From the IMG/VR virus record IMGVR_UViG_3300014834_000354, positions 37,254 through 101,253 of that record: 64,000 bases of DNA; one strand, 5' to 3'. Shown one piece after another: positions 1 to 64,000 of this stretch. Numbering within the stretch: position 1 is the stretch's first letter; each line of letters starts with the position of its first letter. Position numbers and translations under genes: made by a program. The notes under the pieces are model-generated. The model saw only the letters and a list, made by a program, of their open reading frames with translations. It made no database searches and was not told the DNA's origin. Source of the DNA: a virus.

Positions 1-31
1 TTTTTAATTCTTTGATCAGCTGAGTGTTCAT
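1..31 (-). CDS. 5' end of a small protein running off the window (MNTQLIKELK...), probable member of the MNERIKEL paralogue family
   Basis: ATG at 31; N-terminus matches 269..493 and 3040..3273. Confidence 0.5.
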   Translation of the reverse strand, partial: MNTQLIKELK

Positions 32-107
32 AATATTTACCGGTTAATTATTGATTAATGATTTTAATTTTTACAAATTGATTGTAGACGTTCTTTCATT
101 TGCGTGT

Positions 108-272
108 TCATGGCCTATATTCTAGCTTGATGCATTTCAGGCCCTGACGTTTGGCCTGCCACATGCTGTAAATGGCGACGATCATACTCGGCCCGGCATA
201 TATTTGCAGCCAAGAACAAGGCGCATCATTTGGGCAATGCCAGGCATTCACTTCATATGTGTAACCCATCAT
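108..272 (-). CDS. small hypothetical protein (54 aa, not in ORF track)
   Basis: Hand-translated MMGYTYEVNAWHCP...; ATGA overlap with the upstream gene's stop. Confidence 0.5.
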   Translation of the reverse strand: MMGYTYEVNAWHCPNDAPCSWLQIYAGPSMIVAIYSMWQAKRQGLKCIKLEYRP

Positions 273-493
273 TCAAGCCCAAAATGTTTCTTTACATCTT
301 CAATGCAACGCCGCACTTCCTTGTCTTCACGATTAAGGTCTCCCATGAATCTCTTGTTTAAAACATCAACACATTCCCTAGCAATCAACTCTGCCAGTTT
401 TTTGCATTCTGGCATATCCCAATGCCCAACGCCAAACATATCAGGCTCATATCCAGCTTGTTTAGCAAGCTCTTTAATGAGTTGATCGTTCAT
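269..493 (-). CDS. MNERIKEL/FAELIxxEC paralogue family protein
   Basis: Start moved to ATG 493 (MNDQLIKELAKQAG) with GAGGG RBS; KLAELIARECV and KKHFGLE motifs. Confidence 0.75.
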   Translation of the reverse strand: MNDQLIKELAKQAGYEPDMFGVGHWDMPECKKLAELIARECVDVLNKRFMGDLNREDKEVRRCIEDVKKHFGLE

Positions 494-527
494 GATAAGT
501 CCCTCTTGAAAATTTTTTGATAGGGCA

Positions 528-557
528 ATTATACACAATTTTAGCGATTGTGTAAAC
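528..557 (-). promoter_or_regulatory. early promoter GTTTACA-N17-TATAAT
   Basis: Exact T4-early-like consensus, 35 nt before ATG 493. Confidence 0.8.
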
Positions 558-563
558 AATCAT

Positions 564-713
564 TCATTTAATTTTGATTAACACGTCTGGCCGAGCTGTA
601 GCTACCATACGGTGAATACGTCCTTCATACGCGTAAGGCACTCGCTCACAGTAGCGCTTAGCAAGAATGCGGATAATGAATAGGGGTAAAATTTCCGTCC
701 ACTTGCTCAGCAT
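564..713 (-). CDS. small hypothetical protein (49 aa, not in ORF track)
   Basis: GGAG RBS then ATG; MLSKWTEILPLFIIRILAKRYC... Confidence 0.55.
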   Translation of the reverse strand: MLSKWTEILPLFIIRILAKRYCERVPYAYEGRIHRMVATARPDVLIKIK

Positions 714-782
714 AAGTATCTCCAAATTGTTCTATTGATAATCGTGAAATCTTTCACATGATCCTTAGCCACTTCACGTGGT

Positions 783-980
783 TTATTCGTGAAGTTTTTT
801 AACTTTTTCAGCAATCTCAATCAAATCATCTAATCGTTTCCTATCCTCATGCTCACATAATACTTTAGCTGTTGAAGAGCCATCACCCATATTTCCCAGG
901 CTTAAAACATCCCATGACATAGCAAACGGAAGTTTGACTGCGGTCGCAGTGCAGCGACTAATCATTTTAAGTAAACTCAT
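783..980 (-). CDS. hypothetical protein
   Basis: ORF with ATGA overlap and GAGG RBS. Confidence 0.65.
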   Translation of the reverse strand: MSLLKMISRCTATAVKLPFAMSWDVLSLGNMGDGSSTAKVLCEHEDRKRLDDLIEIAEKVKKLHE

Positions 981-1240
981 GATTCACCTCTAAAAAGTTC
1001 TGTGATTTCCTGAATATTATCATTGCATTTATCAATACAGATGTCAATATGGCTGCGAAACTCTTCATCCCATTCTGGTAAAGCGTTTTTGGTTTTTGAT
1101 AATCTGTAGACTTCATCATTCAGATATTGAATACAATTCTGAACGACCATTTCAGCAAATTCAAGCTTATCTTGCTCAGACCATTGAATTCCAATCTTAT
1201 CGTTAAAGTCTTTGATAAGAAGGTTGATTTTACTATTCAT
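977..1240 (-). CDS. MNERIKEL/FAELIxxEC paralogue family protein
   Basis: MNSKINLL...EFAEMVVQNCI; start moved to 1240. Confidence 0.65.
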   Translation of the reverse strand: MNSKINLLIKDFNDKIGIQWSEQDKLEFAEMVVQNCIQYLNDEVYRLSKTKNALPEWDEEFRSHIDICIDKCNDNIQEITELFRGES

Positions 1241-1241
1241 G

Positions 1242-1529
1242 TTAATCGTCACAGTCATCGTGCAAATAATCAATCAACTCAGCGACAGACATTTTTTGCA
1301 ATGTTTCACGTTTAATATATTCGCCCTCTGTAACTTCCTTATATCCTCGTTCCATACCTAACTGATACCAGCGCTCGTATTCTGCTTTTTCTTGGCTTGA
1401 TCTCCGCATGTAGCGCTCGCGAATGTTGAGAAATGATCCAATTAGATCATCGAGAGTCATTGAATAACCATGCATGCCAATTTTCTCGCTGCACTCTTTA
1501 AGCTTTTGTTCCACCTCTGCTTTTTCCAT
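1242..1529 (-). CDS. hypothetical protein
   Basis: GAGG RBS, downstream of an early promoter. Confidence 0.7.
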   Translation of the reverse strand: MEKAEVEQKLKECSEKIGMHGYSMTLDDLIGSFLNIRERYMRRSSQEKAEYERWYQLGMERGYKEVTEGEYIKRETLQKMSVAELIDYLHDDCDD

Positions 1530-1562
1530 GATTATGCCTCAATGAATATACCGATGACGCCT

Positions 1563-1591
1563 ATTATAACAATAAAACGCGGATTTGTAAA
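1563..1591 (-). promoter_or_regulatory. early promoter TTTACA-N17-TATAAT
   Basis: Consensus boxes with 17-nt spacer. Confidence 0.7.
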
Positions 1592-1609
1592 TCGTAATGC
1601 CGATAGAAC

Positions 1610-3043
1610 TTATTTCAATTTATCCAAGAATTCACTGATCAGCGGAAGCGGCCTACCAGTAGGCCCGCCTCCTTTAGACCAACTTGTTCCTGCGATGTCT
1701 AAATGGCACCAACCATTTTCGGGCGCGAATTTTTGTAAAAATACAGCACCTTGGGTCGCGCCTGCTCCGCGACCTGGAGCTAAATTACAAACATCAGCAA
1801 TGTCACTTCTTAAGAAATCTTTATGACAATCTTCTAATGGTAGTTGCCAAACCCAATCTTTTGTCACTTTACCGGCTTCCAATAGCTGACTCACTAAGCC
1901 ATCATCTTTGGAAAATAGTCCGGTATGGTGATGTCCTAGCGCAACGATACATGCGCCGGTCAAGGTGGCCAGATCGATTGTGTACCTGCCGTTGAATTGT
2001 TTTGCGTATGTGAGTGCGTCGGCCAATACCAGACGACCCTCGGCGTCAGTGTCAATAACTTCAATTGTTGTCCCATCCATTGCAGTTAACACGTCACCGG
2101 GTTTGACACTGCAACCGCTTGGCATATTTTCACAGCAGGCAGCAACCGCGACCATGCTGATTGGTAAGCCCGCTTTGGCTGCGTAAATTACAGAGCACAG
2201 CGCGGTTGCTGCGCCGGCCATATCGGATTTCATTTCATGCATGCCACCACTTGGTTTAATGCTGATGCCACCACTATCAAACGTTAATCCTTTACCAACC
2301 ATCACAACAGGGTTATCAACTTTGGGACCATAATGCAAGACAATAAGTTTTGGCTCCTCAACACTGCCCTTGGCAACGCCGTAGAAGGATCCCATTTTTT
2401 GTTCAAGAATATAATCAGCACCAAAAATTTCGCAAGCTATCGGCAAATCATTTTCGCGAATGTAGCTTTGAATCAATTCTGCAAATTTAGAAGGTGTTAA
2501 AAAATTCGGTGGCATGTTAACTAGCTGCTTAACAAAAGCGCGCGCCTCGGCCAAGGCTTGTCCTTTTGTTGTGCTATAATTTTCTGGTTCACGAACTACA
2601 AATTCTACAGTTTTACGAGGAGCAGAATCTTCTTCTTTCTTTTTAAGATCCCAGTCAACCATAAGATTCAACAACGTCCGGCTTACCAACAGCTTGTCAT
2701 TAAATTTATAAGAGGCAACTTCGACCGTAATCTCTGTGACTGCTTCAGGCATCGTCAAGATCGCCGTGATAATAGATGTTTCTACATCAGTCTCATTAAC
2801 GCACACGAATACTGTTAATTTTTCTTTAATCATACACGTAAATGTATGATTCGTGGTTTTTGGTAGAAGCGAATGCAAATTTGAATGTTTATTCAGAACA
2901 ACGCGGTTATCATTAACATGGTAGAGGACAACTGTTGCGCCTCGTAAACTAGGTTTGTTGACAAACTTCACTGAAGGGAATTTAAAATCGAACATTTTAT
3001 TTTCGGTTGCCGTGTTGCGATTAATCATTTTACGTAAAGTCAT
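1610..3043 (-). CDS. pepA: M17 leucyl aminopeptidase (PepA-like)
   Basis: VGKGLTFDSGGISIKP, MKSDMAG, DTDAEGRLVLAD, IDLATLTGA and HLDIAG motifs; start uncertain (3043 with ATGA overlap, or 2995). Confidence 0.93.
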   Translation of the reverse strand: MTLRKMINRNTATENKMFDFKFPSVKFVNKPSLRGATVVLYHVNDNRVVLNKHSNLHSLLPKTTNHTFTCMIKEKLTVFVCVNETDVETSIITAILTMPEAVTEITVEVASYKFNDKLLVSRTLLNLMVDWDLKKKEEDSAPRKTVEFVVREPENYSTTKGQALAEARAFVKQLVNMPPNFLTPSKFAELIQSYIRENDLPIACEIFGADYILEQKMGSFYGVAKGSVEEPKLIVLHYGPKVDNPVVMVGKGLTFDSGGISIKPSGGMHEMKSDMAGAATALCSVIYAAKAGLPISMVAVAACCENMPSGCSVKPGDVLTAMDGTTIEVIDTDAEGRLVLADALTYAKQFNGRYTIDLATLTGACIVALGHHHTGLFSKDDGLVSQLLEAGKVTKDWVWQLPLEDCHKDFLRSDIADVCNLAPGRGAGATQGAVFLQKFAPENGWCHLDIAGTSWSKGGGPTGRPLPLISEFLDKLK

Positions 3044-3273
3044 TGTTCCACTCCAAAATGGTCTGCAATTTTCCACCAGATATGTTTACCATCTTTGCAT
3101 CGCCAATCTCCACTTGCCTTGCCAGATTCATGAGAAATGACATTCAAGCATTGGTGAACAGTAAACTCAACAATCTTTTCAAACTTATTTAGTGCATCAG
3201 ACTTTTCACCAGCAGTCATATGCTGATGTAAAATTCCGCACTGTTCAGCAAGTTCTTTAATTCGTTCATTCAT
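3040..3273 (-). CDS. MNERIKEL/FAELIxxEC paralogue family protein
   Basis: MNERIKELAEQCG...IADHFGVE. Confidence 0.75.
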   Translation of the reverse strand: MNERIKELAEQCGILHQHMTAGEKSDALNKFEKIVEFTVHQCLNVISHESGKASGDWRCKDGKHIWWKIADHFGVEQ

Positions 3274-3382
3274 GGCATTTTGCTCACGACAGTCCTGTTG
3301 ATAGATATATTATACCCTGCTACAATCATCCCGTAAACACACTGTGGAAAATTACATAATTTATACGTAACACAGAGAACTA

Positions 3383-3583
3383 CTACAACTTTCTTGCGAG
3401 CCTTGGAGATTCGCCATTCGAGCACCATTGATTTTGGGTCCAATAAAACCATTCATTCTTGGTGAGAATTTCTTCTACATGGTTTGATACGTATTCGGTT
3501 CTAACATGTTTATAGAACGTGACGTTTCCATATGTTTCGCTAAGGTGTGTGGCACCATCTGGTACTATTTCAAAATTCAACAT
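3383..3583 (-). CDS. hypothetical protein
   Basis: ORF with AGGA RBS. Confidence 0.6.
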   Translation of the reverse strand: MLNFEIVPDGATHLSETYGNVTFYKHVRTEYVSNHVEEILTKNEWFYWTQNQWCSNGESPRLARKL

Positions 3584-3607
3584 AGATTTTCCTGAGAATT
3601 AATCATC

Positions 3608-4309
3608 CTACAACTGGTTAGCATCATTTGCCTCTAGAATTTGTTTCCACCTAAGTGTTATTAGGTCAAGATATTTCTGATCAGACATTGTCCCCCAAGG
3701 ATAAAAGCCAAGCGACCAGCCGTCATTCACCTCAACCAACAACGTTCTACCATCGCATACGCCAACGTCAATGCTATATCCTGCTGGCTGCGAAGTATAA
3801 TTATAAACCATTTCTTCAACAATGTTAACATCAAATTCTACTTCATCATCGCCATCATCATATCTTGAGTGACCAATCAGCTTACGATCAACAATATAGC
3901 ACCTAAATTCAGCAGAAAATTTCACCGGATCAGAGATCCAAACTGGCAAATCATCAGGGACTTCTTCGGTAAGTTCTTGCTTAATTGCTCCGGTAAACGC
4001 TTTTGTTTTTATTGGTTTTACGAACTCATTTGGCCGTGCACCAGAGTAACTCCCCTGTCTTATTTTCCTCTGCAAATAATTGGTTAGTTCAATTGGGTAG
4101 GTTGCAATATATTGTATTTTGATATTTTGTAATTCACAATATTTGTTTACAAATTCTACCGTGCCAATCGGAACATATTCTGCGCCATCAAGATTTTTAA
4201 TGTTTGATTCTAACTGATCATAAGAAACAGTAAAACATGAATTATCACTTTTTAGAGCAATAAGTTTTTCTTTTCGCAAGTAGTTTTCCTGTTGTAGCAG
4301 GTACTTCAA
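3608..4309 (-). CDS. ATP-grasp domain protein (R2K/DUF4343-like)
   Basis: FVKP, EFRCYI, SIDVG and LVEVND motifs; TTG start. Confidence 0.8.
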   Translation of the reverse strand: MKYLLQQENYLRKEKLIALKSDNSCFTVSYDQLESNIKNLDGAEYVPIGTVEFVNKYCELQNIKIQYIATYPIELTNYLQRKIRQGSYSGARPNEFVKPIKTKAFTGAIKQELTEEVPDDLPVWISDPVKFSAEFRCYIVDRKLIGHSRYDDGDDEVEFDVNIVEEMVYNYTSQPAGYSIDVGVCDGRTLLVEVNDGWSLGFYPWGTMSDQKYLDLITLRWKQILEANDANQL

Positions 4310-4311
4310 TT

Positions 4312-4527
4312 TTACAACCTCAATTTTTCAATATCTTTTGCGCAGTGCATTCTGCCTGTATTGTAGTCGCTGTTTCCGACTTGACTATTACAGATTTTAA
4401 CACAGGTATCAACCAATTGATTTGCGAAATCTTTCATTTGTTCAAATGTATACCCGTGCAAATCTCCACGTTCTGGATCGTAACCAAGCCATTCTTGGGC
4501 CGGCAAATTGATTTTTGGCTCATTCAT
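4312..4527 (-). CDS. hypothetical protein, divergent FAELIxxEC family member
   Basis: DFANQLVDTCVKIC motif. Confidence 0.6.
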   Translation of the reverse strand: MNEPKINLPAQEWLGYDPERGDLHGYTFEQMKDFANQLVDTCVKICNSQVGNSDYNTGRMHCAKDIEKLRL

Positions 4528-4542
4528 TTTGTTATAGCTCTA

Positions 4543-5793
4543 TTAAAAAACGTCAATTCCGCCGTCTTTATTATTCTCAGCAAGCTGAGTGCCTTGTGAT
4601 TCATATTCTTTAGCCATCATTTTCCAGAGTTCAATGAATGCTTTGCTGAGATCATCATCGAGAATTGATAAACTATCACGTAAAGCATTTATCGGTTTAG
4701 ATCCAACCGCGCTTTTAACATTGTTATTTGAGAATGTTTTGGCTACTGTTAAAATTTTTCTGGTTGAAATTATGTCATTAACGGCGCCGGCTTCATATGA
4801 TTTTTTAACTTGTTTATGCCAAGCAGCTAAATGATTTACGATATCCTCTGACAGTTCAAAGCCAGAACTCGTGATAATTTCAATTAATTCACTTTCTGTA
4901 GGCGATTCAAATGGGATTGCAATTTCAAACCTGTCAAGCAGCGCGCTGTCAAGTAATTGTGTGTTATATTTTCCGGTTAAATCGCCTTTGCCACGTGAAT
5001 TGCCTGTTGCGAATACACAGAAGCCCGGTTTAGGATAAACCATTTTATTTAACTTTTTAATCAAGTAGCCGCGATGTTCGAGCACTGGAAATAATTCAGT
5101 AGCAACTTGAGGATTGATTCGGTCCAATTCATCTAAAAGCAGAATGGCGCCTAATTCCATAGCCAAAACCGCTGGACCCTTGTTATAAACCATTGTTCCA
5201 TTTACGAGCCGGAGCCCACCGAATAAATCGTCAACTTCGGTGAAATACGAAATTGGAACTCGAATTACAACTCTGCCAGCCTGTTTAGCTGCAGACAAAA
5301 CTGAAGTAGTTTTTCCGAGACCTGTTTCACCATAAATGTAAACGTTTACTGGATTTTTTACTTTCAGCTGTCGCTGTACATCAGCAAACGAAGATGTTTT
5401 AACGTATGATGTTAGAGCCGGATCATTTGCGGCATTAATTGATTCAATTGATAATTCAATTTCACCGGTCTGCTCGGATTGGAAAATATCATTTTCTCTT
5501 TTCATCATCATTTTCTCTTGTGTTGGTTTATTAACAGCGACTTCTATTTTTAAGTTTTTTAAAATGCTCACAGCCTTTTCTACATTTAATGTTACTGGCC
5601 TTTTTGTCACTACCGCATCAGATAAATTATCTGATATGAATTTTATCGAGTGCGAAATTATTGAGCTGGGTGCTCCAGCCTTTTTTAAAGAAAAGATTAG
5701 ATCAGATCTTTCTATTTCGCAACCAAGAAATGGGTTTAACTCGTCAATAAGATATAAACGCATTTGTTCATCAGATAATAACCGTTCGGCCAT
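4543..5793 (-). CDS. MoxR/CobS-like AAA+ ATPase
   Basis: Walker A GETGLGKT, Walker B LLLDELD, ATGN and LLDRF. Confidence 0.88.
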   Translation of the reverse strand: MAERLLSDEQMRLYLIDELNPFLGCEIERSDLIFSLKKAGAPSSIISHSIKFISDNLSDAVVTKRPVTLNVEKAVSILKNLKIEVAVNKPTQEKMMMKRENDIFQSEQTGEIELSIESINAANDPALTSYVKTSSFADVQRQLKVKNPVNVYIYGETGLGKTTSVLSAAKQAGRVVIRVPISYFTEVDDLFGGLRLVNGTMVYNKGPAVLAMELGAILLLDELDRINPQVATELFPVLEHRGYLIKKLNKMVYPKPGFCVFATGNSRGKGDLTGKYNTQLLDSALLDRFEIAIPFESPTESELIEIITSSGFELSEDIVNHLAAWHKQVKKSYEAGAVNDIISTRKILTVAKTFSNNNVKSAVGSKPINALRDSLSILDDDLSKAFIELWKMMAKEYESQGTQLAENNKDGGIDVF

Positions 5794-5880
5794 GACATCT
5801 CCAGTAATTCACGCAATAATAAAATTATACCATAATGACATACACATGTAGAATGAATTTACTAAATTCTGATTATAACG

Positions 5881-5908
5881 AAAAAAGGGGCAAAGATTTG
5901 CCCCTTTT
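5881..5908 (-). terminator. intrinsic terminator after aceA
   Basis: AAAAGGGGCAAA / TTTGCCCCTTTT hairpin with U-tract. Confidence 0.85.
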
Positions 5909-5925
5909 CGATTTACTGCATGTTA

Positions 5926-7248
5926 TTAATTTTTTCTACCGTCGAAAAACTGCTCATCTTCGGTTGATCCTTTCAACGCTGCGGTTGAAGCTTCACGTTC
6001 AATTGTAGTAGTGACCGCATCAAAATAACCAGTGCCTACTTCACGTTGATGTTTAACTGCGGTGAAACCTTTTTCAGCCGCTGCAAATTCAGCTTCTTGT
6101 AGTTCAACGAACGCTGACATATTTCTTCTAGCATAGCCATGTGCCAAGTTAAACATTGAATAATTTAGGCTATGGAAGCCGGCCAAGGTGATGAACTGGA
6201 ATTTATAGCCCATCGCACCTAGCTCACGTTGGAACTTGGCAATGGTGGCTTCATCGAGATTACGCTTCCAATTGAATGATGGCGAACAGTTGTAAGATAA
6301 CATCTTGCCAGGGAACTGACGATGAATTGCTTCAGCAAATTTTCTGGCAAATTCTAGATCAGGTTTGCCAGTTTCACACCAAATCAAATCAGCGTATGGC
6401 GCGTATGCCAGACCTCGTGAAATTGACTGCTCAAGCCCTGGGCGCGTTTTAAAGAAGCCTTCAACTGTTCGTTCACCGGTGATGAATGGCTTATCATTTT
6501 CATCAACGTCTGAAGTTACCAGGTCAGCAGCTTCAGCATCAGTGCGAGCAATTAATACGGTCGGAACACCCATCACATCAGCCGCTAGACGTGCTGAAAC
6601 GAGTTTAGAAATTGCATCTCGGGTTGGTACCAAAACTTTACCGCCCATATGACCACACTTCTTAACAGCCGCCAGCTGATCTTCAAAATGTACGCCGGAA
6701 GCACCTGCTTCAATCATAGCTTTCATCAGCTCAAATGCATTAAGCACGCCGCCAAAGCCAGCTTCAGCATCGGCCACGATTGGCGCAAAATAATCAATGA
6801 AATCGGCATCAGAAGGATTCTTACCTTCCATCCATTGAATCTGATCACAACGGGTTAGAGTATTATTGATGCGTTTAACGACCGCTGGAACTGAATTGAT
6901 AGGATAGAGTGATTGATCAGGATACATTTCACCGGCCAAGTTCGCATCACCCGCAACCTGCCAACCGGACAAGTAAATTGCTTTCAGCCCAGCTTTGACT
7001 TGCTGCATTGCTTGATTGCCAGTTAGGGCGCCTAAGGCGTTAACAAAAGGCTGTTCATTCATCAGCTGCCAGAGTTTCATTGAACCGCGTTTTGCAAGTG
7101 TGTGTTCAATCTGAACTGAGCCCCGTAAACGAACAACATCATCTGCGGTATAACCACGTTTAATTCCAGCCCACCGCATATTTTCAGCCCAATCTCGCTG
7201 AATATCTTGCGCTTGAATCTCGCGCGCGAGCCTTGAAAAATATTCCAT
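5926..7248 (-). CDS. aceA: isocitrate lyase
   Basis: [21 protein letters not shown], catalytic [14 protein letters not shown] and HQREVG; full length with AGGAG RBS. Confidence 0.98.
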
Positions 7249-7292
7249 CGAAAAATCTCCTAGAGTATTAAAAATTAAGAATAAAAAGGTAT

Positions 7293-7326
7293 AAAAAGAA
7301 ACAGCCTAGAATTTATTTCTAGGCTG
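7293..7326 (-). terminator. intrinsic terminator
   Basis: CAGCCTAGAA / TTCTAGGCTG stem plus U-tract. Confidence 0.75.
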
Positions 7327-7345
7327 CGTTAAATGATAATGCAGC

Positions 7346-7771
7346 TTATTTGAATTCTTTAGTAGCTCTATCCAAATTGGCTTCGGCTGGATTGGTGAAA
7401 TCTGAGCCAATCACTTTGTCTTCAACAATGTGTGAAGCAAAAATGGAATCGCTTGAAGCGCGAGCGCCGGCTGGGCGTTTCACTTTGATGAAGTTTGAGT
7501 GGAAATAATCCAGCGCATTGAGGCCGTTGCTCAGTGTGGCTTGTGAAAGCAGTTCCCATAGTGGGTACTTGTCAACGTGTGGTGACATTAGAACTTTCTT
7601 AAGACGACCTTTATCGATATTTGCTAGACTGTCAATGTCAACATAATGAAGCGTACCGTCTTCATCGCGCTTAACAACTGCGATTTCTTTTAGAGTACCG
7701 GTATCATCAACGTCCAACAGTTCTACGTGGTGCATTGAGGTTTTACGCCCCACTAATTGATTTTGTGCCAT
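7346..7771 (-). CDS. hypothetical protein, late-promoter driven
   Basis: AGGAG RBS, TATAAATA upstream, terminator downstream. Confidence 0.8.
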   Translation of the reverse strand: MAQNQLVGRKTSMHHVELLDVDDTGTLKEIAVVKRDEDGTLHYVDIDSLANIDKGRLKKVLMSPHVDKYPLWELLSQATLSNGLNALDYFHSNFIKVKRPAGARASSDSIFASHIVEDKVIGSDFTNPAEANLDRATKEFK

Positions 7772-7842
7772 GTTTATCTCCTATGATATATTTGAATTCG
7801 CACCACGCCATTATGGAATGTTGGGCGATATTGTGGCAAAGT

Positions 7843-7850
7843 TATTTATA
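7843..7850 (-). promoter_or_regulatory. T4-type late promoter TATAAATA
   Basis: Exact consensus in an intergenic gap. Confidence 0.65.
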
Positions 7851-7877
7851 AAATTCGCAAGGCGTATTTTTAATGTA

Positions 7878-8894
7878 CTAAAATTGCAATATAGATTTCT
7901 TAGTCGGTGTGTCTGATTGAGAAGACATCTGTTCATTCAACAAATTTGCTGCTGAAGAAGATTTCTGATTTTGCATACTTAGGATTTCAACATAGCTGCT
8001 AACATTCTCAGAAATTTTCTTCAATTCATATTTTCCGAGAAATTTCTGAAAATGAAATAACGAAAATTTTGACCTAGCTTCAATAGCATTATCTACCATC
8101 TCTGGCATAATATTTCTAATTTCTTCGGGCTGACAAGTTAAATCCATTAACAGCTTATTTTCTTGCCACAGCTCGCCGACATTAAACACGGTTTTTACAC
8201 CAGGTTCTAGTTCTGCTTCCCACTCATGACTAAATAACGCTTGCCGTGCATATTCGTCTTTGTATGCCTCTTCTATTTTTGTTTTGCGCAATCTTGGGTA
8301 GGCGCTCATGACATTATCACCAGAATCGCCGCGAAAACATTTTTCAAAAATAAAATAATCTGGATCCAACGGCTTTTTGGATTTCTTATCAACACCTACA
8401 TTTTTATCCAGCTTTCCAACGAATTTAACATTTGGCTGACGGTATAATTGTAAGAAGTCATCATCACCAGATACCACGTATAACTCATCTTCTGGCGTAT
8501 TAAATCGTTGACAATATGCGGCAATGCTATCATCTCCCTCGAGCGATGCATGACTTAAACAAACCAAACTGGTATGTTCACGAGCCATCTCTTCAAAATT
8601 TTTAATTAGATCAAAGAAAAGCTGCATTGACGGATCTTTTACACGATTCGCCTTATATACTTGTTTTGAAATACACGCTTCTGATTTTGTGTAATCCTTT
8701 CTCCAATTTGCTCGTCCTTCAAAAGCTAGAGCGATCTGTTGTGGTTTTAATTCTCTAGCATATTTCGCCAAAACATTCAACGTCATGTGCATCGCCAAGC
8801 CTGCAGTATCTTTGGGATCTGCAGCGCGATTATATGAATTGACTGCAGCTACGCTAAAAAGTAAATTTGATGTATCTACGACAAGACGTCTCAT
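7878..8894 (-). CDS. rnh: T4-like RNase H / 5'-3' flap exonuclease
   Basis: VVDTSN, YKANR, EGDD, SGDDDFLQL and GDSGDNV acidic motifs. Confidence 0.9.
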   Translation of the reverse strand: MRRLVVDTSNLLFSVAAVNSYNRAADPKDTAGLAMHMTLNVLAKYARELKPQQIALAFEGRANWRKDYTKSEACISKQVYKANRVKDPSMQLFFDLIKNFEEMAREHTSLVCLSHASLEGDDSIAAYCQRFNTPEDELYVVSGDDDFLQLYRQPNVKFVGKLDKNVGVDKKSKKPLDPDYFIFEKCFRGDSGDNVMSAYPRLRKTKIEEAYKDEYARQALFSHEWEAELEPGVKTVFNVGELWQENKLLMDLTCQPEEIRNIMPEMVDNAIEARSKFSLFHFQKFLGKYELKKISENVSSYVEILSMQNQKSSSAANLLNEQMSSQSDTPTKKSILQF

Positions 8895-8903
8895 TATTTT
8901 TCC

Positions 8904-9203
8904 TTAGGTGCGAAGTTGATTTTCTGATGAAAGCAGCGGGTGAGATTCAGAATTTACGCTATCCTCTGGATCCGGAAATTCATTCGGGCGCAGCTGTGAC
9001 CCTACTAAAAACAGCATAGCGGTTTCATTATCATTTGCTCCCCTAATTCCATTCTTATGGAGATTTTCAATCAGGCCTTTATTCCAATACATCTCAAATT
9101 TAATTTGCCCATCATCGCTGATGCCAGAAGTGATATATGCAACATAAGGATGTTTGGTCCGTTCAACTAAAAAGTTAATTAACCATGTAAGTATTTTTCT
9201 CAT
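8904..9203 (-). CDS. hypothetical protein
   Basis: ORF within the replication operon. Confidence 0.7.
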   Translation of the reverse strand: MRKILTWLINFLVERTKHPYVAYITSGISDDGQIKFEMYWNKGLIENLHKNGIRGANDNETAMLFLVGSQLRPNEFPDPEDSVNSESHPLLSSENQLRT

Positions 9204-9667
9204 TATGAACTCCTTGAAACTGAAGCATTTTGAATAATAGATTTCGAAAAATCTTTAAGTGTTTCTTTTAGCAGTGGTTTAAAAATTGAGTCTGCGAAAT
9301 GACGTGAAATCATTTCAAGAAATGTATCTTGATCAACACAAAAATCAATTGCCTGAAGATCACTCACTGCGTATGAACACGTTTTTGTATTTCCTAAAGA
9401 ATCTTCCATCCAAATTGAAAGCGTTTGGGCCGCCATATCTGGATTTTTGTCTAATATAATTCTTTTTGGCGTCCAGTTGTTCGCAACATCAGCAAAATCA
9501 GACATGTGTTTCAACAGGAAAACAACATTGTTCAATTCTGCTTCTGTCAAAACAACTGAGCCATCTGACGTTCGACCTGCGTACCACCGCATCTCGAGCT
9601 TTTCTGCTAGGGCTTTAGCTACATCTATTTGTTTTTTGGTAATTGTTTGCTTTTTGCTATCGGCCAT
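9203..9667 (-). CDS. hypothetical protein
   Basis: GGAGG RBS. Confidence 0.75.
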   Translation of the reverse strand: MADSKKQTITKKQIDVAKALAEKLEMRWYAGRTSDGSVVLTEAELNNVVFLLKHMSDFADVANNWTPKRIILDKNPDMAAQTLSIWMEDSLGNTKTCSYAVSDLQAIDFCVDQDTFLEMISRHFADSIFKPLLKETLKDFSKSIIQNASVSRSS

Positions 9668-9689
9668 TGTGAACCTCCGGTGTTATATT

Positions 9690-10412
9690 TTAATCTATTT
9701 TTGAAATAATTGTTAAGAAGTGGCCACCAATCTGAGTTGTAAGTGTTCCATTTTCGCCAATAACTAATTCACATGATTGCTTTTGTTTAAAGACTGCTAG
9801 AAGCATGTTTGCTGGATAGTAATGCGCAAAAGCAACTTCTGGTGTAGATGTTTCTTCGCTGACCCATTCGGGATTTTTTTCTAAAGAAATTGAAAAAACA
9901 TCATTATTAGAATCTGAACATTCAATTACTACATCATTGCCTTTCTTCGCAATGACAACAGTTTTTGCTCCCATGACGCGAACTGCCGAACTTACCATCT
10001 CAGCCTGCTCTTTACTAATTTCAAGTCGCCAATTTGGTGGATCATTTATTGCTTTTGGCGCTCGGATCAAACCTGGTGCAGCACACCTGAAATCAACCTT
10101 AGCTCCACCACCAGAAAGACGAATATGTGTAACTTCATCTTTATTATTAACAGCAAGTTCAATATTAAAATTTTTGGAATTTTTTAATACGCTCAAGCGG
10201 GCAGCAAGTACTGATAATCTAGCTAATCCTAGTTTTGTGGAACCTAAACCTGATAAGCTGATGTTGGATGATAAAATGACACAACTTTTTTCATCATTAA
10301 TTCCGCGAATCATTCCGTCTTCGATGATAATATTATCAATACTAACCGATGAACAAACTGAGATAATATTTTCATAAAATTCAACAATCTGCTGTGTATT
10401 ATTTTTCATCAT
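9690..10412 (-). CDS. probable DNA polymerase sliding clamp (gp45-like)
   Basis: 240 aa, two-domain alpha/beta pattern, immediately downstream of the polymerase. Confidence 0.6.
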   Translation of the reverse strand: MMKNNTQQIVEFYENIISVCSSVSIDNIIIEDGMIRGINDEKSCVILSSNISLSGLGSTKLGLARLSVLAARLSVLKNSKNFNIELAVNNKDEVTHIRLSGGGAKVDFRCAAPGLIRAPKAINDPPNWRLEISKEQAEMVSSAVRVMGAKTVVIAKKGNDVVIECSDSNNDVFSISLEKNPEWVSEETSTPEVAFAHYYPANMLLAVFKQKQSCELVIGENGTLTTQIGGHFLTIISKID

Positions 10413-10418
10413 TTATCC

Positions 10419-11372
10419 TCAGTAAACTAAAACTTTTTTAAGATGTGTGCGATAAGGAGTTGGCACTTCCTGTCCTAACGCAGAAAAGATTCCTTCCAAT
10501 TTTGAATCAATCATTTTTTCTTCGGTCTTACGTACATCAATTTTTACTTCTGAAAACCAAGCCGGGAATTTTGTCATTTCTGCTGGGATTGCGATACTTT
10601 CTAGATTTCTATCATTTTTCTGCAAATAATAGATTAAAACCTTATCACCTGAATTTATCAATGAAGCACTGTTGCCTTCATATTCAATCGCCAGTTCATT
10701 ATAGTTTATTGAAGCTCTTACGTGACCAGGAAGTTTAGCTCTACCTAATCCAGCTTTTTCTTTCATTTTCCATTCATCGTAAAATTTATCAAGGTTATTT
10801 ACGGCCTTAGAAACGCCAATGCAGATTAGGTCACTATCACTCGTGTAATTTCTCAGCAACCCATACCGAGATTCATTAATAAACTTTTCAAGTTCAGGAT
10901 ATGATTTGCCATCAAGAATTTGCTGCAGCACCTGCTTCAAGAAATTTTGAATGACCTTTGGTGTATCAGATTTTTTAACTTCTGAGCCCATCGATTTTAG
11001 CTTGTTAACTGCTGCACCTTCAAGATCAACAACCTTAATAACATATTTCTTTTTGGCTTGAAACAGCGCTCGCTCACCAACGAGTTCCCGAGCTGCCTTA
11101 ATTAAATCATCATAACCTGGTGTACACAAAAAGGCTTCACTCATGAAATCTTTAAATGAATTATTAATTCCGACGGCGACGGCATCGGCTATTTCAACTG
11201 CGTTTTCTTTATCAGTCGCAAATGTTTGATAATAACACGAATTATGTACCAACACATCATTTGCGAAGAAATAAGGCGCTGAGTCATCTTCCATGACAAC
11301 ATCATACACATACTCTTCATCAAAATCCGGAAGTTGTTCAACACACATAACTTTTTGCCGTTCAATTTTCAT
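10419..11372 (-). CDS. gp43: family B DNA polymerase, C-terminal part, preceded by a split-intein C fragment
   Basis: 44-aa IntC ending VLVHN/S, then SCY, AKKKY, GSEVKKSDTP and PGHVRA; own AGGTGG RBS. Confidence 0.93.
   Translation of the reverse strand: MKIERQKVMCVEQLPDFDEEYVYDVVMEDDSAPYFFANDVLVHNSCYYQTFATDKENAVEIADAVAVGINNSFKDFMSEAFLCTPGYDDLIKAARELVGERALFQAKKKYVIKVVDLEGAAVNKLKSMGSEVKKSDTPKVIQNFLKQVLQQILDGKSYPELEKFINESRYGLLRNYTSDSDLICIGVSKAVNNLDKFYDEWKMKEKAGLGRAKLPGHVRASINYNELAIEYEGNSASLINSGDKVLIYYLQKNDRNLESIAIPAEMTKFPAWFSEVKIDVRKTEEKMIDSKLEGIFSALGQEVPTPYRTHLKKVLVY
11241..11372 (-). mobile_element. split intein C fragment (44 aa)
   Basis: Block F YVYDV, FFAND and terminal HN followed by Ser+1. 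Confidence 0.92.
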
Positions 11373-12354
11373 TTAACCACCTGACTATGTTTAGTAGCGT
11401 TTCTTGTCTTTTGGTTTTCCAATCATTTTCCCATATTATCATTATATCATAACCGCGCGAAATAGCTTCATTATGTTTTTTAGCATCATATTCCCATATT
11501 TCTGCTGCAAATCTTTTTTTCATCGTATGATAAAAGTTCGGATGGTATTTTATTGGATTGCAGTGCCAGTAGTCGCCATTAAATTCTATGATCTTCTTGC
11601 CAATCCCAAAATCAAAACATCCTGGGATCCCCGGAATATGTACTTGGTATGATAGTTTTTTGCCAGATGCGTTGTTAATTGATCGTAAAACCTCTTTTTC
11701 TAAAAAATTTTTAAAATCTATACAATTTCTTCCTCTGCTAAAATCAGCAAATCTACGCGCTCCATCTTCTTCGCCATATTTTTCTTTGAAATATTGCTCT
11801 GATGTTGTAAATCTTTGTCGTTCACAATATTGATTCCATTTTTCTAATCCAGCTTTTTCACCATGCCTTTTGACAAAATTAGGAAGAGTGCATGATCTTG
11901 ATTTATTGAATTGCATAAAATGATCTTCGCTCCAACCGTACGTTGCGGCCTTAAATTGGAACGTATTTGTTAAGGCTTGGAGTTCACGATATTTTTTCCA
12001 TCTTAATTCGCCATCAGCGCGACCATATTTTTGAATCATTTTTTCTAAAGTTATAGCCTGGTTTTTTGCTAAATTTGGCGCGACCAAAGCGGCGTCAGGG
12101 TGTTTCTGTTTATACTCCTTCAGCGTTTTAATTTTGCATCTATGCGTAAAGTGTGTATGTTGCAATCTAGTTGTAATATAACCACACTCAAGACATCTTA
12201 TAGCATTTCCGTTATCAATCTCGGCATCTAAATTATTTGTGTCTAATATTATTTTAGTTCTATTTGCATTTTTATTCCACTTATTGATTCCTTCAATTTC
12301 TCCGTACTTTTTAATGTAATCATCCTTTGATAGAACATGACCCTTAACTGGCAT
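11362..12354 (-). CDS. free-standing Vsr/DUF559-like homing endonuclease with KYG-x-EG repeats
   Basis: C-terminal FDF...IIEFNGDYWH...GYDIMIIWENDW; CxxC...H Zn finger; four KYGxxxG repeats; likely start 12354 (GGAG RBS), ORF extends to 12366. Confidence 0.85.
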   Translation of the reverse strand: MPVKGHVLSKDDYIKKYGEIEGINKWNKNANRTKIILDTNNLDAEIDNGNAIRCLECGYITTRLQHTHFTHRCKIKTLKEYKQKHPDAALVAPNLAKNQAITLEKMIQKYGRADGELRWKKYRELQALTNTFQFKAATYGWSEDHFMQFNKSRSCTLPNFVKRHGEKAGLEKWNQYCERQRFTTSEQYFKEKYGEEDGARRFADFSRGRNCIDFKNFLEKEVLRSINNASGKKLSYQVHIPGIPGCFDFGIGKKIIEFNGDYWHCNPIKYHPNFYHTMKKRFAAEIWEYDAKKHNEAISRGYDIMIIWENDWKTKRQETLLNIVRWLNEN

Positions 12355-12405
12355 ATGCGTCTCCATTTCTAAATTGTTGACACGAAATTTGCCAGCACAT
12401 GATAC

Positions 12406-14616
12406 TTAATCTTTTACAGAGATGAAAATATCGGTTTTTTGAATATCAGCAGGTTTGACTTCTATTAATTCCCCATTACGTTCTACCATTATTGAATGGT
12501 CATTTGTAATCTCTACTGATTTTCCATTTTCTAATGTTACTTTCCAGCGAGCTTTTGAAACTTTGTGTCTATAAATGCTTCTTGCATTAAGATAGCGCGC
12601 TTCGCCTGATTTATAAGAAAGAACTTTAAGATTAAACAAACCTTCACCGAATTGTTTTGACCCTTGCGGTTGAGTTTTTATAGGACACGCTTGGAATAAC
12701 TCTTCCAAGGAAAATGATCCATAATTTGTTTTAACCAAGCTATCGCCAGTAAGAGAATCCGTATCAGAGTAGATGATAGCTTCTGAATCTACGTGGTAAT
12801 CATGTTGAACTTTACCTTGATTATCAACGCTTGTTGTTTTAATAAGAGATAGTCGCTCTCCTGTTAGAATTTCACCGGCCGTTTCGATCATGTGCGTAGT
12901 AATCTGCCTGCCAGAAGCAGTAACGCTGGCGCCCATTCTTTCATCAAAGAAGGCAAAGAACGCATTCAATAATGCGCCATAAGCTGAGTTCAGCGAAATT
13001 TTCTTAGTATGCTGAAGTAGATCGTAGTGTGCAACATTCTTTTCAGCTTCAGCTATCTCGGCTTCTGGGGCATTTGATTTAATCAACTCCTTAAGCTTCA
13101 TACCCCATTCTTTCTTTTTCTTTTGCAAATCTTTCCGGGCGGCGAACCATGAAGTTAATACCGCAGCAACCGCGCCTTGCCCAGAACTCTGATCAAAAAC
13201 CGTGCCATAAGCGGATATTGCCCATTTCTTCTGTTTTAGAAGTTCATACCATTCAGCACCAGTAGCTTCATACGTATCGTAATTTTCCATTTCCAATACG
13301 TGTTTCTTATCATCTTTATGCCAGATTCCTCGCCAATCTTCTTCTTTATTCGTGAATTGACCTATAATCTTTTCGGAAGATATATTCAATGACCTAATCA
13401 CTGAAGGATAAAGTGAATTGATGTCGACTGAACCGACCCACTCGTGTAAACCAATCTTCGGCGTCATAACGATGGCGCCTTCAACTTTACCATTATTCGG
13501 ACGAGTGATTTTATCTGGCATAACTTTATGCATCACATTGTGTACATAATTAATAATACCAGTTTCAACATACTTCACTGTTCCTAGCACTGCCTCAACC
13601 GGAACAGTATTCTCATGCGACATCTGATTTGCTAACGCAATAAATTTAAATTTCTGATCTAGCTTTTTCAAGATCTCAGTATCGCGTACGTTATATTTTA
13701 TGAAATGAATAAAATCGTTTTTGTATAAATCTTCGAGTGTTCCTTCATATTCTAGCTTCGGAATATCAAGCTCTTCTCCAGCAATTGCGCCGAGCGCAAA
13801 AGAAACTCTGCCTTCAAATGTGAATTTTTTGAAGAGCGCCAAATAGTCAAGGTGAATTCTGCCACTTAGGCTAGCATTGATTTGTTCTTTACCAAATCTT
13901 TCTACGGTATCAAATCTTGGTGGCAGTGCGCCAAGAAAACACCACCGGTTCATTGCCTTTTTTCCAAGAACCATCTCAGTTCTTTTGAGCAGATATGGCA
14001 AATCAAAAAACTCAGAGTTCCAACCTGATAACAGATCGCTATCTTCAATTAAATCCAAAGTTGAATAAATTAATTCTGCTTCATCTTTTGCGATGATCAG
14101 ATTTGTTTTAATTTCTGGCATTATCTCATCGAATTGCTTTAGGATGTCACCCTTCCAACCTTTTGGAGGAACTACAATCGTGACAAATTCATCGAGCCAT
14201 TGGTGATATAACGTAATTGCGTTGATAGGTGCATACGGATTTTCTGGACTTGAAAAGCCGATGTTCTTGTCGTAATCAACTTCAATATCAAGAAATGTAT
14301 AATTGAGAGATGGCGTTGGTGCCTGATAGTATTCATTCATCAGGACCTTTGCGGTTGGATTAATATCAGATTCAAATCTTTTATCATGCCTAAATTTTGC
14401 GGCTTCAAATTCTGCTTTGCAGTCAAAATCAAGACGTGTTAATTTATGTCCAAATAAAGACTCATGCTCACCGTCATTATCTTCGACATAAAAATAATAT
14501 GGCGCGTTATAACGAACCATATTACGACCAGTTGGCCCTCGCTCCCAAACCAGCACCTGTTCTGTTTCATAGTCAGCACAGGCGCTGATATAGCCGAGTT
14601 TTTCCTTATTAGTCAT
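12406..14616 (-). CDS. gp43: family B DNA polymerase, N-terminal part, fused to a split-intein N fragment
   Basis: Exonuclease motifs DIE, WNSEFFD and YNVRD; polymerase motifs DINSLYPS, KISLNSAYG and YSDTD, then intein. Confidence 0.95.
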   Translation of the reverse strand: MTNKEKLGYISACADYETEQVLVWERGPTGRNMVRYNAPYYFYVEDNDGEHESLFGHKLTRLDFDCKAEFEAAKFRHDKRFESDINPTAKVLMNEYYQAPTPSLNYTFLDIEVDYDKNIGFSSPENPYAPINAITLYHQWLDEFVTIVVPPKGWKGDILKQFDEIMPEIKTNLIIAKDEAELIYSTLDLIEDSDLLSGWNSEFFDLPYLLKRTEMVLGKKAMNRWCFLGALPPRFDTVERFGKEQINASLSGRIHLDYLALFKKFTFEGRVSFALGAIAGEELDIPKLEYEGTLEDLYKNDFIHFIKYNVRDTEILKKLDQKFKFIALANQMSHENTVPVEAVLGTVKYVETGIINYVHNVMHKVMPDKITRPNNGKVEGAIVMTPKIGLHEWVGSVDINSLYPSVIRSLNISSEKIIGQFTNKEEDWRGIWHKDDKKHVLEMENYDTYEATGAEWYELLKQKKWAISAYGTVFDQSSGQGAVAAVLTSWFAARKDLQKKKKEWGMKLKELIKSNAPEAEIAEAEKNVAHYDLLQHTKKISLNSAYGALLNAFFAFFDERMGASVTASGRQITTHMIETAGEILTGERLSLIKTTSVDNQGKVQHDYHVDSEAIIYSDTDSLTGDSLVKTNYGSFSLEELFQACPIKTQPQGSKQFGEGLFNLKVLSYKSGEARYLNARSIYRHKVSKARWKVTLENGKSVEITNDHSIMVERNGELIEVKPADIQKTDIFISVKD
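12409..12756 (-). mobile_element. split intein N fragment (116 aa, Ser1)
   Basis: Block A SLTGDSLV directly after YSDTD; block B ITNDHSIM. Confidence 0.92.
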
Positions 14617-14935
14617 TAGTGCCAGTACGACGGCTTGAGTTTGAGAGGAGCAGGCTTAACACTGCTTCCCACTTTTCAATTTCGGTTTGTGCTTCAGCAA
14701 AATCATTTTTGAAGTACATTTTCACGAGCTTATTGAAATCTTTTCCGGAGATGCCAATTTTTTCTTGTGCATCTTCACGTAAAGCTTTAACGCTTTCAGC
14801 TTCATCAGCCATGCGTGTCTTTGCGGCAACGGCTTCATCGATGAAGACTTGCAGCTTTTCTTTTTCACTAGGATTGTTGAGGATAGAAACAAGATCTTGA
14901 GCTTGCTTTTTTGCTGCTTTCTTTTGGCGTGCCAT
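14609..14935 (-). CDS. dsbA: T4 DsbA-like dsDNA-binding protein
   Basis: ALREDAQEKIGISGKDFNKLVKMYFKNDF resembles T4 DsbA. Confidence 0.75.
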   Translation of the reverse strand: MARQKKAAKKQAQDLVSILNNPSEKEKLQVFIDEAVAAKTRMADEAESVKALREDAQEKIGISGKDFNKLVKMYFKNDFAEAQTEIEKWEAVLSLLLSNSSRRTGTND

Positions 14936-14988
14936 AACGCTCTCCTTTATGAAAATGAATATACGAATTGGTCAATACCAACACTTAG

Positions 14989-15004
14989 ATTATAACATAG
15001 AATT
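14989..15004 (-). promoter_or_regulatory. extended -10 promoter (AATTCTATGTTATAAT) for the dsbA-polymerase operon
   Basis: TGnTATAAT; the same motif recurs at 31128 and 33358. Confidence 0.6.
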
Positions 15005-15015
15005 TGATAATGATT

Positions 15016-15450
15016 TTAATTTGTGCGATTTTTTTCACTGAAATTGTTTTCAGCTAATTTAAAAACAGATTCGTTATTAACTTTAATGACATTGGCGCTA
15101 AAATTGGTTGGCAGCTCACCTAGTGATTTGCCTATGTAGTCTGCATTGACCAAATAAAATTTTGCAACAGTTAATTCAGCCGCAGCCGGATCAATTAAAT
15201 CTTTTTTATCAGCCACATCCCATAACAATTTATAACTGTTATCGCTGATTTGATTAACTTCCGACATTACCTTTTTTACAAAGTTTGCGCATGCAAGTAC
15301 GCATTCTTCTGAAGTGCTAAATGTCTTTGAGGAAATGCTAATATCATGACAATCTACTAAACCTGAAAATAACGAAACATTCTTAAAATCTTTTGAAGCA
15401 TTAATAAGACAATAATATTTGTAATACGATTTGTCCTTAGTGGATGACAT
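15016..15450 (-). CDS. hypothetical protein
   Basis: Overlapping operon ORF. Confidence 0.65.
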   Translation of the reverse strand: MSSTKDKSYYKYYCLINASKDFKNVSLFSGLVDCHDISISSKTFSTSEECVLACANFVKKVMSEVNQISDNSYKLLWDVADKKDLIDPAAAELTVAKFYLVNADYIGKSLGELPTNFSANVIKVNNESVFKLAENNFSEKNRTN

Positions 15451-15844
15451 GTTTCGTGGTCCTTTTTAGATCATCTTTAATATTTAAATATTCCTCAATC
15501 TCCATAATCGAAAAAACTTTTCCAATAAGATTTGATGTGGAGATTTCATTATTATCAGTTGCTGTTACCAACAATTTCAAAAAATTATTCCCAAGCTCGA
15601 TAATACTTTTGTCCTCAAATTCATCTTCTTCAGAGACTGGATACTCAGTTGAATTGAATTTATATTTGACATCTTGTGAATTTAAATTATTTAAGGTAGT
15701 ACTTAATGCTTCAATTGCTTCAATATCAGAGTGATAACCATCCGATGAAACAACCATCTGTTCAATTCCAAATTCATCAAAATCTAAGGGAAGTTGATCC
15801 TCAGAAATTGATAATAGATAAAAATATTTTTCTTTTTCTGTCAT
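15437..15844 (-). CDS. acidic hypothetical protein
   Basis: ATGA overlap with the upstream gene. Confidence 0.65.
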   Translation of the reverse strand: MTEKEKYFYLLSISEDQLPLDFDEFGIEQMVVSSDGYHSDIEAIEALSTTLNNLNSQDVKYKFNSTEYPVSEEDEFEDKSIIELGNNFLKLLVTATDNNEISTSNLIGKVFSIMEIEEYLNIKDDLKRTTKHVIH

Positions 15845-16920
15845 GTTGGTCCAAGTAGATAAGGGTTGTTTGCCTTTTCTACGGTTTCAGTTGATCCAGC
15901 CAATTGATTCTGTTCTGCACTGGCATTCACCAATAATGAAGCAGAAATTGTTGGCCACGCGGATTTTTCTAACCTATTCACCGTAGAAAGATTCAATTTT
16001 TCAGAAACCGGAGCAATTAACCATTCTGAAACAATTTCAGAAAATTTTATAACAGAATTCAGTTCTCGGTCAACTGGAGAGTAAGGAGAATATGCTAACA
16101 TCAAATATGCTGAAGAAGTGAGCGAAGTTGCGCCAGCTGCAACTGACAGGAGTTGCAATTCTTCACCAATTTTAAGTATTGAAGAAAGCGCGCTATAGGT
16201 GTATAGCTTATACGTGGCGCCGAATAATTTGATCTGTCTAACATTTGACCAGCTGCTATTTTCTACTACTGCGGAGTTGTATGTAAAGGTTAAATTGTAA
16301 CTTGGCGTGACCACAGCTTTTGCAACATTTATTTTAATTTGTAAATTTTCGCCAACTAACGCTGGTGAAAATGAAATGGCTTGAGTTGTTACGTTTTTAG
16401 ACCATGCCGAACTACTAAGCTTGACACTGTTTACGTAAACTTCTATCGTATCCGTATTTTCAAAAGCGAGTGTTTTATTATCGGCACTATTATCCATGCC
16501 TGAAATAAATGAAACAGTGCCGGCTCTCAGGAAGGTGAACACTGAAAATACCGAAGCATCAACGCGCCGCTTATTTGCGACAACCGTTAATGATGAAGAC
16601 GGCATTGAACTAGGAACAGCTATCGTTAATTCTGAATTAATTCCGGTAATTAATGAAATAGGAACGACCTGTATTGGAGCTATCGCCGCTGCTTTTGCGG
16701 CAACCTGTTCACGTGGCATCCAATCCTCAGTGCTCACTTCTGTCGCGGCAGATGTTGCAACAATGTTTCTTGTATTTTTACTGCCAATTGGATAAAGTTT
16801 ACCTTCGCAACCAAGGGTGATATTACACTTGGTAAACTTAACGGTTGTTATTTTATTTTCTTCATCAATCGTGCGCTTGCACAGATTGCATTTGTAGGTT
16901 ATAAATCTTGTAGTTGACAT
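15841..16920 (-). CDS. probable virion-associated protein with N-terminal Cys cluster
   Basis: CNLC...C...C N-terminus; Ser/Thr-rich beta-type composition. Confidence 0.55.
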   Translation of the reverse strand: MSTTRFITYKCNLCKRTIDEENKITTVKFTKCNITLGCEGKLYPIGSKNTRNIVATSAATEVSTEDWMPREQVAAKAAAIAPIQVVPISLITGINSELTIAVPSSMPSSSLTVVANKRRVDASVFSVFTFLRAGTVSFISGMDNSADNKTLAFENTDTIEVYVNSVKLSSSAWSKNVTTQAISFSPALVGENLQIKINVAKAVVTPSYNLTFTYNSAVVENSSWSNVRQIKLFGATYKLYTYSALSSILKIGEELQLLSVAAGATSLTSSAYLMLAYSPYSPVDRELNSVIKFSEIVSEWLIAPVSEKLNLSTVNRLEKSAWPTISASLLVNASAEQNQLAGSTETVEKANNPYLLGPT

Positions 16921-17082
16921 TTAATTTAAATTTTCTATGACGTCTCAATAAATTGATGACGTCTCCGTTGATATGATTTGTCAATTCATGTTATGTGTTT
17001 CGCGGGCCCACAACACCATTGATGTATTTCTATTTACTTCAATTTGATTGGAGTCTGGAAGCTCAGAGATAATTCAAAAACG

Positions 17083-17277
17083 TCAAATGTGATCTTTGCC
17101 CGATTCATCAAAGATCTCATATAAATCTTCACGCCTAACCCATTTTTTCCAGTTAACATCTTTGTCAACTGGAGTGATTTCCAAAAGCGTAAACTCCCGA
17201 GAATTTACGCGTTTAACGGCTTTTCTCCCTGTCAAAACAATTTCTTGATTTTCATAGACGAAAGTCTTTTCAGACAT
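17083..17277 (-). CDS. hypothetical protein
   Basis: Overlaps the upstream gene's stop. Confidence 0.65.
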   Translation of the reverse strand: MSEKTFVYENQEIVLTGRKAVKRVNSREFTLLEITPVDKDVNWKKWVRREDLYEIFDESGKDHI

Positions 17278-17881
17278 TGCCTAATGCCTCATTAATCAGA
17301 AGTCTGACAGTTCTGACAACTTCGAGAGTGTACAGCGCGTCTTCTAGGGGATCATGATCACCGCGTTTTTCCATACCAATAAACTCAAAAAGCTGATCTG
17401 ATTTATATTTGCCGAAGGCAATAAGACCCATTCCTGAAGTGTCAAGCAGAACATGATGTACATCAAACATCAAACCATGTGGTTGAAGAAGTTGTCTTGT
17501 GAAGCTAATGTCAAAGCCTACATTGTGGCCAAGCACCATGATCTTTGGACTCGGGCCAAAGTATTTCAGAATCATTTCAGCTAGATCTGCAGCAGCTTCT
17601 TCTTGAGTTATACCATTTTCTTCAAGAAATTCACGCGTCATGCCGTGAATTCGCTGAGCATCGGCGCTCCACTTATATTTTGATGGTTCATATTTCACAT
17701 ATCTTTTTAAAGTATCGACTACTTCAAAATCAGATAGACGAAATACCACCGCACCAAACGCGATGCCTTGATACTCGAGCGAGCTATCACCACCAAAATT
17801 TGAACCAGTGGTCTCCCAATCGATACACAGAGCTAAGTTTGGAACATTACCGCCTCTTACAATCGTTTGTCTATTTTGCAT
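17270..17881 (-). CDS. DEDDh 3'-5' exonuclease
   Basis: DWETTG, HNVGFD and HDPLEDA motifs. Confidence 0.88.
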   Translation of the reverse strand: MQNRQTIVRGGNVPNLALCIDWETTGSNFGGDSSLEYQGIAFGAVVFRLSDFEVVDTLKRYVKYEPSKYKWSADAQRIHGMTREFLEENGITQEEAAADLAEMILKYFGPSPKIMVLGHNVGFDISFTRQLLQPHGLMFDVHHVLLDTSGMGLIAFGKYKSDQLFEFIGMEKRGDHDPLEDALYTLEVVRTVRLLINEALGNV

Positions 17882-18515
17882 ACCTTAGGTCCTTTGCAAA
17901 ATTCTTAATTTGAGTAACCCTGTAAGAGCGGTCGGCGTGAGAAATCATTTTTACTGGTGGCCCAATTAGAGTAGTGCTAAGCATTAGAATTTCATCTTGA
18001 ATCCATTGCCTAGAATAATAATCTGCCCTATTTGGGTCTTCAACAAATGCTACATCATCATTGATCAAAAATAAAGCAACTCCTCCATATAACCACGATT
18101 GCATAGTCAGACATTTTCGAGAAAATGCTTCTGACCATTTTCGTAATTCTTCTCTATATTCAGTTGGCAAAAATGCATTATACTCACTAGCCAATACTCG
18201 TTTCAACCATAAGTTAGTATATGCTGCAATGTCGAATAAAGATCTTTCAACAATGATTGTTTTATGTTTGAGTTTTGGATTGTCAAGAAGTTCGCCGTCA
18301 TGATCTGCCTTTTGGCCAAGAATCTCCATTTGAAATTCAATCAGTTTTTCTGGTGTCTTGTAAGCTTCTTCCAATTTTGCGTATCCGAGCTTTTGCTGGA
18401 CAAACCGTGAGACTTTGAAATCATCAATGTAAAAGTCTGGTTGGTTTTTAAGATCATTGACGGTGGTGCTTTTGCCCGTGCTGTGAGTACCACTGAATGC
18501 AATGATGTTTGACAT
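17871..18515 (-). CDS. P-loop NMP-kinase-like protein (AAA_28/NadR-like)
   Basis: GTHSTGKS, IVERSLFD and DPNR. Confidence 0.75.
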   Translation of the reverse strand: MSNIIAFSGTHSTGKSTTVNDLKNQPDFYIDDFKVSRFVQQKLGYAKLEEAYKTPEKLIEFQMEILGQKADHDGELLDNPKLKHKTIIVERSLFDIAAYTNLWLKRVLASEYNAFLPTEYREELRKWSEAFSRKCLTMQSWLYGGVALFLINDDVAFVEDPNRADYYSRQWIQDEILMLSTTLIGPPVKMISHADRSYRVTQIKNFAKDLRYAK

Positions 18516-18604
18516 TGGTTTGTCCCTTACAAGTATGGATTATTATGGGTTTGATTATACAACAGAATTTTCAAAAGGAGAACAATTTTTCTCCAAATTA
18601 GCAT

Positions 18605-18634
18605 AAAATAGCTGAGGCCTGACTGGCCTCAGCT
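18605..18634 (-). terminator. intrinsic terminator
   Basis: AGCTGAGGCC / GGCCTCAGCT stem plus U-tract. Confidence 0.75.
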
Positions 18635-18664
18635 TGTTTCATGTGCTACAATAATAAGAAGTTA

Positions 18665-20857
18665 TCAGTTGATATCAGTTGACGAAAACGCAGGGAATGA
18701 GATTGTGGGTGAATTCAGGTATGTAGAACTTGGCTTGATCAACGTAACCTGCGTCGTCAGATTCCCAGTTATTGACGTATTTATGGATGCATCTCTCTCA
18801 TGAGAATACCTAACTTTAACAGTTATAACAAGTGTGTTATCTAGTTGTTTAACAGCCTTAGCAATAATACGATATCTGACTGGCAAACGAAGTGGATTTC
18901 CTGAAATGCCTCCTCCTTCTTGATAAGACTTGACTTCTAAAATATCCTCAAAACTCGATGATAGCCCATAATAACCATCCCGCTTTGGCATAATTCTAGA
19001 CTTAGTCAAAATAAACTGAGGTTCCATACTATTTGGAGGAGGTGGGATCAAGCTCTGCGAAATTGCGCCACCATAGTCTATTAAATTGTATCCAGAATAT
19101 TGGTAATATTTTCCAACATCACCAGCTGAAGGCACAGTGTATAATACATTAAATGATCCTCTTTCGAAGAATGTATCAGTGTTAAATGCGCCAGCTATGT
19201 ACGTGTCTCCAGCCAAAGATAAAGCATCAGCGAATGTAGAATTGGCGCCAGTGCTACCTGATTGAGCGAAGCTCTTGGAAATTTTAATTTTTCCGCCGGC
19301 ATTAAAAAACGCATTTGATGCTGCAACAGACGCGAATGTTAATGTCACTGTCAATTCTTTTGCATTTTCGCCGGGTGCCAATGCTGTCCATGAGATGGTC
19401 GAAGTTTGGCCGGGCCGTGGAAATTCACCAGCGACGGCTGTTGTGTACGCGTTTGGTGCTGTTGAAAGATTTGAACTATTTTTAATAAGTGAATTTACCG
19501 CGTGTTCTGTTTTTTCATATTCTCTCATAAGAGTTAAAACACCACAATTAATAGGCTGCGCAGCATTTGGCTCAACTATAAATCCCCTATTTGAAATATT
19601 TTCAAGTGCTTCAGCATTCCCTTGATGCCGAGCTATATTTTTAAATTTATCCAATAAATTGAGCCAACTGCCATTATTCACTGCCTGTTGTGTGTCTAAT
19701 TCTATTTGACCATATCCATATGCTTGCGGCGTAATTACCACATCTGTAGATGTTACTGTTTTACCAGTGTCTTCGGCCAGAGAATCCATTCTCATTAAAA
19801 ACTTAACGCTAGTGTCGCCTGGCGCAAGATAATAGCTCTCATTTGTCAGAGTAGATGTATCAAAATCCTGCGTGTATCTTATGACATTTTTTGTTATTCT
19901 GATGCAATCCATCAATCCATAAAATGGGAATAAATCTCTTAACAGTGTATCGTTTTGTGTAAGATAACGCCCAATATAAAGATTGGCTGTTGAGTTTGGT
20001 GGAGTCCAGCCTGTTTTTTCAGCAACAAGTTTTCCATTTAAGAAAATTGCTACGCCATCAGCTGCGGTCGAGAAAGTTACAGCTATGTGGTTCCATTCAT
20101 CCAATTTAACAGTATCAAATTCACGGGATTCTAAATAAGTTTGATAAGTGCCTTCAGAGAACACAACTGATCCATTTTTAGTTATGGCTACTACCCAATC
20201 TTTAGAAGCGCCCTGTTCAATTAGGTTCATAGATGTTATAGTTTTTGGACAAACCCATAGCTCGATTGTTCCGGACGTATATGTGCTTAAGTTTAAATCT
20301 GAGTTTCCAGTAACTGTTATTAATGATGTTCTGCCATTAAAACTTGCTGCCCTATCAGTTACATCAGTTGGCGAACCAGCAATTAGGTTGTAATTCGCGA
20401 CCATCATATTATATTCTTCTGGGCCAGCGACGACGACAGGAGTTGCAAAGGATTTCCAGCTTCCGCCTTGATACATGGTCATTGCTGAATTTGCGGTATT
20501 ATACCACAACATACCTTCAAATGATCTATTCACTGGTGGTGCGCTTGAGTCTACATACACGGAATTAACTGGTTTCCATGTTGAATCGGAATCATAAATT
20601 TTGATTGCATTTAGCGTCGTATCAAACCAAAGCTGCCCTGAAGTTGGCGCAATTGGCGCAATGTTGCTTGCAAAATTTTCGAGCATCCTAACAAAATTTT
20701 CTTGCTGGCCTTCGCCATACCTCGGCGCACCTTTACCAAACAATACCAATGAACACCTTGATGTTCCGGAAGTAGTTCCTGGTTCTAAAGTAACTTTTGG
20801 GGTAAGCGTGATAGTTTGCTTCGTACTGGATGACCAGTTCAGAATATATTCTTGCAT
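18665..20857 (-). CDS. virion structural/tail protein with LamG (ConA-like) domain
   Basis: N-terminal QENFVRMLENFA...GQLWFD; TIELWV, WNHIAVT, IFLNG and LYIG; late promoter upstream. Confidence 0.8.
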   Translation of the reverse strand: MQEYILNWSSSTKQTITLTPKVTLEPGTTSGTSRCSLVLFGKGAPRYGEGQQENFVRMLENFASNIAPIAPTSGQLWFDTTLNAIKIYDSDSTWKPVNSVYVDSSAPPVNRSFEGMLWYNTANSAMTMYQGGSWKSFATPVVVAGPEEYNMMVANYNLIAGSPTDVTDRAASFNGRTSLITVTGNSDLNLSTYTSGTIELWVCPKTITSMNLIEQGASKDWVVAITKNGSVVFSEGTYQTYLESREFDTVKLDEWNHIAVTFSTAADGVAIFLNGKLVAEKTGWTPPNSTANLYIGRYLTQNDTLLRDLFPFYGLMDCIRITKNVIRYTQDFDTSTLTNESYYLAPGDTSVKFLMRMDSLAEDTGKTVTSTDVVITPQAYGYGQIELDTQQAVNNGSWLNLLDKFKNIARHQGNAEALENISNRGFIVEPNAAQPINCGVLTLMREYEKTEHAVNSLIKNSSNLSTAPNAYTTAVAGEFPRPGQTSTISWTALAPGENAKELTVTLTFASVAASNAFFNAGGKIKISKSFAQSGSTGANSTFADALSLAGDTYIAGAFNTDTFFERGSFNVLYTVPSAGDVGKYYQYSGYNLIDYGGAISQSLIPPPPNSMEPQFILTKSRIMPKRDGYYGLSSSFEDILEVKSYQEGGGISGNPLRLPVRYRIIAKAVKQLDNTLVITVKVRYSHERDASINTSITGNLTTQVTLIKPSSTYLNSPTISFPAFSSTDIN

Positions 20858-20935
20858 TATATCTCCTAATGTCTGCTGGCTCAGACAGATGTTATAACTT
20901 TATGTGATACCAGTATTTTCACGTAAAGTTTATCA

Positions 20936-20943
20936 TATTTATA
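20936..20943 (-). promoter_or_regulatory. late promoter TATAAATA
   Basis: Exact consensus ahead of a structural gene. Confidence 0.7.
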
Positions 20944-20971
20944 AAAAAGGCCCTAGTATTACTAGGGCCTT
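20943..20971 (-). terminator. intrinsic terminator after phoH
   Basis: AAGGCCCTAGT / ACTAGGGCCTT stem plus U-tract. Confidence 0.85.
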
Positions 20972-21001
20972 AAGCGTGATAAACACTAAGCAGTTAATAA
21001 A

Positions 21002-21784
21002 TTACAACTCTACCCCTCCATATAAGGTTTTACGATCTGCTTGTGGTCGCGCTGGACCTGGACCATCGAGGTGCGTCAGGATTGTTGTGATTATTGGATT
21101 TCTAACAATATCGGCTCGGTCAAACGTGCAGACCATGATGCTTGGGTCAATGCCAGTTAACCGCTCTGAAAGCCATGACAACGAATTCTCATTTTTATGA
21201 GAAGGTAAATCGGATTGGGAAGGATCGCCATTAATTGCAAATGTAGAATCATAACCAATACGAGTGATGAACATGCGGAGCTGTTCACGTGTTGCATTCT
21301 GAGCTTCATCTAAAATAACGAAACAATTATTGAAACCGCGGCCTCGCATATATGCTAATGGCGCAATTTCTATTTTACCGGCATCCATTAATTTTTTGGT
21401 CATGGTTGGGCCGATGTGATCTTGAATGCTATCGATTAAGGGTAAAAGATAAGGATGGAGTTTTTCTTCCATGGTACCAGGAAGGAAACCTAGATGTTCG
21501 CCGGCTTCGACGACAGGGCGTGATAAAACAATTTTGGAGACTTGATTTGAGAGGAGTTTTTCCAGGGCGAGAGCGGTAACTAGAAAAGTCTTACCAGAGC
21601 CTGCTGGACCTAAACATATGGTGATTGTCGACTCGCGGAGTGCATCAATATAAAACTCCTGAGCGGCATTTTTTGGCTGTATTTTATGTTTTATGAATAT
21701 TTCTTTTTCTGCTATTGGCTGCGGATATTTTTGTTTTGGTGTCCGCAGTGGTGTCGCTTTTGCCTTTGTTGCAGATCTTGCCAT
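21002..21784 (-). CDS. phoH: PhoH-like protein
   Basis: GPAGSGKT, LGFLPG, YMRGR, LDEAQN and GDPSQSDL. Confidence 0.95.
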   Translation of the reverse strand: MARSATKAKATPLRTPKQKYPQPIAEKEIFIKHKIQPKNAAQEFYIDALRESTITICLGPAGSGKTFLVTALALEKLLSNQVSKIVLSRPVVEAGEHLGFLPGTMEEKLHPYLLPLIDSIQDHIGPTMTKKLMDAGKIEIAPLAYMRGRGFNNCFVILDEAQNATREQLRMFITRIGYDSTFAINGDPSQSDLPSHKNENSLSWLSERLTGIDPSIMVCTFDRADIVRNPIITTILTHLDGPGPARPQADRKTLYGGVEL

Positions 21785-21893
21785 TTTAATGTCCTTCTCG
21801 TATAAAGGTTCAGAGTTGAAAATGATCTAAGAACTTAGACTAATATAAAACTTTTATTACCTCCTTTCAAAAATGGTTTATCTAATTTGAAGC

Positions 21894-22256
21894 TCAGTCT
21901 TGTTTTCTTAGAACATACTTAATCCAATCAAGAACTTCCATCTGTTCTTCATCTTTAGACAAAGATGCAAATGGTTCACCGGCATACAAGCTGGCATAAA
22001 GCCATTGTACTAATTCGAGTAGTTCTGATTGATTGAGATTTTTGACGGCATTAAGAGTTTCTTCCGTTGGTGGATGTTCTCTTAATTCATGAATGGCAAC
22101 GGCTGGACGATATTTGAAGAAATGAACAAGATTTGCGATAAGCTGTGTTTGAGCCGTATTTGTTAATTTGCCAGCATTGATGACTTCTTTTAGAATCATG
22201 TAAATCTCAATTGGGATGAGACTTTCGAATACTGGAGTGATTTGTGATAGTTTCAT
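21894..22256 (-). CDS. hypothetical late protein
   Basis: TATAAATA at 22293-22300 upstream. Confidence 0.65.
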   Translation of the reverse strand: MKLSQITPVFESLIPIEIYMILKEVINAGKLTNTAQTQLIANLVHFFKYRPAVAIHELREHPPTEETLNAVKNLNQSELLELVQWLYASLYAGEPFASLSKDEEQMEVLDWIKYVLRKQD

Positions 22257-22292
22257 ATTATTATATATGGTTAAATTGTTTATATACGATTT

Positions 22293-22363
22293 TATTTATA
22301 AGATTTTTTTCAAAGACAGTTTATGATTTACAACTTTTTACTTAACTTTTGATGCTATAAATA
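22293..22363. promoter_or_regulatory. divergent pair of late promoters (TATAAATA, minus 22293-22300; plus 22356-22363)
   Basis: Two exact consensus copies facing the flanking divergent genes. Confidence 0.7.
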
Positions 22364-22386
22364 ATCAATTTAGGAGGTATACTCAT

Positions 22387-22581
22387 ATGGATAATTCAGA
22401 ATTTGATAAAATAGATTCCTCTCGTTGGGAAAGTATGTCTGTTAATGAATTGATTGAACAGAAATCAATAATATTGAACAGATACTTTTATCTCTCTTCA
22501 AGAGGAGTTCCTTATGCTCAAACTTTAAGTTCTGGTATTACTAAACTAGATAACTTAATTAATTCAAAAATCAACGCGTAG
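22387..22581 (+). CDS. hypothetical late protein
   Basis: AGGAGG RBS and late promoter. Confidence 0.75.
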   Translation: MDNSEFDKIDSSRWESMSVNELIEQKSIILNRYFYLSSRGVPYAQTLSSGITKLDNLINSKINA

Positions 22582-23251
22582 CTTTTACCTTTTTTGGAAT
22601 TTTCACAACTGTGCTTTCTGGCGGAGCAAAGTGGTCAGCAACAACATCGCATAGACCAAACTTTTTACATTCCTGCGGTGTTAACCAACGATCAGATGGC
22701 GCGAGCAAAATATCTTTAATTTGTTTCTCAGTCATAGATGAGTGAGTCATGAAATATTTGACAAACTGGTGCTCCAGCTGCACGTGTCTTTTTTGTCCTG
22801 CGACTAATTCGTGATGTTTTCCTTCAAGGTATGAATAAAACTGGTGCGCCATAATTGCTGAGTTCTTTGTTAATACTCGACGGCCTTTTGTTCCTGCGGC
22901 CAGAATCAACAGAGCCATTGATGCAATTAGACCAACACCAACAGTTTGAATTGGCAATCTTGACGTTTCCATTACATCAATTATTGCAAAACCATCAGTA
23001 ACATGTCCACCTGGACTATTGATAAAAAGATTTAACACATATGAATCCGGAAGAAGCATATTTGCCTTAAGCAAGAATTCTATTGCAAACAACGATGTGG
23101 ATTCTGAAATTTCACCAAACAACATATGTGAACCGAGGGCCTGAATAGAAAAATTATCCATTGGCAATAAACTTAAACCTCCGGCACCAGCTTGGTCATC
23201 TGAATTATCCGAAGAGTTGTCCAGCTGTTTGATTGATTTCAATGATTTCAT
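22571..23251 (-). CDS. clpP: ClpP-like serine protease
   Basis: INSPGG, catalytic Ser (IASMA), His (MAHQ) and Asp (SDRWL). Confidence 0.9.
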   Translation of the reverse strand: MKSLKSIKQLDNSSDNSDDQAGAGGLSLLPMDNFSIQALGSHMLFGEISESTSLFAIEFLLKANMLLPDSYVLNLFINSPGGHVTDGFAIIDVMETSRLPIQTVGVGLIASMALLILAAGTKGRRVLTKNSAIMAHQFYSYLEGKHHELVAGQKRHVQLEHQFVKYFMTHSSMTEKQIKDILLAPSDRWLTPQECKKFGLCDVVADHFAPPESTVVKIPKKVKATR

Positions 23252-23378
23252 ATTTTTTATGTCCTAATATTATGATGGATTTTATTAATACTGTCAAAAC
23301 ATAATTAATTTTGATTATAAGTATTTACAATTCGCAACTACGCCAATTTTGAATCTACTCTATAACCAAATAATAATT

Positions 23379-24512
23379 TCACTCAATTTCCCCAATGCTT
23401 TGTAAAAGATTCAACTGCTTTAAACTAAATTTTTCTTTTAACAGATACTTGATAAAAAATTGTTTAAAATTAGCTTCTTTGCCAGAAAACATGGTCATCA
23501 TTAAACCAAACTCGGCGCAATTTTTATGCTTAATTGCAAAATCTTTACGTTCAAGATGTTTATCTTTTTCAACAAGCTCAGAAACTCTTGATACAAGATG
23601 TCTCAAATCCGATAAGACATGAGATTCAATTTCTAAAATTTGCGCAATATCAACGCCTTCACCAACTAGAGTGGATTTTACATCGTCGAGTTCTTCATTA
23701 AGGGCCATCTCAGCAACATCACGCTCGCGCATGAATGTCATAACATGGTGACGTTTTAAATACCAATCGGTTTTTAATTTTACCATATCACCATTTTCAA
23801 ATTGAACAATCCACCCTTCTATTCCCTCAACAGTTTTCGCAAGCTCAATAAGATGCTCTCCAAGCTTTTCAGCCGGAACATTAAATGTTGGTTCAGTCAC
23901 AGCAGAAATATTGAACTCCTTAACTAAGGAGGTAATTGTTTCTTTATCGAGATATTCGCCAGTCATATTATTTCGAATATGTAAAAGACGTAATTCTTCT
24001 TGCGGATAATAAACAACAATCCGCGCAGTCGGAGAGGTCCACTCGAAAATAGCCGTGCAATTCCGTTCTACTATACGAGAACAAAATTTCCGCGTATTTT
24101 CACCAGCAGCTGAATTGAGCCAATCTGTTGCAGCTAACGCCACATCCGAATTAAATGATTTTTTGGATTTTAATCTTACGCCATTTTCGTTAGCAACAGT
24201 GTGAATCATAGAACCATCAAGCTTATCCATGACTCTAACAACTTTTGTCCAATCGAGGGCGTGTAGCTGTGTTTGTTCACGTTCATTAACATTGAAAAAC
24301 TTATGCAATGGCCGAGCGACCACAGCGCCAGATTTATTATTGAACACAATCCCACGGCATTCCCTGGCCCAAGCCGTATTAAATGTATCTGGCGCAGAAA
24401 TCATATAACAGAATGAAGTTAAATCATCGCCAATGACCATCTCACGAATTTCTTCTTGATGACAAATATGCGACTTAAACTCATCAATATGAGTAATATT
24501 TGGGAATTGCAT
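23379..24512 (-). CDS. rnlA: T4 Rnl1-like RNA ligase
   Basis: RECRG, KFFNVNE, KLDGS, EGWIV and KLKTDWY. Confidence 0.92.
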   Translation of the reverse strand: MQFPNITHIDEFKSHICHQEEIREMVIGDDLTSFCYMISAPDTFNTAWARECRGIVFNNKSGAVVARPLHKFFNVNEREQTQLHALDWTKVVRVMDKLDGSMIHTVANENGVRLKSKKSFNSDVALAATDWLNSAAGENTRKFCSRIVERNCTAIFEWTSPTARIVVYYPQEELRLLHIRNNMTGEYLDKETITSLVKEFNISAVTEPTFNVPAEKLGEHLIELAKTVEGIEGWIVQFENGDMVKLKTDWYLKRHHVMTFMRERDVAEMALNEELDDVKSTLVGEGVDIAQILEIESHVLSDLRHLVSRVSELVEKDKHLERKDFAIKHKNCAEFGLMMTMFSGKEANFKQFFIKYLLKEKFSLKQLNLLQSIGEIE

Positions 24513-24544
24513 TGTTGATCCAGTATTAATTTAAAATATGATAA

Positions 24545-24573
24545 ATTCAGCGGGGCAAAAAACCCCGCTGAAT
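24545..24573. terminator. GC-rich hairpin, probable terminator
   Basis: ATTCAGCGGGG / CCCCGCTGAAT. Confidence 0.65.
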
Positions 24574-24580
24574 CTGATGA

Positions 24581-24766
24581 TTACAGATAGCCTAAAACCA
24601 AGCCCACGGTTGCTGCGACATTTACGAACAAAACTGCCACGGTAGCAAATAACACTCGCTTAACTGAAGTGAGTACTTTATCTTGATCAAGATTTTTTTG
24701 ATCATAGGCTGAAACGAACGCTTTGAATTCATCTGCAGTAAAAATGTTAGAATTCATAATCTTCAT
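24581..24766 (-). CDS. small membrane protein
   Basis: C-terminal hydrophobic helix; AGGAG RBS. Confidence 0.65.
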   Translation of the reverse strand: MKIMNSNIFTADEFKAFVSAYDQKNLDQDKVLTSVKRVLFATVAVLFVNVAATVGLVLGYL

Positions 24767-24847
24767 TATGTATTATCTCCTATAGTGTTAATAAAATCCA
24801 ATTAATATTATAACATATTGCGCAAATAATATTGGATTTTACGTTAA

Positions 24848-25444
24848 TCAATTGTCAAGCTGTTGATCTTTTAATATCTGTGCATTGTACTGAGCTGCGT
24901 AGAATTTATCTTTTGCGATTGCTTCTTCTCCGGCCGGAAATCTGCCTTTAAGAACATCTGTCGCATATTGAAATGCCCATTCCGCGTCTTTAGCAATCGC
25001 AGCTTCACCTTCTGGAAATCGGCCCCTAATAACAAATTTTGCATATCTGAATGCCCATCTTGGGTCTTTAGCAATTGCAGCTTCGCCTTGTGGGAACCTT
25101 TTTCTTAAAAGAACATCTTTTGCGTAGTGATATGAATAATATGCATCTTTAGCAATTGCTGCTTCACCTTCCGGAAATTTATCGTGAAGCACTTCCTCCG
25201 CGTAATAATACGAGAGTTTTGTATCTTTTGCAATTGCTGCTTCACCGGCTTGGAACGGTTTCTTTAGAACACGTCTGGCGTACTTATATGCATACTCGCC
25301 ATCTTTAGCAATTGCTGCTTCACGCTTCTTCAATTCTTCAGGATCATTTTCATATTTGTCCCAAAATAATTTTGGGACCACATCATGCGCCTCATGATAA
25401 TGCGATAGTTCTTCTGGATTAGCATGCAATTTATACAGGTTCAT
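24848..25444 (-). CDS. tandem-repeat protein (six ~26-aa GEAAIAKD repeats)
   Basis: Repeats visible in both protein and DNA. Confidence 0.85.
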   Translation of the reverse strand: MNLYKLHANPEELSHYHEAHDVVPKLFWDKYENDPEELKKREAAIAKDGEYAYKYARRVLKKPFQAGEAAIAKDTKLSYYYAEEVLHDKFPEGEAAIAKDAYYSYHYAKDVLLRKRFPQGEAAIAKDPRWAFRYAKFVIRGRFPEGEAAIAKDAEWAFQYATDVLKGRFPAGEEAIAKDKFYAAQYNAQILKDQQLDN

Positions 25445-25456
25445 GATTCAATCATT

Positions 25457-25696
25457 TTACTTTTTCTGATCATCCTCTGAATCATCATCATAATCATCGA
25501 AGTCGTCATAGTCGTCTTCTAATTCATCGCTTTTAAGCTGATTTAAATATCTCTTAAAATTGATTTTCTGATGACGTTTTGCTTGATGATCATCAAATTC
25601 GCCGTGACTGCGTTTTTTACCCTTCTTTTTAGAGTGTTTTTCTACACGTGAATTTTTAATGTAAAGATCCTCTTTTGACATAATCCTATTTCTCAA
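25457..25696 (-). CDS. hypothetical protein with basic N-terminus and acidic C-terminus
   Basis: Operon ORF. Confidence 0.6.
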   Translation of the reverse strand: MRNRIMSKEDLYIKNSRVEKHSKKKGKKRSHGEFDDHQAKRHQKINFKRYLNQLKSDELEDDYDDFDDYDDDSEDDQKK

Positions 25697-25913
25697 TTAA
25701 GTTAATGAAAGTTTTGAAGCTAAGTTTTTCTTCTTCTGTTATATTTAACATTTTCTTTAACGTACCGGTGGCGTACGCCCATTTGCGTGAAGAATCTTTC
25801 TTTCTTGGAAATTTTTCTTCAGCTCCTTTTTTAGCTTTAAGCCATAAGTCTTCAACTTCTTTTTCTGACTTATCGGCTCGTTCTGCAAAAGATTTTATGA
25901 TGGCTGCTGGCAT
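25686..25913 (-). CDS. small helical protein, ChaB-like
   Basis: KSEKEVEDLWLKAKK...WAYATGTLKKM; start placed at MPAAII. Confidence 0.5.
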   Translation of the reverse strand: MPAAIIKSFAERADKSEKEVEDLWLKAKKGAEEKFPRKKDSSRKWAYATGTLKKMLNITEEEKLSFKTFINLIEK

Positions 25914-25923
25914 GATATTAATA

Positions 25924-27024
25924 TTATACATTAGTTTTGGCTATTTTAACCTTCATTTCTGTAGGTTTAATTTCACCTTTGGTGTTTCTGATTTCGATAA
26001 CATATGTAGTAAATTCATTCCATAGCTTTATCTTTAATTGTTTTGAAGAAGTATGTGGATAAGAAATTTCTGATACGCATAAATCTTTTAATAAAATATC
26101 ATGCACAAAATCTTTATCCATCTTCAAAACTTTAAAATTCGTACCATTATGTCTAACGTAAAGATAATTAAATCCCCATGAATTAGTCATAAAATCATAA
26201 AAGGCACTATCTACTGGAATTTTCCTAACAGTGTTATCTACTACAGGCTTCATTTCTTTTTCATCTCTGTAAGCTTTAAGCCCCTTAGAGAAGTTTGAAA
26301 AATTGACGCCTATTTCACGGAGCATTTCATAAAGTGAATTTGATTTATTTACTTCTAAATGCTCCGTGAATAAACGATTCATGCCAATGTTTGCAAATGT
26401 ATCACCGGTTTGATTCTTAATGGAGAGGTAGAGTCGGTTTCCATTTTGCAATTCTATTATAATATCAGCTACAACTTCACCAATTTTTTCAGCCGGAATG
26501 TTGGCTCTTGAGGTTGAACCGGATCTTTTTCTTATTTCTTTAATCTGAGAAATATCAAAATCCTGGACAACTTTTCCTAGAGCTTCAAATAAGTTCTTAG
26601 CTTCTTCAACTTTCTTACTTTTAACTGGTTCCTTTATATACTTCTTAAGTTTTGAAAATAATTCATTTTCAAAAACTTCACCTTCATTTGCACCTTTTAT
26701 GACAACTATATCATACTTTTTATCAGCTTTATCAAAAGAAACACTTAAACCTTTTTCTGAATTTTTACCAGATTTAATGTTTTCAATTTCAAGCTCATTT
26801 GCTACTTGTTTCAATTGCTCTTCAATTTTTTCTACTGAAGGCAATTTAACTCGATTCTTAATTTTATTGGGCTTTAACTTAATCTCAACAGTTTTGCCTT
26901 CTTCCAGATTACGCTTTTTAGAAATAACAAGACCCAACTTATTTTCCATTAGTTGGGCGAAGTTATTAATAAAAGCTGCATCTGAATTCAGATGCTTATC
27001 TAATACTGGTTCTTCTAGACTCAT
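25924..27024 (-). CDS. putative PD-(D/E)XK-type nuclease
   Basis: GEVFE...VADIII...YLSIK motif; late promoter at 27052-27059. Confidence 0.5.
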   Translation of the reverse strand: MSLEEPVLDKHLNSDAAFINNFAQLMENKLGLVISKKRNLEEGKTVEIKLKPNKIKNRVKLPSVEKIEEQLKQVANELEIENIKSGKNSEKGLSVSFDKADKKYDIVVIKGANEGEVFENELFSKLKKYIKEPVKSKKVEEAKNLFEALGKVVQDFDISQIKEIRKRSGSTSRANIPAEKIGEVVADIIIELQNGNRLYLSIKNQTGDTFANIGMNRLFTEHLEVNKSNSLYEMLREIGVNFSNFSKGLKAYRDEKEMKPVVDNTVRKIPVDSAFYDFMTNSWGFNYLYVRHNGTNFKVLKMDKDFVHDILLKDLCVSEISYPHTSSKQLKIKLWNEFTTYVIEIRNTKGEIKPTEMKVKIAKTNV

Positions 27025-27051
27025 CTTATTTTAAAGTTAAAAGAGGCAATT

Positions 27052-27059
27052 TATTTATA
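27052..27059 (-). promoter_or_regulatory. late promoter TATAAATA
   Basis: Exact consensus 28 nt before the ATG. Confidence 0.7.
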
Positions 27060-27084
27060 CAATTTTTATAAAATATAACTAATT

Positions 27085-27372
27085 TTAATGCTTTTTTAGA
27101 TAATTGAGCCAATTTTTTATTCTTTCCAATTTATCGGTTTTTGCTGATTCTAGTAATTCGTCAGTTAATCCAAGATCAGATTGCTTTGTTAATTCAATTA
27201 ATGCCAATACGTCGCCCAATTCAATTGCGAGCATTTCTAAATTGGTTTTACCTTTGTAGTCAGTATCAAGCCCAAAACGTTTAATTTTAGAAATCGCCTG
27301 AATGACTTCAGCGCATTCTTCGGCTAAGATTAACAGGATTTCAGTTTGTGTTGGTGATAGAGTGTGCATCAA
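27085..27372 (-). CDS. MazG-like nucleotide pyrophosphohydrolase
   Basis: AEECAEVIQAISK...ELGDV. Confidence 0.8.
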   Translation of the reverse strand: MMHTLSPTQTEILLILAEECAEVIQAISKIKRFGLDTDYKGKTNLEMLAIELGDVLALIELTKQSDLGLTDELLESAKTDKLERIKNWLNYLKKH

Positions 27373-28054
27373 TAACCTCAGTTAAGATATTTGGTTTATA
27401 ACCCATGATTTCCACGGATACATTAATATGTTTTTTGCCTTCAATTAATTTATCATGTATATGACCATGAATATTGATCACATTTTCAGGAATCATTTCT
27501 GTTCTGATTGGATAATGTGTAACCCAATATTCGCGATCTTCATGAAAGAAAACCTGTATTGCATCAGCCCATGGAAATTTCAAATCTGCTTTCCACACGT
27601 CCTGATCGTGATTTCCGACAATCAATCTACATGGCTGAATCACATCCCATAATGTCTGAACGGCAGCGACCCTGCCCATTGCGAAATCCCCAACAATTAA
27701 AGCTAAATCATCTTTAGGCACGGACTGCGCAGCTGATAATAAAGCATTATTCATTTCAATCACGTCTGAGAACGGCCTTGAGCAATATTTTATTATGTTG
27801 GCGTGATTGAAATGTAAGTCGGACCAAATCCAGATTTTCCGTTTAGCTTCGATAGCTGTTTGCAGCCAAGCAGTTTCTTCTGGTGTTTGAGTCAATGCTT
27901 GCGCATTGATGATTTTAAGAAGATTGATAAAGTTACTTTTGCCTGGATTAGATGCCTTGTCCAAATGTGGCATGAGGATGGGAGTTGACAGATGTTTAAC
28001 ATAAACATCAAACGCAAACTTTCGCCGTTCAGCTGCCCGCTCAATTATAGACAT
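27341..28054 (-). CDS. calcineurin-like metallophosphoesterase
   Basis: SDLH, GD, GNHD, THYP and HGHIH. Confidence 0.88.
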   Translation of the reverse strand: MSIIERAAERRKFAFDVYVKHLSTPILMPHLDKASNPGKSNFINLLKIINAQALTQTPEETAWLQTAIEAKRKIWIWSDLHFNHANIIKYCSRPFSDVIEMNNALLSAAQSVPKDDLALIVGDFAMGRVAAVQTLWDVIQPCRLIVGNHDQDVWKADLKFPWADAIQVFFHEDREYWVTHYPIRTEMIPENVINIHGHIHDKLIEGKKHINVSVEIMGYKPNILTEVIDAHSITNTN

Positions 28055-28056
28055 TT

Positions 28057-28401
28057 TTACCCTTGCTGCAATTTACTGAAACATTCTTTTTCAACATCAA
28101 CTAATCTATCTAGCCCATCACGTTCACGCACTGAAAAATTCTCCCATGAAATATAAATTTCAGATGGATTTTCAGAATCTGCGTAAATGTCAATCATATC
28201 ATCAAGCCTAATGCATGGCTCGCTTTTCCAATTTTCAGTAGGCATCTTCCAATGAAAGTTGCCTACGTCTTTATTTTCCGGGATATAACTTAGGTTGTCA
28301 GAAAGTTGACACATGATTGCTGTTTTGAAAATTAATTTTTTGAATAAATCTTTTGTTAATTCATCAGCCGGTTCAAATAGGTCCATTGTGTCTTTTTCCA
28401 T
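28057..28401 (-). CDS. hypothetical protein
   Basis: Operon ORF. Confidence 0.6.
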   Translation of the reverse strand: MEKDTMDLFEPADELTKDLFKKLIFKTAIMCQLSDNLSYIPENKDVGNFHWKMPTENWKSEPCIRLDDMIDIYADSENPSEIYISWENFSVRERDGLDRLVDVEKECFSKLQQG

Positions 28402-28443
28402 TTTATTTTGATGATAACAAATTATTTAAGTTAAATTAGAACG

Positions 28444-29367
28444 TTAGACTGCCATCGCTAATTTGATTGGAGAATGATGAACATAGTCAACCAATTCGAT
28501 GTCTGACATTTTAAAATCATCAATGCAAGAAACATTCTTATTTAAACGCAGTTTTGGTAAATCATACGGCGTTCGTTGAAGTTGTTGCTTTACACCTTCA
28601 ATATGATTTTTGTAAATGTGTGCATCTCCTAAACTCATGACCAATTCGCCAACTTCCAAATTACAAACCTGTGCAACCAAGTGAGTTAGAAGAGCATAAC
28701 TCGCAATATTAAATGGTAGCCCAATCGCAACATCGCAAGAACGTTGTGTCATTAAACAAGATAATTCACCGCGTTTGTTGACACTGAATTGCATAGCAAA
28801 ATGGCATGGTGGCAAAGCCATTTGGTCCAATTCACCAGGATTCCAAGCACTTAACACGTGCCGCCGGCCGAATGGATCTTTTTTGATGCCATCAATTAGA
28901 TTGGCAAGTTGGTCAACTTTTTGAATTTGAACTTTAGCTTTGAAATACGTAATGCTGCCATCTTCATGTTCTACGAAATCATTGCTAAATTCTTCAAACA
29001 CTTTTGCATGTTTCCAATCTCGCCATTGTGCTCCGTAGACTCGTCCAAGATCACCATCAAATTTAGCTTTTGGCTTCCAATAACCGGCTAAAGCGTTCGG
29101 TGTCCAGATTGTAACTGGCCCTTGGCGATCGCCGTGCGTGATCTCGGCGAGCCTACGTTCATCGGTTGAACCCTCAATAAACCATAAAAGTTCACCGACT
29201 ACTGCTTTCCAAGCTAGCTTTTTTGTTGTTAGTGCCGGAAAGCCTTTTCTTAGGTCAAATCGCAGCTGTCTGCCAAAAACGGCGACAGTTCCAACTTGTG
29301 TCCTATCATCCCGCTCTTCACCATTTTCGAGAATGTCAGAAAGAAGATCTAAATATTGCTGTTCCAC
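28444..29367 (-). CDS. thyA: thymidylate synthase
   Basis: ELLWF, YGAQWR, ALPPCH, QRSCD..GLPFN (Asn, dUMP-specific) and DAHIY; GTG start. Confidence 0.97.
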   Translation of the reverse strand: MEQQYLDLLSDILENGEERDDRTQVGTVAVFGRQLRFDLRKGFPALTTKKLAWKAVVGELLWFIEGSTDERRLAEITHGDRQGPVTIWTPNALAGYWKPKAKFDGDLGRVYGAQWRDWKHAKVFEEFSNDFVEHEDGSITYFKAKVQIQKVDQLANLIDGIKKDPFGRRHVLSAWNPGELDQMALPPCHFAMQFSVNKRGELSCLMTQRSCDVAIGLPFNIASYALLTHLVAQVCNLEVGELVMSLGDAHIYKNHIEGVKQQLQRTPYDLPKLRLNKNVSCIDDFKMSDIELVDYVHHSPIKLAMAV

Positions 29368-29778
29368 TTATTTTGCTCCACGGTCAGCTAAAACTTTAAG
29401 TTGTTCTTCAGTTGGACTTTTCCAACCTTTTGGCTTGATCACATCGAGACTAGTGCCACGCTTTGAATCAGCGGCACTCTTGGCTCGCTCTTTTGACATA
29501 TTAGCTTTTTGAACAGGGTCCCAAAGATCAGACCAAAGATCATGATCTGCGCCCATCATATGCGAAGTGCCATATGCAACATACACCAAATCTAACAGAG
29601 CATCAAATGCTTCTTGGAGATTACCTTCTTCAGAAGCTTTTTTAAATTCATCAAGTTCTTCTTGTAAAAACTTAACACGGAAATTTAAGGCTTCACCAGA
29701 TAAAACGGTTGGAGTAGCTGAAACAGGAACTTCAAATTTGTCATGAAAATCCATTACGTCATAATATCCTGAATGCAT
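29368..29778 (-). CDS. MazG-like / PRA-PH family dNTP pyrophosphohydrolase
   Basis: QEELDE, DALLDLVYV, ANMSK and KPKGW. Confidence 0.85.
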   Translation of the reverse strand: MHSGYYDVMDFHDKFEVPVSATPTVLSGEALNFRVKFLQEELDEFKKASEEGNLQEAFDALLDLVYVAYGTSHMMGADHDLWSDLWDPVQKANMSKERAKSAADSKRGTSLDVIKPKGWKSPTEEQLKVLADRGAK

Positions 29779-29787
29779 GATTTCTCC

Positions 29788-31095
29788 TTATAGGTCAAGT
29801 TCTTTTAATTCTGTCAAATATAATTTTTTGGCTGTAGTGCTATTGAGCTCTACGATTTTTTCTTCAGTGTCACCAATTTCTTTCTTCAGCTTCTCAATTT
29901 CATCATGCGTTAGAGTATAAATTGGCAGTCGTAATAGGCGATCAGATTCTTTAAATTTATTTTTCTCTAACATTGATAATAATTCAGGTTTTGGTTGACC
30001 AGCAAAATCTTTAGCATGTTTTAAGTAGAACATCACGAAACGAAGTTTTTCATTTAACCACTCGAGCTGTTCAATTTCCATGTCAAGCAATTTTAGTCGT
30101 CGGTCTTCATATCGCAATAAGCGCCAATTAACGAACTCTTCTAAAATTGCTTCAGGTGTTTCATATTCCCTAATCTTGTTATTGGTATCCCAAAGAGTAA
30201 AGTTTTCTGTTTCACGAGAAATCAGTTTCAGCTTCTTCATCAACAGCTCATGTGACAAAGAAGTTGTTGTTCTTGGAACATTTAGAATAAATTCAAAAGA
30301 CGATTCAGTTGACATGTCTTCGAAGTTTTTAATTAAGCCTTCATCTTCAAGATCATATAGAACTTTCTTGAAGTCATCGAGATACATGCCAATTGGCAGT
30401 TCAGATACTTTGATTGTTGTTGTGTTTACAATCTCTAATTTACCCTCGACAACAACTTGCTTCTCAATTTTGCTAACTTTGCCAGTGAAACCTCTAAACC
30501 ATGGCAGCAATTGAGTTGTCGGCTTTTTGCCATTTAGGATCGCAATGGCATGAGCTTTAAGATCTTCTGGGTTATAACTTAGAATATTCGAGGCATACCC
30601 TGTGCCTACACCACGACTTCCATTGATCAGCACTAATGGCAGCAGTGGAATGTAATATTCTGGCTCAATCTCATCGCCATCTTCGATCATGTGCTTCAGA
30701 ATTATGTCATCTTCTTTCTTAAACAGCTTGCGAAAATTAGCTGAAAATTTTGTGAAGATGTAACGAGCAGATGCTGCAGATGGTGACAAGCGTGAACCAA
30801 ACTGGCCTAGTGGTTCAAACAAGTTGACATTATTAGAACCAGCGAAAGTTTGCGCGAGGCCAACCAGGGTCGCCTCGAGAGACCCCGTGCCATGATGGTA
30901 TTTGGTATCTGCTGCAATTGATGCAGCTAACCTTTCAATTTGTACTTCACCTGCATTTTCTCCTCGTTGCTGAGTGCCATAGATGCACTTCCTTTGTGCT
31001 GGCTTGAAACCATCACGCAGACTAGGAATACTTCTCACATTATCATAACGAGAGAATTGCACAAACTCTTGATCAAAATATTGCTTCACGCGCAT
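29788..31095 (-). CDS. gp52: type II topoisomerase medium subunit
   Basis: DGFKPAQRK, YHHG, GQFGSR and ARYI (catalytic Tyr). Confidence 0.95.
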   Translation of the reverse strand: MRVKQYFDQEFVQFSRYDNVRSIPSLRDGFKPAQRKCIYGTQQRGENAGEVQIERLAASIAADTKYHHGTGSLEATLVGLAQTFAGSNNVNLFEPLGQFGSRLSPSAASARYIFTKFSANFRKLFKKEDDIILKHMIEDGDEIEPEYYIPLLPLVLINGSRGVGTGYASNILSYNPEDLKAHAIAILNGKKPTTQLLPWFRGFTGKVSKIEKQVVVEGKLEIVNTTTIKVSELPIGMYLDDFKKVLYDLEDEGLIKNFEDMSTESSFEFILNVPRTTTSLSHELLMKKLKLISRETENFTLWDTNNKIREYETPEAILEEFVNWRLLRYEDRRLKLLDMEIEQLEWLNEKLRFVMFYLKHAKDFAGQPKPELLSMLEKNKFKESDRLLRLPIYTLTHDEIEKLKKEIGDTEEKIVELNSTTAKKLYLTELKELDL

Positions 31096-31127
31096 GCTAA
31101 GATACCCATTTTTAGAATGTATGATTG

Positions 31128-31142
31128 ATTATAACACAAATT
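31128..31142 (-). promoter_or_regulatory. extended -10 promoter
   Basis: AATTTGTGTTATAAT upstream of gp52. Confidence 0.55.
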
Positions 31143-31145
31143 GTT

Positions 31146-31409
31146 TTAATTGAACACAACAGTATCGCTAATTTTGTTTACACCTTTTTCTGACACTGTT
31201 CCATAAAGAACTTCAGCACCTCCGCGCTGTTCAAACAGTGTCAACATTTTACAATTGTCTCGTGCACTATGATAGATAGAAGATACTTCAGCTACGACAT
31301 CAGATGAATTGATTCTAACCAGATCGCCAACTTTGATTTCCATTTGTGAAAGAGTATTCATTTTATTTAGCGTGTCCTTAGAAATTTGCGTTGTTGAAAA
31401 AATTTTCAT
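31146..31409 (-). CDS. hypothetical protein
   Basis: GAGGA RBS; lies between the topoisomerase genes. Confidence 0.7.
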   Translation of the reverse strand: MKIFSTTQISKDTLNKMNTLSQMEIKVGDLVRINSSDVVAEVSSIYHSARDNCKMLTLFEQRGGAEVLYGTVSEKGVNKISDTVVFN

Positions 31410-31419
31410 TTCAGTCCTC

Positions 31420-33312
31420 TTATGTTAGGGCTACCCATTCTTTACGATCATCGGCTCGATTTTTGTTAAATGCTAAGTCTACTGCATCTCCATCCTTCAT
31501 ATCCTGAACAGTCAATTGAACTAAGTGCTTATCCATATTCTCAAGATATTCGCCAAACTCTTTTGCGGTTGATGTTCCAAGACCTTTATACCAGCGCATT
31601 TTATGTTTAACGTTCTCATTCTTTTCTTGCCATTGAACGTATTCTGCCTCAGTATAAAACCAGTGTTCTTCTTTTTTCTTGCCTTCAGTCCAGATTTTGA
31701 TAAGTGGAGTTCTGAAATAATGAATAACGCCAAGTTCAAAAAGTTCTGGCCAAAATGTGAAAAACAGATTTGTTAATAGTCCAGTGATATGTGCTCCATC
31801 GAGGTCAGCGTCACAAGTTGCCACGATTTTTCCAAATCGAAGTGAACCAACACTGACTACCTTTTCACCAAGCTTTAAGCCAGTGATGGTCAAGATCTTT
31901 TTGATTTCTTCATTTTCCAAGATCTTTTTAGTATCAATATCACGCACGTTTAATGGCTTACCACGAAGTGGAAAACTGCCAATAAATGGATTTTTACCTC
32001 GACCAGCTTGAACAGATTTTGCAGAGCTATCACCTTCAGTTAGAAAAAGGATGCACTTATGACGATCTCTTTTTTCTGAGGCATCTGAAAATTTTTCAAC
32101 TCGGCGTGGGTCAGTTTTATCAGCTTCCTTATTAAGCTTTCTGAGTTCAGCAAGTTGTTGCGCTTGTGCCTTAGCATTTACCCAATCTAACACTGATTGG
32201 ATGATTGGAGACTGCGTGAGGCGCTTAATAAATTTTTCAGAAACTGATGCTTGAGCTCTAACATCTTTCGCCAATTCAGAAATCAACTTTTCTTTCGTTT
32301 GACTATCATATTTTGGATTAACGATAGTTGAATCCAAGAACAGCAACAAGTGACCTTTAATGTCAGCTGGCTTAACATCTACTTTGTGTTTTTTCTTGAA
32401 GAAAGTTCGAAGATTTTCAACAATATCTGTTGCGACATGTTCAACGTGTGAGCCGCCAACAATTGTTTCAGAACCATTCACGAAAGAAACGTGTTGAAAG
32501 CCATCATCAGATGGTGCTACGGCAAGTCTCCAACCGCATTCTAATTCTTCATATTCCAATTCTGAAGTGTACAGAGAAACATAATCTTTGAATGTTTTGA
32601 GTTGAATTCGATTGCCGTTTAAATAAACTTTAAGCGTAGGATTACAGGCTGCGACATCAACAACTCGCTTCACGAGCTTTGCGTAATTGTCATCATCGAG
32701 CGTACAGCCTAGTCTTTCATAATCTGGTAGGAAAGTGATCTTGGTATGATTCTTATCGCTTTCACGAATCTTTGGTTCTTTTCTTACGTGATTATTGTCT
32801 AAAAATTCTTGCTTGAAAAAATTAACACCATCACATGTTTCAACCAAGAATTTTTTTGAGAAAATGTTAACTAATGATGCACCAACACCGTTAGTGCCTA
32901 CCCAAGTTCTTTCATCATCGTCATTAAAATTTGAACCGGCCTTTAACTCAGCAAACACCATTGTTGGCACATACATGTTATGCTCAGGGTGCAGCTGAAC
33001 TGGAATTCCGCCATTATCATAAACAGAAATTTCACCAGTTGCACGATCAACTTCAACCTTAATCACGTCGAGTTTTGAACCAGTGCGTTTGCTTTCATCG
33101 ACTGAGTTTGAAATGACTTCATCGAATAATTTTTGCAAACCAGGATTCCATGTCAGCTCGCGCTTGATCATCTTGGTCTCAGCTTCATCATACGCCCATG
33201 TGACTGCGGTGTGAGGCTGTGTTGAGCCAATGTACATCCCTGGCCGTAGAAGCACATGCTCAATGTCAGTTAGCTTCTTGTATTTTTGTGCAATATCAAC
33301 CTGCTTTGCCAT
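31420..33312 (-). CDS. gp39: type II topoisomerase large subunit (gp39+60 in one ORF)
   Basis: RPGMYIG, EVISNSVD, GTNGVG, EGDSS, PLRGK, DADLDG and YKGLG. Confidence 0.96.
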   Translation of the reverse strand: MAKQVDIAQKYKKLTDIEHVLLRPGMYIGSTQPHTAVTWAYDEAETKMIKRELTWNPGLQKLFDEVISNSVDESKRTGSKLDVIKVEVDRATGEISVYDNGGIPVQLHPEHNMYVPTMVFAELKAGSNFNDDDERTWVGTNGVGASLVNIFSKKFLVETCDGVNFFKQEFLDNNHVRKEPKIRESDKNHTKITFLPDYERLGCTLDDDNYAKLVKRVVDVAACNPTLKVYLNGNRIQLKTFKDYVSLYTSELEYEELECGWRLAVAPSDDGFQHVSFVNGSETIVGGSHVEHVATDIVENLRTFFKKKHKVDVKPADIKGHLLLFLDSTIVNPKYDSQTKEKLISELAKDVRAQASVSEKFIKRLTQSPIIQSVLDWVNAKAQAQQLAELRKLNKEADKTDPRRVEKFSDASEKRDRHKCILFLTEGDSSAKSVQAGRGKNPFIGSFPLRGKPLNVRDIDTKKILENEEIKKILTITGLKLGEKVVSVGSLRFGKIVATCDADLDGAHITGLLTNLFFTFWPELFELGVIHYFRTPLIKIWTEGKKKEEHWFYTEAEYVQWQEKNENVKHKMRWYKGLGTSTAKEFGEYLENMDKHLVQLTVQDMKDGDAVDLAFNKNRADDRKEWVALT

Positions 33313-33357
33313 TCACATATCTCCAAATTTAAACAGATGCTGGCGTTCAGCTTTATC

Positions 33358-33373
33358 ATTATAACATAGATTT
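33358..33373 (-). promoter_or_regulatory. extended -10 promoter
   Basis: AAATCTATGTTATAAT upstream of gp39. Confidence 0.6.
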
Positions 33374-33391
33374 GATCGAATGTTGAAGAAT

Positions 33392-33658
33392 TTAATCATC
33401 GCTCTGCGGCGCGCCAGAATCATCTTCAAGAAATAATTTGATTAGGGCATTCCCAACGTTGCTATCATGGGAAAGTGATGTGGCATACATGGCACACTCG
33501 CGAACAATTATTTCTACCAAATTTTCAAGGCGCGCGTCAACAACTTCTGGTGGTATGATATATGTTCTGTGTATTCCTGATGCCGTCGCGTTGTTGATTC
33601 TTCCATATTCAACAAATCCAGCGGCGTGAATCGCTGCGGCAACATGTGCATTTTTCAT
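33392..33658 (-). CDS. FAELIxxEC paralogue family protein
   Basis: ENLVEIIVRECA...LIKLF. Confidence 0.65.
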   Translation of the reverse strand: MKNAHVAAAIHAAGFVEYGRINNATASGIHRTYIIPPEVVDARLENLVEIIVRECAMYATSLSHDSNVGNALIKLFLEDDSGAPQSDD

Positions 33659-33696
33659 ATCATTTTCCCTTGCAAATTATCAATTTATTATTATGA

Positions 33697-33930
33697 TCAT
33701 GAGTAACGCGTAGTTACTAACTTTACGCGCATTTCAATTTCTTCTATGTCTCTTCTGGCCGACCATGTACCATAGTACAAAATATCTTTTTCACTGCATC
33801 TTATTCCGAGCAGACAATCAGCATTTGCTACATAACGATATCGCTGAGGATCAGCTTTGCCATACCGGTACACAAAATCCCTAAATTGTTGGTAATTGCC
33901 GGCGATAACAAATATAGGATCTACTTTCAT
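33697..33930 (-). CDS. hypothetical protein
   Basis: ATGA overlap. Confidence 0.65.
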   Translation of the reverse strand: MKVDPIFVIAGNYQQFRDFVYRYGKADPQRYRYVANADCLLGIRCSEKDILYYGTWSARRDIEEIEMRVKLVTTRYS

Positions 33931-34427
33931 GAAACTACCAAATTGACAAATAGACTAATCATGATTATCGCCACACAGATTAATAAAGTTCGTTCGGCCC
34001 AAAGATCGTGTGTATTTTGAGATTTCATATCTTCCCATAGTTTGCCACTTGGATCAATATCAAAATATACATCCATCAGTGATTTATCTGAAACATCAAT
34101 CACTTTCACTTCGTCAACTTTATCGTATGTCATTTCAAAAATGTCAGGCTTACATGGATAAATTTCACCTTTTACACCGCGAATAACATAATCTCCCCAA
34201 CTCACAAGCTGATTTCCTTCAAGCGTTTTGATGTATAGGAGATCATTTCCTAATTCTAAATTTGGAAAATATGAAGAGTATGCTGATGGAGAATATAGAG
34301 ATCCTACTTCTGTAAAGTTTTTCTTCCATGCTTCAGCCAACCAATCTGGCCAGGCAGATTTATTTTCGAATGTCTCTTTGGTCATTTGAAATGCTGAAAT
34401 TTCAACTGGCTTTTTAGTATATCTCAT
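33927..34427 (-). CDS. PGDYG-like phage protein with C-terminal TM helix
   Basis: YTKKPVEI, IKTLEG and GDYVIRGVKGEIYPCKPDIF. Confidence 0.75.
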   Translation of the reverse strand: MRYTKKPVEISAFQMTKETFENKSAWPDWLAEAWKKNFTEVGSLYSPSAYSSYFPNLELGNDLLYIKTLEGNQLVSWGDYVIRGVKGEIYPCKPDIFEMTYDKVDEVKVIDVSDKSLMDVYFDIDPSGKLWEDMKSQNTHDLWAERTLLICVAIIMISLFVNLVVS

Positions 34428-34439
34428 GATGTGATTTCC

Positions 34440-34721
34440 TTATTCTTTATGATCTCTACTCAGCATCTGCAAGGCGTAATATCTTAGCTTGGTTTTAAAG
34501 GCTAAACGTTCATTTTCACCTTTATTTTTCTGATTGTCAAATTCCCAGTACAGTGTTTCGAGCAAGTCTTCATCATGATTGACCGCAGAAGCTGCCTCAG
34601 CTCCTGTATTGAAGGAGCTCATGGCCACCGGTTCATCCCAATAAAGCCAGGTGCCAACAACAGTTTGTGATTTCTTGTCATCAGCTGGTGCAGCAGCTGT
34701 TGTCATGTTTAATTTTTTCAT
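34440..34721 (-). CDS. hypothetical protein
   Basis: Operon ORF. Confidence 0.65.
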   Translation of the reverse strand: MKKLNMTTAAAPADDKKSQTVVGTWLYWDEPVAMSSFNTGAEAASAVNHDEDLLETLYWEFDNQKNKGENERLAFKTKLRYYALQMLSRDHKE

Positions 34722-34727
34722 AGTGAA

Positions 34728-35168
34728 TTATTCCATTTCTTCGTTGAAGTGAACATCCTTTTCGCGCATTTGTTTAACGTAATACAATAAATCTTTCACT
34801 GTAATTTTATTTCCATATGAACCTGTCCAAGATCCAGCGTCACCGTATAATAGAACGTGGCAACCGCCGTGATAAATCAGTGTTACCTTATAACCTGGCT
34901 TACGACTACACTGCCAATGTTCAACAGTCACGCCAGATTCGGTAGTCATGCTTTTTAGTATCTCTTTATCTTCAGAAGATAAGTAATGCACTGGCGAAAG
35001 AGTATCATTTTGGCCAGCAACTGTTAACACATTAAGTAAATTTTCACCATCTTGAAGCAGCTGATTTGCTTTCCGCAGATCCTCTAATTGCAGCTCATGC
35101 CCAAGACAATCTTTTTCGTTGTCGAACAATTTTCCATCTACGGCTTCATATTTAACAATCTTTTTCAT
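34728..35168 (-). CDS. hypothetical protein
   Basis: AGGA RBS. Confidence 0.7.
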   Translation of the reverse strand: MKKIVKYEAVDGKLFDNEKDCLGHELQLEDLRKANQLLQDGENLLNVLTVAGQNDTLSPVHYLSSEDKEILKSMTTESGVTVEHWQCSRKPGYKVTLIYHGGCHVLLYGDAGSWTGSYGNKITVKDLLYYVKQMREKDVHFNEEME

Positions 35169-35185
35169 GATGCAATCCTTTAGCT

Positions 35186-35374
35186 TTAATTCTTATTAAT
35201 GATCTTCATTAAAGATTCTAATTCAGTCGCGGCTTCTTCAAGAAGATCTGCCATGCGATCTGGCTTGCCTTCCTGCACGCTTTTACGTGTGCTGATCTGT
35301 CTACGTATTTCTGCACGTTTTCGCAGACGATAAATTAAACTCTGCTGTTCATATGGCAAATGACTTTCGTCCAT
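35186..35374 (-). CDS. small phage protein
   Basis: AGGA RBS; RLRKRAEIRRQI...ADLLEEAA. Confidence 0.7.
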   Translation of the reverse strand: MDESHLPYEQQSLIYRLRKRAEIRRQISTRKSVQEGKPDRMADLLEEAATELESLMKIINKN

Positions 35375-35383
35375 ACTGTTTCC

Positions 35384-36061
35384 TTAGTCAATATACATTT
35401 GCAGATGGTCACCAGTAAATTTACGACCATCCGAAATTTCCATAACCATATCTGCGATTGTCTTCTCGGAGACATGATACCCTTTCTGTTTGTACTTAAA
35501 CATGCGATTGATTGAGGCCACAGGGAATGTTATTTTATTCACGTACAATCTTTTCAGCTTAACTGATTTAATCATTCTTTTTGCAATATCTACGCTGACG
35601 CCATCATACGCAGCTTGGCACGCCGTAAAATCAAAACTATCAATCAATTCAATACTATCCTTGTAATATTTTTTGGCTATACATTGAATTTTTAGATCAC
35701 GTTTTTTATACGTGAATAGCTCTCCCTTTGGACACTCAAATACACACCTAAAGCCATCTTCCTTCAATTTCTCATTCACGTGCCATAATTTTTCTTTCGT
35801 GTTAAAAAATAAATCAAAATCAGAAATTTTTTCAGTATGATGAATTAACGTACGCAGTGCTCCACCGGCCAACCAGACCTGGTTTTGTTCAAGATATGGT
35901 TTTACTACTTCTAATCTAGAAGTTCTCCATTGATGGAGATTTTCTGCAGGAATATGATACCAACGATTTACACAAAAATCACGATCATATGGCTCAGGTT
36001 CTGCTTGATAATCCAAATCATCGAGATCATCAAGTAAAATTTGTAATTTATTGACATCCAT
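35384..36061 (-). CDS. nucleotidyltransferase (CCA/poly(A) polymerase head-like)
   Basis: LAGGALR, DFDLFF and FDFT motifs. Confidence 0.8.
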   Translation of the reverse strand: MDVNKLQILLDDLDDLDYQAEPEPYDRDFCVNRWYHIPAENLHQWRTSRLEVVKPYLEQNQVWLAGGALRTLIHHTEKISDFDLFFNTKEKLWHVNEKLKEDGFRCVFECPKGELFTYKKRDLKIQCIAKKYYKDSIELIDSFDFTACQAAYDGVSVDIAKRMIKSVKLKRLYVNKITFPVASINRMFKYKQKGYHVSEKTIADMVMEISDGRKFTGDHLQMYID

Positions 36062-36085
36062 TTTGATTTACCATTAAGTAATAGA

Positions 36086-36307
36086 TTACATTTCCAAATT
36101 AAACATTTGAGATAAATGCTTAGCTAAATTGATTCTATCTTGAATTACGTCTGTAGATGCAATTGGACATTTTGCTATTTCTTCCATACAATCTAAAATA
36201 ATCAATTTAGCAAATTTAATATGATCAAAATAGTTGGGTGAAATTTTTCCATTCACCTCAACCATTTCAATTGAAAAACTCACTAATTGACTGATCCTAT
36301 CATTCAT
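36086..36307 (-). CDS. MNERIKEL/FAELIxxEC paralogue family protein
   Basis: MNDRISQL...KFAKLIILDC...MFNLE. Confidence 0.7.
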   Translation of the reverse strand: MNDRISQLVSFSIEMVEVNGKISPNYFDHIKFAKLIILDCMEEIAKCPIASTDVIQDRINLAKHLSQMFNLEM

Positions 36308-36474
36308 ACAATTTCTATAATCAGATTTGGATTACGCTTTTGTCTTTCTTTCCAATATGGAATAGCCCAAGCAAGATTGGTTTCAATAGCGAGATATGTC
36401 GGTGGTCTGTAATACGGTGTCATTCTGGACACCTTTGGAACATATCTTTTATCATACACTCTAAGATGACTCAT
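36304..36474 (-). CDS. small early protein (56 aa, not in ORF track)
   Basis: MSHLRVYDKRYVPK...; ATGA overlap with the next gene; directly after a promoter. Confidence 0.6.
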   Translation of the reverse strand: MSHLRVYDKRYVPKVSRMTPYYRPPTYLAIETNLAWAIPYWKERQKRNPNLIIEIV

Positions 36475-36509
36475 GGTGTCTTAACCTATAGATTGAATAG
36501 ACAATAGAT

Positions 36510-36539
36510 ATATTACATTGATTTGGCAGAAATGTAAAC
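36510..36539 (-). promoter_or_regulatory. early promoter GTTTACA-N17-TAATAT
   Basis: Consensus; shares 19 bp with the promoter at 37188-37217. Confidence 0.75.
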
Positions 36540-36547
36540 AACTTTAG

Positions 36548-36563
36548 GCGATTAATTAATCGC
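36548..36563. repeat. perfect 16-bp palindrome GCGATTAATTAATCGC
   Basis: Seen directly. Confidence 0.9.
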
Positions 36564-36564
36564 A

Positions 36565-37181
36565 ACATGGCAAAACTTTGAGAATGTTCATGTAAAAATG
36601 AGATCATCTGTCTACAGACAATCTAAAAAGAATCTCGTCTTTCCGAGCGTCATGATAATGGCGTGCTATTACGCCAAAGAGCTATCGGTCCTTTTTGCCA
36701 CCCGGCCACGCAACCTTTTTTCCGTTCTCGCTTCGCTTCTCAATGCAGTTACAAACTGGCTACCTGCACTGTTCTTCACCATCGAGTCTGGCCCTGCTTC
36801 CAGTTCCCTTTCGGGTCTGTGGGATTCATCAGGGTGAATTCCCCCACGGTCACATCCGCTAGTCACTCACTCATTAAAGCTGGCTGCTACTAGGCCAACT
36901 ACCACTATCATGGATGTAGGCTAGACTTACCCTGACCATTTCTGGACTGGCCGTAACCAGTGGGGAATTCCATAGCCTACATTCACTATAGTCCTGCTTT
37001 TGCAGGGTGTTAGCTTCGTATTTACTACCACTATCATGGATGTAGGCTAGACTTACCCTGACCATTTCTGGACTGGCCGTAACCAGTGGGGAATTCCATA
37101 GCCTACATTCACTATAGTCCTGCTTTTGCAGGGTGTTAGCTTCGTATTTACTACCTTTAACCTGCCAATCTGTTCAACGAT
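36565..37181 (-). ncRNA. putative large structured non-coding RNA (~600 nt), family unassigned
   Basis: Own early promoter; no credible ORF; GC-richer than flanks; many helices with GAAA/UACG tetraloops in the minus sense; 3' end approximate. Confidence 0.65.
36898..37155. repeat. exact 126-bp tandem duplication bounded by ACTACC microhomology
   Basis: 36898-37023 identical to 37024-37149; ACTACC at 36898, 37024 and 37150. Confidence 0.95.
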
Positions 37182-37187
37182 AGGTAT

Positions 37188-37217
37188 ATCTTAAACTAGT
37201 TTATGAGAAATGTAAAC
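37188..37217 (-). promoter_or_regulatory. early promoter GTTTACA-N17-TAAGAT driving the putative ncRNA
   Basis: Consensus with no RBS or credible ORF downstream. Confidence 0.75.
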
Positions 37218-37250
37218 AACTTTATGCTAGATTCCGTCGCGTGATTAGTG

Positions 37251-37538
37251 TTATTCCACGTCAATGCGTCTAATGACATATAGTTCCTCGCCGATTGAGA
37301 CATCACGTTCTACATAAACGCAATCATACCCATACTCATAGTCTTGTCCAGTATAATAGCCAATATTGACAATTTCAAATTCGTGTGCTGATAACGCTTC
37401 AGATAATTCAGATATTGATTCAGTGACTTGATTATCATCTTTTGGAATTAACGCCGCAATTCTTTTAAGGGTTTGCAGTGTGTTGCTTGCTGCTAAGGAT
37501 AATTTTAAGAAGGCTGGATCTATTTCTGTAGTCATCAT
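37251..37538 (-). CDS. hypothetical protein
   Basis: AGGA RBS. Confidence 0.65.
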   Translation of the reverse strand: MMTTEIDPAFLKLSLAASNTLQTLKRIAALIPKDDNQVTESISELSEALSAHEFEIVNIGYYTGQDYEYGYDCVYVERDVSIGEELYVIRRIDVE

Positions 37539-37545
37539 TTATCCT

Positions 37546-37944
37546 TCATTTTTCTAACAGATCTGGCACATTTGGAAAAATTCCCATAATTTTTTCAATT
37601 TCACAACATAAATTTTGACATACCGCAATCGGGTCAAGTTTATCTAAATTGAATCCGTAGAGATCATTTTCACACAACACTGCGTTTTCGCCCTTACGAG
37701 CTTCCTCATAAAACGGCAACATGTTAACACCGTCGATGGTTTGGCCGCCTGTTGATAGAAGTACTGCTCGAACAAAACAATCACGTAGGTCACGAAATGT
37801 TATGCCCTTGATTTCTGTTGCTCCCCGTTTACCAGTGCTCGTGTGAGGTTGTCCGTCATACGGGCGATCTCTTTTCATGTTATGATCGTGCCAACCAAGA
37901 TTATGGCCAATTTGATCAAATAGCCGTTCATTATCTGTATTCAT
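37546..37944 (-). CDS. hypothetical protein
   Basis: ORF in the early region. Confidence 0.7.
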   Translation of the reverse strand: MNTDNERLFDQIGHNLGWHDHNMKRDRPYDGQPHTSTGKRGATEIKGITFRDLRDCFVRAVLLSTGGQTIDGVNMLPFYEEARKGENAVLCENDLYGFNLDKLDPIAVCQNLCCEIEKIMGIFPNVPDLLEK

Positions 37945-37973
37945 GATATTTTAGATTGAGAATTTCAAAATAG

Positions 37974-38216
37974 TTAAATTGAAAACCGTTTCCTGATTTT
38001 AGAGATGCAGCGATCAACTACAGCCACAGCACCATCATTCACGCCAAATTCTTCAATTCCGATAGAAGCGCATTCGGCCAGACATTCATAAGCAATCATT
38101 TGTGCAAAAGAATCAAGTTGCTGTGGCGTAAATTGCAATTTATTTTGGTCGGATTCTGCATAATCTGCGCCAACGCTGATTGCTGTTTCTAAATTTTTTC
38201 TATAAATCATGGCCAT
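37974..38216 (-). CDS. FAELIxxEC paralogue family protein
   Basis: SFAQMIAYEC...IRKRFSI. Confidence 0.65.
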   Translation of the reverse strand: MAMIYRKNLETAISVGADYAESDQNKLQFTPQQLDSFAQMIAYECLAECASIGIEEFGVNDGAVAVVDRCISKIRKRFSI

Positions 38217-38239
38217 AATTATTCTCTATCAAATTTGGT

Positions 38240-38434
38240 TTAGGTTCTCAACCAAGCGTCAACGTCGCTTTCGCTATCTAACAGAAGATTTTCTTGCTGC
38301 ATTTCAATCATGCATTTTTTACACACAACCTGATACTTTACTGCTTTTAGAAAATCTCTCGATTCAGATTTTACCCTTACTTCGTATGAATCAATAAATT
38401 TATCAACAACATGTCCGCAGCTTAGAACTACCAT
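38240..38434 (-). CDS. small putative Zn-binding protein
   Basis: CGH...CKKC; GGAG RBS. Confidence 0.6.
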   Translation of the reverse strand: MVVLSCGHVVDKFIDSYEVRVKSESRDFLKAVKYQVVCKKCMIEMQQENLLLDSESDVDAWLRT

Positions 38435-38720
38435 TTTATTCTCCGATCAATAGTGAGAACAATGTGTGTAATAACTGACTGGCCCCTAGGATAGAGACCA
38501 CTATTAGCAATATCATAAAAATAACAACAGCTATTTTCTCAACCACATCAGAAATCATTTTACGATAACCCTCATTTTGCAAAATTATCTTATGTGATAG
38601 TTTCAAGATAAAACATTAAGCTTATATAAAAAATAAGCAAGTAATGCTAATGTTGCTACAATGGTGGTCATTAGGTAAGAAGACTTTTTCATGATGTTGA
38701 ATCCATTTAAGTTAGTAAGC

Positions 38721-39050
38721 TTAAACTGGTTTGGCGGCTTTTCTGATAATGTCAGCAGTCATTTTTTCTGCAACTGATTCATCGACCGCGTATTTGAGAT
38801 CAATCAGAGCATCTGATAAGCTGAACAGGGAATCTGACATCATGTATGCCAATTTTGACAATCTTTCCATGGTGTCTAAACCAGCATAATTGCGCTGAAT
38901 CTTGTCGTTAAATTCTCGTGCCTTTTGTTGTTTTTCTGCTGGGAGCTGTGAAATGTAGTTTTCTAAAATTCGTTGCTTTTCTTCTTCCAGTCCAATTTCG
39001 CCTTTTTCGATATAAATTTTACGAAGTCTTTCAAAGTTAAGATCATCCAT
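38721..39050 (-). CDS. hypothetical early protein
   Basis: GAGGAG RBS, own promoter. Confidence 0.75.
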   Translation of the reverse strand: MDDLNFERLRKIYIEKGEIGLEEEKQRILENYISQLPAEKQQKAREFNDKIQRNYAGLDTMERLSKLAYMMSDSLFSLSDALIDLKYAVDESVAEKMTADIIRKAAKPV

Positions 39051-39090
39051 GGTAGCTCCTCAGTATCAAAGAAGAATTAGCACTTAAACA

Positions 39091-39120
39091 ATTATACTCT
39101 ACAAAATCCAAAAAGTAAAC
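39091..39120 (-). promoter_or_regulatory. early promoter GTTTACT-N17-TATAAT
   Basis: Consensus. Confidence 0.75.
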
Positions 39121-39203
39121 TAAAAAAGAAGTATCAACATAAAGCTGTATGTGTTTGTAGAGATGATTGTTCTTCTTCTACAAGACTGATTTTGCACTTA
39201 TGT

Positions 39204-39431
39204 TTAACGTAACAAGACGAATTCCGCTTCACATATCATATCTTTCAAAGAAAGCGCCTGTTCACGAATGAACTTGACTGTGCTCAACTCAAGATATGTT
39301 TGATATGTCTTGTCAGTAGAAGAGGTAGCATTTTCGATTTGTTGTGATAAAAATTCGCTGTAGTGCGCCAAGGAATTGCGCAGGACTTCAACTTCAGCTG
39401 GCGTAAGACATGTATTCACTGTGTGCTCCAA
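39204..39431 (-). CDS. hypothetical protein
   Basis: ORF. Confidence 0.5.
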   Translation of the reverse strand: MEHTVNTCLTPAEVEVLRNSLAHYSEFLSQQIENATSSTDKTYQTYLELSTVKFIREQALSLKDMICEAEFVLLR

Positions 39432-39442
39432 TTATTTTATGT

Positions 39443-39658
39443 TTATGCTAAGAATTTTCGTCGAATCCGTGTTACTGTGTCTAAACTTGCACCACCTTTA
39501 GATGCCATTGATGAAGTTTCAAGAACAATTTGCTTTATCAAGTTCATTATGCATTCATCAGTAAATGTGTGCGTCAACTGTTTGCTGCCGTCGGACATTG
39601 ATTGGATGCTGTTATACAGTTCAGTGTCGGTTACTAACTTTTTGCAGTGATCATTCAT
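39443..39658 (-). CDS. hypothetical protein
   Basis: GAGG RBS. Confidence 0.6.
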   Translation of the reverse strand: MNDHCKKLVTDTELYNSIQSMSDGSKQLTHTFTDECIMNLIKQIVLETSSMASKGGASLDTVTRIRRKFLA

Positions 39659-39670
39659 TTTAGCCTCGCT

Positions 39671-39895
39671 TCACGGTAATTCGCCGCTGGGCCGAGGCGC
39701 GTTAACCCATTCTCGCCAGTCACCGCGCTTTTGTTGTGAATAGTCCGACATGGCTAGAAGATCAGTGAGCATATAGTATGGTCTCGAACTTTCTACAGCG
39801 TTAGAATCAACTTTTGATGTCGCAGATAATTTACTTGCAGCTAAATCACTTAAGATTGATACATGAATCTTTTCCAAAGGAGATATTTCACACAT
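39671..39895 (-). CDS. hypothetical protein
   Basis: AGGA RBS. Confidence 0.55.
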   Translation of the reverse strand: MCEISPLEKIHVSILSDLAASKLSATSKVDSNAVESSRPYYMLTDLLAMSDYSQQKRGDWREWVNAPRPSGELP

Positions 39896-39948
39896 ATAAT
39901 TTCCTTTATATCATAAAGATGATATTTATTGTCACGCATTGCAACATA

Positions 39949-40248
39949 TTACGCCATATAAAAATCGCACTGAGCCACGTTTGAATAACGCTGAATTAAT
40001 ATGTTTAATCTTTCTACCAATTCATCTTTATCACAGTCTGTAAAATAAATGCCTGATAAACTCAATTCTTTATTGTATAAAAATTTAATCGCGAATTTGC
40101 TACCTGTTGTTGCCTTAACCGTGACAATCCTAAACAGTCCTTGAGCATTTTCTGCTGTTCTATTTCCAAATTCTATCCCCGTGATTTTTCCTCGAATTAG
40201 AGAGTCTAACAGCGGATTCAACTCTTGTCGCGTAATGGTCTTCGTCAT
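39949..40248 (-). CDS. hypothetical protein
   Basis: GGAG RBS. Confidence 0.65.
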   Translation of the reverse strand: MTKTITRQELNPLLDSLIRGKITGIEFGNRTAENAQGLFRIVTVKATTGSKFAIKFLYNKELSLSGIYFTDCDKDELVERLNILIQRYSNVAQCDFYMA

Positions 40249-40261
40249 CAGTGTCTCCCAA

Positions 40262-40588
40262 TCACGGTACAGTAGGTTCAGGAATGTTCATGAGCGCCGC
40301 ATGCCAATAATCTTCCCATTGTGTTAACATCGGATGATCAGGATCTCCGCGCAGATAGCCATCACATTCGGCCATGGCGTAAAGCATGTCTGTAGTCGGA
40401 AGAATTGGCACCTGAACATATTTTCCATTTAACTTTTTTAAATTCGTTAGAGCACCAACAAATTCCGTAACAGCTGATTTACATTCCTCATTAATTGAGG
40501 CGGCCCATGGATCATTTGCAGTATAACTGATAACATTTTCTAATGCCTGCAGCAGACGCCTCGAAGCGCTGTCAAGATCATTCATCAT
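40262..40588 (-). CDS. hypothetical protein
   Basis: GAGGA RBS; VPILPTTDML...WHAAL motif. Confidence 0.7.
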   Translation of the reverse strand: MMNDLDSASRRLLQALENVISYTANDPWAASINEECKSAVTEFVGALTNLKKLNGKYVQVPILPTTDMLYAMAECDGYLRGDPDHPMLTQWEDYWHAALMNIPEPTVP

Positions 40589-40630
40589 ACAACAATCCTC
40601 ACGATTAAATTAAAAACAAACACGCGTTTA

Positions 40631-41044
40631 TCAACGATTAGCCGCCGCCAAGACGTATGTGACAACATCCTTTTTATTTTTCGCAAAAGCCGATACCGGG
40701 GTTTCTCCTCCAAATGCTTTATTAGGTGAAACCCACCATCTATTAACTAAATCTTCAGAACCTAGAAGAGCTAGCAGAGACTTGTTGAGAACTCTTTTTA
40801 TCTTTTTATCCTTTTCTGATTCTTCAGTTGGCGGCTCAATGTCAAAAACTTTTTTAATATAATTAACTGTCAGATTTGCTGGCAACTCTGATTCTTTTTC
40901 TAGCATAATCTCGCAGCAGTGTTCTATGACCATATGCGTATATCGCGTAATTGCTTCTAGGTCCCAACTGTCTGGGACACCATCACACATTAGGCCAGCC
41001 TCATACGCGTAGAATTCTAAGATTTTATTCATCATAATCACCAA
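40631..41044 (-). CDS. paralogue-family domain fused to an Xre/MbcA/ParS antitoxin C-terminal-like (DUF2384) domain
   Basis: N: MNKILEFYAYEAG...MVIEHCC...KKVFDIE; C: LLGSEDLVNRWWVSPNKAFGGETP. Confidence 0.7.
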   Translation of the reverse strand: MVIMMNKILEFYAYEAGLMCDGVPDSWDLEAITRYTHMVIEHCCEIMLEKESELPANLTVNYIKKVFDIEPPTEESEKDKKIKRVLNKSLLALLGSEDLVNRWWVSPNKAFGGETPVSAFAKNKKDVVTYVLAAANR

Positions 41045-41241
41045 CCCGCGTTAGCTAATTCAATTCTTTCACTATCCATCGCTTGAGCAAATTCAAAGTT
41101 GGCCGCGGCCCAAACCGCAAAAAACTCCGCTCGAGTTTTGGCATTAGCTAGATCAGGCGCCGGATCACCAAAAATGTTACACGCTACTTCAAAAGTAATC
41201 GGTGAGGTTTTAGCAAATTCGATAACACGTTCAGTTGACAT
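41038..41241 (-). CDS. hypothetical protein
   Basis: Start at MSTERV with GGAG RBS. Confidence 0.6.
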   Translation of the reverse strand: MSTERVIEFAKTSPITFEVACNIFGDPAPDLANAKTRAEFFAVWAAANFEFAQAMDSERIELANAGW

Positions 41242-41545
41242 CTTTTTTCTCCATTTCAAAGTACTGCTTAATGAGTGATGTGTAAGTACTTGCTGGCTGC
41301 CTATGCAAAACTGCGTTATCTACAACATTAATGCATTGTTCAACTACCAATTTCATGAATTTTTCCAGCCCTTCATTTGGCGTAAGCCATTCGCCATCCG
41401 GCGATAGAGGAATTATAACATATTTCGTTTGATCTGGGAACCTGACTGATGCCAAACCTGCTCGCTTAACTAATTTTTGTAATCCTTCAAATTCTAGTTT
41501 CGGTGGCTCATCTTCAGTATGAAATCTATCATTCATGAAATTCAT
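41231..41545 (-). CDS. FAELIxxEC paralogue family protein
   Basis: KLVKRAG...EKFMKLVVEQCINV...IKQYFEME. Confidence 0.7.
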   Translation of the reverse strand: MNFMNDRFHTEDEPPKLEFEGLQKLVKRAGLASVRFPDQTKYVIIPLSPDGEWLTPNEGLEKFMKLVVEQCINVVDNAVLHRQPASTYTSLIKQYFEMEKKDVN

Positions 41546-41566
41546 GTCATGTCCTTATACTAACTG

Positions 41567-41860
41567 TCATTTATTGTTCGATGAGGTAAAAGGCATTTCA
41601 AATTTTGGAAAAACATTCACACCAGAATTTTGGTTCTGCAAATGAGGATTGGCCAAACGATTAATCTCATTCTGTCTGGCAAGTTCATTTTTAAATTTCT
41701 TCTCTGACAATTGGCGTAATTTTCGCGTATCATGAATTACGTCATCAGAGTAATATGTTTGTAACTCAGGGATTGTTGAATATGAAGTTTGCTCGCCACG
41801 AGCCAAAGCATTATTGCTAAATGCTAGCAATAATGCTGAACAATAGATAATGTGTTTCAT
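41567..41860 (-). CDS. secreted/periplasmic protein
   Basis: Signal peptide MKHIIYCSALLLAFSNNALA. Confidence 0.65.
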   Translation of the reverse strand: MKHIIYCSALLLAFSNNALARGEQTSYSTIPELQTYYSDDVIHDTRKLRQLSEKKFKNELARQNEINRLANPHLQNQNSGVNVFPKFEMPFTSSNNK

Positions 41861-41877
41861 ATGATACCTTTCAGGTA

Positions 41878-42249
41878 TTAATCAGCGTTAGGATTATCTT
41901 GTGCTTTCTGCAATTCTTGTATTTTCTGTTTTAGCTTGACATTTTCCCTTTTCAGATTTGAGAATTCATAATAATTCCAGCCGGCTTCTTTCATCTTTTT
42001 GTTGATCATATCCAATTCATCTCTATCGACTTCACGCAATAGGCTTTCTGGATATATGATCAACTTACCATTATCCCAATCAAAACCTGCAGATACGTTT
42101 TTAACTTCAACTGTTGGTGAAGATCCAACAACGCCTGCTCTTTCAACTTTAATACATACTTTCAGATTTTCAAAGTCACGAGATACCTCATGAATTCTAT
42201 CTAATTTGTTTTTAAAGTCAGACGCTTTCACTTTATCCACCCTATACAT
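41878..42249 (-). CDS. hypothetical protein
   Basis: ORF; C-terminal coiled coil. Confidence 0.65.
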   Translation of the reverse strand: MYRVDKVKASDFKNKLDRIHEVSRDFENLKVCIKVERAGVVGSSPTVEVKNVSAGFDWDNGKLIIYPESLLREVDRDELDMINKKMKEAGWNYYEFSNLKRENVKLKQKIQELQKAQDNPNAD

Positions 42250-42449
42250 AATCCATCAAACACGATTGTGGTATCGCCATCATCTACAAGTTCTAGCTTT
42301 CCGGCCAGGGGTTTGACGATGTCTGTCAGTTGTTCTATTGTATCAAATTCCACGATAGGATGTTCAACTTTATGATGGCTATAGTTGCCATGATCATCAT
42401 AGACCGGCACCCGCCATCTTCCGATATCACGTTTTATGAACTGCGGCAT
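42228..42449 (-). CDS. hypothetical protein
   Basis: Abuts the upstream stop. Confidence 0.6.
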   Translation of the reverse strand: MPQFIKRDIGRWRVPVYDDHGNYSHHKVEHPIVEFDTIEQLTDIVKPLAGKLELVDDGDTTIVFDGLCIGWIK

Positions 42450-42656
42450 TCAATTTGCCCCAAAGTGCCATTTGATTTTTTCAATCACTGAAGCCTTATC
42501 TTCCTTACTCAGCCAATAGAGGTCAATGTTTTCGCATTCTTTCGCGATCAACTTAGCAAAATCCATGAGTTCAAACTCATAAAATTGATAAACTCCAAGG
42601 CTCCGTTTATGAGTGCCGCCAGCTTGTTCAGCTAGTTCTATGATTCGGTTGTCCAT
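42450..42656 (-). CDS. MNERIKEL/FAELIxxEC paralogue family protein
   Basis: MDNRIIELAEQAG...DFAKLIAKEC...IKWHFGA. Confidence 0.8.
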   Translation of the reverse strand: MDNRIIELAEQAGGTHKRSLGVYQFYEFELMDFAKLIAKECENIDLYWLSKEDKASVIEKIKWHFGAN

Positions 42657-42790
42657 TTTATTTCTCCGTGTATGCTCTTATTAATTCGAGGGTTGCATGA
42701 TAAAAAACAAATAGCAGCGTTATTGGAAATAATACTATTGCTAACACTGTCATTAGGTGTAATTTTAAATTTCGAAAATTCATAGTAGTT

Positions 42791-43024
42791 TCAACTCCAG
42801 TGTCTGATTATTCCAAGAATATTAACGCAGAAAAAATATATGTTTGTCCAAAGCATAGTTCTGTTAACGTCAGATTTGTATAATAGATATGCGCCAGTTA
42901 GAGAGGATATTGTAAACAGAAAATAGCCATACAACTCATATTGTAAATTGAGTGCGATTAATAAACTCGCTACTACTGAAAATGAAAACGTGATGACACC
43001 CAGAATATTGTCTAATTTCATCAA
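42791..43024 (-). CDS. small three-TM membrane protein
   Basis: Three hydrophobic segments. Confidence 0.65.
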   Translation of the reverse strand: MMKLDNILGVITFSFSVVASLLIALNLQYELYGYFLFTISSLTGAYLLYKSDVNRTMLWTNIYFFCVNILGIIRHWS

Positions 43025-43404
43025 AATGATCCTAAATCTAAAAGTTTTGAAAGATGCTTTAATTTATTTTTTCTAGTAATCGATATTGGTTTTATTCTCT
43101 TCTTAAAAATCTTACGCCTTTTAATTGGCGCTCTTCTGTTTCTTACCCTCAGCGAAATGAAATCTCCGATATTTTCAATTTCATCTTTCAATCTTGAGAA
43201 TGCACAATCACTTATGACATGCCCAGCTTCAACGTGCCTCTTCAAATGCGAAACGACATCACTGCGTTTGTAAAATTTCGGATCTGTGTTTACGTGACGT
43301 AGAGTTTTTCGTAATGGAATTATTCTACACCCCATGCATGTAATGTAGCCACCATAATGATGGAATACATATGCATCCGAATTTGAGAATCTACAATATG
43401 ACAT
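43021..43404 (-). CDS. Zn-finger-like basic protein
   Basis: MSYCRF, CMGC and HLKRH..AGH. Confidence 0.65.
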   Translation of the reverse strand: MSYCRFSNSDAYVFHHYGGYITCMGCRIIPLRKTLRHVNTDPKFYKRSDVVSHLKRHVEAGHVISDCAFSRLKDEIENIGDFISLRVRNRRAPIKRRKIFKKRIKPISITRKNKLKHLSKLLDLGSF

Positions 43405-43405
43405 T

Positions 43406-43618
43406 TTAAATTATCCCCGGAATTATCATGAACGATACATTAACATTCTTTTTATTCTGCATCCTGCATCTCAATCTATCTACATATTCCTGTGCTTCTT
43501 TTAAATTAGACCATATTCTTGTGTTACCGTTTAATTTACAAAAATAAGACTTAACGACCGGTTCATCAATCTTTTCAGAAATTCCAAACGTACCAATAAC
43601 TAAAATTGAAAATGACAT
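43406..43618 (-). CDS. hypothetical protein
   Basis: Operon ORF. Confidence 0.55.
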   Translation of the reverse strand: MSFSILVIGTFGISEKIDEPVVKSYFCKLNGNTRIWSNLKEAQEYVDRLRCRMQNKKNVNVSFMIIPGII

Positions 43619-43624
43619 AAAATA

Positions 43625-44158
43625 TTATACACCAATTATGAATTCAAAATTCTTTAATTGGTTAGGAAATATCATCCAGCCAGAATAATTTGATTTTCTA
43701 TTGATTTGTTCTTTTGATATACCGCCTTCAAAAATTGCTTGACCATTTCTGCAATCAAAACACAGATAGATTAAATTAATGTTCAACTGATTTGCCGTCA
43801 AATGTTCCCAATCGCTTTGAGTGTAGCATGTTGAAGATTTATGGAATCTACCTTTGACGTCTATAAAAATATCATTAAATGAAAAATCTGCTATGAGCGC
43901 GTCTGACAATCCCACATCAACATCGCGCGAAATGAAATATTCTGCCACGGCATATTGTAACATAAGCCCGTTCAACGCATCTTCTAAATGTCTATCTTTG
44001 CTTCTACCTTTTCTGCCCGTTGCTGAACTTGCTATTTCTTCCGCTTCAGCAAGACAGTCTTCCCTAAGATGAGCGTACTCAATAATTAGGCCTTTATTAA
44101 GAATTAATTTTGTTTCTACGCTCATGTTAATATGAATTGTTTTAAGGTTTAAAGTCAA
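43625..44158 (-). CDS. putative PD-(D/E)XK-like nuclease
   Basis: ADFSFNDIFIDVKG motif; start possibly 44125. Confidence 0.5.
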   Translation of the reverse strand: MTLNLKTIHINMSVETKLILNKGLIIEYAHLREDCLAEAEEIASSATGRKGRSKDRHLEDALNGLMLQYAVAEYFISRDVDVGLSDALIADFSFNDIFIDVKGRFHKSSTCYTQSDWEHLTANQLNINLIYLCFDCRNGQAIFEGGISKEQINRKSNYSGWMIFPNQLKNFEFIIGV

Positions 44159-44624
44159 CTATGGTTACCGAACCGCCTTTTGATTCAATTTTTTTAGAGA
44201 AAATATTAATCATTGAAATTATTCGTTCTTTGCAGCCTCCGGCTAATCCTGTACCGATCATAGGAAATCCAAAATTGGCACCATTTAAAACGGGATTTTC
44301 CGAAAGCGAATTTAATATTTTTTGGAATGCATCATACTCAAAAACATCCCTGCCGTATCTACTCATGTCGTACTGAGTATACGCGTTAACAATTGCAAAC
44401 ATGAGATTATTCACGTCAGGCGCTAAGGCAAATGTGAAGGTGCCTAATTTTGTTTTATCGCCAGCTTTAGTTTTTAAATCTGCTTTATACGCATCTGGCC
44501 ACAACTTTTTAATTTTAGCAGCAATGCCTGCACCCATGATACAGAAACAATTGCACCCGTGGACAATAACATCAAAAGATCCACGGTGTGCCATTTCCAA
44601 TAAATCACCTTCAACTATTTTCAT
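44142..44624 (-). CDS. macrodomain (ADP-ribose binding/hydrolase) protein
   Basis: GDLL, HGCNC..MGAGIA, NAYTQY and FPMIGTGLAGG. Confidence 0.92.
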   Translation of the reverse strand: MKIVEGDLLEMAHRGSFDVIVHGCNCFCIMGAGIAAKIKKLWPDAYKADLKTKAGDKTKLGTFTFALAPDVNNLMFAIVNAYTQYDMSRYGRDVFEYDAFQKILNSLSENPVLNGANFGFPMIGTGLAGGCKERIISMINIFSKKIESKGGSVTIVDFKP

Positions 44625-45036
44625 TTTTTACAAAATTTGGGACAATCACATTATCATAAATCTGTTCCATTTGGGACCAGAGCGCTTTTCGTTCAGAGTC
44701 TGTCATGCCAGATGATAATAGCGAAGTTTTTTCTTTATTAAGACCAAAATCATGTCTTACTGAATAGCACATTGATGAAATGATTTCATCGCGCTTTGAT
44801 TTTTTATTTGTTTCTTTAATGATACATGATTCTTTAAGTTTTTCAAATAGCGCTTGAAGTAACGCTGCCGATTCCTGACGCGTATACCCTTCATCCATCA
44901 AATAAAATTTTTGTACATCGCGATCAAGCGCGTATGAGATGATTCCTTTTTCGCCATCGCGTGTTTGCCATTCAAAGCGCAAATTCACTCCATATAATTT
45001 GGAAATATTGAAATTGCGCATAGTGTTTTCTGGCAT
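44611..45036 (-). CDS. hypothetical protein
   Basis: AGGAG RBS. Confidence 0.7.
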   Translation of the reverse strand: MPENTMRNFNISKLYGVNLRFEWQTRDGEKGIISYALDRDVQKFYLMDEGYTRQESAALLQALFEKLKESCIIKETNKKSKRDEIISSMCYSVRHDFGLNKEKTSLLSSGMTDSERKALWSQMEQIYDNVIVPNFVKNENS

Positions 45037-45063
45037 GATTACTCTCCTTAGATGTATTCTCTC

Positions 45064-45336
45064 TTATTCTATAAATTCAGCAACAAAATATCTGGGCTTT
45101 ATAGTTTTTATACATTCTAACGCCCGCTCAACTGAATACCCACACTGTGATACAAGTTTTTGCATAATTTCTCTTTTGCGTGATTCAATAAGTTGATCGC
45201 ATACTTCTACTGCATCGCTCAAATCTTGAAAATCAAATAACAGGTTATGTTTTCCAACATCAGCTAAATCCTTTATTTTTTCTTTTTCAGCATTCGTCAT
45301 ATATGACGTGTCTATAAAAACGCCCCACACTTTCAT
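45064..45336 (-). CDS. hypothetical protein
   Basis: AGGA RBS. Confidence 0.65.
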   Translation of the reverse strand: MKVWGVFIDTSYMTNAEKEKIKDLADVGKHNLLFDFQDLSDAVEVCDQLIESRKREIMQKLVSQCGYSVERALECIKTIKPRYFVAEFIE

Positions 45337-45430
45337 TGTCCTTCCTCTTATTATACAAAGATTAATTTAATTAATCAGCTATTGCAAACATGTTATTTAC
45401 ATAATTTGCACTGGCGCTTTTATTATGATA

Positions 45431-45733
45431 TTATTTTAAATGTTTTGGAGTTGTTAATTTTCTTAATCTCTCCAGTGCCTCTTCATGATCATTATAAAAT
45501 TCAAAAATCTCATAGCCCAAAGTTTCTTTTTGTCTTTTTATCCAGGCGTTAACTTCAGCGCCAAGAGTTCTAAATCCCGGCGATCGTTTATAAACACTAT
45601 ATCCCCATATGATAAGTTTATCATCATGCGATTTCTTTAATGTACAGCAAATAATACTCGGGAAACAGTTAACACCGTAAACACACCATAGAGGCTTATT
45701 ATGCCATTCCTCATCTTCCGAAAAAACTCGCAT
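45431..45733 (-). CDS. hypothetical protein
   Basis: TGATG overlap with the ligase gene. Confidence 0.65.
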   Translation of the reverse strand: MRVFSEDEEWHNKPLWCVYGVNCFPSIICCTLKKSHDDKLIIWGYSVYKRSPGFRTLGAEVNAWIKRQKETLGYEIFEFYNDHEEALERLRKLTTPKHLK

Positions 45734-46809
45734 CAGTCACCGCCCTTCAAAAGAAATAAATTGGAAATTGCTTTGAAGCTAAACTTACCATCCATACGTT
45801 TGAACACTACGCCTTCCCTAATTGAATTCTTTAAGCTTTCACCTTCAGCGAACTTTAAAAGTTGATCAACGTTATTGATACCAAGTTCACTTAGGCTTTT
45901 ATCATAGTGCAATGATGGCACATGCCAGAGTACATCATTCTCTGTTTTGGTGTCTTTCAAAATATTAAAAATTTCAGACCTTTCGGCAGGAGAAAGATAT
46001 TTGCTATTGTCGATGTCATAGATGTCATAGACAAACAGCGCATGCTTAGTTAGCTTTTCCCTATTACCTTGGACACCAGGGCCCATGATTTCACCCTGAA
46101 CAGCAATATTTTTACCAAGTTTGACTAACGATTCGTTTAAGCCAGTGTCAAACAGCATTTTGACCAGCGTGTTGTCTTTGTTCTCTTCATTAATTTTTAA
46201 TTCTAGGTTCCTGCTACAAACACCGAGCTCACCATCTTTATGGTAGATAGTGCAGCTTGAACCATCTAGCTTCATGGTCACTTCATATTTCTCATTCGCA
46301 TTTTGATTAAAAATTTCGTCAATCAGATTTTGACAACGCTCTTGATCTGTCTTACGAATGAAAGATGGAAAATCGCCCTTGACTTGTCCTGCTAATGATG
46401 CTGGGATGGGTCTTTCCCACTTGTTAATATTTAGCCATTGAGAAACGTCATCGCCTTCTTGAAAGATGTGCTCAAAGCCAGAACTGTTGCTAATCATTAC
46501 GCCAGTTGGCGTAGTGCATCTTGGCTTTAAAAGCAGTCCCTGGCTAAGCTGACCTCTAAGAGAAACTGAACGCAATCTATTTCCCTTGACGCCATTATAT
46601 TCCTTTGGTTCCTGTCCCTTACTTAAGAATGGTGCAAGCTCATGCGGAATAAATGAATCAATTTCGCAATAGACTGCCAAATCGTTTTTGACAAATTCTC
46701 CCTTTTTCGCGACAACTGTCCATCCGTCAATAACGCAACACTCGATAGCATCTGCGCCCGCAATCGGGCGAACGTCTGAGATTTTTCTGATGCTAGCTAA
46801 TTTTCTCAT
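45733..46809 (-). CDS. RNA ligase, DRB0094 (Rnl5) family
   Basis: MRKLASIRKI, LRGQLSQGLL, KTDQER, KLDGSS, REGVVFK and SFKAISN. Confidence 0.92.
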   Translation of the reverse strand: MRKLASIRKISDVRPIAGADAIECCVIDGWTVVAKKGEFVKNDLAVYCEIDSFIPHELAPFLSKGQEPKEYNGVKGNRLRSVSLRGQLSQGLLLKPRCTTPTGVMISNSSGFEHIFQEGDDVSQWLNINKWERPIPASLAGQVKGDFPSFIRKTDQERCQNLIDEIFNQNANEKYEVTMKLDGSSCTIYHKDGELGVCSRNLELKINEENKDNTLVKMLFDTGLNESLVKLGKNIAVQGEIMGPGVQGNREKLTKHALFVYDIYDIDNSKYLSPAERSEIFNILKDTKTENDVLWHVPSLHYDKSLSELGINNVDQLLKFAEGESLKNSIREGVVFKRMDGKFSFKAISNLFLLKGGD

Positions 46810-46825
46810 TTTAAAAGCTCCTCAA

Positions 46826-47092
46826 TTATTCTTTATTCAGTTCATCAGCTCGCTTGCAGTGCTCATCATAGGCACACTCAGCGTATCCCTGTGAACGTCC
46901 ATCATTCCACATTTTTTGAATTACGCATTTTGCGGTAGCGTTTCCAACACCAGCTTCGATCAATTTTTCAAAAATAAATTGCGCATTTGATTTTGCGTCT
47001 TTCATAACATGCGGATTGACGCCAAAGAAAAATGTTAAGTCTAATGCTTCAGTCATATTAAGAGAAGTGAACTGGCAAGTTTGTGTATTCAT
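46826..47092 (-). CDS. hypothetical protein
   Basis: ORF. Confidence 0.6.
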   Translation of the reverse strand: MNTQTCQFTSLNMTEALDLTFFFGVNPHVMKDAKSNAQFIFEKLIEAGVGNATAKCVIQKMWNDGRSQGYAECAYDEHCKRADELNKE

Positions 47093-47116
47093 GATTTGAA
47101 TTATATCATAAATTGT

Positions 47117-47449
47117 TTAGAAATAACCTAGTGCTCTTCCCCATTTTGCAGCAGCTGCCATATTGCTTACACCTAAGTCATTACAAACTCGATCTGCCAT
47201 TTCATTTGCAACTTTCCGCAACTCTTTAAAAGCTTCTTTATCACCATTAACATAGGAGTGGCCGGCCCAATTCGCCAAATCAAAATCAGCCATAACCGGC
47301 ATTGTCATATCATCACCTGAGTTAAAGCGAGCAATTCTCCAAACGTACGCCGCAAAGCCATTATTTTTTGGTTTGGCAGTTCTAATTCCTTTACGACCCT
47401 TAACTGCTGCAAGAACTGAGTCATAATCAGGAGCAACATAGTTCGCCAT
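47117..47449 (-). CDS. hypothetical early protein
   Basis: GAGGTG RBS, own promoter. Confidence 0.75.
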   Translation of the reverse strand: MANYVAPDYDSVLAAVKGRKGIRTAKPKNNGFAAYVWRIARFNSGDDMTMPVMADFDLANWAGHSYVNGDKEAFKELRKVANEMADRVCNDLGVSNMAAAAKWGRALGYF

Positions 47450-47479
47450 GATTCACCTCTATTGTTTGTTGATAGAATC

Positions 47480-47509
47480 ATTATACCATAGGTCATATCA
47501 CGTGTAAAC
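47480..47509 (-). promoter_or_regulatory. early promoter GTTTACA-N17-TATAAT
   Basis: Exact consensus. Confidence 0.85.
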
Positions 47510-47559
47510 AGATTTACACAAAATTTTTGCGAATGATTCTGGCTGAAGCTATTCCACGA

Positions 47560-47856
47560 TTATTCTTCTGCAAGAATATCTAGAAAAATTTCCTCATACA
47601 GATCTAAAAGCTGTACGTTTGACATGCTATTGAGATCTTCTATGGAAATTGCTAGTTCCATCTGTACATCTGGCATCTCTATTAGAATTTCAGAGATTCT
47701 TCCAATGACTAAGTTGCGCATTGCTCTAATCCTGTCTTTGAGTGATATTAACAACAACAGAGGAAAAAAGAATAATCCAAAACAAACAAGCTTTACGGCT
47801 GCAAAAAATCTTTTAAACTTAAACTTTAAGTTCATATGGTTTATTCCATTTGCCAA
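47560..47856 (-). CDS. hypothetical protein with TM helix
   Basis: ORF; hydrophobic segment. Confidence 0.5.
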   Translation of the reverse strand: MANGINHMNLKFKFKRFFAAVKLVCFGLFFFPLLLLISLKDRIRAMRNLVIGRISEILIEMPDVQMELAISIEDLNSMSNVQLLDLYEEIFLDILAEE

Positions 47857-48250
47857 TTTTTATTTCAGCGTACCAGCCAATGTCATGATAGTCTGTTTGC
47901 AGATCACTGTTATCATGATTTCCGGCGTTCATTGCTTGATATACTTCAGTTAAAAAGTTTTCTGCCACGCCGGAGAAATGTTCGTCAATTCTGTATTGAT
48001 TCACATCAATATAATCGATTTTTTCAAAGTCTGGTACAGATTTGGCGCCATACCATTGTGCATGGAAGACTGCTTTCTTCTCATATGTTTCGCGGTAATT
48101 TTTCAAAAAATCGATTTTTCCGGATTTTACATTCAGCACCAAAGTGGAATAATTTCTAACGGCGATGGTTGCGGATACACCATACTTTTTGCATATTTCT
48201 TTGATCTGAACTGCAAGCTTAGCTTTGAGATCTTTAGAAACGTATGCCAT
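47819..48250 (-). CDS. hypothetical early protein (LPD29-like)
   Basis: MAYVSK...YGVSATIAVRNYSTLVL...DNSDLQTDYHDIGWY; own promoter. Confidence 0.7.
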   Translation of the reverse strand: MAYVSKDLKAKLAVQIKEICKKYGVSATIAVRNYSTLVLNVKSGKIDFLKNYRETYEKKAVFHAQWYGAKSVPDFEKIDYIDVNQYRIDEHFSGVAENFLTEVYQAMNAGNHDNSDLQTDYHDIGWYAEIKIGKWNKPYELKV

Positions 48251-48280
48251 CTTGGTTCCTTTGGTTTAGTAGATGTGATA

Positions 48281-48310
48281 ATTATATCAATACCGCTAAC
48301 GTTTGTAAAC
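48281..48310 (-). promoter_or_regulatory. early promoter GTTTACA-N17-TATAAT
   Basis: Exact consensus. Confidence 0.85.
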
Positions 48311-48553
48311 AGTTCTTTTTCGATCACTCATTTCTTACCCCATTTTCCTAATGGTAGCTCGCGCCCTTTCAAAAGATGCTTCATAATCGTCAAGCATCAT
48401 ATAAAATATTTTGTCTGAAGCGGCAGCTTTTTTGCCGCACATTCTTAAGTAATGAATGTGCGGCAACTAAGCTAGCTGTTACGTCCAGCAGAGCTTCACG
48501 TAGCTCATCAATTAGACTATCATTTGCTCCTAATTTATCGTCAGGCACGGTGT

Positions 48554-48745
48554 TCATGCCTCATCAGTTTTATTGGTCAATATGCTGATAATCGTGCCTG
48601 GGGCAACGCAAGCAGCCACATACAATGCGAAAGCCATCCACCAGGCAGACCAATCATATTGAGTTATTAAGAAGGCAGTGCCAGCAAATAATGCAAAGTC
48701 AAAGACCAGCATGAACATGTACATAATAACTGCGGCTGTTTTCAT
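48554..48745 (-). CDS. small two-TM membrane protein
   Basis: Hydrophobic segments. Confidence 0.6.
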   Translation of the reverse strand: MKTAAVIMYMFMLVFDFALFAGTAFLITQYDWSAWWMAFALYVAACVAPGTIISILTNKTDEA

Positions 48746-48763
48746 TGTTTCTTATAACCGTTA

Positions 48764-49045
48764 TCAGAATGGTGTATCAGTTTCAAAATCATAAATGTCT
48801 TCGTCATCATCATACCCTGATTCATATTCATGTTCATCATCGCCGTATTGCTCTTCACCGACAAAGTCTTCGAAAGTACCTGGCATAATTCCGTTGAGGA
48901 TAAATTCCCTCTCATCATCACTTAAATTTGGAAATGCTTTTTGGATCAATTGGCCTTTCCCATATGCCAACATTTGTTCCTCTGTAACAGGCAGATCTAG
49001 CGTATTTGTCTGGCCAGTGAAGATGCATGTCCTAGTGATAAGCAT
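48764..49045 (-). CDS. phage protein with acidic tail
   Basis: AGGAG RBS; LIQKAFPNLSDDEREFILNG. Confidence 0.75.
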   Translation of the reverse strand: MLITRTCIFTGQTNTLDLPVTEEQMLAYGKGQLIQKAFPNLSDDEREFILNGIMPGTFEDFVGEEQYGDDEHEYESGYDDDEDIYDFETDTPF

Positions 49046-49120
49046 TTAGCGCTCCTTAAATTAAGGTGGGAAACGATGAAGCTACTATCAATTATAACAA
49101 ATTTAATATATCACGTTAAT

Positions 49121-49450
49121 TTATTTTTTCTCAACAATCTTCTCTACTTCACGGTAGATGCCAATAATTGCTTGTCTGAAATCGCCAATAAGCACATCAT
49201 CCCTGAGCATAAGCGTCAGCATCTTTTGTGGGGTAGTTTGTGCCAACTCGTATTGTTTTGCGCCATCGAGAATGTCCACGTCCGTAGCACCGGGTTTTTT
49301 GGTTGTTCTTTCAGCAAGACGATAAGCTGCGGAATATCTGCCACGTCCTGTTGTAATATAGCTATGGCATGGTGAACAAAGATCGCCTACAAAATTTCCC
49401 TCATCTGTGTGATTTGGACAGTCTTTGACAATACACCTGATCCTATTCAT
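49121..49450 (-). CDS. hypothetical Cys/His-containing protein
   Basis: CIVKDCPNH...CSPC. Confidence 0.65.
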   Translation of the reverse strand: MNRIRCIVKDCPNHTDEGNFVGDLCSPCHSYITTGRGRYSAAYRLAERTTKKPGATDVDILDGAKQYELAQTTPQKMLTLMLRDDVLIGDFRQAIIGIYREVEKIVEKK

Positions 49451-49617
49451 TATGCTAATTTCCCTTTAACATTGTTCGTCAACTTTTCATATGAATAATA
49501 AACGGATGCATTCTTGTGGAGATCTAATTATAAACTGCGAATCCAAACAATGATCATAAAGATTACAAACATCATAACGTAAATCATTTATCACTCCTAA
49601 AATATATCATTAAAGGT

Positions 49618-49678
49618 ATTATACACTAAACGATAGCGTCTGTAAACAACTTTGTTCAATATAAACGTTATATTGAAC
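49618..49678 (-). promoter_or_regulatory. early promoter GTTTACA-N17-TATAAT with adjacent upstream stem-loop
   Basis: Consensus plus GTTCAATATAA / TTATATTGAAC inverted repeat. Confidence 0.8.
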
Positions 49679-49712
49679 GCTCATCTAGATAACTATGCTT
49701 CCCAATCATCTT

Positions 49713-50000
49713 TTATGATGTCGATTTCCTTTTAATATTGTTTGTCAACTTTCCATACTTAGCAAGGCTGGAGTAATCTATGCCTAACATCAAATTGATT
49801 AAATCTACTACTTCATGATCATTCAACAAATTAAATTTTCTGGATCCCGCTTCAATAACATGCATAGCAGTCAAATAATTTGTTTTTAAACACATTTCTC
49901 CAGTTTCTGCGCAGCTGACTTCAGCGAATATTTCATGTCCTTGTCCCCAGTCTGGGTTGCCAAATTCAATATTTGTGATTATTAAATTTTTACTGTTCAT
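49713..50000 (-). CDS. hypothetical protein
   Basis: Abuts the upstream stop. Confidence 0.6.
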   Translation of the reverse strand: MNSKNLIITNIEFGNPDWGQGHEIFAEVSCAETGEMCLKTNYLTAMHVIEAGSRKFNLLNDHEVVDLINLMLGIDYSSLAKYGKLTNNIKRKSTS

Positions 50001-50294
50001 TCACCATTCCCTTACGTCTCTGATAATAATTCTGCGTTCATTGCCAGGAACAAGCAATTCGCAAGAAGAATAGTATGGATCAAGCCATGGTCTAATTTCC
50101 TGTAAGCTGAAATTTTCATCTCGGCCATATTCATTCGCAATTTCTCGTGCCGCAGCTTCATCTTCAGCAGCTACGATCATTTCAACAGCTACTGTATATG
50201 GTGCTCGCCAAGGAGAAAATCCGCTTGAATTTACGGCACCAGGAATTGCCTGCAGTCTCCATAATTTCATTTTAACTTTTTGAATCATACTCAT
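50001..50294 (-). CDS. hypothetical protein
   Basis: GAGGA RBS. Confidence 0.65.
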   Translation of the reverse strand: MSMIQKVKMKLWRLQAIPGAVNSSGFSPWRAPYTVAVEMIVAAEDEAAAREIANEYGRDENFSLQEIRPWLDPYYSSCELLVPGNERRIIIRDVREW

Positions 50295-50403
50295 TTCCTC
50301 AATCGGCTATCTCCATTTATGCTACATGATTTTATTTTACACGTTAAAAGTTCAGCAGTACACTAAATTTCTTTAATGTACTGCCTTCTATTTTAGAATT
50401 AAA

Positions 50404-50976
50404 TTAGGCTGCGCGGGTCGTAGTGCGTGGCAGAATACGGTAGCCAACCTTTCGGTTGCAGTCAATATCGTATTTCTCATCTTTGCGCAGGACACACAGC
50501 ATCACTGAGATTGATCCTGCAGTAGTTCCGACAGCTTCAGCTAATGCTTCTTTTGAAACATACACATTGGCTTGTCCGGCTTTTTCCAGTTCTGAGACCA
50601 GAATATCATACCGCTCGCGTTTACGATTTTTCTTTGGCTCAGAATTAACTTTAACAGTTTTGGTAGTTGGCTTGTTGTCGTTAATTTCAGCAATTTGCGC
50701 TTGGGTGTTTTCAGTCATCGCATTTCCTTTCTTCGTATAAACAATGGGTTTAGCAGAGTAATTACGTTCAACGATTGGTCTTACTAAGTTTACAACTGTT
50801 TGCAATAAGGCATACTGTCCTTCAACTAATTCTGCCGCAGGCGGCAGGTTAAACAATTTTAATTGTGAATTGACGTAGTTCAGATCATCAAATTTTCTGT
50901 TACCAGAAAAATGACGCATAGCCAAAATGTATGAGTTAGTTGGAATTCCGAGCTCTTTCAATTCTTCAATATTCAT
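50404..50976 (-). CDS. protein with C-terminal winged-HTH-like domain
   Basis: VSKEALAEAVGTTAGSISVML..LRK...VGYRI. Confidence 0.6.
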   Translation of the reverse strand: MNIEELKELGIPTNSYILAMRHFSGNRKFDDLNYVNSQLKLFNLPPAAELVEGQYALLQTVVNLVRPIVERNYSAKPIVYTKKGNAMTENTQAQIAEINDNKPTTKTVKVNSEPKKNRKRERYDILVSELEKAGQANVYVSKEALAEAVGTTAGSISVMLCVLRKDEKYDIDCNRKVGYRILPRTTTRAA

Positions 50977-51029
50977 GCTTACTCCAGTTGATCAGTAAGT
51001 TTATTATAACATGTTTTAGTGACTTTGAA

Positions 51030-51266
51030 CTAATTATTTTTCATTGAATCGATGCCAGCTCGCCACCCGCGCTCAAATCCCTTATTGAATTCTTCACGCT
51101 TTTTGGCTTCGCCACGTCGAACTCCATTCTCAAATTCCTTCTGTTTTTCGTCCTCAATGAGATTCATCAGCTCGCCCAGGAGCTCCACAGAGATCTGAGA
51201 ATTCTGATTATGGGCTTGAAATACTTTGAGAAGATTGAGTTCCAGTTGAAGATTTTTGTTTTCCAT
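51030..51266 (-). CDS. hypothetical protein
   Basis: Downstream of an early promoter. Confidence 0.65.
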   Translation of the reverse strand: MENKNLQLELNLLKVFQAHNQNSQISVELLGELMNLIEDEKQKEFENGVRRGEAKKREEFNKGFERGWRAGIDSMKNN

Positions 51267-51295
51267 GACAGCTTTAGAAGATCATATGATTAGTA

Positions 51296-51325
51296 ATCAT
51301 ATCATAATTAACGCTGCGTGTAAAC
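51296..51325 (-). promoter_or_regulatory. early promoter GTTTACA-N17-TATGAT
   Basis: Consensus. Confidence 0.75.
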
Positions 51326-51543
51326 TACTTTCCTTCAAATGGTGTAATGCCGTATTCACGCTTTAGACTATCAAAAACATCCAGCGCGATTTTTGTCGCA
51401 GGAACAGAATCAAGCTGCGCAAGCTCTTCACATAAATTCAATTCAATAAGTCTTGTGAAAATAATAAGTTCTGGGATTCTTTTGGCTTCGGCGATCGCGA
51501 CCGCTCTTTCCCACGTGTTATAAATTCCATTCGTATCAAGCAT
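51325..51543 (-). CDS. hypothetical protein
   Basis: GGAG RBS. Confidence 0.6.
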   Translation of the reverse strand: MLDTNGIYNTWERAVAIAEAKRIPELIIFTRLIELNLCEELAQLDSVPATKIALDVFDSLKREYGITPFEGK

Positions 51544-51892
51544 CTTTTTTCTCCACTAGTGTTTGGCCGTCAAATGACATGTTAGGGTAAGCATTTCTCC
51601 AAACCTCCAACTCTGCTTTACACTCTGCAAGTTGGTCATCAATTGAACCAAATAAAAATAAAATTTTTGCGATCATTCTAACTGAATCCTTTTGACCGAT
51701 ATCAAACTGTTGCGCAGCTTTGTGGATTGCTTTCCAGTTTATGTAGTCGATTCTACTTCCATCATCGGAAAGTCTTACCAATTCAGTGTTTTGGCCCGTT
51801 GGCGCAGTTGGCGTTTGTTGAATCTGGTTAATTGTTTGATTTGACTGAATTGGCTCGATATACTCAATATCTTCAAATTCTTTGCTTCTCAT
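51536..51892 (-). CDS. hypothetical protein
   Basis: AGGGG RBS. Confidence 0.65.
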   Translation of the reverse strand: MRSKEFEDIEYIEPIQSNQTINQIQQTPTAPTGQNTELVRLSDDGSRIDYINWKAIHKAAQQFDIGQKDSVRMIAKILFLFGSIDDQLAECKAELEVWRNAYPNMSFDGQTLVEKKDA

Positions 51893-51994
51893 GATTTAAT
51901 CCCCTAATTATTGGAAATTACTTATTTTATTAAAATAATAAAAGTACGCTTTATTTATTTTTAATTAATAAGAAAATTTTTGATGTTAATTATA

Positions 51995-52177
51995 CTATTG
52001 AATAGATTTTAATGTCTTTGATAGCACAAATTGATCACACAACGATTTTGGTTCATCGTGCATAATTGAACACCCGTTTGTCTGCTGATATGTGCAGTCG
52101 CCGCAGGCTTCAGGATCATGCGGTAAGCTGTCCATGCTTGGAGCATTTCGCATGTCAATGAGAATACGTTCTAGCAT
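51995..52177 (-). CDS. small Cys-rich protein
   Basis: CGDC...C...C. Confidence 0.5.
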   Translation of the reverse strand: MLERILIDMRNAPSMDSLPHDPEACGDCTYQQTNGCSIMHDEPKSLCDQFVLSKTLKSIQ

Positions 52178-52199
52178 AATTTGTCATAACGTCGATAAG

Positions 52200-52430
52200 T
52201 TAATTTGATTTAATTCGCCTAAAAAATCTATATACTTCCATTTTTCCGGTCTTTCGATTTTTAACATACATTGGAAATCCAAACGTTTGGATTATTAAAA
52301 ATATTATTAAAAATACGAGAGATATCGCTGAATATATGATGAAAAATATGGTCAGCATCAGCGATAAAACCGATATCACTGATATTATTCCAAAAACTCC
52401 ACGGCTGATGCTGTCAAGAAATTCTATCAT
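52200..52430 (-). CDS. small membrane protein
   Basis: Long hydrophobic stretch. Confidence 0.55.
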   Translation of the reverse strand: MIEFLDSISRGVFGIISVISVLSLMLTIFFIIYSAISLVFLIIFLIIQTFGFPMYVKNRKTGKMEVYRFFRRIKSN

Positions 52431-52591
52431 ATATTCAGGGCTTATTTTTAAATTTTACAAAATCAACAATAACACAAATTATTCCACGAAATATTAAACA
52501 AACAGCGTTTGAGAGTATAAGGAAAAATGGAATCATAATTAAAATTAAAACAACTGCGGAAATACATTTGGCAATCAACATCAGATCCATG

Positions 52592-52792
52592 TTAAGCCCC
52601 TTTATTGTTTTTCCACTTTCCCTTGAAAACTAATTCAACATATTTGTGTGTATCAGGGTGAGCGTTTTCATCCAAAACTCGCTCACCTTTCATTGAGGCA
52701 TATTTATGTAAAAAATCTAACTGTTGTTTTAAAAATTCATTTTCAGCAGGTTCACCATTTAACTCTTCATAAAAGTGTGCGAAAGTTTTCAT
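52592..52792 (-). CDS. hypothetical protein
   Basis: N-terminus MKTFAHFYEE. Confidence 0.6.
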   Translation of the reverse strand: MKTFAHFYEELNGEPAENEFLKQQLDFLHKYASMKGERVLDENAHPDTHKYVELVFKGKWKNNKGA

Positions 52793-52803
52793 GATGACCC
52801 CAC

Positions 52804-53028
52804 TTACATATTTTGCAACACCTTTTTCGCGTCAGGGAAATCAAACATTTCCTTGGTGTCTTCATCAATAGCCTCAACAATCATCAAGTTGTAAAGTGTT
52901 TCACTTTCCTTCTTCATCGCTGGACTAAGAGAAGCTTGCCATTTTTTGACCTGGCTGTAGCTTTTGCATTCCCACATTTTGGTGAGGATGTATGCTTGCA
53001 CATCATTCTTAAGGCCTTCGATCTTCAT
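52804..53028 (-). CDS. hypothetical protein
   Basis: ATGA overlap, AGGA RBS. Confidence 0.7.
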   Translation of the reverse strand: MKIEGLKNDVQAYILTKMWECKSYSQVKKWQASLSPAMKKESETLYNLMIVEAIDEDTKEMFDFPDAKKVLQNM

Positions 53029-53209
53029 GCTAGTTCCTTTAGACGGTGTTTTGGTTGACGCTTGTATTGGTCTTTACGAGCTACTTGCTTTGGAGTAAAT
53101 GGGCCATCATGATCAAATAATACTACATGCTGCTTGGATCGAGCACGTTGAACTTTCCGAGACCGTTCCAACTTCATGATTAGGTGATCTGTTTCCATGA
53201 TTTCCTGCA
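53025..53209 (-). CDS. small basic protein
   Basis: Start trimmed to the MQEIM region (uncertain). Confidence 0.55.
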
Positions 53210-53247
53210 TTAGTGTTGTTTCGATAATTAGTATTATAACCAGTTTT

Positions 53248-53514
53248 TTAGTTTTGTACACTATTTTGTTGCCAAGAAATGATGCTTTCATGCTTAAAGC
53301 TGCGCCAGGCCCCAGCATCAATGTCCCATACGCGAGTAGTTGTCGGTGACACGGATTTAGGAGCGACTGTTTGGTCCGCTGGGAGTTCCGGAATGTGCTT
53401 CTTACTTAAAGTACAGTTCATGTCACGAACTGTACCATTCACTTTCACGAACTTAACGGTAACAACGTCCTCAGATAGAGCCTGCTTAAGAGCTACAATG
53501 TTGTCTTGATCCAT
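53248..53514 (-). CDS. WYL_2 / Sm-like SH3-barrel protein
   Basis: VTVKFVKVNGTVRDMNCTL...VWDIDAGAWRSF. Confidence 0.8.
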   Translation of the reverse strand: MDQDNIVALKQALSEDVVTVKFVKVNGTVRDMNCTLSKKHIPELPADQTVAPKSVSPTTTRVWDIDAGAWRSFKHESIISWQQNSVQN

Positions 53515-53579
53515 TAGTGATACCTTAAATGTTGTCTTGATCTATTTATGATACATTAAATGATTATGCGATACCTATA

Positions 53580-53610
53580 ATTATACACTATAGATTAGTG
53601 ACTTGTAAAC
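53580..53610 (-). promoter_or_regulatory. early promoter GTTTACA-N18-TATAAT
   Basis: Consensus with 18-nt spacer. Confidence 0.65.
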
Positions 53611-53622
53611 AGGTCTGTTTGA

Positions 53623-53922
53623 TTATTCTTGCTTTTCTATTACTTCCACGATTTTCATCTTCAGACTTTTCTCGTAATTGTCAAGTTGGGCCGAGGCTTC
53701 ATGAAATGAATTGTAGAAACCATGATATACACCAGTGCAGCTCTTTAATGCCCAGGCTATAACTTGTGCCTCATTCCCGCACTCACGCTCACAGCCTGGC
53801 CAAATGCAGTCTCCGCCAGACAACGCAGGGCAGTCACATTCAGCACGATGTTGATGGCTAGGACCAATTGCGTTATTCATCGTCCATTTCCTCTTTTTCA
53901 AGGTAGTTCCACATTTTAACAA
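53623..53922 (-). CDS. Cys-rich hypothetical protein
   Basis: ORF; true start probably at MNNAIG. Confidence 0.5.
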   Translation of the reverse strand: MLKCGTTLKKRKWTMNNAIGPSHQHRAECDCPALSGGDCIWPGCERECGNEAQVIAWALKSCTGVYHGFYNSFHEASAQLDNYEKSLKMKIVEVIEKQE

Positions 53923-54283
53923 GTTGGCTACCTAACTTCTTCAGCTTTGAGTTTCTTCCAACGATATCTTCAGCTCTGAGAGAATAAAACTTAAGATCTG
54001 CCCATTCTTTTCCAGTATCTGCGATGAGCACCAATTCATATCCCCATGGCACTTCATTCTGATTTTCGTGCTTGAATGCCGCGTATTCATAAATTGCAAC
54101 CGGTGGCGGTCTATCATTCGTGCGACAATAATCGGCATAACCGAAAAGCGCACTTGCATCACTGAGATTGGGCAACCAATAGATCGCTCGACTTTTGCTG
54201 TAAGTGTCCTTACTTTTACGCCAACCATTTTTGAGCAAAAAATCTTCAACTGGGCTTTGTTCATTGTCCATGATTGGTTTCAC
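53873..54283 (-). CDS. hypothetical protein
   Basis: Promoter-like motif at 54305-54332. Confidence 0.65.
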   Translation of the reverse strand: MKPIMDNEQSPVEDFLLKNGWRKSKDTYSKSRAIYWLPNLSDASALFGYADYCRTNDRPPPVAIYEYAAFKHENQNEVPWGYELVLIADTGKEWADLKFYSLRAEDIVGRNSKLKKLGSQLVKMWNYLEKEEMDDE

Positions 54284-54332
54284 CTATAGTAGAATAACTA
54301 GAAGATTATAACACAGATTCTGAAAATGTAAA

Positions 54333-54626
54333 TCAGTATGCATAATCATCTGGGTTATAAGAATTTTTGGCTTTAACTATCTCGGGATCTGGCTCCATGC
54401 TTTTTGTCAAATACCATTCCTCAAATTGGGGGATGGTATCAAGTTCTTTGCATTTTTGCTCACAATAGATCCACCAACGATGTACAAAGACCATTCTTTC
54501 TTCAGGTGTCAATTGATCTAATGGCTTAACCTTAACGCCAAAAATGGCGTCCCAGCCACTCCGATATGCTTCGCTATTTGATTTAGTGTGTATTGCGTCG
54601 CCAGTTATGTCATTTCTCGCTGTCAT
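54333..54626 (-). CDS. hypothetical protein
   Basis: MTARNDITGD...GWDAIF N-terminus. Confidence 0.7.
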   Translation of the reverse strand: MTARNDITGDAIHTKSNSEAYRSGWDAIFGVKVKPLDQLTPEERMVFVHRWWIYCEQKCKELDTIPQFEEWYLTKSMEPDPEIVKAKNSYNPDDYAY

Positions 54627-54846
54627 TTTTTAGTAAACTCCAAAATGCTTTGTTAACGAGTTCTTGTTGTTCTTCGGTTGTTCTTTCTCCGGCGCGGTGA
54701 GAATGGCTCCATTCAAAGATTGAAGACATCAGCCTACGCATGGCGTCATAATCAAGCGTTACTGCTCCATAAAGTTGAAGTTTATGGAGCACCTTTTCAT
54801 AGATCTCAACTTTTTCCTCAAGAGTCGGTGTTCTCATGATTTGCAA
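54610..54846 (-). CDS. hypothetical protein
   Basis: Overlapping operon ORF. Confidence 0.6.
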   Translation of the reverse strand: MQIMRTPTLEEKVEIYEKVLHKLQLYGAVTLDYDAMRRLMSSIFEWSHSHRAGERTTEEQQELVNKAFWSLLKNDSEK

Positions 54847-55064
54847 ACTTCTCGATGAACAGCTTCGAACAAATCCATGATTTTATCAAATTTCAACTGC
54901 TGAAGATGTTTCAGCCCAAGAAGGACATTTGCTAATTCGGCTGTATTGACTGTATGGTCATTTCGTGTTAGGCTGTCAGCTAACAGCTGTAAATCGTCAG
55001 TAATGCCCCAAGCGGCCATAATTGCTTGTTCAAGCTCGAAACTGACGTTAACTTTATTGCTCAT
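54834..55064 (-). CDS. hypothetical protein
   Basis: AGGAG RBS; FELEQAIMAAWGITDDL. Confidence 0.7.
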   Translation of the reverse strand: MSNKVNVSFELEQAIMAAWGITDDLQLLADSLTRNDHTVNTAELANVLLGLKHLQQLKFDKIMDLFEAVHREVCKS

Positions 55065-55075
55065 TTTAAAATCTC

Positions 55076-55543
55076 CTAAATAGTAGACAGATGTAATGCA
55101 GTACCTTGTTTCAATTCTTCTGCGGCTCTCAGGCTCTCGTATGACAGTCCATCTTCTGTACTATAATACACATCCTTAATTCCGAAATCTTTAATTGCTT
55201 GCATACATGCTCGGCATGGGCGGCTCATGGCCAACTTGCCAAGTTTATTTTCTCGGTAAACGTAAATCTTGGCACCAGTTAGATCTTTGCCCGCCGTAGA
55301 AGACGCCTTGATGAGAGCATCAATTTCGGCGTGAATTGGGTGATTAGAGAATTCAGAAAACTTAGGACGATTTTGATTATACTTCTTTTGGAGTGGATGT
55401 GATTTAAAAGCGCTATTGCAACCTACTCCAACAATACTTTTTCCGTAAGAAACAACTGCTCCGATGAAGTACTGAGCATTGTCTGAAGTCTTTGATATTG
55501 CGCGAGCTACTTCAAAGGCCCGCAAATCTTTAGAAGTCAACAT
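55076..55543 (-). CDS. Zn-dependent cytidine/dCMP deaminase family protein
   Basis: HAE and SRPCRAC motifs. Confidence 0.88.
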   Translation of the reverse strand: MLTSKDLRAFEVARAISKTSDNAQYFIGAVVSYGKSIVGVGCNSAFKSHPLQKKYNQNRPKFSEFSNHPIHAEIDALIKASSTAGKDLTGAKIYVYRENKLGKLAMSRPCRACMQAIKDFGIKDVYYSTEDGLSYESLRAAEELKQGTALHLSTI

Positions 55544-55748
55544 GATGTTTTTTGGCGTAAACTTTTGAAGTAGCTATGGCTTCTTTAGCTAACAGCTCAG
55601 CAAACTTGTATTCAAAATATTTCCGGTGTAAGCTCTTACGAAATCCCGGAGTTTTTTCCACATAGTCCTCGACACACTCGTCGGCATGCTGAGTTGCGAT
55701 CGCTCTCAGATTAGATAGTAGTCGTGGGGTGTATTTTACTCCGGCCAT
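55530..55748 (-). CDS. hypothetical protein, divergent FAEL family member
   Basis: KFAELLAKEA; GGAG RBS. Confidence 0.6.
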   Translation of the reverse strand: MAGVKYTPRLLSNLRAIATQHADECVEDYVEKTPGFRKSLHRKYFEYKFAELLAKEAIATSKVYAKKHHVDF

Positions 55749-55777
55749 TTTGAATTACTCCATAGAATCATGAAATA

Positions 55778-55807
55778 ATTTTACACTAATTGTCATGGAT
55801 TGTAAAC
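55778..55807 (-). promoter_or_regulatory. early promoter GTTTACA-N17-TAAAAT
   Basis: Consensus. Confidence 0.75.
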
Positions 55808-55818
55808 AACTTTATGCC

Positions 55819-56430
55819 TCAGCGTAACAAAGTCTTGATGACTTCAACTGCTGCTTCGGCATTATTGCCCGGAACAATCAGCTGCCATTCGAGCATATTT
55901 TTCCATTTGTGTTCTTCGACAACAGTAGCCTTGATTCTTGACATGAACTTCATGATCATATTTTTCTGCACGTCTTCCGCCACATGATTAGCTCTCATCG
56001 TCGTGATATCATCAAGCAGCCGTGAAGCCAATCTTGAATCCCTAAGTTTTTCATCAGCCTCAACGAAAACTGGCACCACCTGAAAACCTAATTCGTGTTG
56101 AACGTGCTGGAAGTGAATCACGCCATTCGGTTCTAACACCATGCCAAGAGGCCGGCCATATGACATAGCTCGTTTAAATTCCTGTTTACTCGTACCATAG
56201 AATGTATCATTAAATGAAATACTTTCAACTAGCTCGCCAGCAGCTTCCATCTCCTTGTATTCTTCTACAGACACGAAATAATATTCAATTCCGTGAGACT
56301 CGCCAGCACGTGGTTTACGAGTAGTTAAAGAAATAACTGGAGTAACTAAATCCCTCATTACGAGTTCATTTAATAGATATGTTTTTCCTGAGGCGCTTGG
56401 CCCAGTCAGCGTGATAAAAAGATTGGACAT
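55819..56430 (-). CDS. gmk: guanylate kinase-like protein
   Basis: GPSASGKT, TTRKPRAGE.HGIEYYFV and YGT. Confidence 0.88.
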   Translation of the reverse strand: MSNLFITLTGPSASGKTYLLNELVMRDLVTPVISLTTRKPRAGESHGIEYYFVSVEEYKEMEAAGELVESISFNDTFYGTSKQEFKRAMSYGRPLGMVLEPNGVIHFQHVQHELGFQVVPVFVEADEKLRDSRLASRLLDDITTMRANHVAEDVQKNMIMKFMSRIKATVVEEHKWKNMLEWQLIVPGNNAEAAVEVIKTLLR

Positions 56431-57122
56431 CAGATTTCTCCGGAGTATAATGTTGCTGGAATTCCTACATTCGAAAGATAATGAAGAAGATCATAAATTT
56501 TTATAGGTTCTGGCGTAATGTGTACACCATTTTTATGCGTAGCAGCTATCAACAACGGCAAATTATTATGTAAACAATCAATACAGATCAAAAACACGCC
56601 GGTGGCTCGATATCTTTTCCCACTGGCTTTTGTAGTACAGGTAATATATGCCTCCATTCTTTCTTGCTGAATTCCTAGAACTGGCAAATATTCATCATCA
56701 CTTAAAACGCCCTGAACCAACATTGGCTTAATATCGTATACGTCATCATGTTCTAATAACTTTTTTGGCCACATAGAACCACAATTGACATTATTACACA
56801 CTGCACTATTTTCAATTAATATAAATTTCTCGCTTATTTTGTCAGAAACAGATTCTATGTATTGAATTGCAGCCAATATTCGAATGGCCGAAGAAGCGTT
56901 CACGGTGAGCGGAAGAATAAAAACATTGCTGTAAGCCATACCTGCTTGCAGCTTTGTTAGGCGTCCTTGTTCCTCTTTTAATTTATGAGGAGGAACCACA
57001 ATGAAAGTACGCCGCGCTTCAAGAAATGGAAGCACCGCACTTTCCAAATTCCCGACGGATTTCATTATGATAACATCAACTTCGCTTAACAACATTTTAG
57101 AATTCTCTATGAAGAGCCTCAC
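56430..57122 (-). CDS. hypothetical protein, possibly a degenerate GT-A/sugar nucleotidyltransferase fold
   Basis: VFILPLTVNASSAIRILAA and ATGVFLI echo mannose-1-P guanylyltransferase motifs; canonical GxGxR absent. Confidence 0.35.
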   Translation of the reverse strand: MRLFIENSKMLLSEVDVIIMKSVGNLESAVLPFLEARRTFIVVPPHKLKEEQGRLTKLQAGMAYSNVFILPLTVNASSAIRILAAIQYIESVSDKISEKFILIENSAVCNNVNCGSMWPKKLLEHDDVYDIKPMLVQGVLSDDEYLPVLGIQQERMEAYITCTTKASGKRYRATGVFLICIDCLHNNLPLLIAATHKNGVHITPEPIKIYDLLHYLSNVGIPATLYSGEI

Positions 57123-57648
57123 CTAAAATTTTCTTGGGATCTTTGAAATTTCCATTACCATCATGCACATCAATTATAATCTTGTTTGGGAATATTGACT
57201 TTTTAAATGCGCTAATAAAATCTTTCTGTTCTTCTTCTTTCTTGCTAAAATCGAAACTTAGGCCATCATCAACAATAAAATCAAAATTGCTGGTGGTCAA
57301 AAGAATCATTTTGACGTGAGACATTTCATCGGCGCCATATTTTTCTTCAAGCTCAAATACGTAATCACCAGAATAATTTCGATAACGTGGTGAATACACG
57401 GTTTCGCCAAGATGGAACCTGTCAAAGATAACCGGAATGCACGAGGCCAATGTTTGAAATCCAACTTCAAACGAGGCCTGCTGATAGTTTTCTAGAAAAT
57501 TGCTGCTGGATTTAAAATAAGCATTTAACTTTTTTGGCTTTTCATAATGATAATACATTCTGAAACCACATTCTTGTTGAATGTTTTCGATCAGAGTTCC
57601 TTTTCCTAATCGGTCCAAGCCTTCAATTATAAATGCTGTAGCTGTCAT
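57097..57648 (-). CDS. thymidylate-kinase-like dNMP kinase
   Basis: IIEGLDRLGKGT and IFDRFHLGETVY. Confidence 0.82.
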   Translation of the reverse strand: MTATAFIIEGLDRLGKGTLIENIQQECGFRMYYHYEKPKKLNAYFKSSSNFLENYQQASFEVGFQTLASCIPVIFDRFHLGETVYSPRYRNYSGDYVFELEEKYGADEMSHVKMILLTTSNFDFIVDDGLSFDFSKKEEEQKDFISAFKKSIFPNKIIIDVHDGNGNFKDPKKILGEALHREF

Positions 57649-57651
57649 AAT

Positions 57652-59370
57652 TTAGTCCTCATCACTTTCTAATAACGTGGTGTATTTTGTTTCAAACTCA
57701 TTTTTCCAGATATTATCATCAGAATTCCATAACCATCTAATGTTGTTATCAAGAAAATATGTAGTGCAATGGTCATTCTGAGATCTAACAGACCTGCCGC
57801 AACCCTGAACAATCTTTAAAATTGTATTGAGAGAATAAATGTCTTTATGATTTTCGGCTATATATTTTATTCTATTATCTCCGAGAGAGGCATATGGCGC
57901 TTTAACAATTATCTGAAAGCGTGAAGCATCATCTGGCAAGTCAACACCTTCAAAAAGTGAAGGTGATATTAACACCGCAAATTCTTTCGTTTCTTTAAGC
58001 CTAAACAGCAGCGGCGATAGCTGTTCGCCACGTTGATGTTCTATTACATTTTTAATATTAGCTTTTTTGAGTTTCGCAGCAATGCGGCTCGCAAGAGCAA
58101 AGCTTGGTGTTTGAATGATACCTTTTTCTTGTTTTCCTTCATGATGCTTGGTGATTGCTAAAGTATTCGCATCAATCTGCGACATGGTCTTTTCATCTTG
58201 CATCGTTTTATAACTTAAACCAACCGGCTTATAAAAAATAACTTTTTTGTTTTTTGGCGGAAATGTTGGCGGCAGCTGAATTACCTTAAGTTTAGATTGA
58301 TCCAAACCGAGCGTAGTAGTTAACAGCTTTCCGGTTATCGTGGCCGACATGAACAAGTTGTAGTTAGAAATTCTTAAAGCCCTATCAAACATCTTGCCGA
58401 TAAAGATTGGTTTAACCGTAAATTCATCCTCAGCTGGCTGAATGACATGCTCATACTTATATTTTAGCAGATCATCAATCTTACAGCCTAGGCCATAATA
58501 CTTTTTATGGAGCCGAGAAAATTTCGAAAAAGCTTCAAATGAGCTAATGCTCTTTGTTAGCTCTTTCTCAAGCGCGTTAGCTGCGCTGCTGTACGCCTCA
58601 TTCAATTCGGTTAGAACATCAATATAATTATGTTGACCAAGATCCCCGTCCTGAAGAAGCGCTTTTATCTCTTTGAAAGTTTTATAAACTTGTGGATTAA
58701 AAGACTTAAGCGCGGTGCTAAGTTCTTCAGCATTTTTAATTAATGATTTTGTTGAAAAATGAATTGCGTTATGATCAGTGAACGCATCATTCAACACATG
58801 AGCCTCATCAAAAATCATCATTTGACGTTTTTCAAGTGGCATTTTAGAATAAAGTCGGTCTATGAAAAAATAAGAATAGTTTGTTATTAGGTGCCGATTA
58901 TTATTTCTATTTTCACGGACACACTTATATTCACAGTTTGAGCAATGTGTATCTCGTAGTTGAGCCCCTTCGACTGGCATCTTTTTAAGAAGAGGCAAGA
59001 CACAATCTTCACCAGTGTAACCAGAGCCCAACACGTCACAGCGGTATTGCACTGCGCCCTTAATCTGCATGAAGCTCGGATCATCCGAAAACGCGTTATG
59101 ATATTGATTCACCAAAACGTTATTGTGCATCAGAATAATCGAGGCAAGTTGTTGTTTCCCTGGATTCTTGATATTCGAAAGAGCTGAAGCTGCCGCAGCG
59201 CCAATCAACGATTTTCCAGTGCCTGTCGGCGCGTTCAACACCACGTCATTAAAGCCTTCATCGAGGAAGGTCGTGAGCAGCTTTTGCACGTATTCTATTT
59301 GGCCAGGTCTTGGCTCGAATCCCAATTCGGCAAATGCCTCTTCTGCTTCTATTCTATACTTCACAAACAC
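57652..59370 (-). CDS. DinG/XPD-family SF2 helicase
   Basis: PRPGQ, APTGTGKS, four-Cys cluster, DEAH, MSAT, EGVDL and QGCGRSVR. Confidence 0.92.
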   Translation of the reverse strand: MFVKYRIEAEEAFAELGFEPRPGQIEYVQKLLTTFLDEGFNDVVLNAPTGTGKSLIGAAAASALSNIKNPGKQQLASIILMHNNVLVNQYHNAFSDDPSFMQIKGAVQYRCDVLGSGYTGEDCVLPLLKKMPVEGAQLRDTHCSNCEYKCVRENRNNNRHLITNYSYFFIDRLYSKMPLEKRQMMIFDEAHVLNDAFTDHNAIHFSTKSLIKNAEELSTALKSFNPQVYKTFKEIKALLQDGDLGQHNYIDVLTELNEAYSSAANALEKELTKSISSFEAFSKFSRLHKKYYGLGCKIDDLLKYKYEHVIQPAEDEFTVKPIFIGKMFDRALRISNYNLFMSATITGKLLTTTLGLDQSKLKVIQLPPTFPPKNKKVIFYKPVGLSYKTMQDEKTMSQIDANTLAITKHHEGKQEKGIIQTPSFALASRIAAKLKKANIKNVIEHQRGEQLSPLLFRLKETKEFAVLISPSLFEGVDLPDDASRFQIIVKAPYASLGDNRIKYIAENHKDIYSLNTILKIVQGCGRSVRSQNDHCTTYFLDNNIRWLWNSDDNIWKNEFETKYTTLLESDED

Positions 59371-59564
59371 TCCTTGACTTTTCGTTTTTATTTCTTGCGC
59401 CCATCACTTGAAAGTTTAATGAGGCTTTTAATCCAATGCACATCATGATCAGAAAATTATCCTTTTCATACATCAATTTTATACCAGTTCTTTCGTGTTG
59501 TACACAGCAGTTTATAGAGAATTCGATAAATAAACTAATGGACACATTATCTGGGGGCGTGTAA

Positions 59565-60020
59565 ATGAAAATAACTGAATTGTTTGGTGAATTGTTTGAA
59601 AATTCAAGACAACCTGGTGAATTTGTTTATCACGCATCACGACTTCCAAATTTAGCTAAAGGCTTAAGAAGTATAATCCAAAAAGGACTTATTCCATCTA
59701 GAGATGGATATCGTGGTCCTGGAGTTTACTTTGCGTATGAACCAGAAGAGGGTTTATATCATGTAGACAAGGATGAAGCCGTGTTCTTCAGAGCCAAATG
59801 GAAACAGCTGGTAGACAAATTTGGTGTTTATCCTGAAAAGGGCGGAATAGAAAGAGATCAAGATGAGATTGTTGTAAGAGGTTCTGTTCCAGCTAACATG
59901 CTTGAAATAGAATACTTCCCAGGAGAATGGTGGGACCTGGAATCCGTGTTACGAGCTGAAACAGCTTATTCTGAATCTCGTGAAACAGATTTAACGGAAG
60001 ATAAAAAGCACGCAGATTGA
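59565..60020 (+). CDS. ADP-ribosyltransferase-fold protein, probably late-expressed
   Basis: VYHAS, SIIQKGLIP, GPGVYFA and QDEIVV; GATAAATA at 59525-59532. Confidence 0.65.
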   Translation: MKITELFGELFENSRQPGEFVYHASRLPNLAKGLRSIIQKGLIPSRDGYRGPGVYFAYEPEEGLYHVDKDEAVFFRAKWKQLVDKFGVYPEKGGIERDQDEIVVRGSVPANMLEIEYFPGEWWDLESVLRAETAYSESRETDLTEDKKHAD

Positions 60021-60045
60021 AATGCGAAGAGGTCTGGCCAGAACT

Positions 60046-61095
60046 TCACGAACACTCCTTGACATTTTTCTTCAATTTTAACATAAAACCTGTCTCAACA
60101 AAAATTCTTTTTTCAACCTGATTAATGTCTAATTCCTTACCAGTTCTTATTCCATCGTGTTCGGTGAAATGTGCGATGTTGTTTTCTTTAGCAACAGCAA
60201 TAATGCAATCCAACACACGTCGTTCATGAGTAAAATATAGCTGCCACCTGCCCCGCGCCGTTTTAACTTCAGCATGTTTTAGGGCTATATGCTGCCACAT
60301 CTCCTTAACATGTTTTCTTAATTTTTTTATTTCAATGTCTTCCTGTAGCGCCAACATTTTAGTGTGTTTTCCATCTATCATCTTGAAGATGGCTGAGCGT
60401 GAATTTGCGGCAAGGCGTGCTTTATTAAAAAGCGCATTAATAATTCTTTTTGCCGTAGCAGGATCGCAGTCTACCAGCTTGCACACATGTTCTCTGAGCG
60501 GTTTCTTATCATTCAAATATGCAAATAACATTTCATGCTTTTCGCGGATCATGCCTGCACTTTCGGCCAATTGCACTAAAATAGATGGTGCACAACATTC
60601 AATGTCGTAATCATGCGGCAGCCCATTTCTTTTCCAAAAAGATTCTTTTACGTCCTTTTGTAAATTTTGAAGTGGGTGCCAATATCTTTCAGAACTTTCT
60701 TTATACTTGTACTCATGTGCCTTAACTTCATCAGCAAATTCATGCTGTACGCTATCAAGCAAATATTTTTTAGATATTTCGGTTGCGGTTAATACTTTTG
60801 TTAATTCTCGGAGCCCAGCTTTATTAACACTATAAGCATATGACTTAGCGCCAGGAACATAACGATCTGGAGCCTTAAGTAACAATTTAGTTCTGAGCCA
60901 ATCACCGAGTTGATTGCCCTTTGGACCAAATACTGCGTTCAACTTGAATGAATGGACAGTTTTTTGTCCCATACCAAGATTTTTAGACGCCCATGAAACA
61001 GCAGCTGCGAGCCGCTGCTTAACACGCAGATCAGAAAAGTTTGGTTCATACTCATCCATAGTTGTTGAATTATCGAATATGACTTCCGGTTTCAA
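60046..61095 (-). CDS. stand-alone PolA-superfamily (TV-Pol-like) polymerase domain
   Basis: RYWHPLQNL, motif A DYDIECCAPSIL, motif B AKRIINALFN and motif C HDG. Confidence 0.65.
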   Translation of the reverse strand: MKPEVIFDNSTTMDEYEPNFSDLRVKQRLAAAVSWASKNLGMGQKTVHSFKLNAVFGPKGNQLGDWLRTKLLLKAPDRYVPGAKSYAYSVNKAGLRELTKVLTATEISKKYLLDSVQHEFADEVKAHEYKYKESSERYWHPLQNLQKDVKESFWKRNGLPHDYDIECCAPSILVQLAESAGMIREKHEMLFAYLNDKKPLREHVCKLVDCDPATAKRIINALFNKARLAANSRSAIFKMIDGKHTKMLALQEDIEIKKLRKHVKEMWQHIALKHAEVKTARGRWQLYFTHERRVLDCIIAVAKENNIAHFTEHDGIRTGKELDINQVEKRIFVETGFMLKLKKNVKECS

Positions 61096-61789
61096 TGAAA
61101 TGTTCTACTAAATAAAACTGGCGCTCATAGACGTGCAAAGATGCTGCATCCCAGACAATTGGACCAAGTGTTAAATTGTCCATGCCACGAGATTTTAACT
61201 CATTCAACAATAATTCAGAAACATGTTTTTGCCAGGCGAAATCATTTCGGTATCCGGCCCAAGCATCGTTTGAACGCATTGACACCAAGCTAATGAGCTG
61301 ATTATCTCGAATGAAATACTGCACGGTGTTAGTACAAATAAAATCACTCATGCCGTCAGTGTTATATTCTACTTGGATATTCGGCCGTGTATAAATCATG
61401 ATTGCTCGGCGGCTAGATGGATCGTTGACCAACGTCTGCGCACAATTGTTAAACTGTGAAAAATTTTCTTCAGAAAAAATGCACCAGCCGTAATTTGAGT
61501 TGATTCGACCATCTGGCGTGGCCACCATCTGCCAGATTTTTGGTGGGCCGCCGGGGATATCATTGACATTCCTTGACATGCTCAGGTACCATTCTTCTTC
61601 GCGCTTGATGTATTCATGATTTATCTCGCCGAAGATAGTGGGCTCATCAGCAATAAATTTTGCACCAATGATTTCGATAGTTTTGGAGCCAGTTTTGTTG
61701 CCATTGACCGTAAAGTCTTGTGAACTCAGAAGATTAGCAAAACCTTTTCTGATATCTGAAACTTTTGCTGAAGGAAAAATAAGTGCCAT
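61070..61789 (-). CDS. gp42: dCMP hydroxymethylase (T4 gp42-like)
   Basis: KTIEIIGA, INSNYGW, SRRAIMIYTRP, DFICTN, MRSND..GYRND and SLHVY; start 61789 with GGGAG RBS. Confidence 0.9.
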   Translation of the reverse strand: MALIFPSAKVSDIRKGFANLLSSQDFTVNGNKTGSKTIEIIGAKFIADEPTIFGEINHEYIKREEEWYLSMSRNVNDIPGGPPKIWQMVATPDGRINSNYGWCIFSEENFSQFNNCAQTLVNDPSSRRAIMIYTRPNIQVEYNTDGMSDFICTNTVQYFIRDNQLISLVSMRSNDAWAGYRNDFAWQKHVSELLLNELKSRGMDNLTLGPIVWDAASLHVYERQFYLVEHFIETGSHIR

Positions 61790-61910
61790 ATGATACTCCC
61801 ATGAATAACAATTCTTATGTATTATATCATTTCGTGCCGCCACAAATGAAAATGTTACTAAACTATTTGGTTAATATAGGTGTTTTTATTTTTATGCTAG
61901 ACATAAATCA

Positions 61911-61918
61911 TATAAATA
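61911..61918 (+). promoter_or_regulatory. late promoter TATAAATA
   Basis: Exact consensus before the tail fibre gene. Confidence 0.75.
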
Positions 61919-61954
61919 AAGCCTATAATAGACAATTCTATCAGGAATAACAAT

Positions 61955-63421
61955 ATGGCGGCGCCACCAATTATTTTCAAGCAGTCAAAAGATCCTTTAC
62001 AGAATACAGGTACTAGCACCATAGCAACAATCGGTGATATTTGGATTGACTTGAATGATGTTCCAGCAACAATAAAAACATTAGTCACCGCAACTGGCGG
62101 CGTAGCATATTGGGCTGTCAAAAAATCTGAGATTTTGGGTTCAGAAATTTCATTGTCTGGACAAACTGCAAAATCGATCGATTCTGATGAATCTATTCTA
62201 TTCAAAATAAACGGCGCAAACAAATTTAAAATATCAAGCGCCACTATTCCAAGCGGCACGATACGGATTGGAGAATTGTCAACAACTACTATAGTTCCAC
62301 CAAGCTGGGATCAATTATCTATTGCAAATCCTGAATCAGAAATAAATGTTACTCCAGTTCCGTATGATGCATATTCACGTGTTAATGTTACAAATTTCTC
62401 GGATGAGAGTGGTGGCGGTTTCGTGTTTAAAGTTGGTGATGAGAAGTTGTTATCATTACGCCCACTTGCGACCCCACGCCTTAATTTGTCAAATATGCTA
62501 GCAGCGCCAGTAGAAGGCCAAATTGTAATTGGAGATTCAACTCCTGCATATGATGATATGGATACCGCGACCATCGGCTCTGCAAAATTGGTCATCAATG
62601 GCAATATGGTTATTGGTAATAGTTCAAAAGCTAATTTCATCGCTTTTAGGGGAACCGAAGGAGATGACATAATTGGGCATACATATATTGGTGAAAGGCT
62701 TCGCTCCGATTATCCAGCAGGTTCAGAAGGTTCTGAATTAATACTTTTCAAAGGTAATGATGCGCAGCCCGGTGTTAATGTGGATAGGATTCGTCACATT
62801 GCTGCAAATCATGTGTTCCAAACGTGGGGTCCGGATTCAAGCGTAGCCGGAACATTTAATCAAATTGCAACAACATCTACCGCAAAAACCAGATTTTCAA
62901 TCTCTCCTGGCGGTCGAGATGGAGTTACTCCAGTTGTTATTGTTGGTGATCCGCAGATACCTTTTCCATCTGGACCTGGGTCTCAGCCAGAATTTGCAGT
63001 TTATGGAAATGCACAAATAACGCAGTCACTTTCTGTCGCTGGCAACACGTTTTTAACAGGATTGGCAACCGTAACAGCTTTAGCTAATCTTTATGTTGAC
63101 GGTGCCGGAAAATTATACAAGGCTGATTCAGTTGGTTTTGCTTTTGAATCATTATTATCTCAGTCCGGATATCAAAAGCTGCCAAGTGGAATGATCATAC
63201 AGTGGGGACTTTTAACAATTCCACAAAATGGCGTCGTGAATACGACATTCCCAATAGCTTTTAACACGGTTTTTGGTGTAGTACTTACGTCAAATTCTGG
63301 AACTAACACCGGCGCCGCAAGTTCTAACTATAAAGCAGTCGCAAATGTGACAACTACAGGGTTTCAAGGCCAATCTGCTGAAGGAAACAGAGCTAACTTC
63401 TGGATTGCATTTGGCAGCTAA
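61955..63421 (+). CDS. tail fibre protein
   Basis: Gly/Thr-rich; C-terminal GYQKLPSGMIIQWG...FPIAF...FWIAFG domain. Confidence 0.85.
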   Translation: MAAPPIIFKQSKDPLQNTGTSTIATIGDIWIDLNDVPATIKTLVTATGGVAYWAVKKSEILGSEISLSGQTAKSIDSDESILFKINGANKFKISSATIPSGTIRIGELSTTTIVPPSWDQLSIANPESEINVTPVPYDAYSRVNVTNFSDESGGGFVFKVGDEKLLSLRPLATPRLNLSNMLAAPVEGQIVIGDSTPAYDDMDTATIGSAKLVINGNMVIGNSSKANFIAFRGTEGDDIIGHTYIGERLRSDYPAGSEGSELILFKGNDAQPGVNVDRIRHIAANHVFQTWGPDSSVAGTFNQIATTSTAKTRFSISPGGRDGVTPVVIVGDPQIPFPSGPGSQPEFAVYGNAQITQSLSVAGNTFLTGLATVTALANLYVDGAGKLYKADSVGFAFESLLSQSGYQKLPSGMIIQWGLLTIPQNGVVNTTFPIAFNTVFGVVLTSNSGTNTGAASSNYKAVANVTTTGFQGQSAEGNRANFWIAFGS

Positions 63422-63436
63422 TTGAAAGGGAAAAAT

Positions 63437-63844
63437 ATGTTTTATTCGCCATCAGCTAGAGGTTTTTATTTACGAGAAATTCATGGAGATAATATTCCAG
63501 AAGACTGTCTAGAAATTTCTCTAGAAGAACACGCCGCGCTTTTGGATGGCCAATCTAAGGGAAAAGAGATTGTTCCAGATGAAACTGGTAAACCAGTTTT
63601 AGCCGACCCTCAAAAAATTGTGCCAGGATATGTAAGCGCAAAACAGATAAGATTAGCGCTGCTGAAACGCAATCTATTAGATGATGTTGAACAACTGTTT
63701 AAAAGCGATAGAGCTTTAGAAATTGATTGGACATACGCAACAACATTTTTGCGTGATGGCCCAGTGGTAAAAGGTATGGCGACAGCGTTTAACATGTCAG
63801 AACAGGACCTTGATGATTTTTTCTCAGAAGCACACACTTTCTAA
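63437..63844 (+). CDS. tail fibre assembly chaperone
   Basis: MFYSPSARGFY...IPEDCLEIS...GKEIVPDETGKPVL; follows the fibre gene. Confidence 0.8.
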   Translation: MFYSPSARGFYLREIHGDNIPEDCLEISLEEHAALLDGQSKGKEIVPDETGKPVLADPQKIVPGYVSAKQIRLALLKRNLLDDVEQLFKSDRALEIDWTYATTFLRDGPVVKGMATAFNMSEQDLDDFFSEAHTF

Positions 63845-63923
63845 AATTATTATCGCATTAAATAAATTAAAGAAGCATTTCCAAAATAACCTTAACCGTC
63901 CAAGATTAGAAGAGAAATAGCAA

Positions 63924-64000
63924 ATGAAGATATACGGCATTAACATGGCAGAAGGATCAACGCTAACCAATTTAGTGGTGGCTACTGGTTCTGGATTTCC
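63924..64000 (+). CDS. start of a probable structural protein (partial)
   Basis: MKIYGINMAEGS..., open to the window end. Confidence 0.55.
   Translation, partial: MKIYGINMAEGSTLTNLVVATGSGF

Follow-up and report, generated by a model that had tools for sequence, protein, structure and literature searches.

A probable early non-coding RNA unit with a tandemly duplicated folded module in a giant freshwater phage

Few early-acting non-coding RNAs are known from phages, and most were found through conservation; they include decoys, antitoxin mimics, anti-CRISPR RNAs and leaders. Pseudo-ToxI of phage phiTE is an antitoxin mimic that serves in the evasion of type III toxin-antitoxin systems. It is a non-coding tandem repeat RNA whose 36-nt units match the host antitoxin, and its copy number is altered by recombination. 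The RNase III hairpins of T7 early mRNA and the put-type leaders of HK022 place a long irregular helix just 3' of an early promoter and 5' of early genes. GOLLD (RF01998) and ROOL (RF03087) are gene-free, GC-enriched units of about 0.5 kb in phages and prophages that contain hairpins with stable tetraloops, and both families show wide conservation and covariation. In T4-like phages, PeSL motifs mediate a promoter-based exchange of cassettes. These cassettes are indels in the early hyperplastic region with near-identical early promoters at their borders, and their cargo is usually small ORFs (Arbiol et al. 2010, PMC2839356; Comeau et al. 2014, PMC4122927).

The element described here belongs to no described family, yet it is of a familiar sort, a phage-encoded non-coding RNA unit. 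The window analyzed is a 64-kb part of a 101-kb IMG/VR virus contig with an estimated completeness of 28%. The contig carries a T4-type set of replication genes, including the topoisomerase II large subunit and a split B-family polymerase, and the nearest isolate by topoisomerase II is Ralstonia phage RsoM2USA (344 kb), at 49% identity. The source phage is an uncultured freshwater giant myovirus, and the element lies in its early hyperplastic region. The host is likely a freshwater betaproteobacterium. Almost all genes of the window are on the minus strand, and those that surround the non-coding unit are small early genes of unknown function. The features of the locus are these.

36540-37973, minus strand: cassette of 1.4 kb without a counterpart in the closest relative (L012), made up of a 132-aa gene, a 95-aa ORFan gene and the non-coding unit.
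37188-37217, minus strand: early promoter P1 (GTTTACA, a 17-nt spacer, TAAGAT), with a putative transcription start near 37181.
37156-37181, minus strand: short 5' leader ahead of the repeat, delimited from the sequence; in metatranscriptome run X15 it lies within a low-depth contig (37117-37993, depth 6.4).
37024-37155, minus strand: module copy 1, whose edges are the 6-nt microhomology GGTAGT (Tandem Repeats Finder and alignment).
36898-37029, minus strand: module copy 2, in which a small AAAA hairpin is followed by a 20-bp helix that has 2 mismatches and is topped by a three-way junction whose loops are UACG and GAAA.
36681-36897, minus strand: GC-rich 3' core, with GC up to 0.54, several short hairpins and no period-3 signal.
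36595-36680, minus strand: hairpins of the 3' end, one at 36660-36675, a mini hairpin with a U-run at 36625-36647 and a 10-bp hairpin with a U-run at 36601-36624.
36510-36563, minus strand: AT-rich palindrome at 36548-36563, then P2 (36510-36539), the early promoter of the 56-aa gene.

The stretch probably makes a non-coding RNA. Our preferred reading, to which we assign a rough probability of 0.45, is that of an accessory transcription unit, early and non-coding. Its RNA would act in trans, and the folded module would be the working part, perhaps as a protein-binding decoy with a valency set by copy number. Host RNA polymerase would begin transcription at P1, near 37181, and would stop leakily at the pair of hairpins with U-runs at 36595-36647. 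The resulting RNA would stay untranslated and measure about 590 nt, or about 460 nt with a single module copy. Acting in trans, it may be a decoy or sponge in which each module binds a protein factor of the host or of a defence, and the number of modules would then set its valency. The sequence-only reading had listed a scaffold, a decoy or a ribozyme as possible roles. The decoy is the one retained here, as a conjecture, and nothing points to a ribozyme.

P1 belongs to a real class of phage early promoters. The motif GTTTACW-N15-19-TANNWT has 10 matches in the window, against 1.2 expected, and 10/10 are on the minus strand. P1 has no RBS and start codon downstream; the other nine lead to a start codon within about 30-50 nt, most of them with a recognizable RBS (the site at 53610 is left aside). 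The earlier description of an early promoter belonging to the element, with neither RBS nor ORF behind it, is thus borne out. The consensus early promoter left aside, at 53580-53610 on the minus strand, is followed by 45 nt without an obvious RBS and start codon.

Downstream of P1 lies a perfect 126-nt tandem duplication (36898-37155; period 126, 2.0 copies and 100% identity by Tandem Repeats Finder), and the two copies in the window are identical. The duplication arose recently, by slippage at the 6-nt microhomology. A contig of DNA run X1 runs directly from 36897 to 37024 and thus represents a one-copy form; the duplication is therefore both recent and polymorphic. One-copy and two-copy forms coexist in river samples, and one copy is dispensable. 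The two forms amount to a natural experiment on dosage and make the unit a concrete target.

The predicted minimum free energy of the module is -43.4 kcal/mol, with z-scores of -3.1 to -4.3 against dinucleotide shuffles, and of -4.5 in the sliding scan. In that scan, of 200 windows over 8 kb, the mean z was -0.12 with a standard deviation of 1.18, and only the repeat windows stood out. The 3' segment (36590-36680) contains three hairpins, two of them followed by U-runs, and has a z-score of -3.5, with 0/200 shuffles as stable. A terminator scan gave weak terminators here, in the same sense as P1; the larger stem has 3 GC pairs. In 120-nt windows the core is no more stable than its shuffles (z +1.3 to -2.1), and the 3' domain at 36650-36897 has z-scores of -0.5 to -1.4. 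The whole element has z-scores of -2.9 (minus strand) and -2.4 (plus strand), and with one copy removed the value weakens to -1.5. The parts of the element that fold beyond chance are the 126-nt module and the terminator segment only. The minus sense has 4 hairpins with GNRA or UNCG caps where 1.3 would be expected (P about 0.04), and the plus sense has 0, which hints at a transcript of the minus-strand sense.

The individual helices listed by the sequence-only reading are present on the minus strand at the positions it gave. They are the perfect 10-bp stem (36973-36982 with 36914-36923), the GAAA hairpin at 36936-36945, the UACG hairpin at 36947-36960, the AAAA hairpin at 36993-37006, the CCC-GAAA-GGG hairpin at 36806-36815 and the GGCGU/ACGCC hairpin at 36660-36675; the promoter-like site at 37188-37217 was also found. 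Its remark that GNRA and UNCG loops occur in the sense of the promoter agrees with the counts above. The elevated GC that it noted is confirmed (0.47-0.54, versus about 0.35 in the flanks), and the element is the top GC island across the whole 101-kb contig. The proposal of a structured RNA of about 600 nt has support in the module and the terminator segment, and not in the GC-rich 3' core. The two ends could pair over 7 bp, as suggested, but the energy model makes no use of this match.

Sequences of this stretch occur in 14 DNA-type and 6 metatranscriptome runs from river and freshwater studies, and 61-83% of the element's words are present in the six metatranscriptome runs. The run data are contigs only, so that depth is one mean per contig and ends are unreadable. 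Three RNA-library contigs with zero differences from the window (36105-36911 in X15, 36279-36884 in X17 and 36506-36927 in X16) cover the 3' half of the element. The mean depth is 143 in X15 and 136 in X17, versus 3-7 for adjacent contigs of the same phage, a more than 20-fold excess that DNA carry-over would not give; X16 has no excess. Because the deep contigs include P2 and the 56-aa gene, the non-coding RNA is not the only possible source of their depth. In X15 the first 65 nt after P1 lie on a shallow contig (depth 6.4), so the abundant species, if there is one, may begin downstream of P1. The ends of the deep contigs, at 36884-36927, coincide with the 3' strand of the 20-bp helix or fall just below it, and a DNA contig continues there; as a weak hint, this could reflect an abundant RNA that starts by processing near the helix. 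Over the repeat interior (36928-37106) none of the three RNA runs has a contig, which may be an effect of the repeat on assembly. Adapter tails at the ends of the X16 contig are a library artefact and not RNA ends.

A promoter, the lack of translation signals, terminator-like hairpins and presence in RNA libraries together suggest an independent transcription unit, with the ends proposed above. The earlier claim of an abundant early non-coding RNA therefore stands in part: RNA-library presence is seen in six runs, and abundance does not follow, since the deep contigs also hold the next promoter and gene.

The same contigs bear on a rather unlikely alternative, a cis-acting leader. Transcripts from P1 would run on past the weak terminators and enter the 56-aa and 73-aa genes, and the helix of the module would be a processing or stabilizing element, as at the T7 RNase III sites, or an antitermination element. 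The RNA-library contigs span the 3' core, the terminator-like hairpins, P2 and the 56-aa gene, and that of X15 reaches nearly to the end of the 73-aa gene. That the deep contigs stop at 36884-36927, by the 20-bp helix, while a DNA contig continues is a weak hint in the same direction, and the terminators are weak, with 3 GC pairs in the larger stem. Against this, a contig that spans two features is not evidence of a single transcript, and processing sites cannot be read from contigs. The downstream genes are already served by P2, a consensus early promoter, and in the closest relative they manage without such a leader. The arrangement is like that of the T7 hairpins and the HK022 put leaders, a long irregular helix between an early promoter and early genes, but no match to them in sequence or model was found.

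The relative that allows this comparison is L012. Among topoisomerase II-related loci in the viral and metagenome collections it is the one close relative that reaches the site, with a topoisomerase 96% identical; two contigs of the identical strain end before reaching the element. A profile search from the neighboring 225-aa gene retrieved the same relative alone. In L012, the homologs of the 80-aa and 56-aa genes are separated by 110 nt, which contain one early promoter. The segment 36540-37973 is therefore an indel, and the element, which is missing in L012, is accessory.

The cassette resembles those exchanged through PeSL motifs (PMC2839356, PMC4122927). Close relatives differ by it as an indel, it lies in an early hyperplastic region, it is flanked by a common early-promoter motif, with 19 nt in common between P1 and P2, and a palindrome precedes P2. 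The locus differs from the described cassettes in two respects: no stem-loop lies ahead of P1, and 590 nt of the cargo are non-coding. A PeSL origin would account for movement of the cassette, but not for the role of its non-coding cargo.

The 132-aa gene of the cassette (37546-37944; family unknown) has homologs of 50-74% identity in ten loci (L002-L011) on unrelated phage contigs, many of 59-66% GC, which have no common neighbors. L012 itself has a homolog at another location, 5261-5659, adjoining the topoisomerase. This gene looks independently mobile.

By sequence comparison the element is an orphan, with no homolog in the viral, metagenome, prokaryote, GenBank phage or plasmid collections searched. 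Blastn of the element against GenBank phages and plasmids found no match. Neither did blastn and nhmmer against the 10 loci with homologs of the 132-aa gene, which are unrelated high-GC phages without synteny. Exact and transition-tolerant motif patterns were found in none of the viral contigs, metagenome contigs and prokaryote genomes. In the full records of four related IMG/VR phages and RsoM2USA, neither the element as a BLAST query nor R1, a covariance model built on the module, found anything above chance. Complementarity of at least 15 nt to the rest of the 101-kb contig was absent. GGA motifs, a sign of CsrA-type sponges, are not enriched by a rough count made by reading the sequence.

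The search for homologs that the sequence-only reading had proposed thus yielded no homolog and hence no covariation. Its statement that no RNase P, tmRNA or group I/II intron signature is present is upheld by the Rfam covariance models. Rfam 15 at gathering thresholds gave no match in the 64-kb window, and thus none to GOLLD, ROOL, RNase P, tmRNA, group I/II introns, 6S, HEARO or OLE, and ARAGORN found no tRNA or tmRNA. With E up to 10, the region 36400-37350 gave six matches, all at chance level and to small, unrelated families; the best scored 20 bits, where the gathering score is 36. The Infernal search thus produced no strong match, and none to GOLLD or ROOL even at that threshold.

The orphan status and the cassette also bear on a doubtful alternative, in which the stretch is a functionless passenger: a foreign remnant of higher GC that arrived with the cassette when early-promoter motifs recombined, and that is transcribed by virtue of its position. 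The element is absent from L012 and lies in a region of gene shuffling, where the 132-aa gene is placed elsewhere in the relative. The 19 nt common to P1 and P2 are as expected for promoter-mediated exchange of the PeSL type (PMC2839356, PMC4122927), the core folds at chance level, the sequence is an orphan in all collections searched, and the copy-number polymorphism suggests weak constraint. A decayed gene, however, should be marked by a frame with a protein homolog or by a period-3 remnant, and neither is seen. Dense phage genomes seldom retain 600 nt of useless DNA, and a promoter of its own, a terminator pair and sense-specific tetraloops would be odd in a mere remnant.

In a more ambitious form of the preferred reading, the element would found a new class of large early phage RNAs; the three-way-junction module would bind a host or defence protein, and natural populations would tune copy number by duplication. 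We consider this unlikely. GOLLD and ROOL are families with wide conservation and covariation; the present element, which shares with them a gene-free, GC-enriched unit of similar length and hairpins with stable tetraloops, is a singleton with a core that folds at chance level. Without a homolog its helices lack covariation support, and a new class, as the sequence-only reading had suggested, would rest on a single sequence. On the present evidence such a class cannot be claimed.

A ToxI-like array was considered and rejected. The likeness to pseudo-ToxI of phiTE lies in a phage non-coding tandem repeat RNA of variable copy number, but the unit here is 126 nt, in two copies, and no host counterpart was found. 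Pfam revealed no ToxN-like gene near the unit, and neither of the two downstream proteins, of 56 and 73 aa, belongs to a Pfam or PHROG family.

Improbable, too, is an element that acts as DNA, with the 20-bp near-perfect inverted repeat of each 126-bp unit, behind a promoter, serving as an origin or a recombination element. T4-type origins pair a promoter with a downstream element, and by analogy P1 and the repeat might be arranged in the same way. The module folds with equal stability on both strands, so folding energy cannot tell an RNA from a DNA inverted repeat. The GNRA and UNCG loops, however, occur in a single sense, and the GC-rich stretch would not be easily unwound. The element is missing from L012, and its GC skew is the same as in the flanking genes.

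The remaining alternative concerns translation. The stretch has no coding signal. From 36062 to 37250 there is no ORF of at least 80 aa on either strand, which is the longest such stretch in the window. The period-3 ratio is 0.74-0.76 in the module and core versus 1.6-5.9 in six flanking genes, and GC is flat across codon positions where the flanking genes show the usual position-1 excess. Open frames of 63-79 aa occur in both senses, those of 63-65 aa in the sense strand. None of the internal ORFs matched Pfam, no homolog of the 79-aa antisense ORF was found, and the 65-aa sense ORF matched itself alone among 1.84 billion representatives. The earlier view that no credible gene lies here is in keeping with all of these results. 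That small proteins are encoded, for example by the 65-aa GTG ORF at 36669-36866 or by a 21-aa ORF in each repeat, is very improbable: the sense strand has the open frames of 63-65 aa and a gene caller predicted the 65-aa ORF on a public contig, but an RBS, a period-3 signal, codon-position GC differences, a Pfam match and any homolog other than itself are all absent.

Minor observations were made on the surroundings of the element. The next-longest stretches without an ORF of at least 80 aa are 51893-52812 and 42250-43020, and small genes probably lie there. A long AU-rich hairpin is found at the start of the 73-aa gene (36190-36325, minus strand), with a z-score of -4.0 against shuffles (-5.1 in the sliding scan); it falls within the deep RNA-library contig of X15. 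In DNA run X1, strain differences at 35300-36112 cluster in and just past the 225-aa nucleotidyltransferase-like gene (17 in 703 nt, with up to 10 in 140). Elsewhere this run has 0 differences in 36083-36897 and 4 in 37024-38700, and the pattern at 35300-36112 resembles the mosaic exchange of a single gene.
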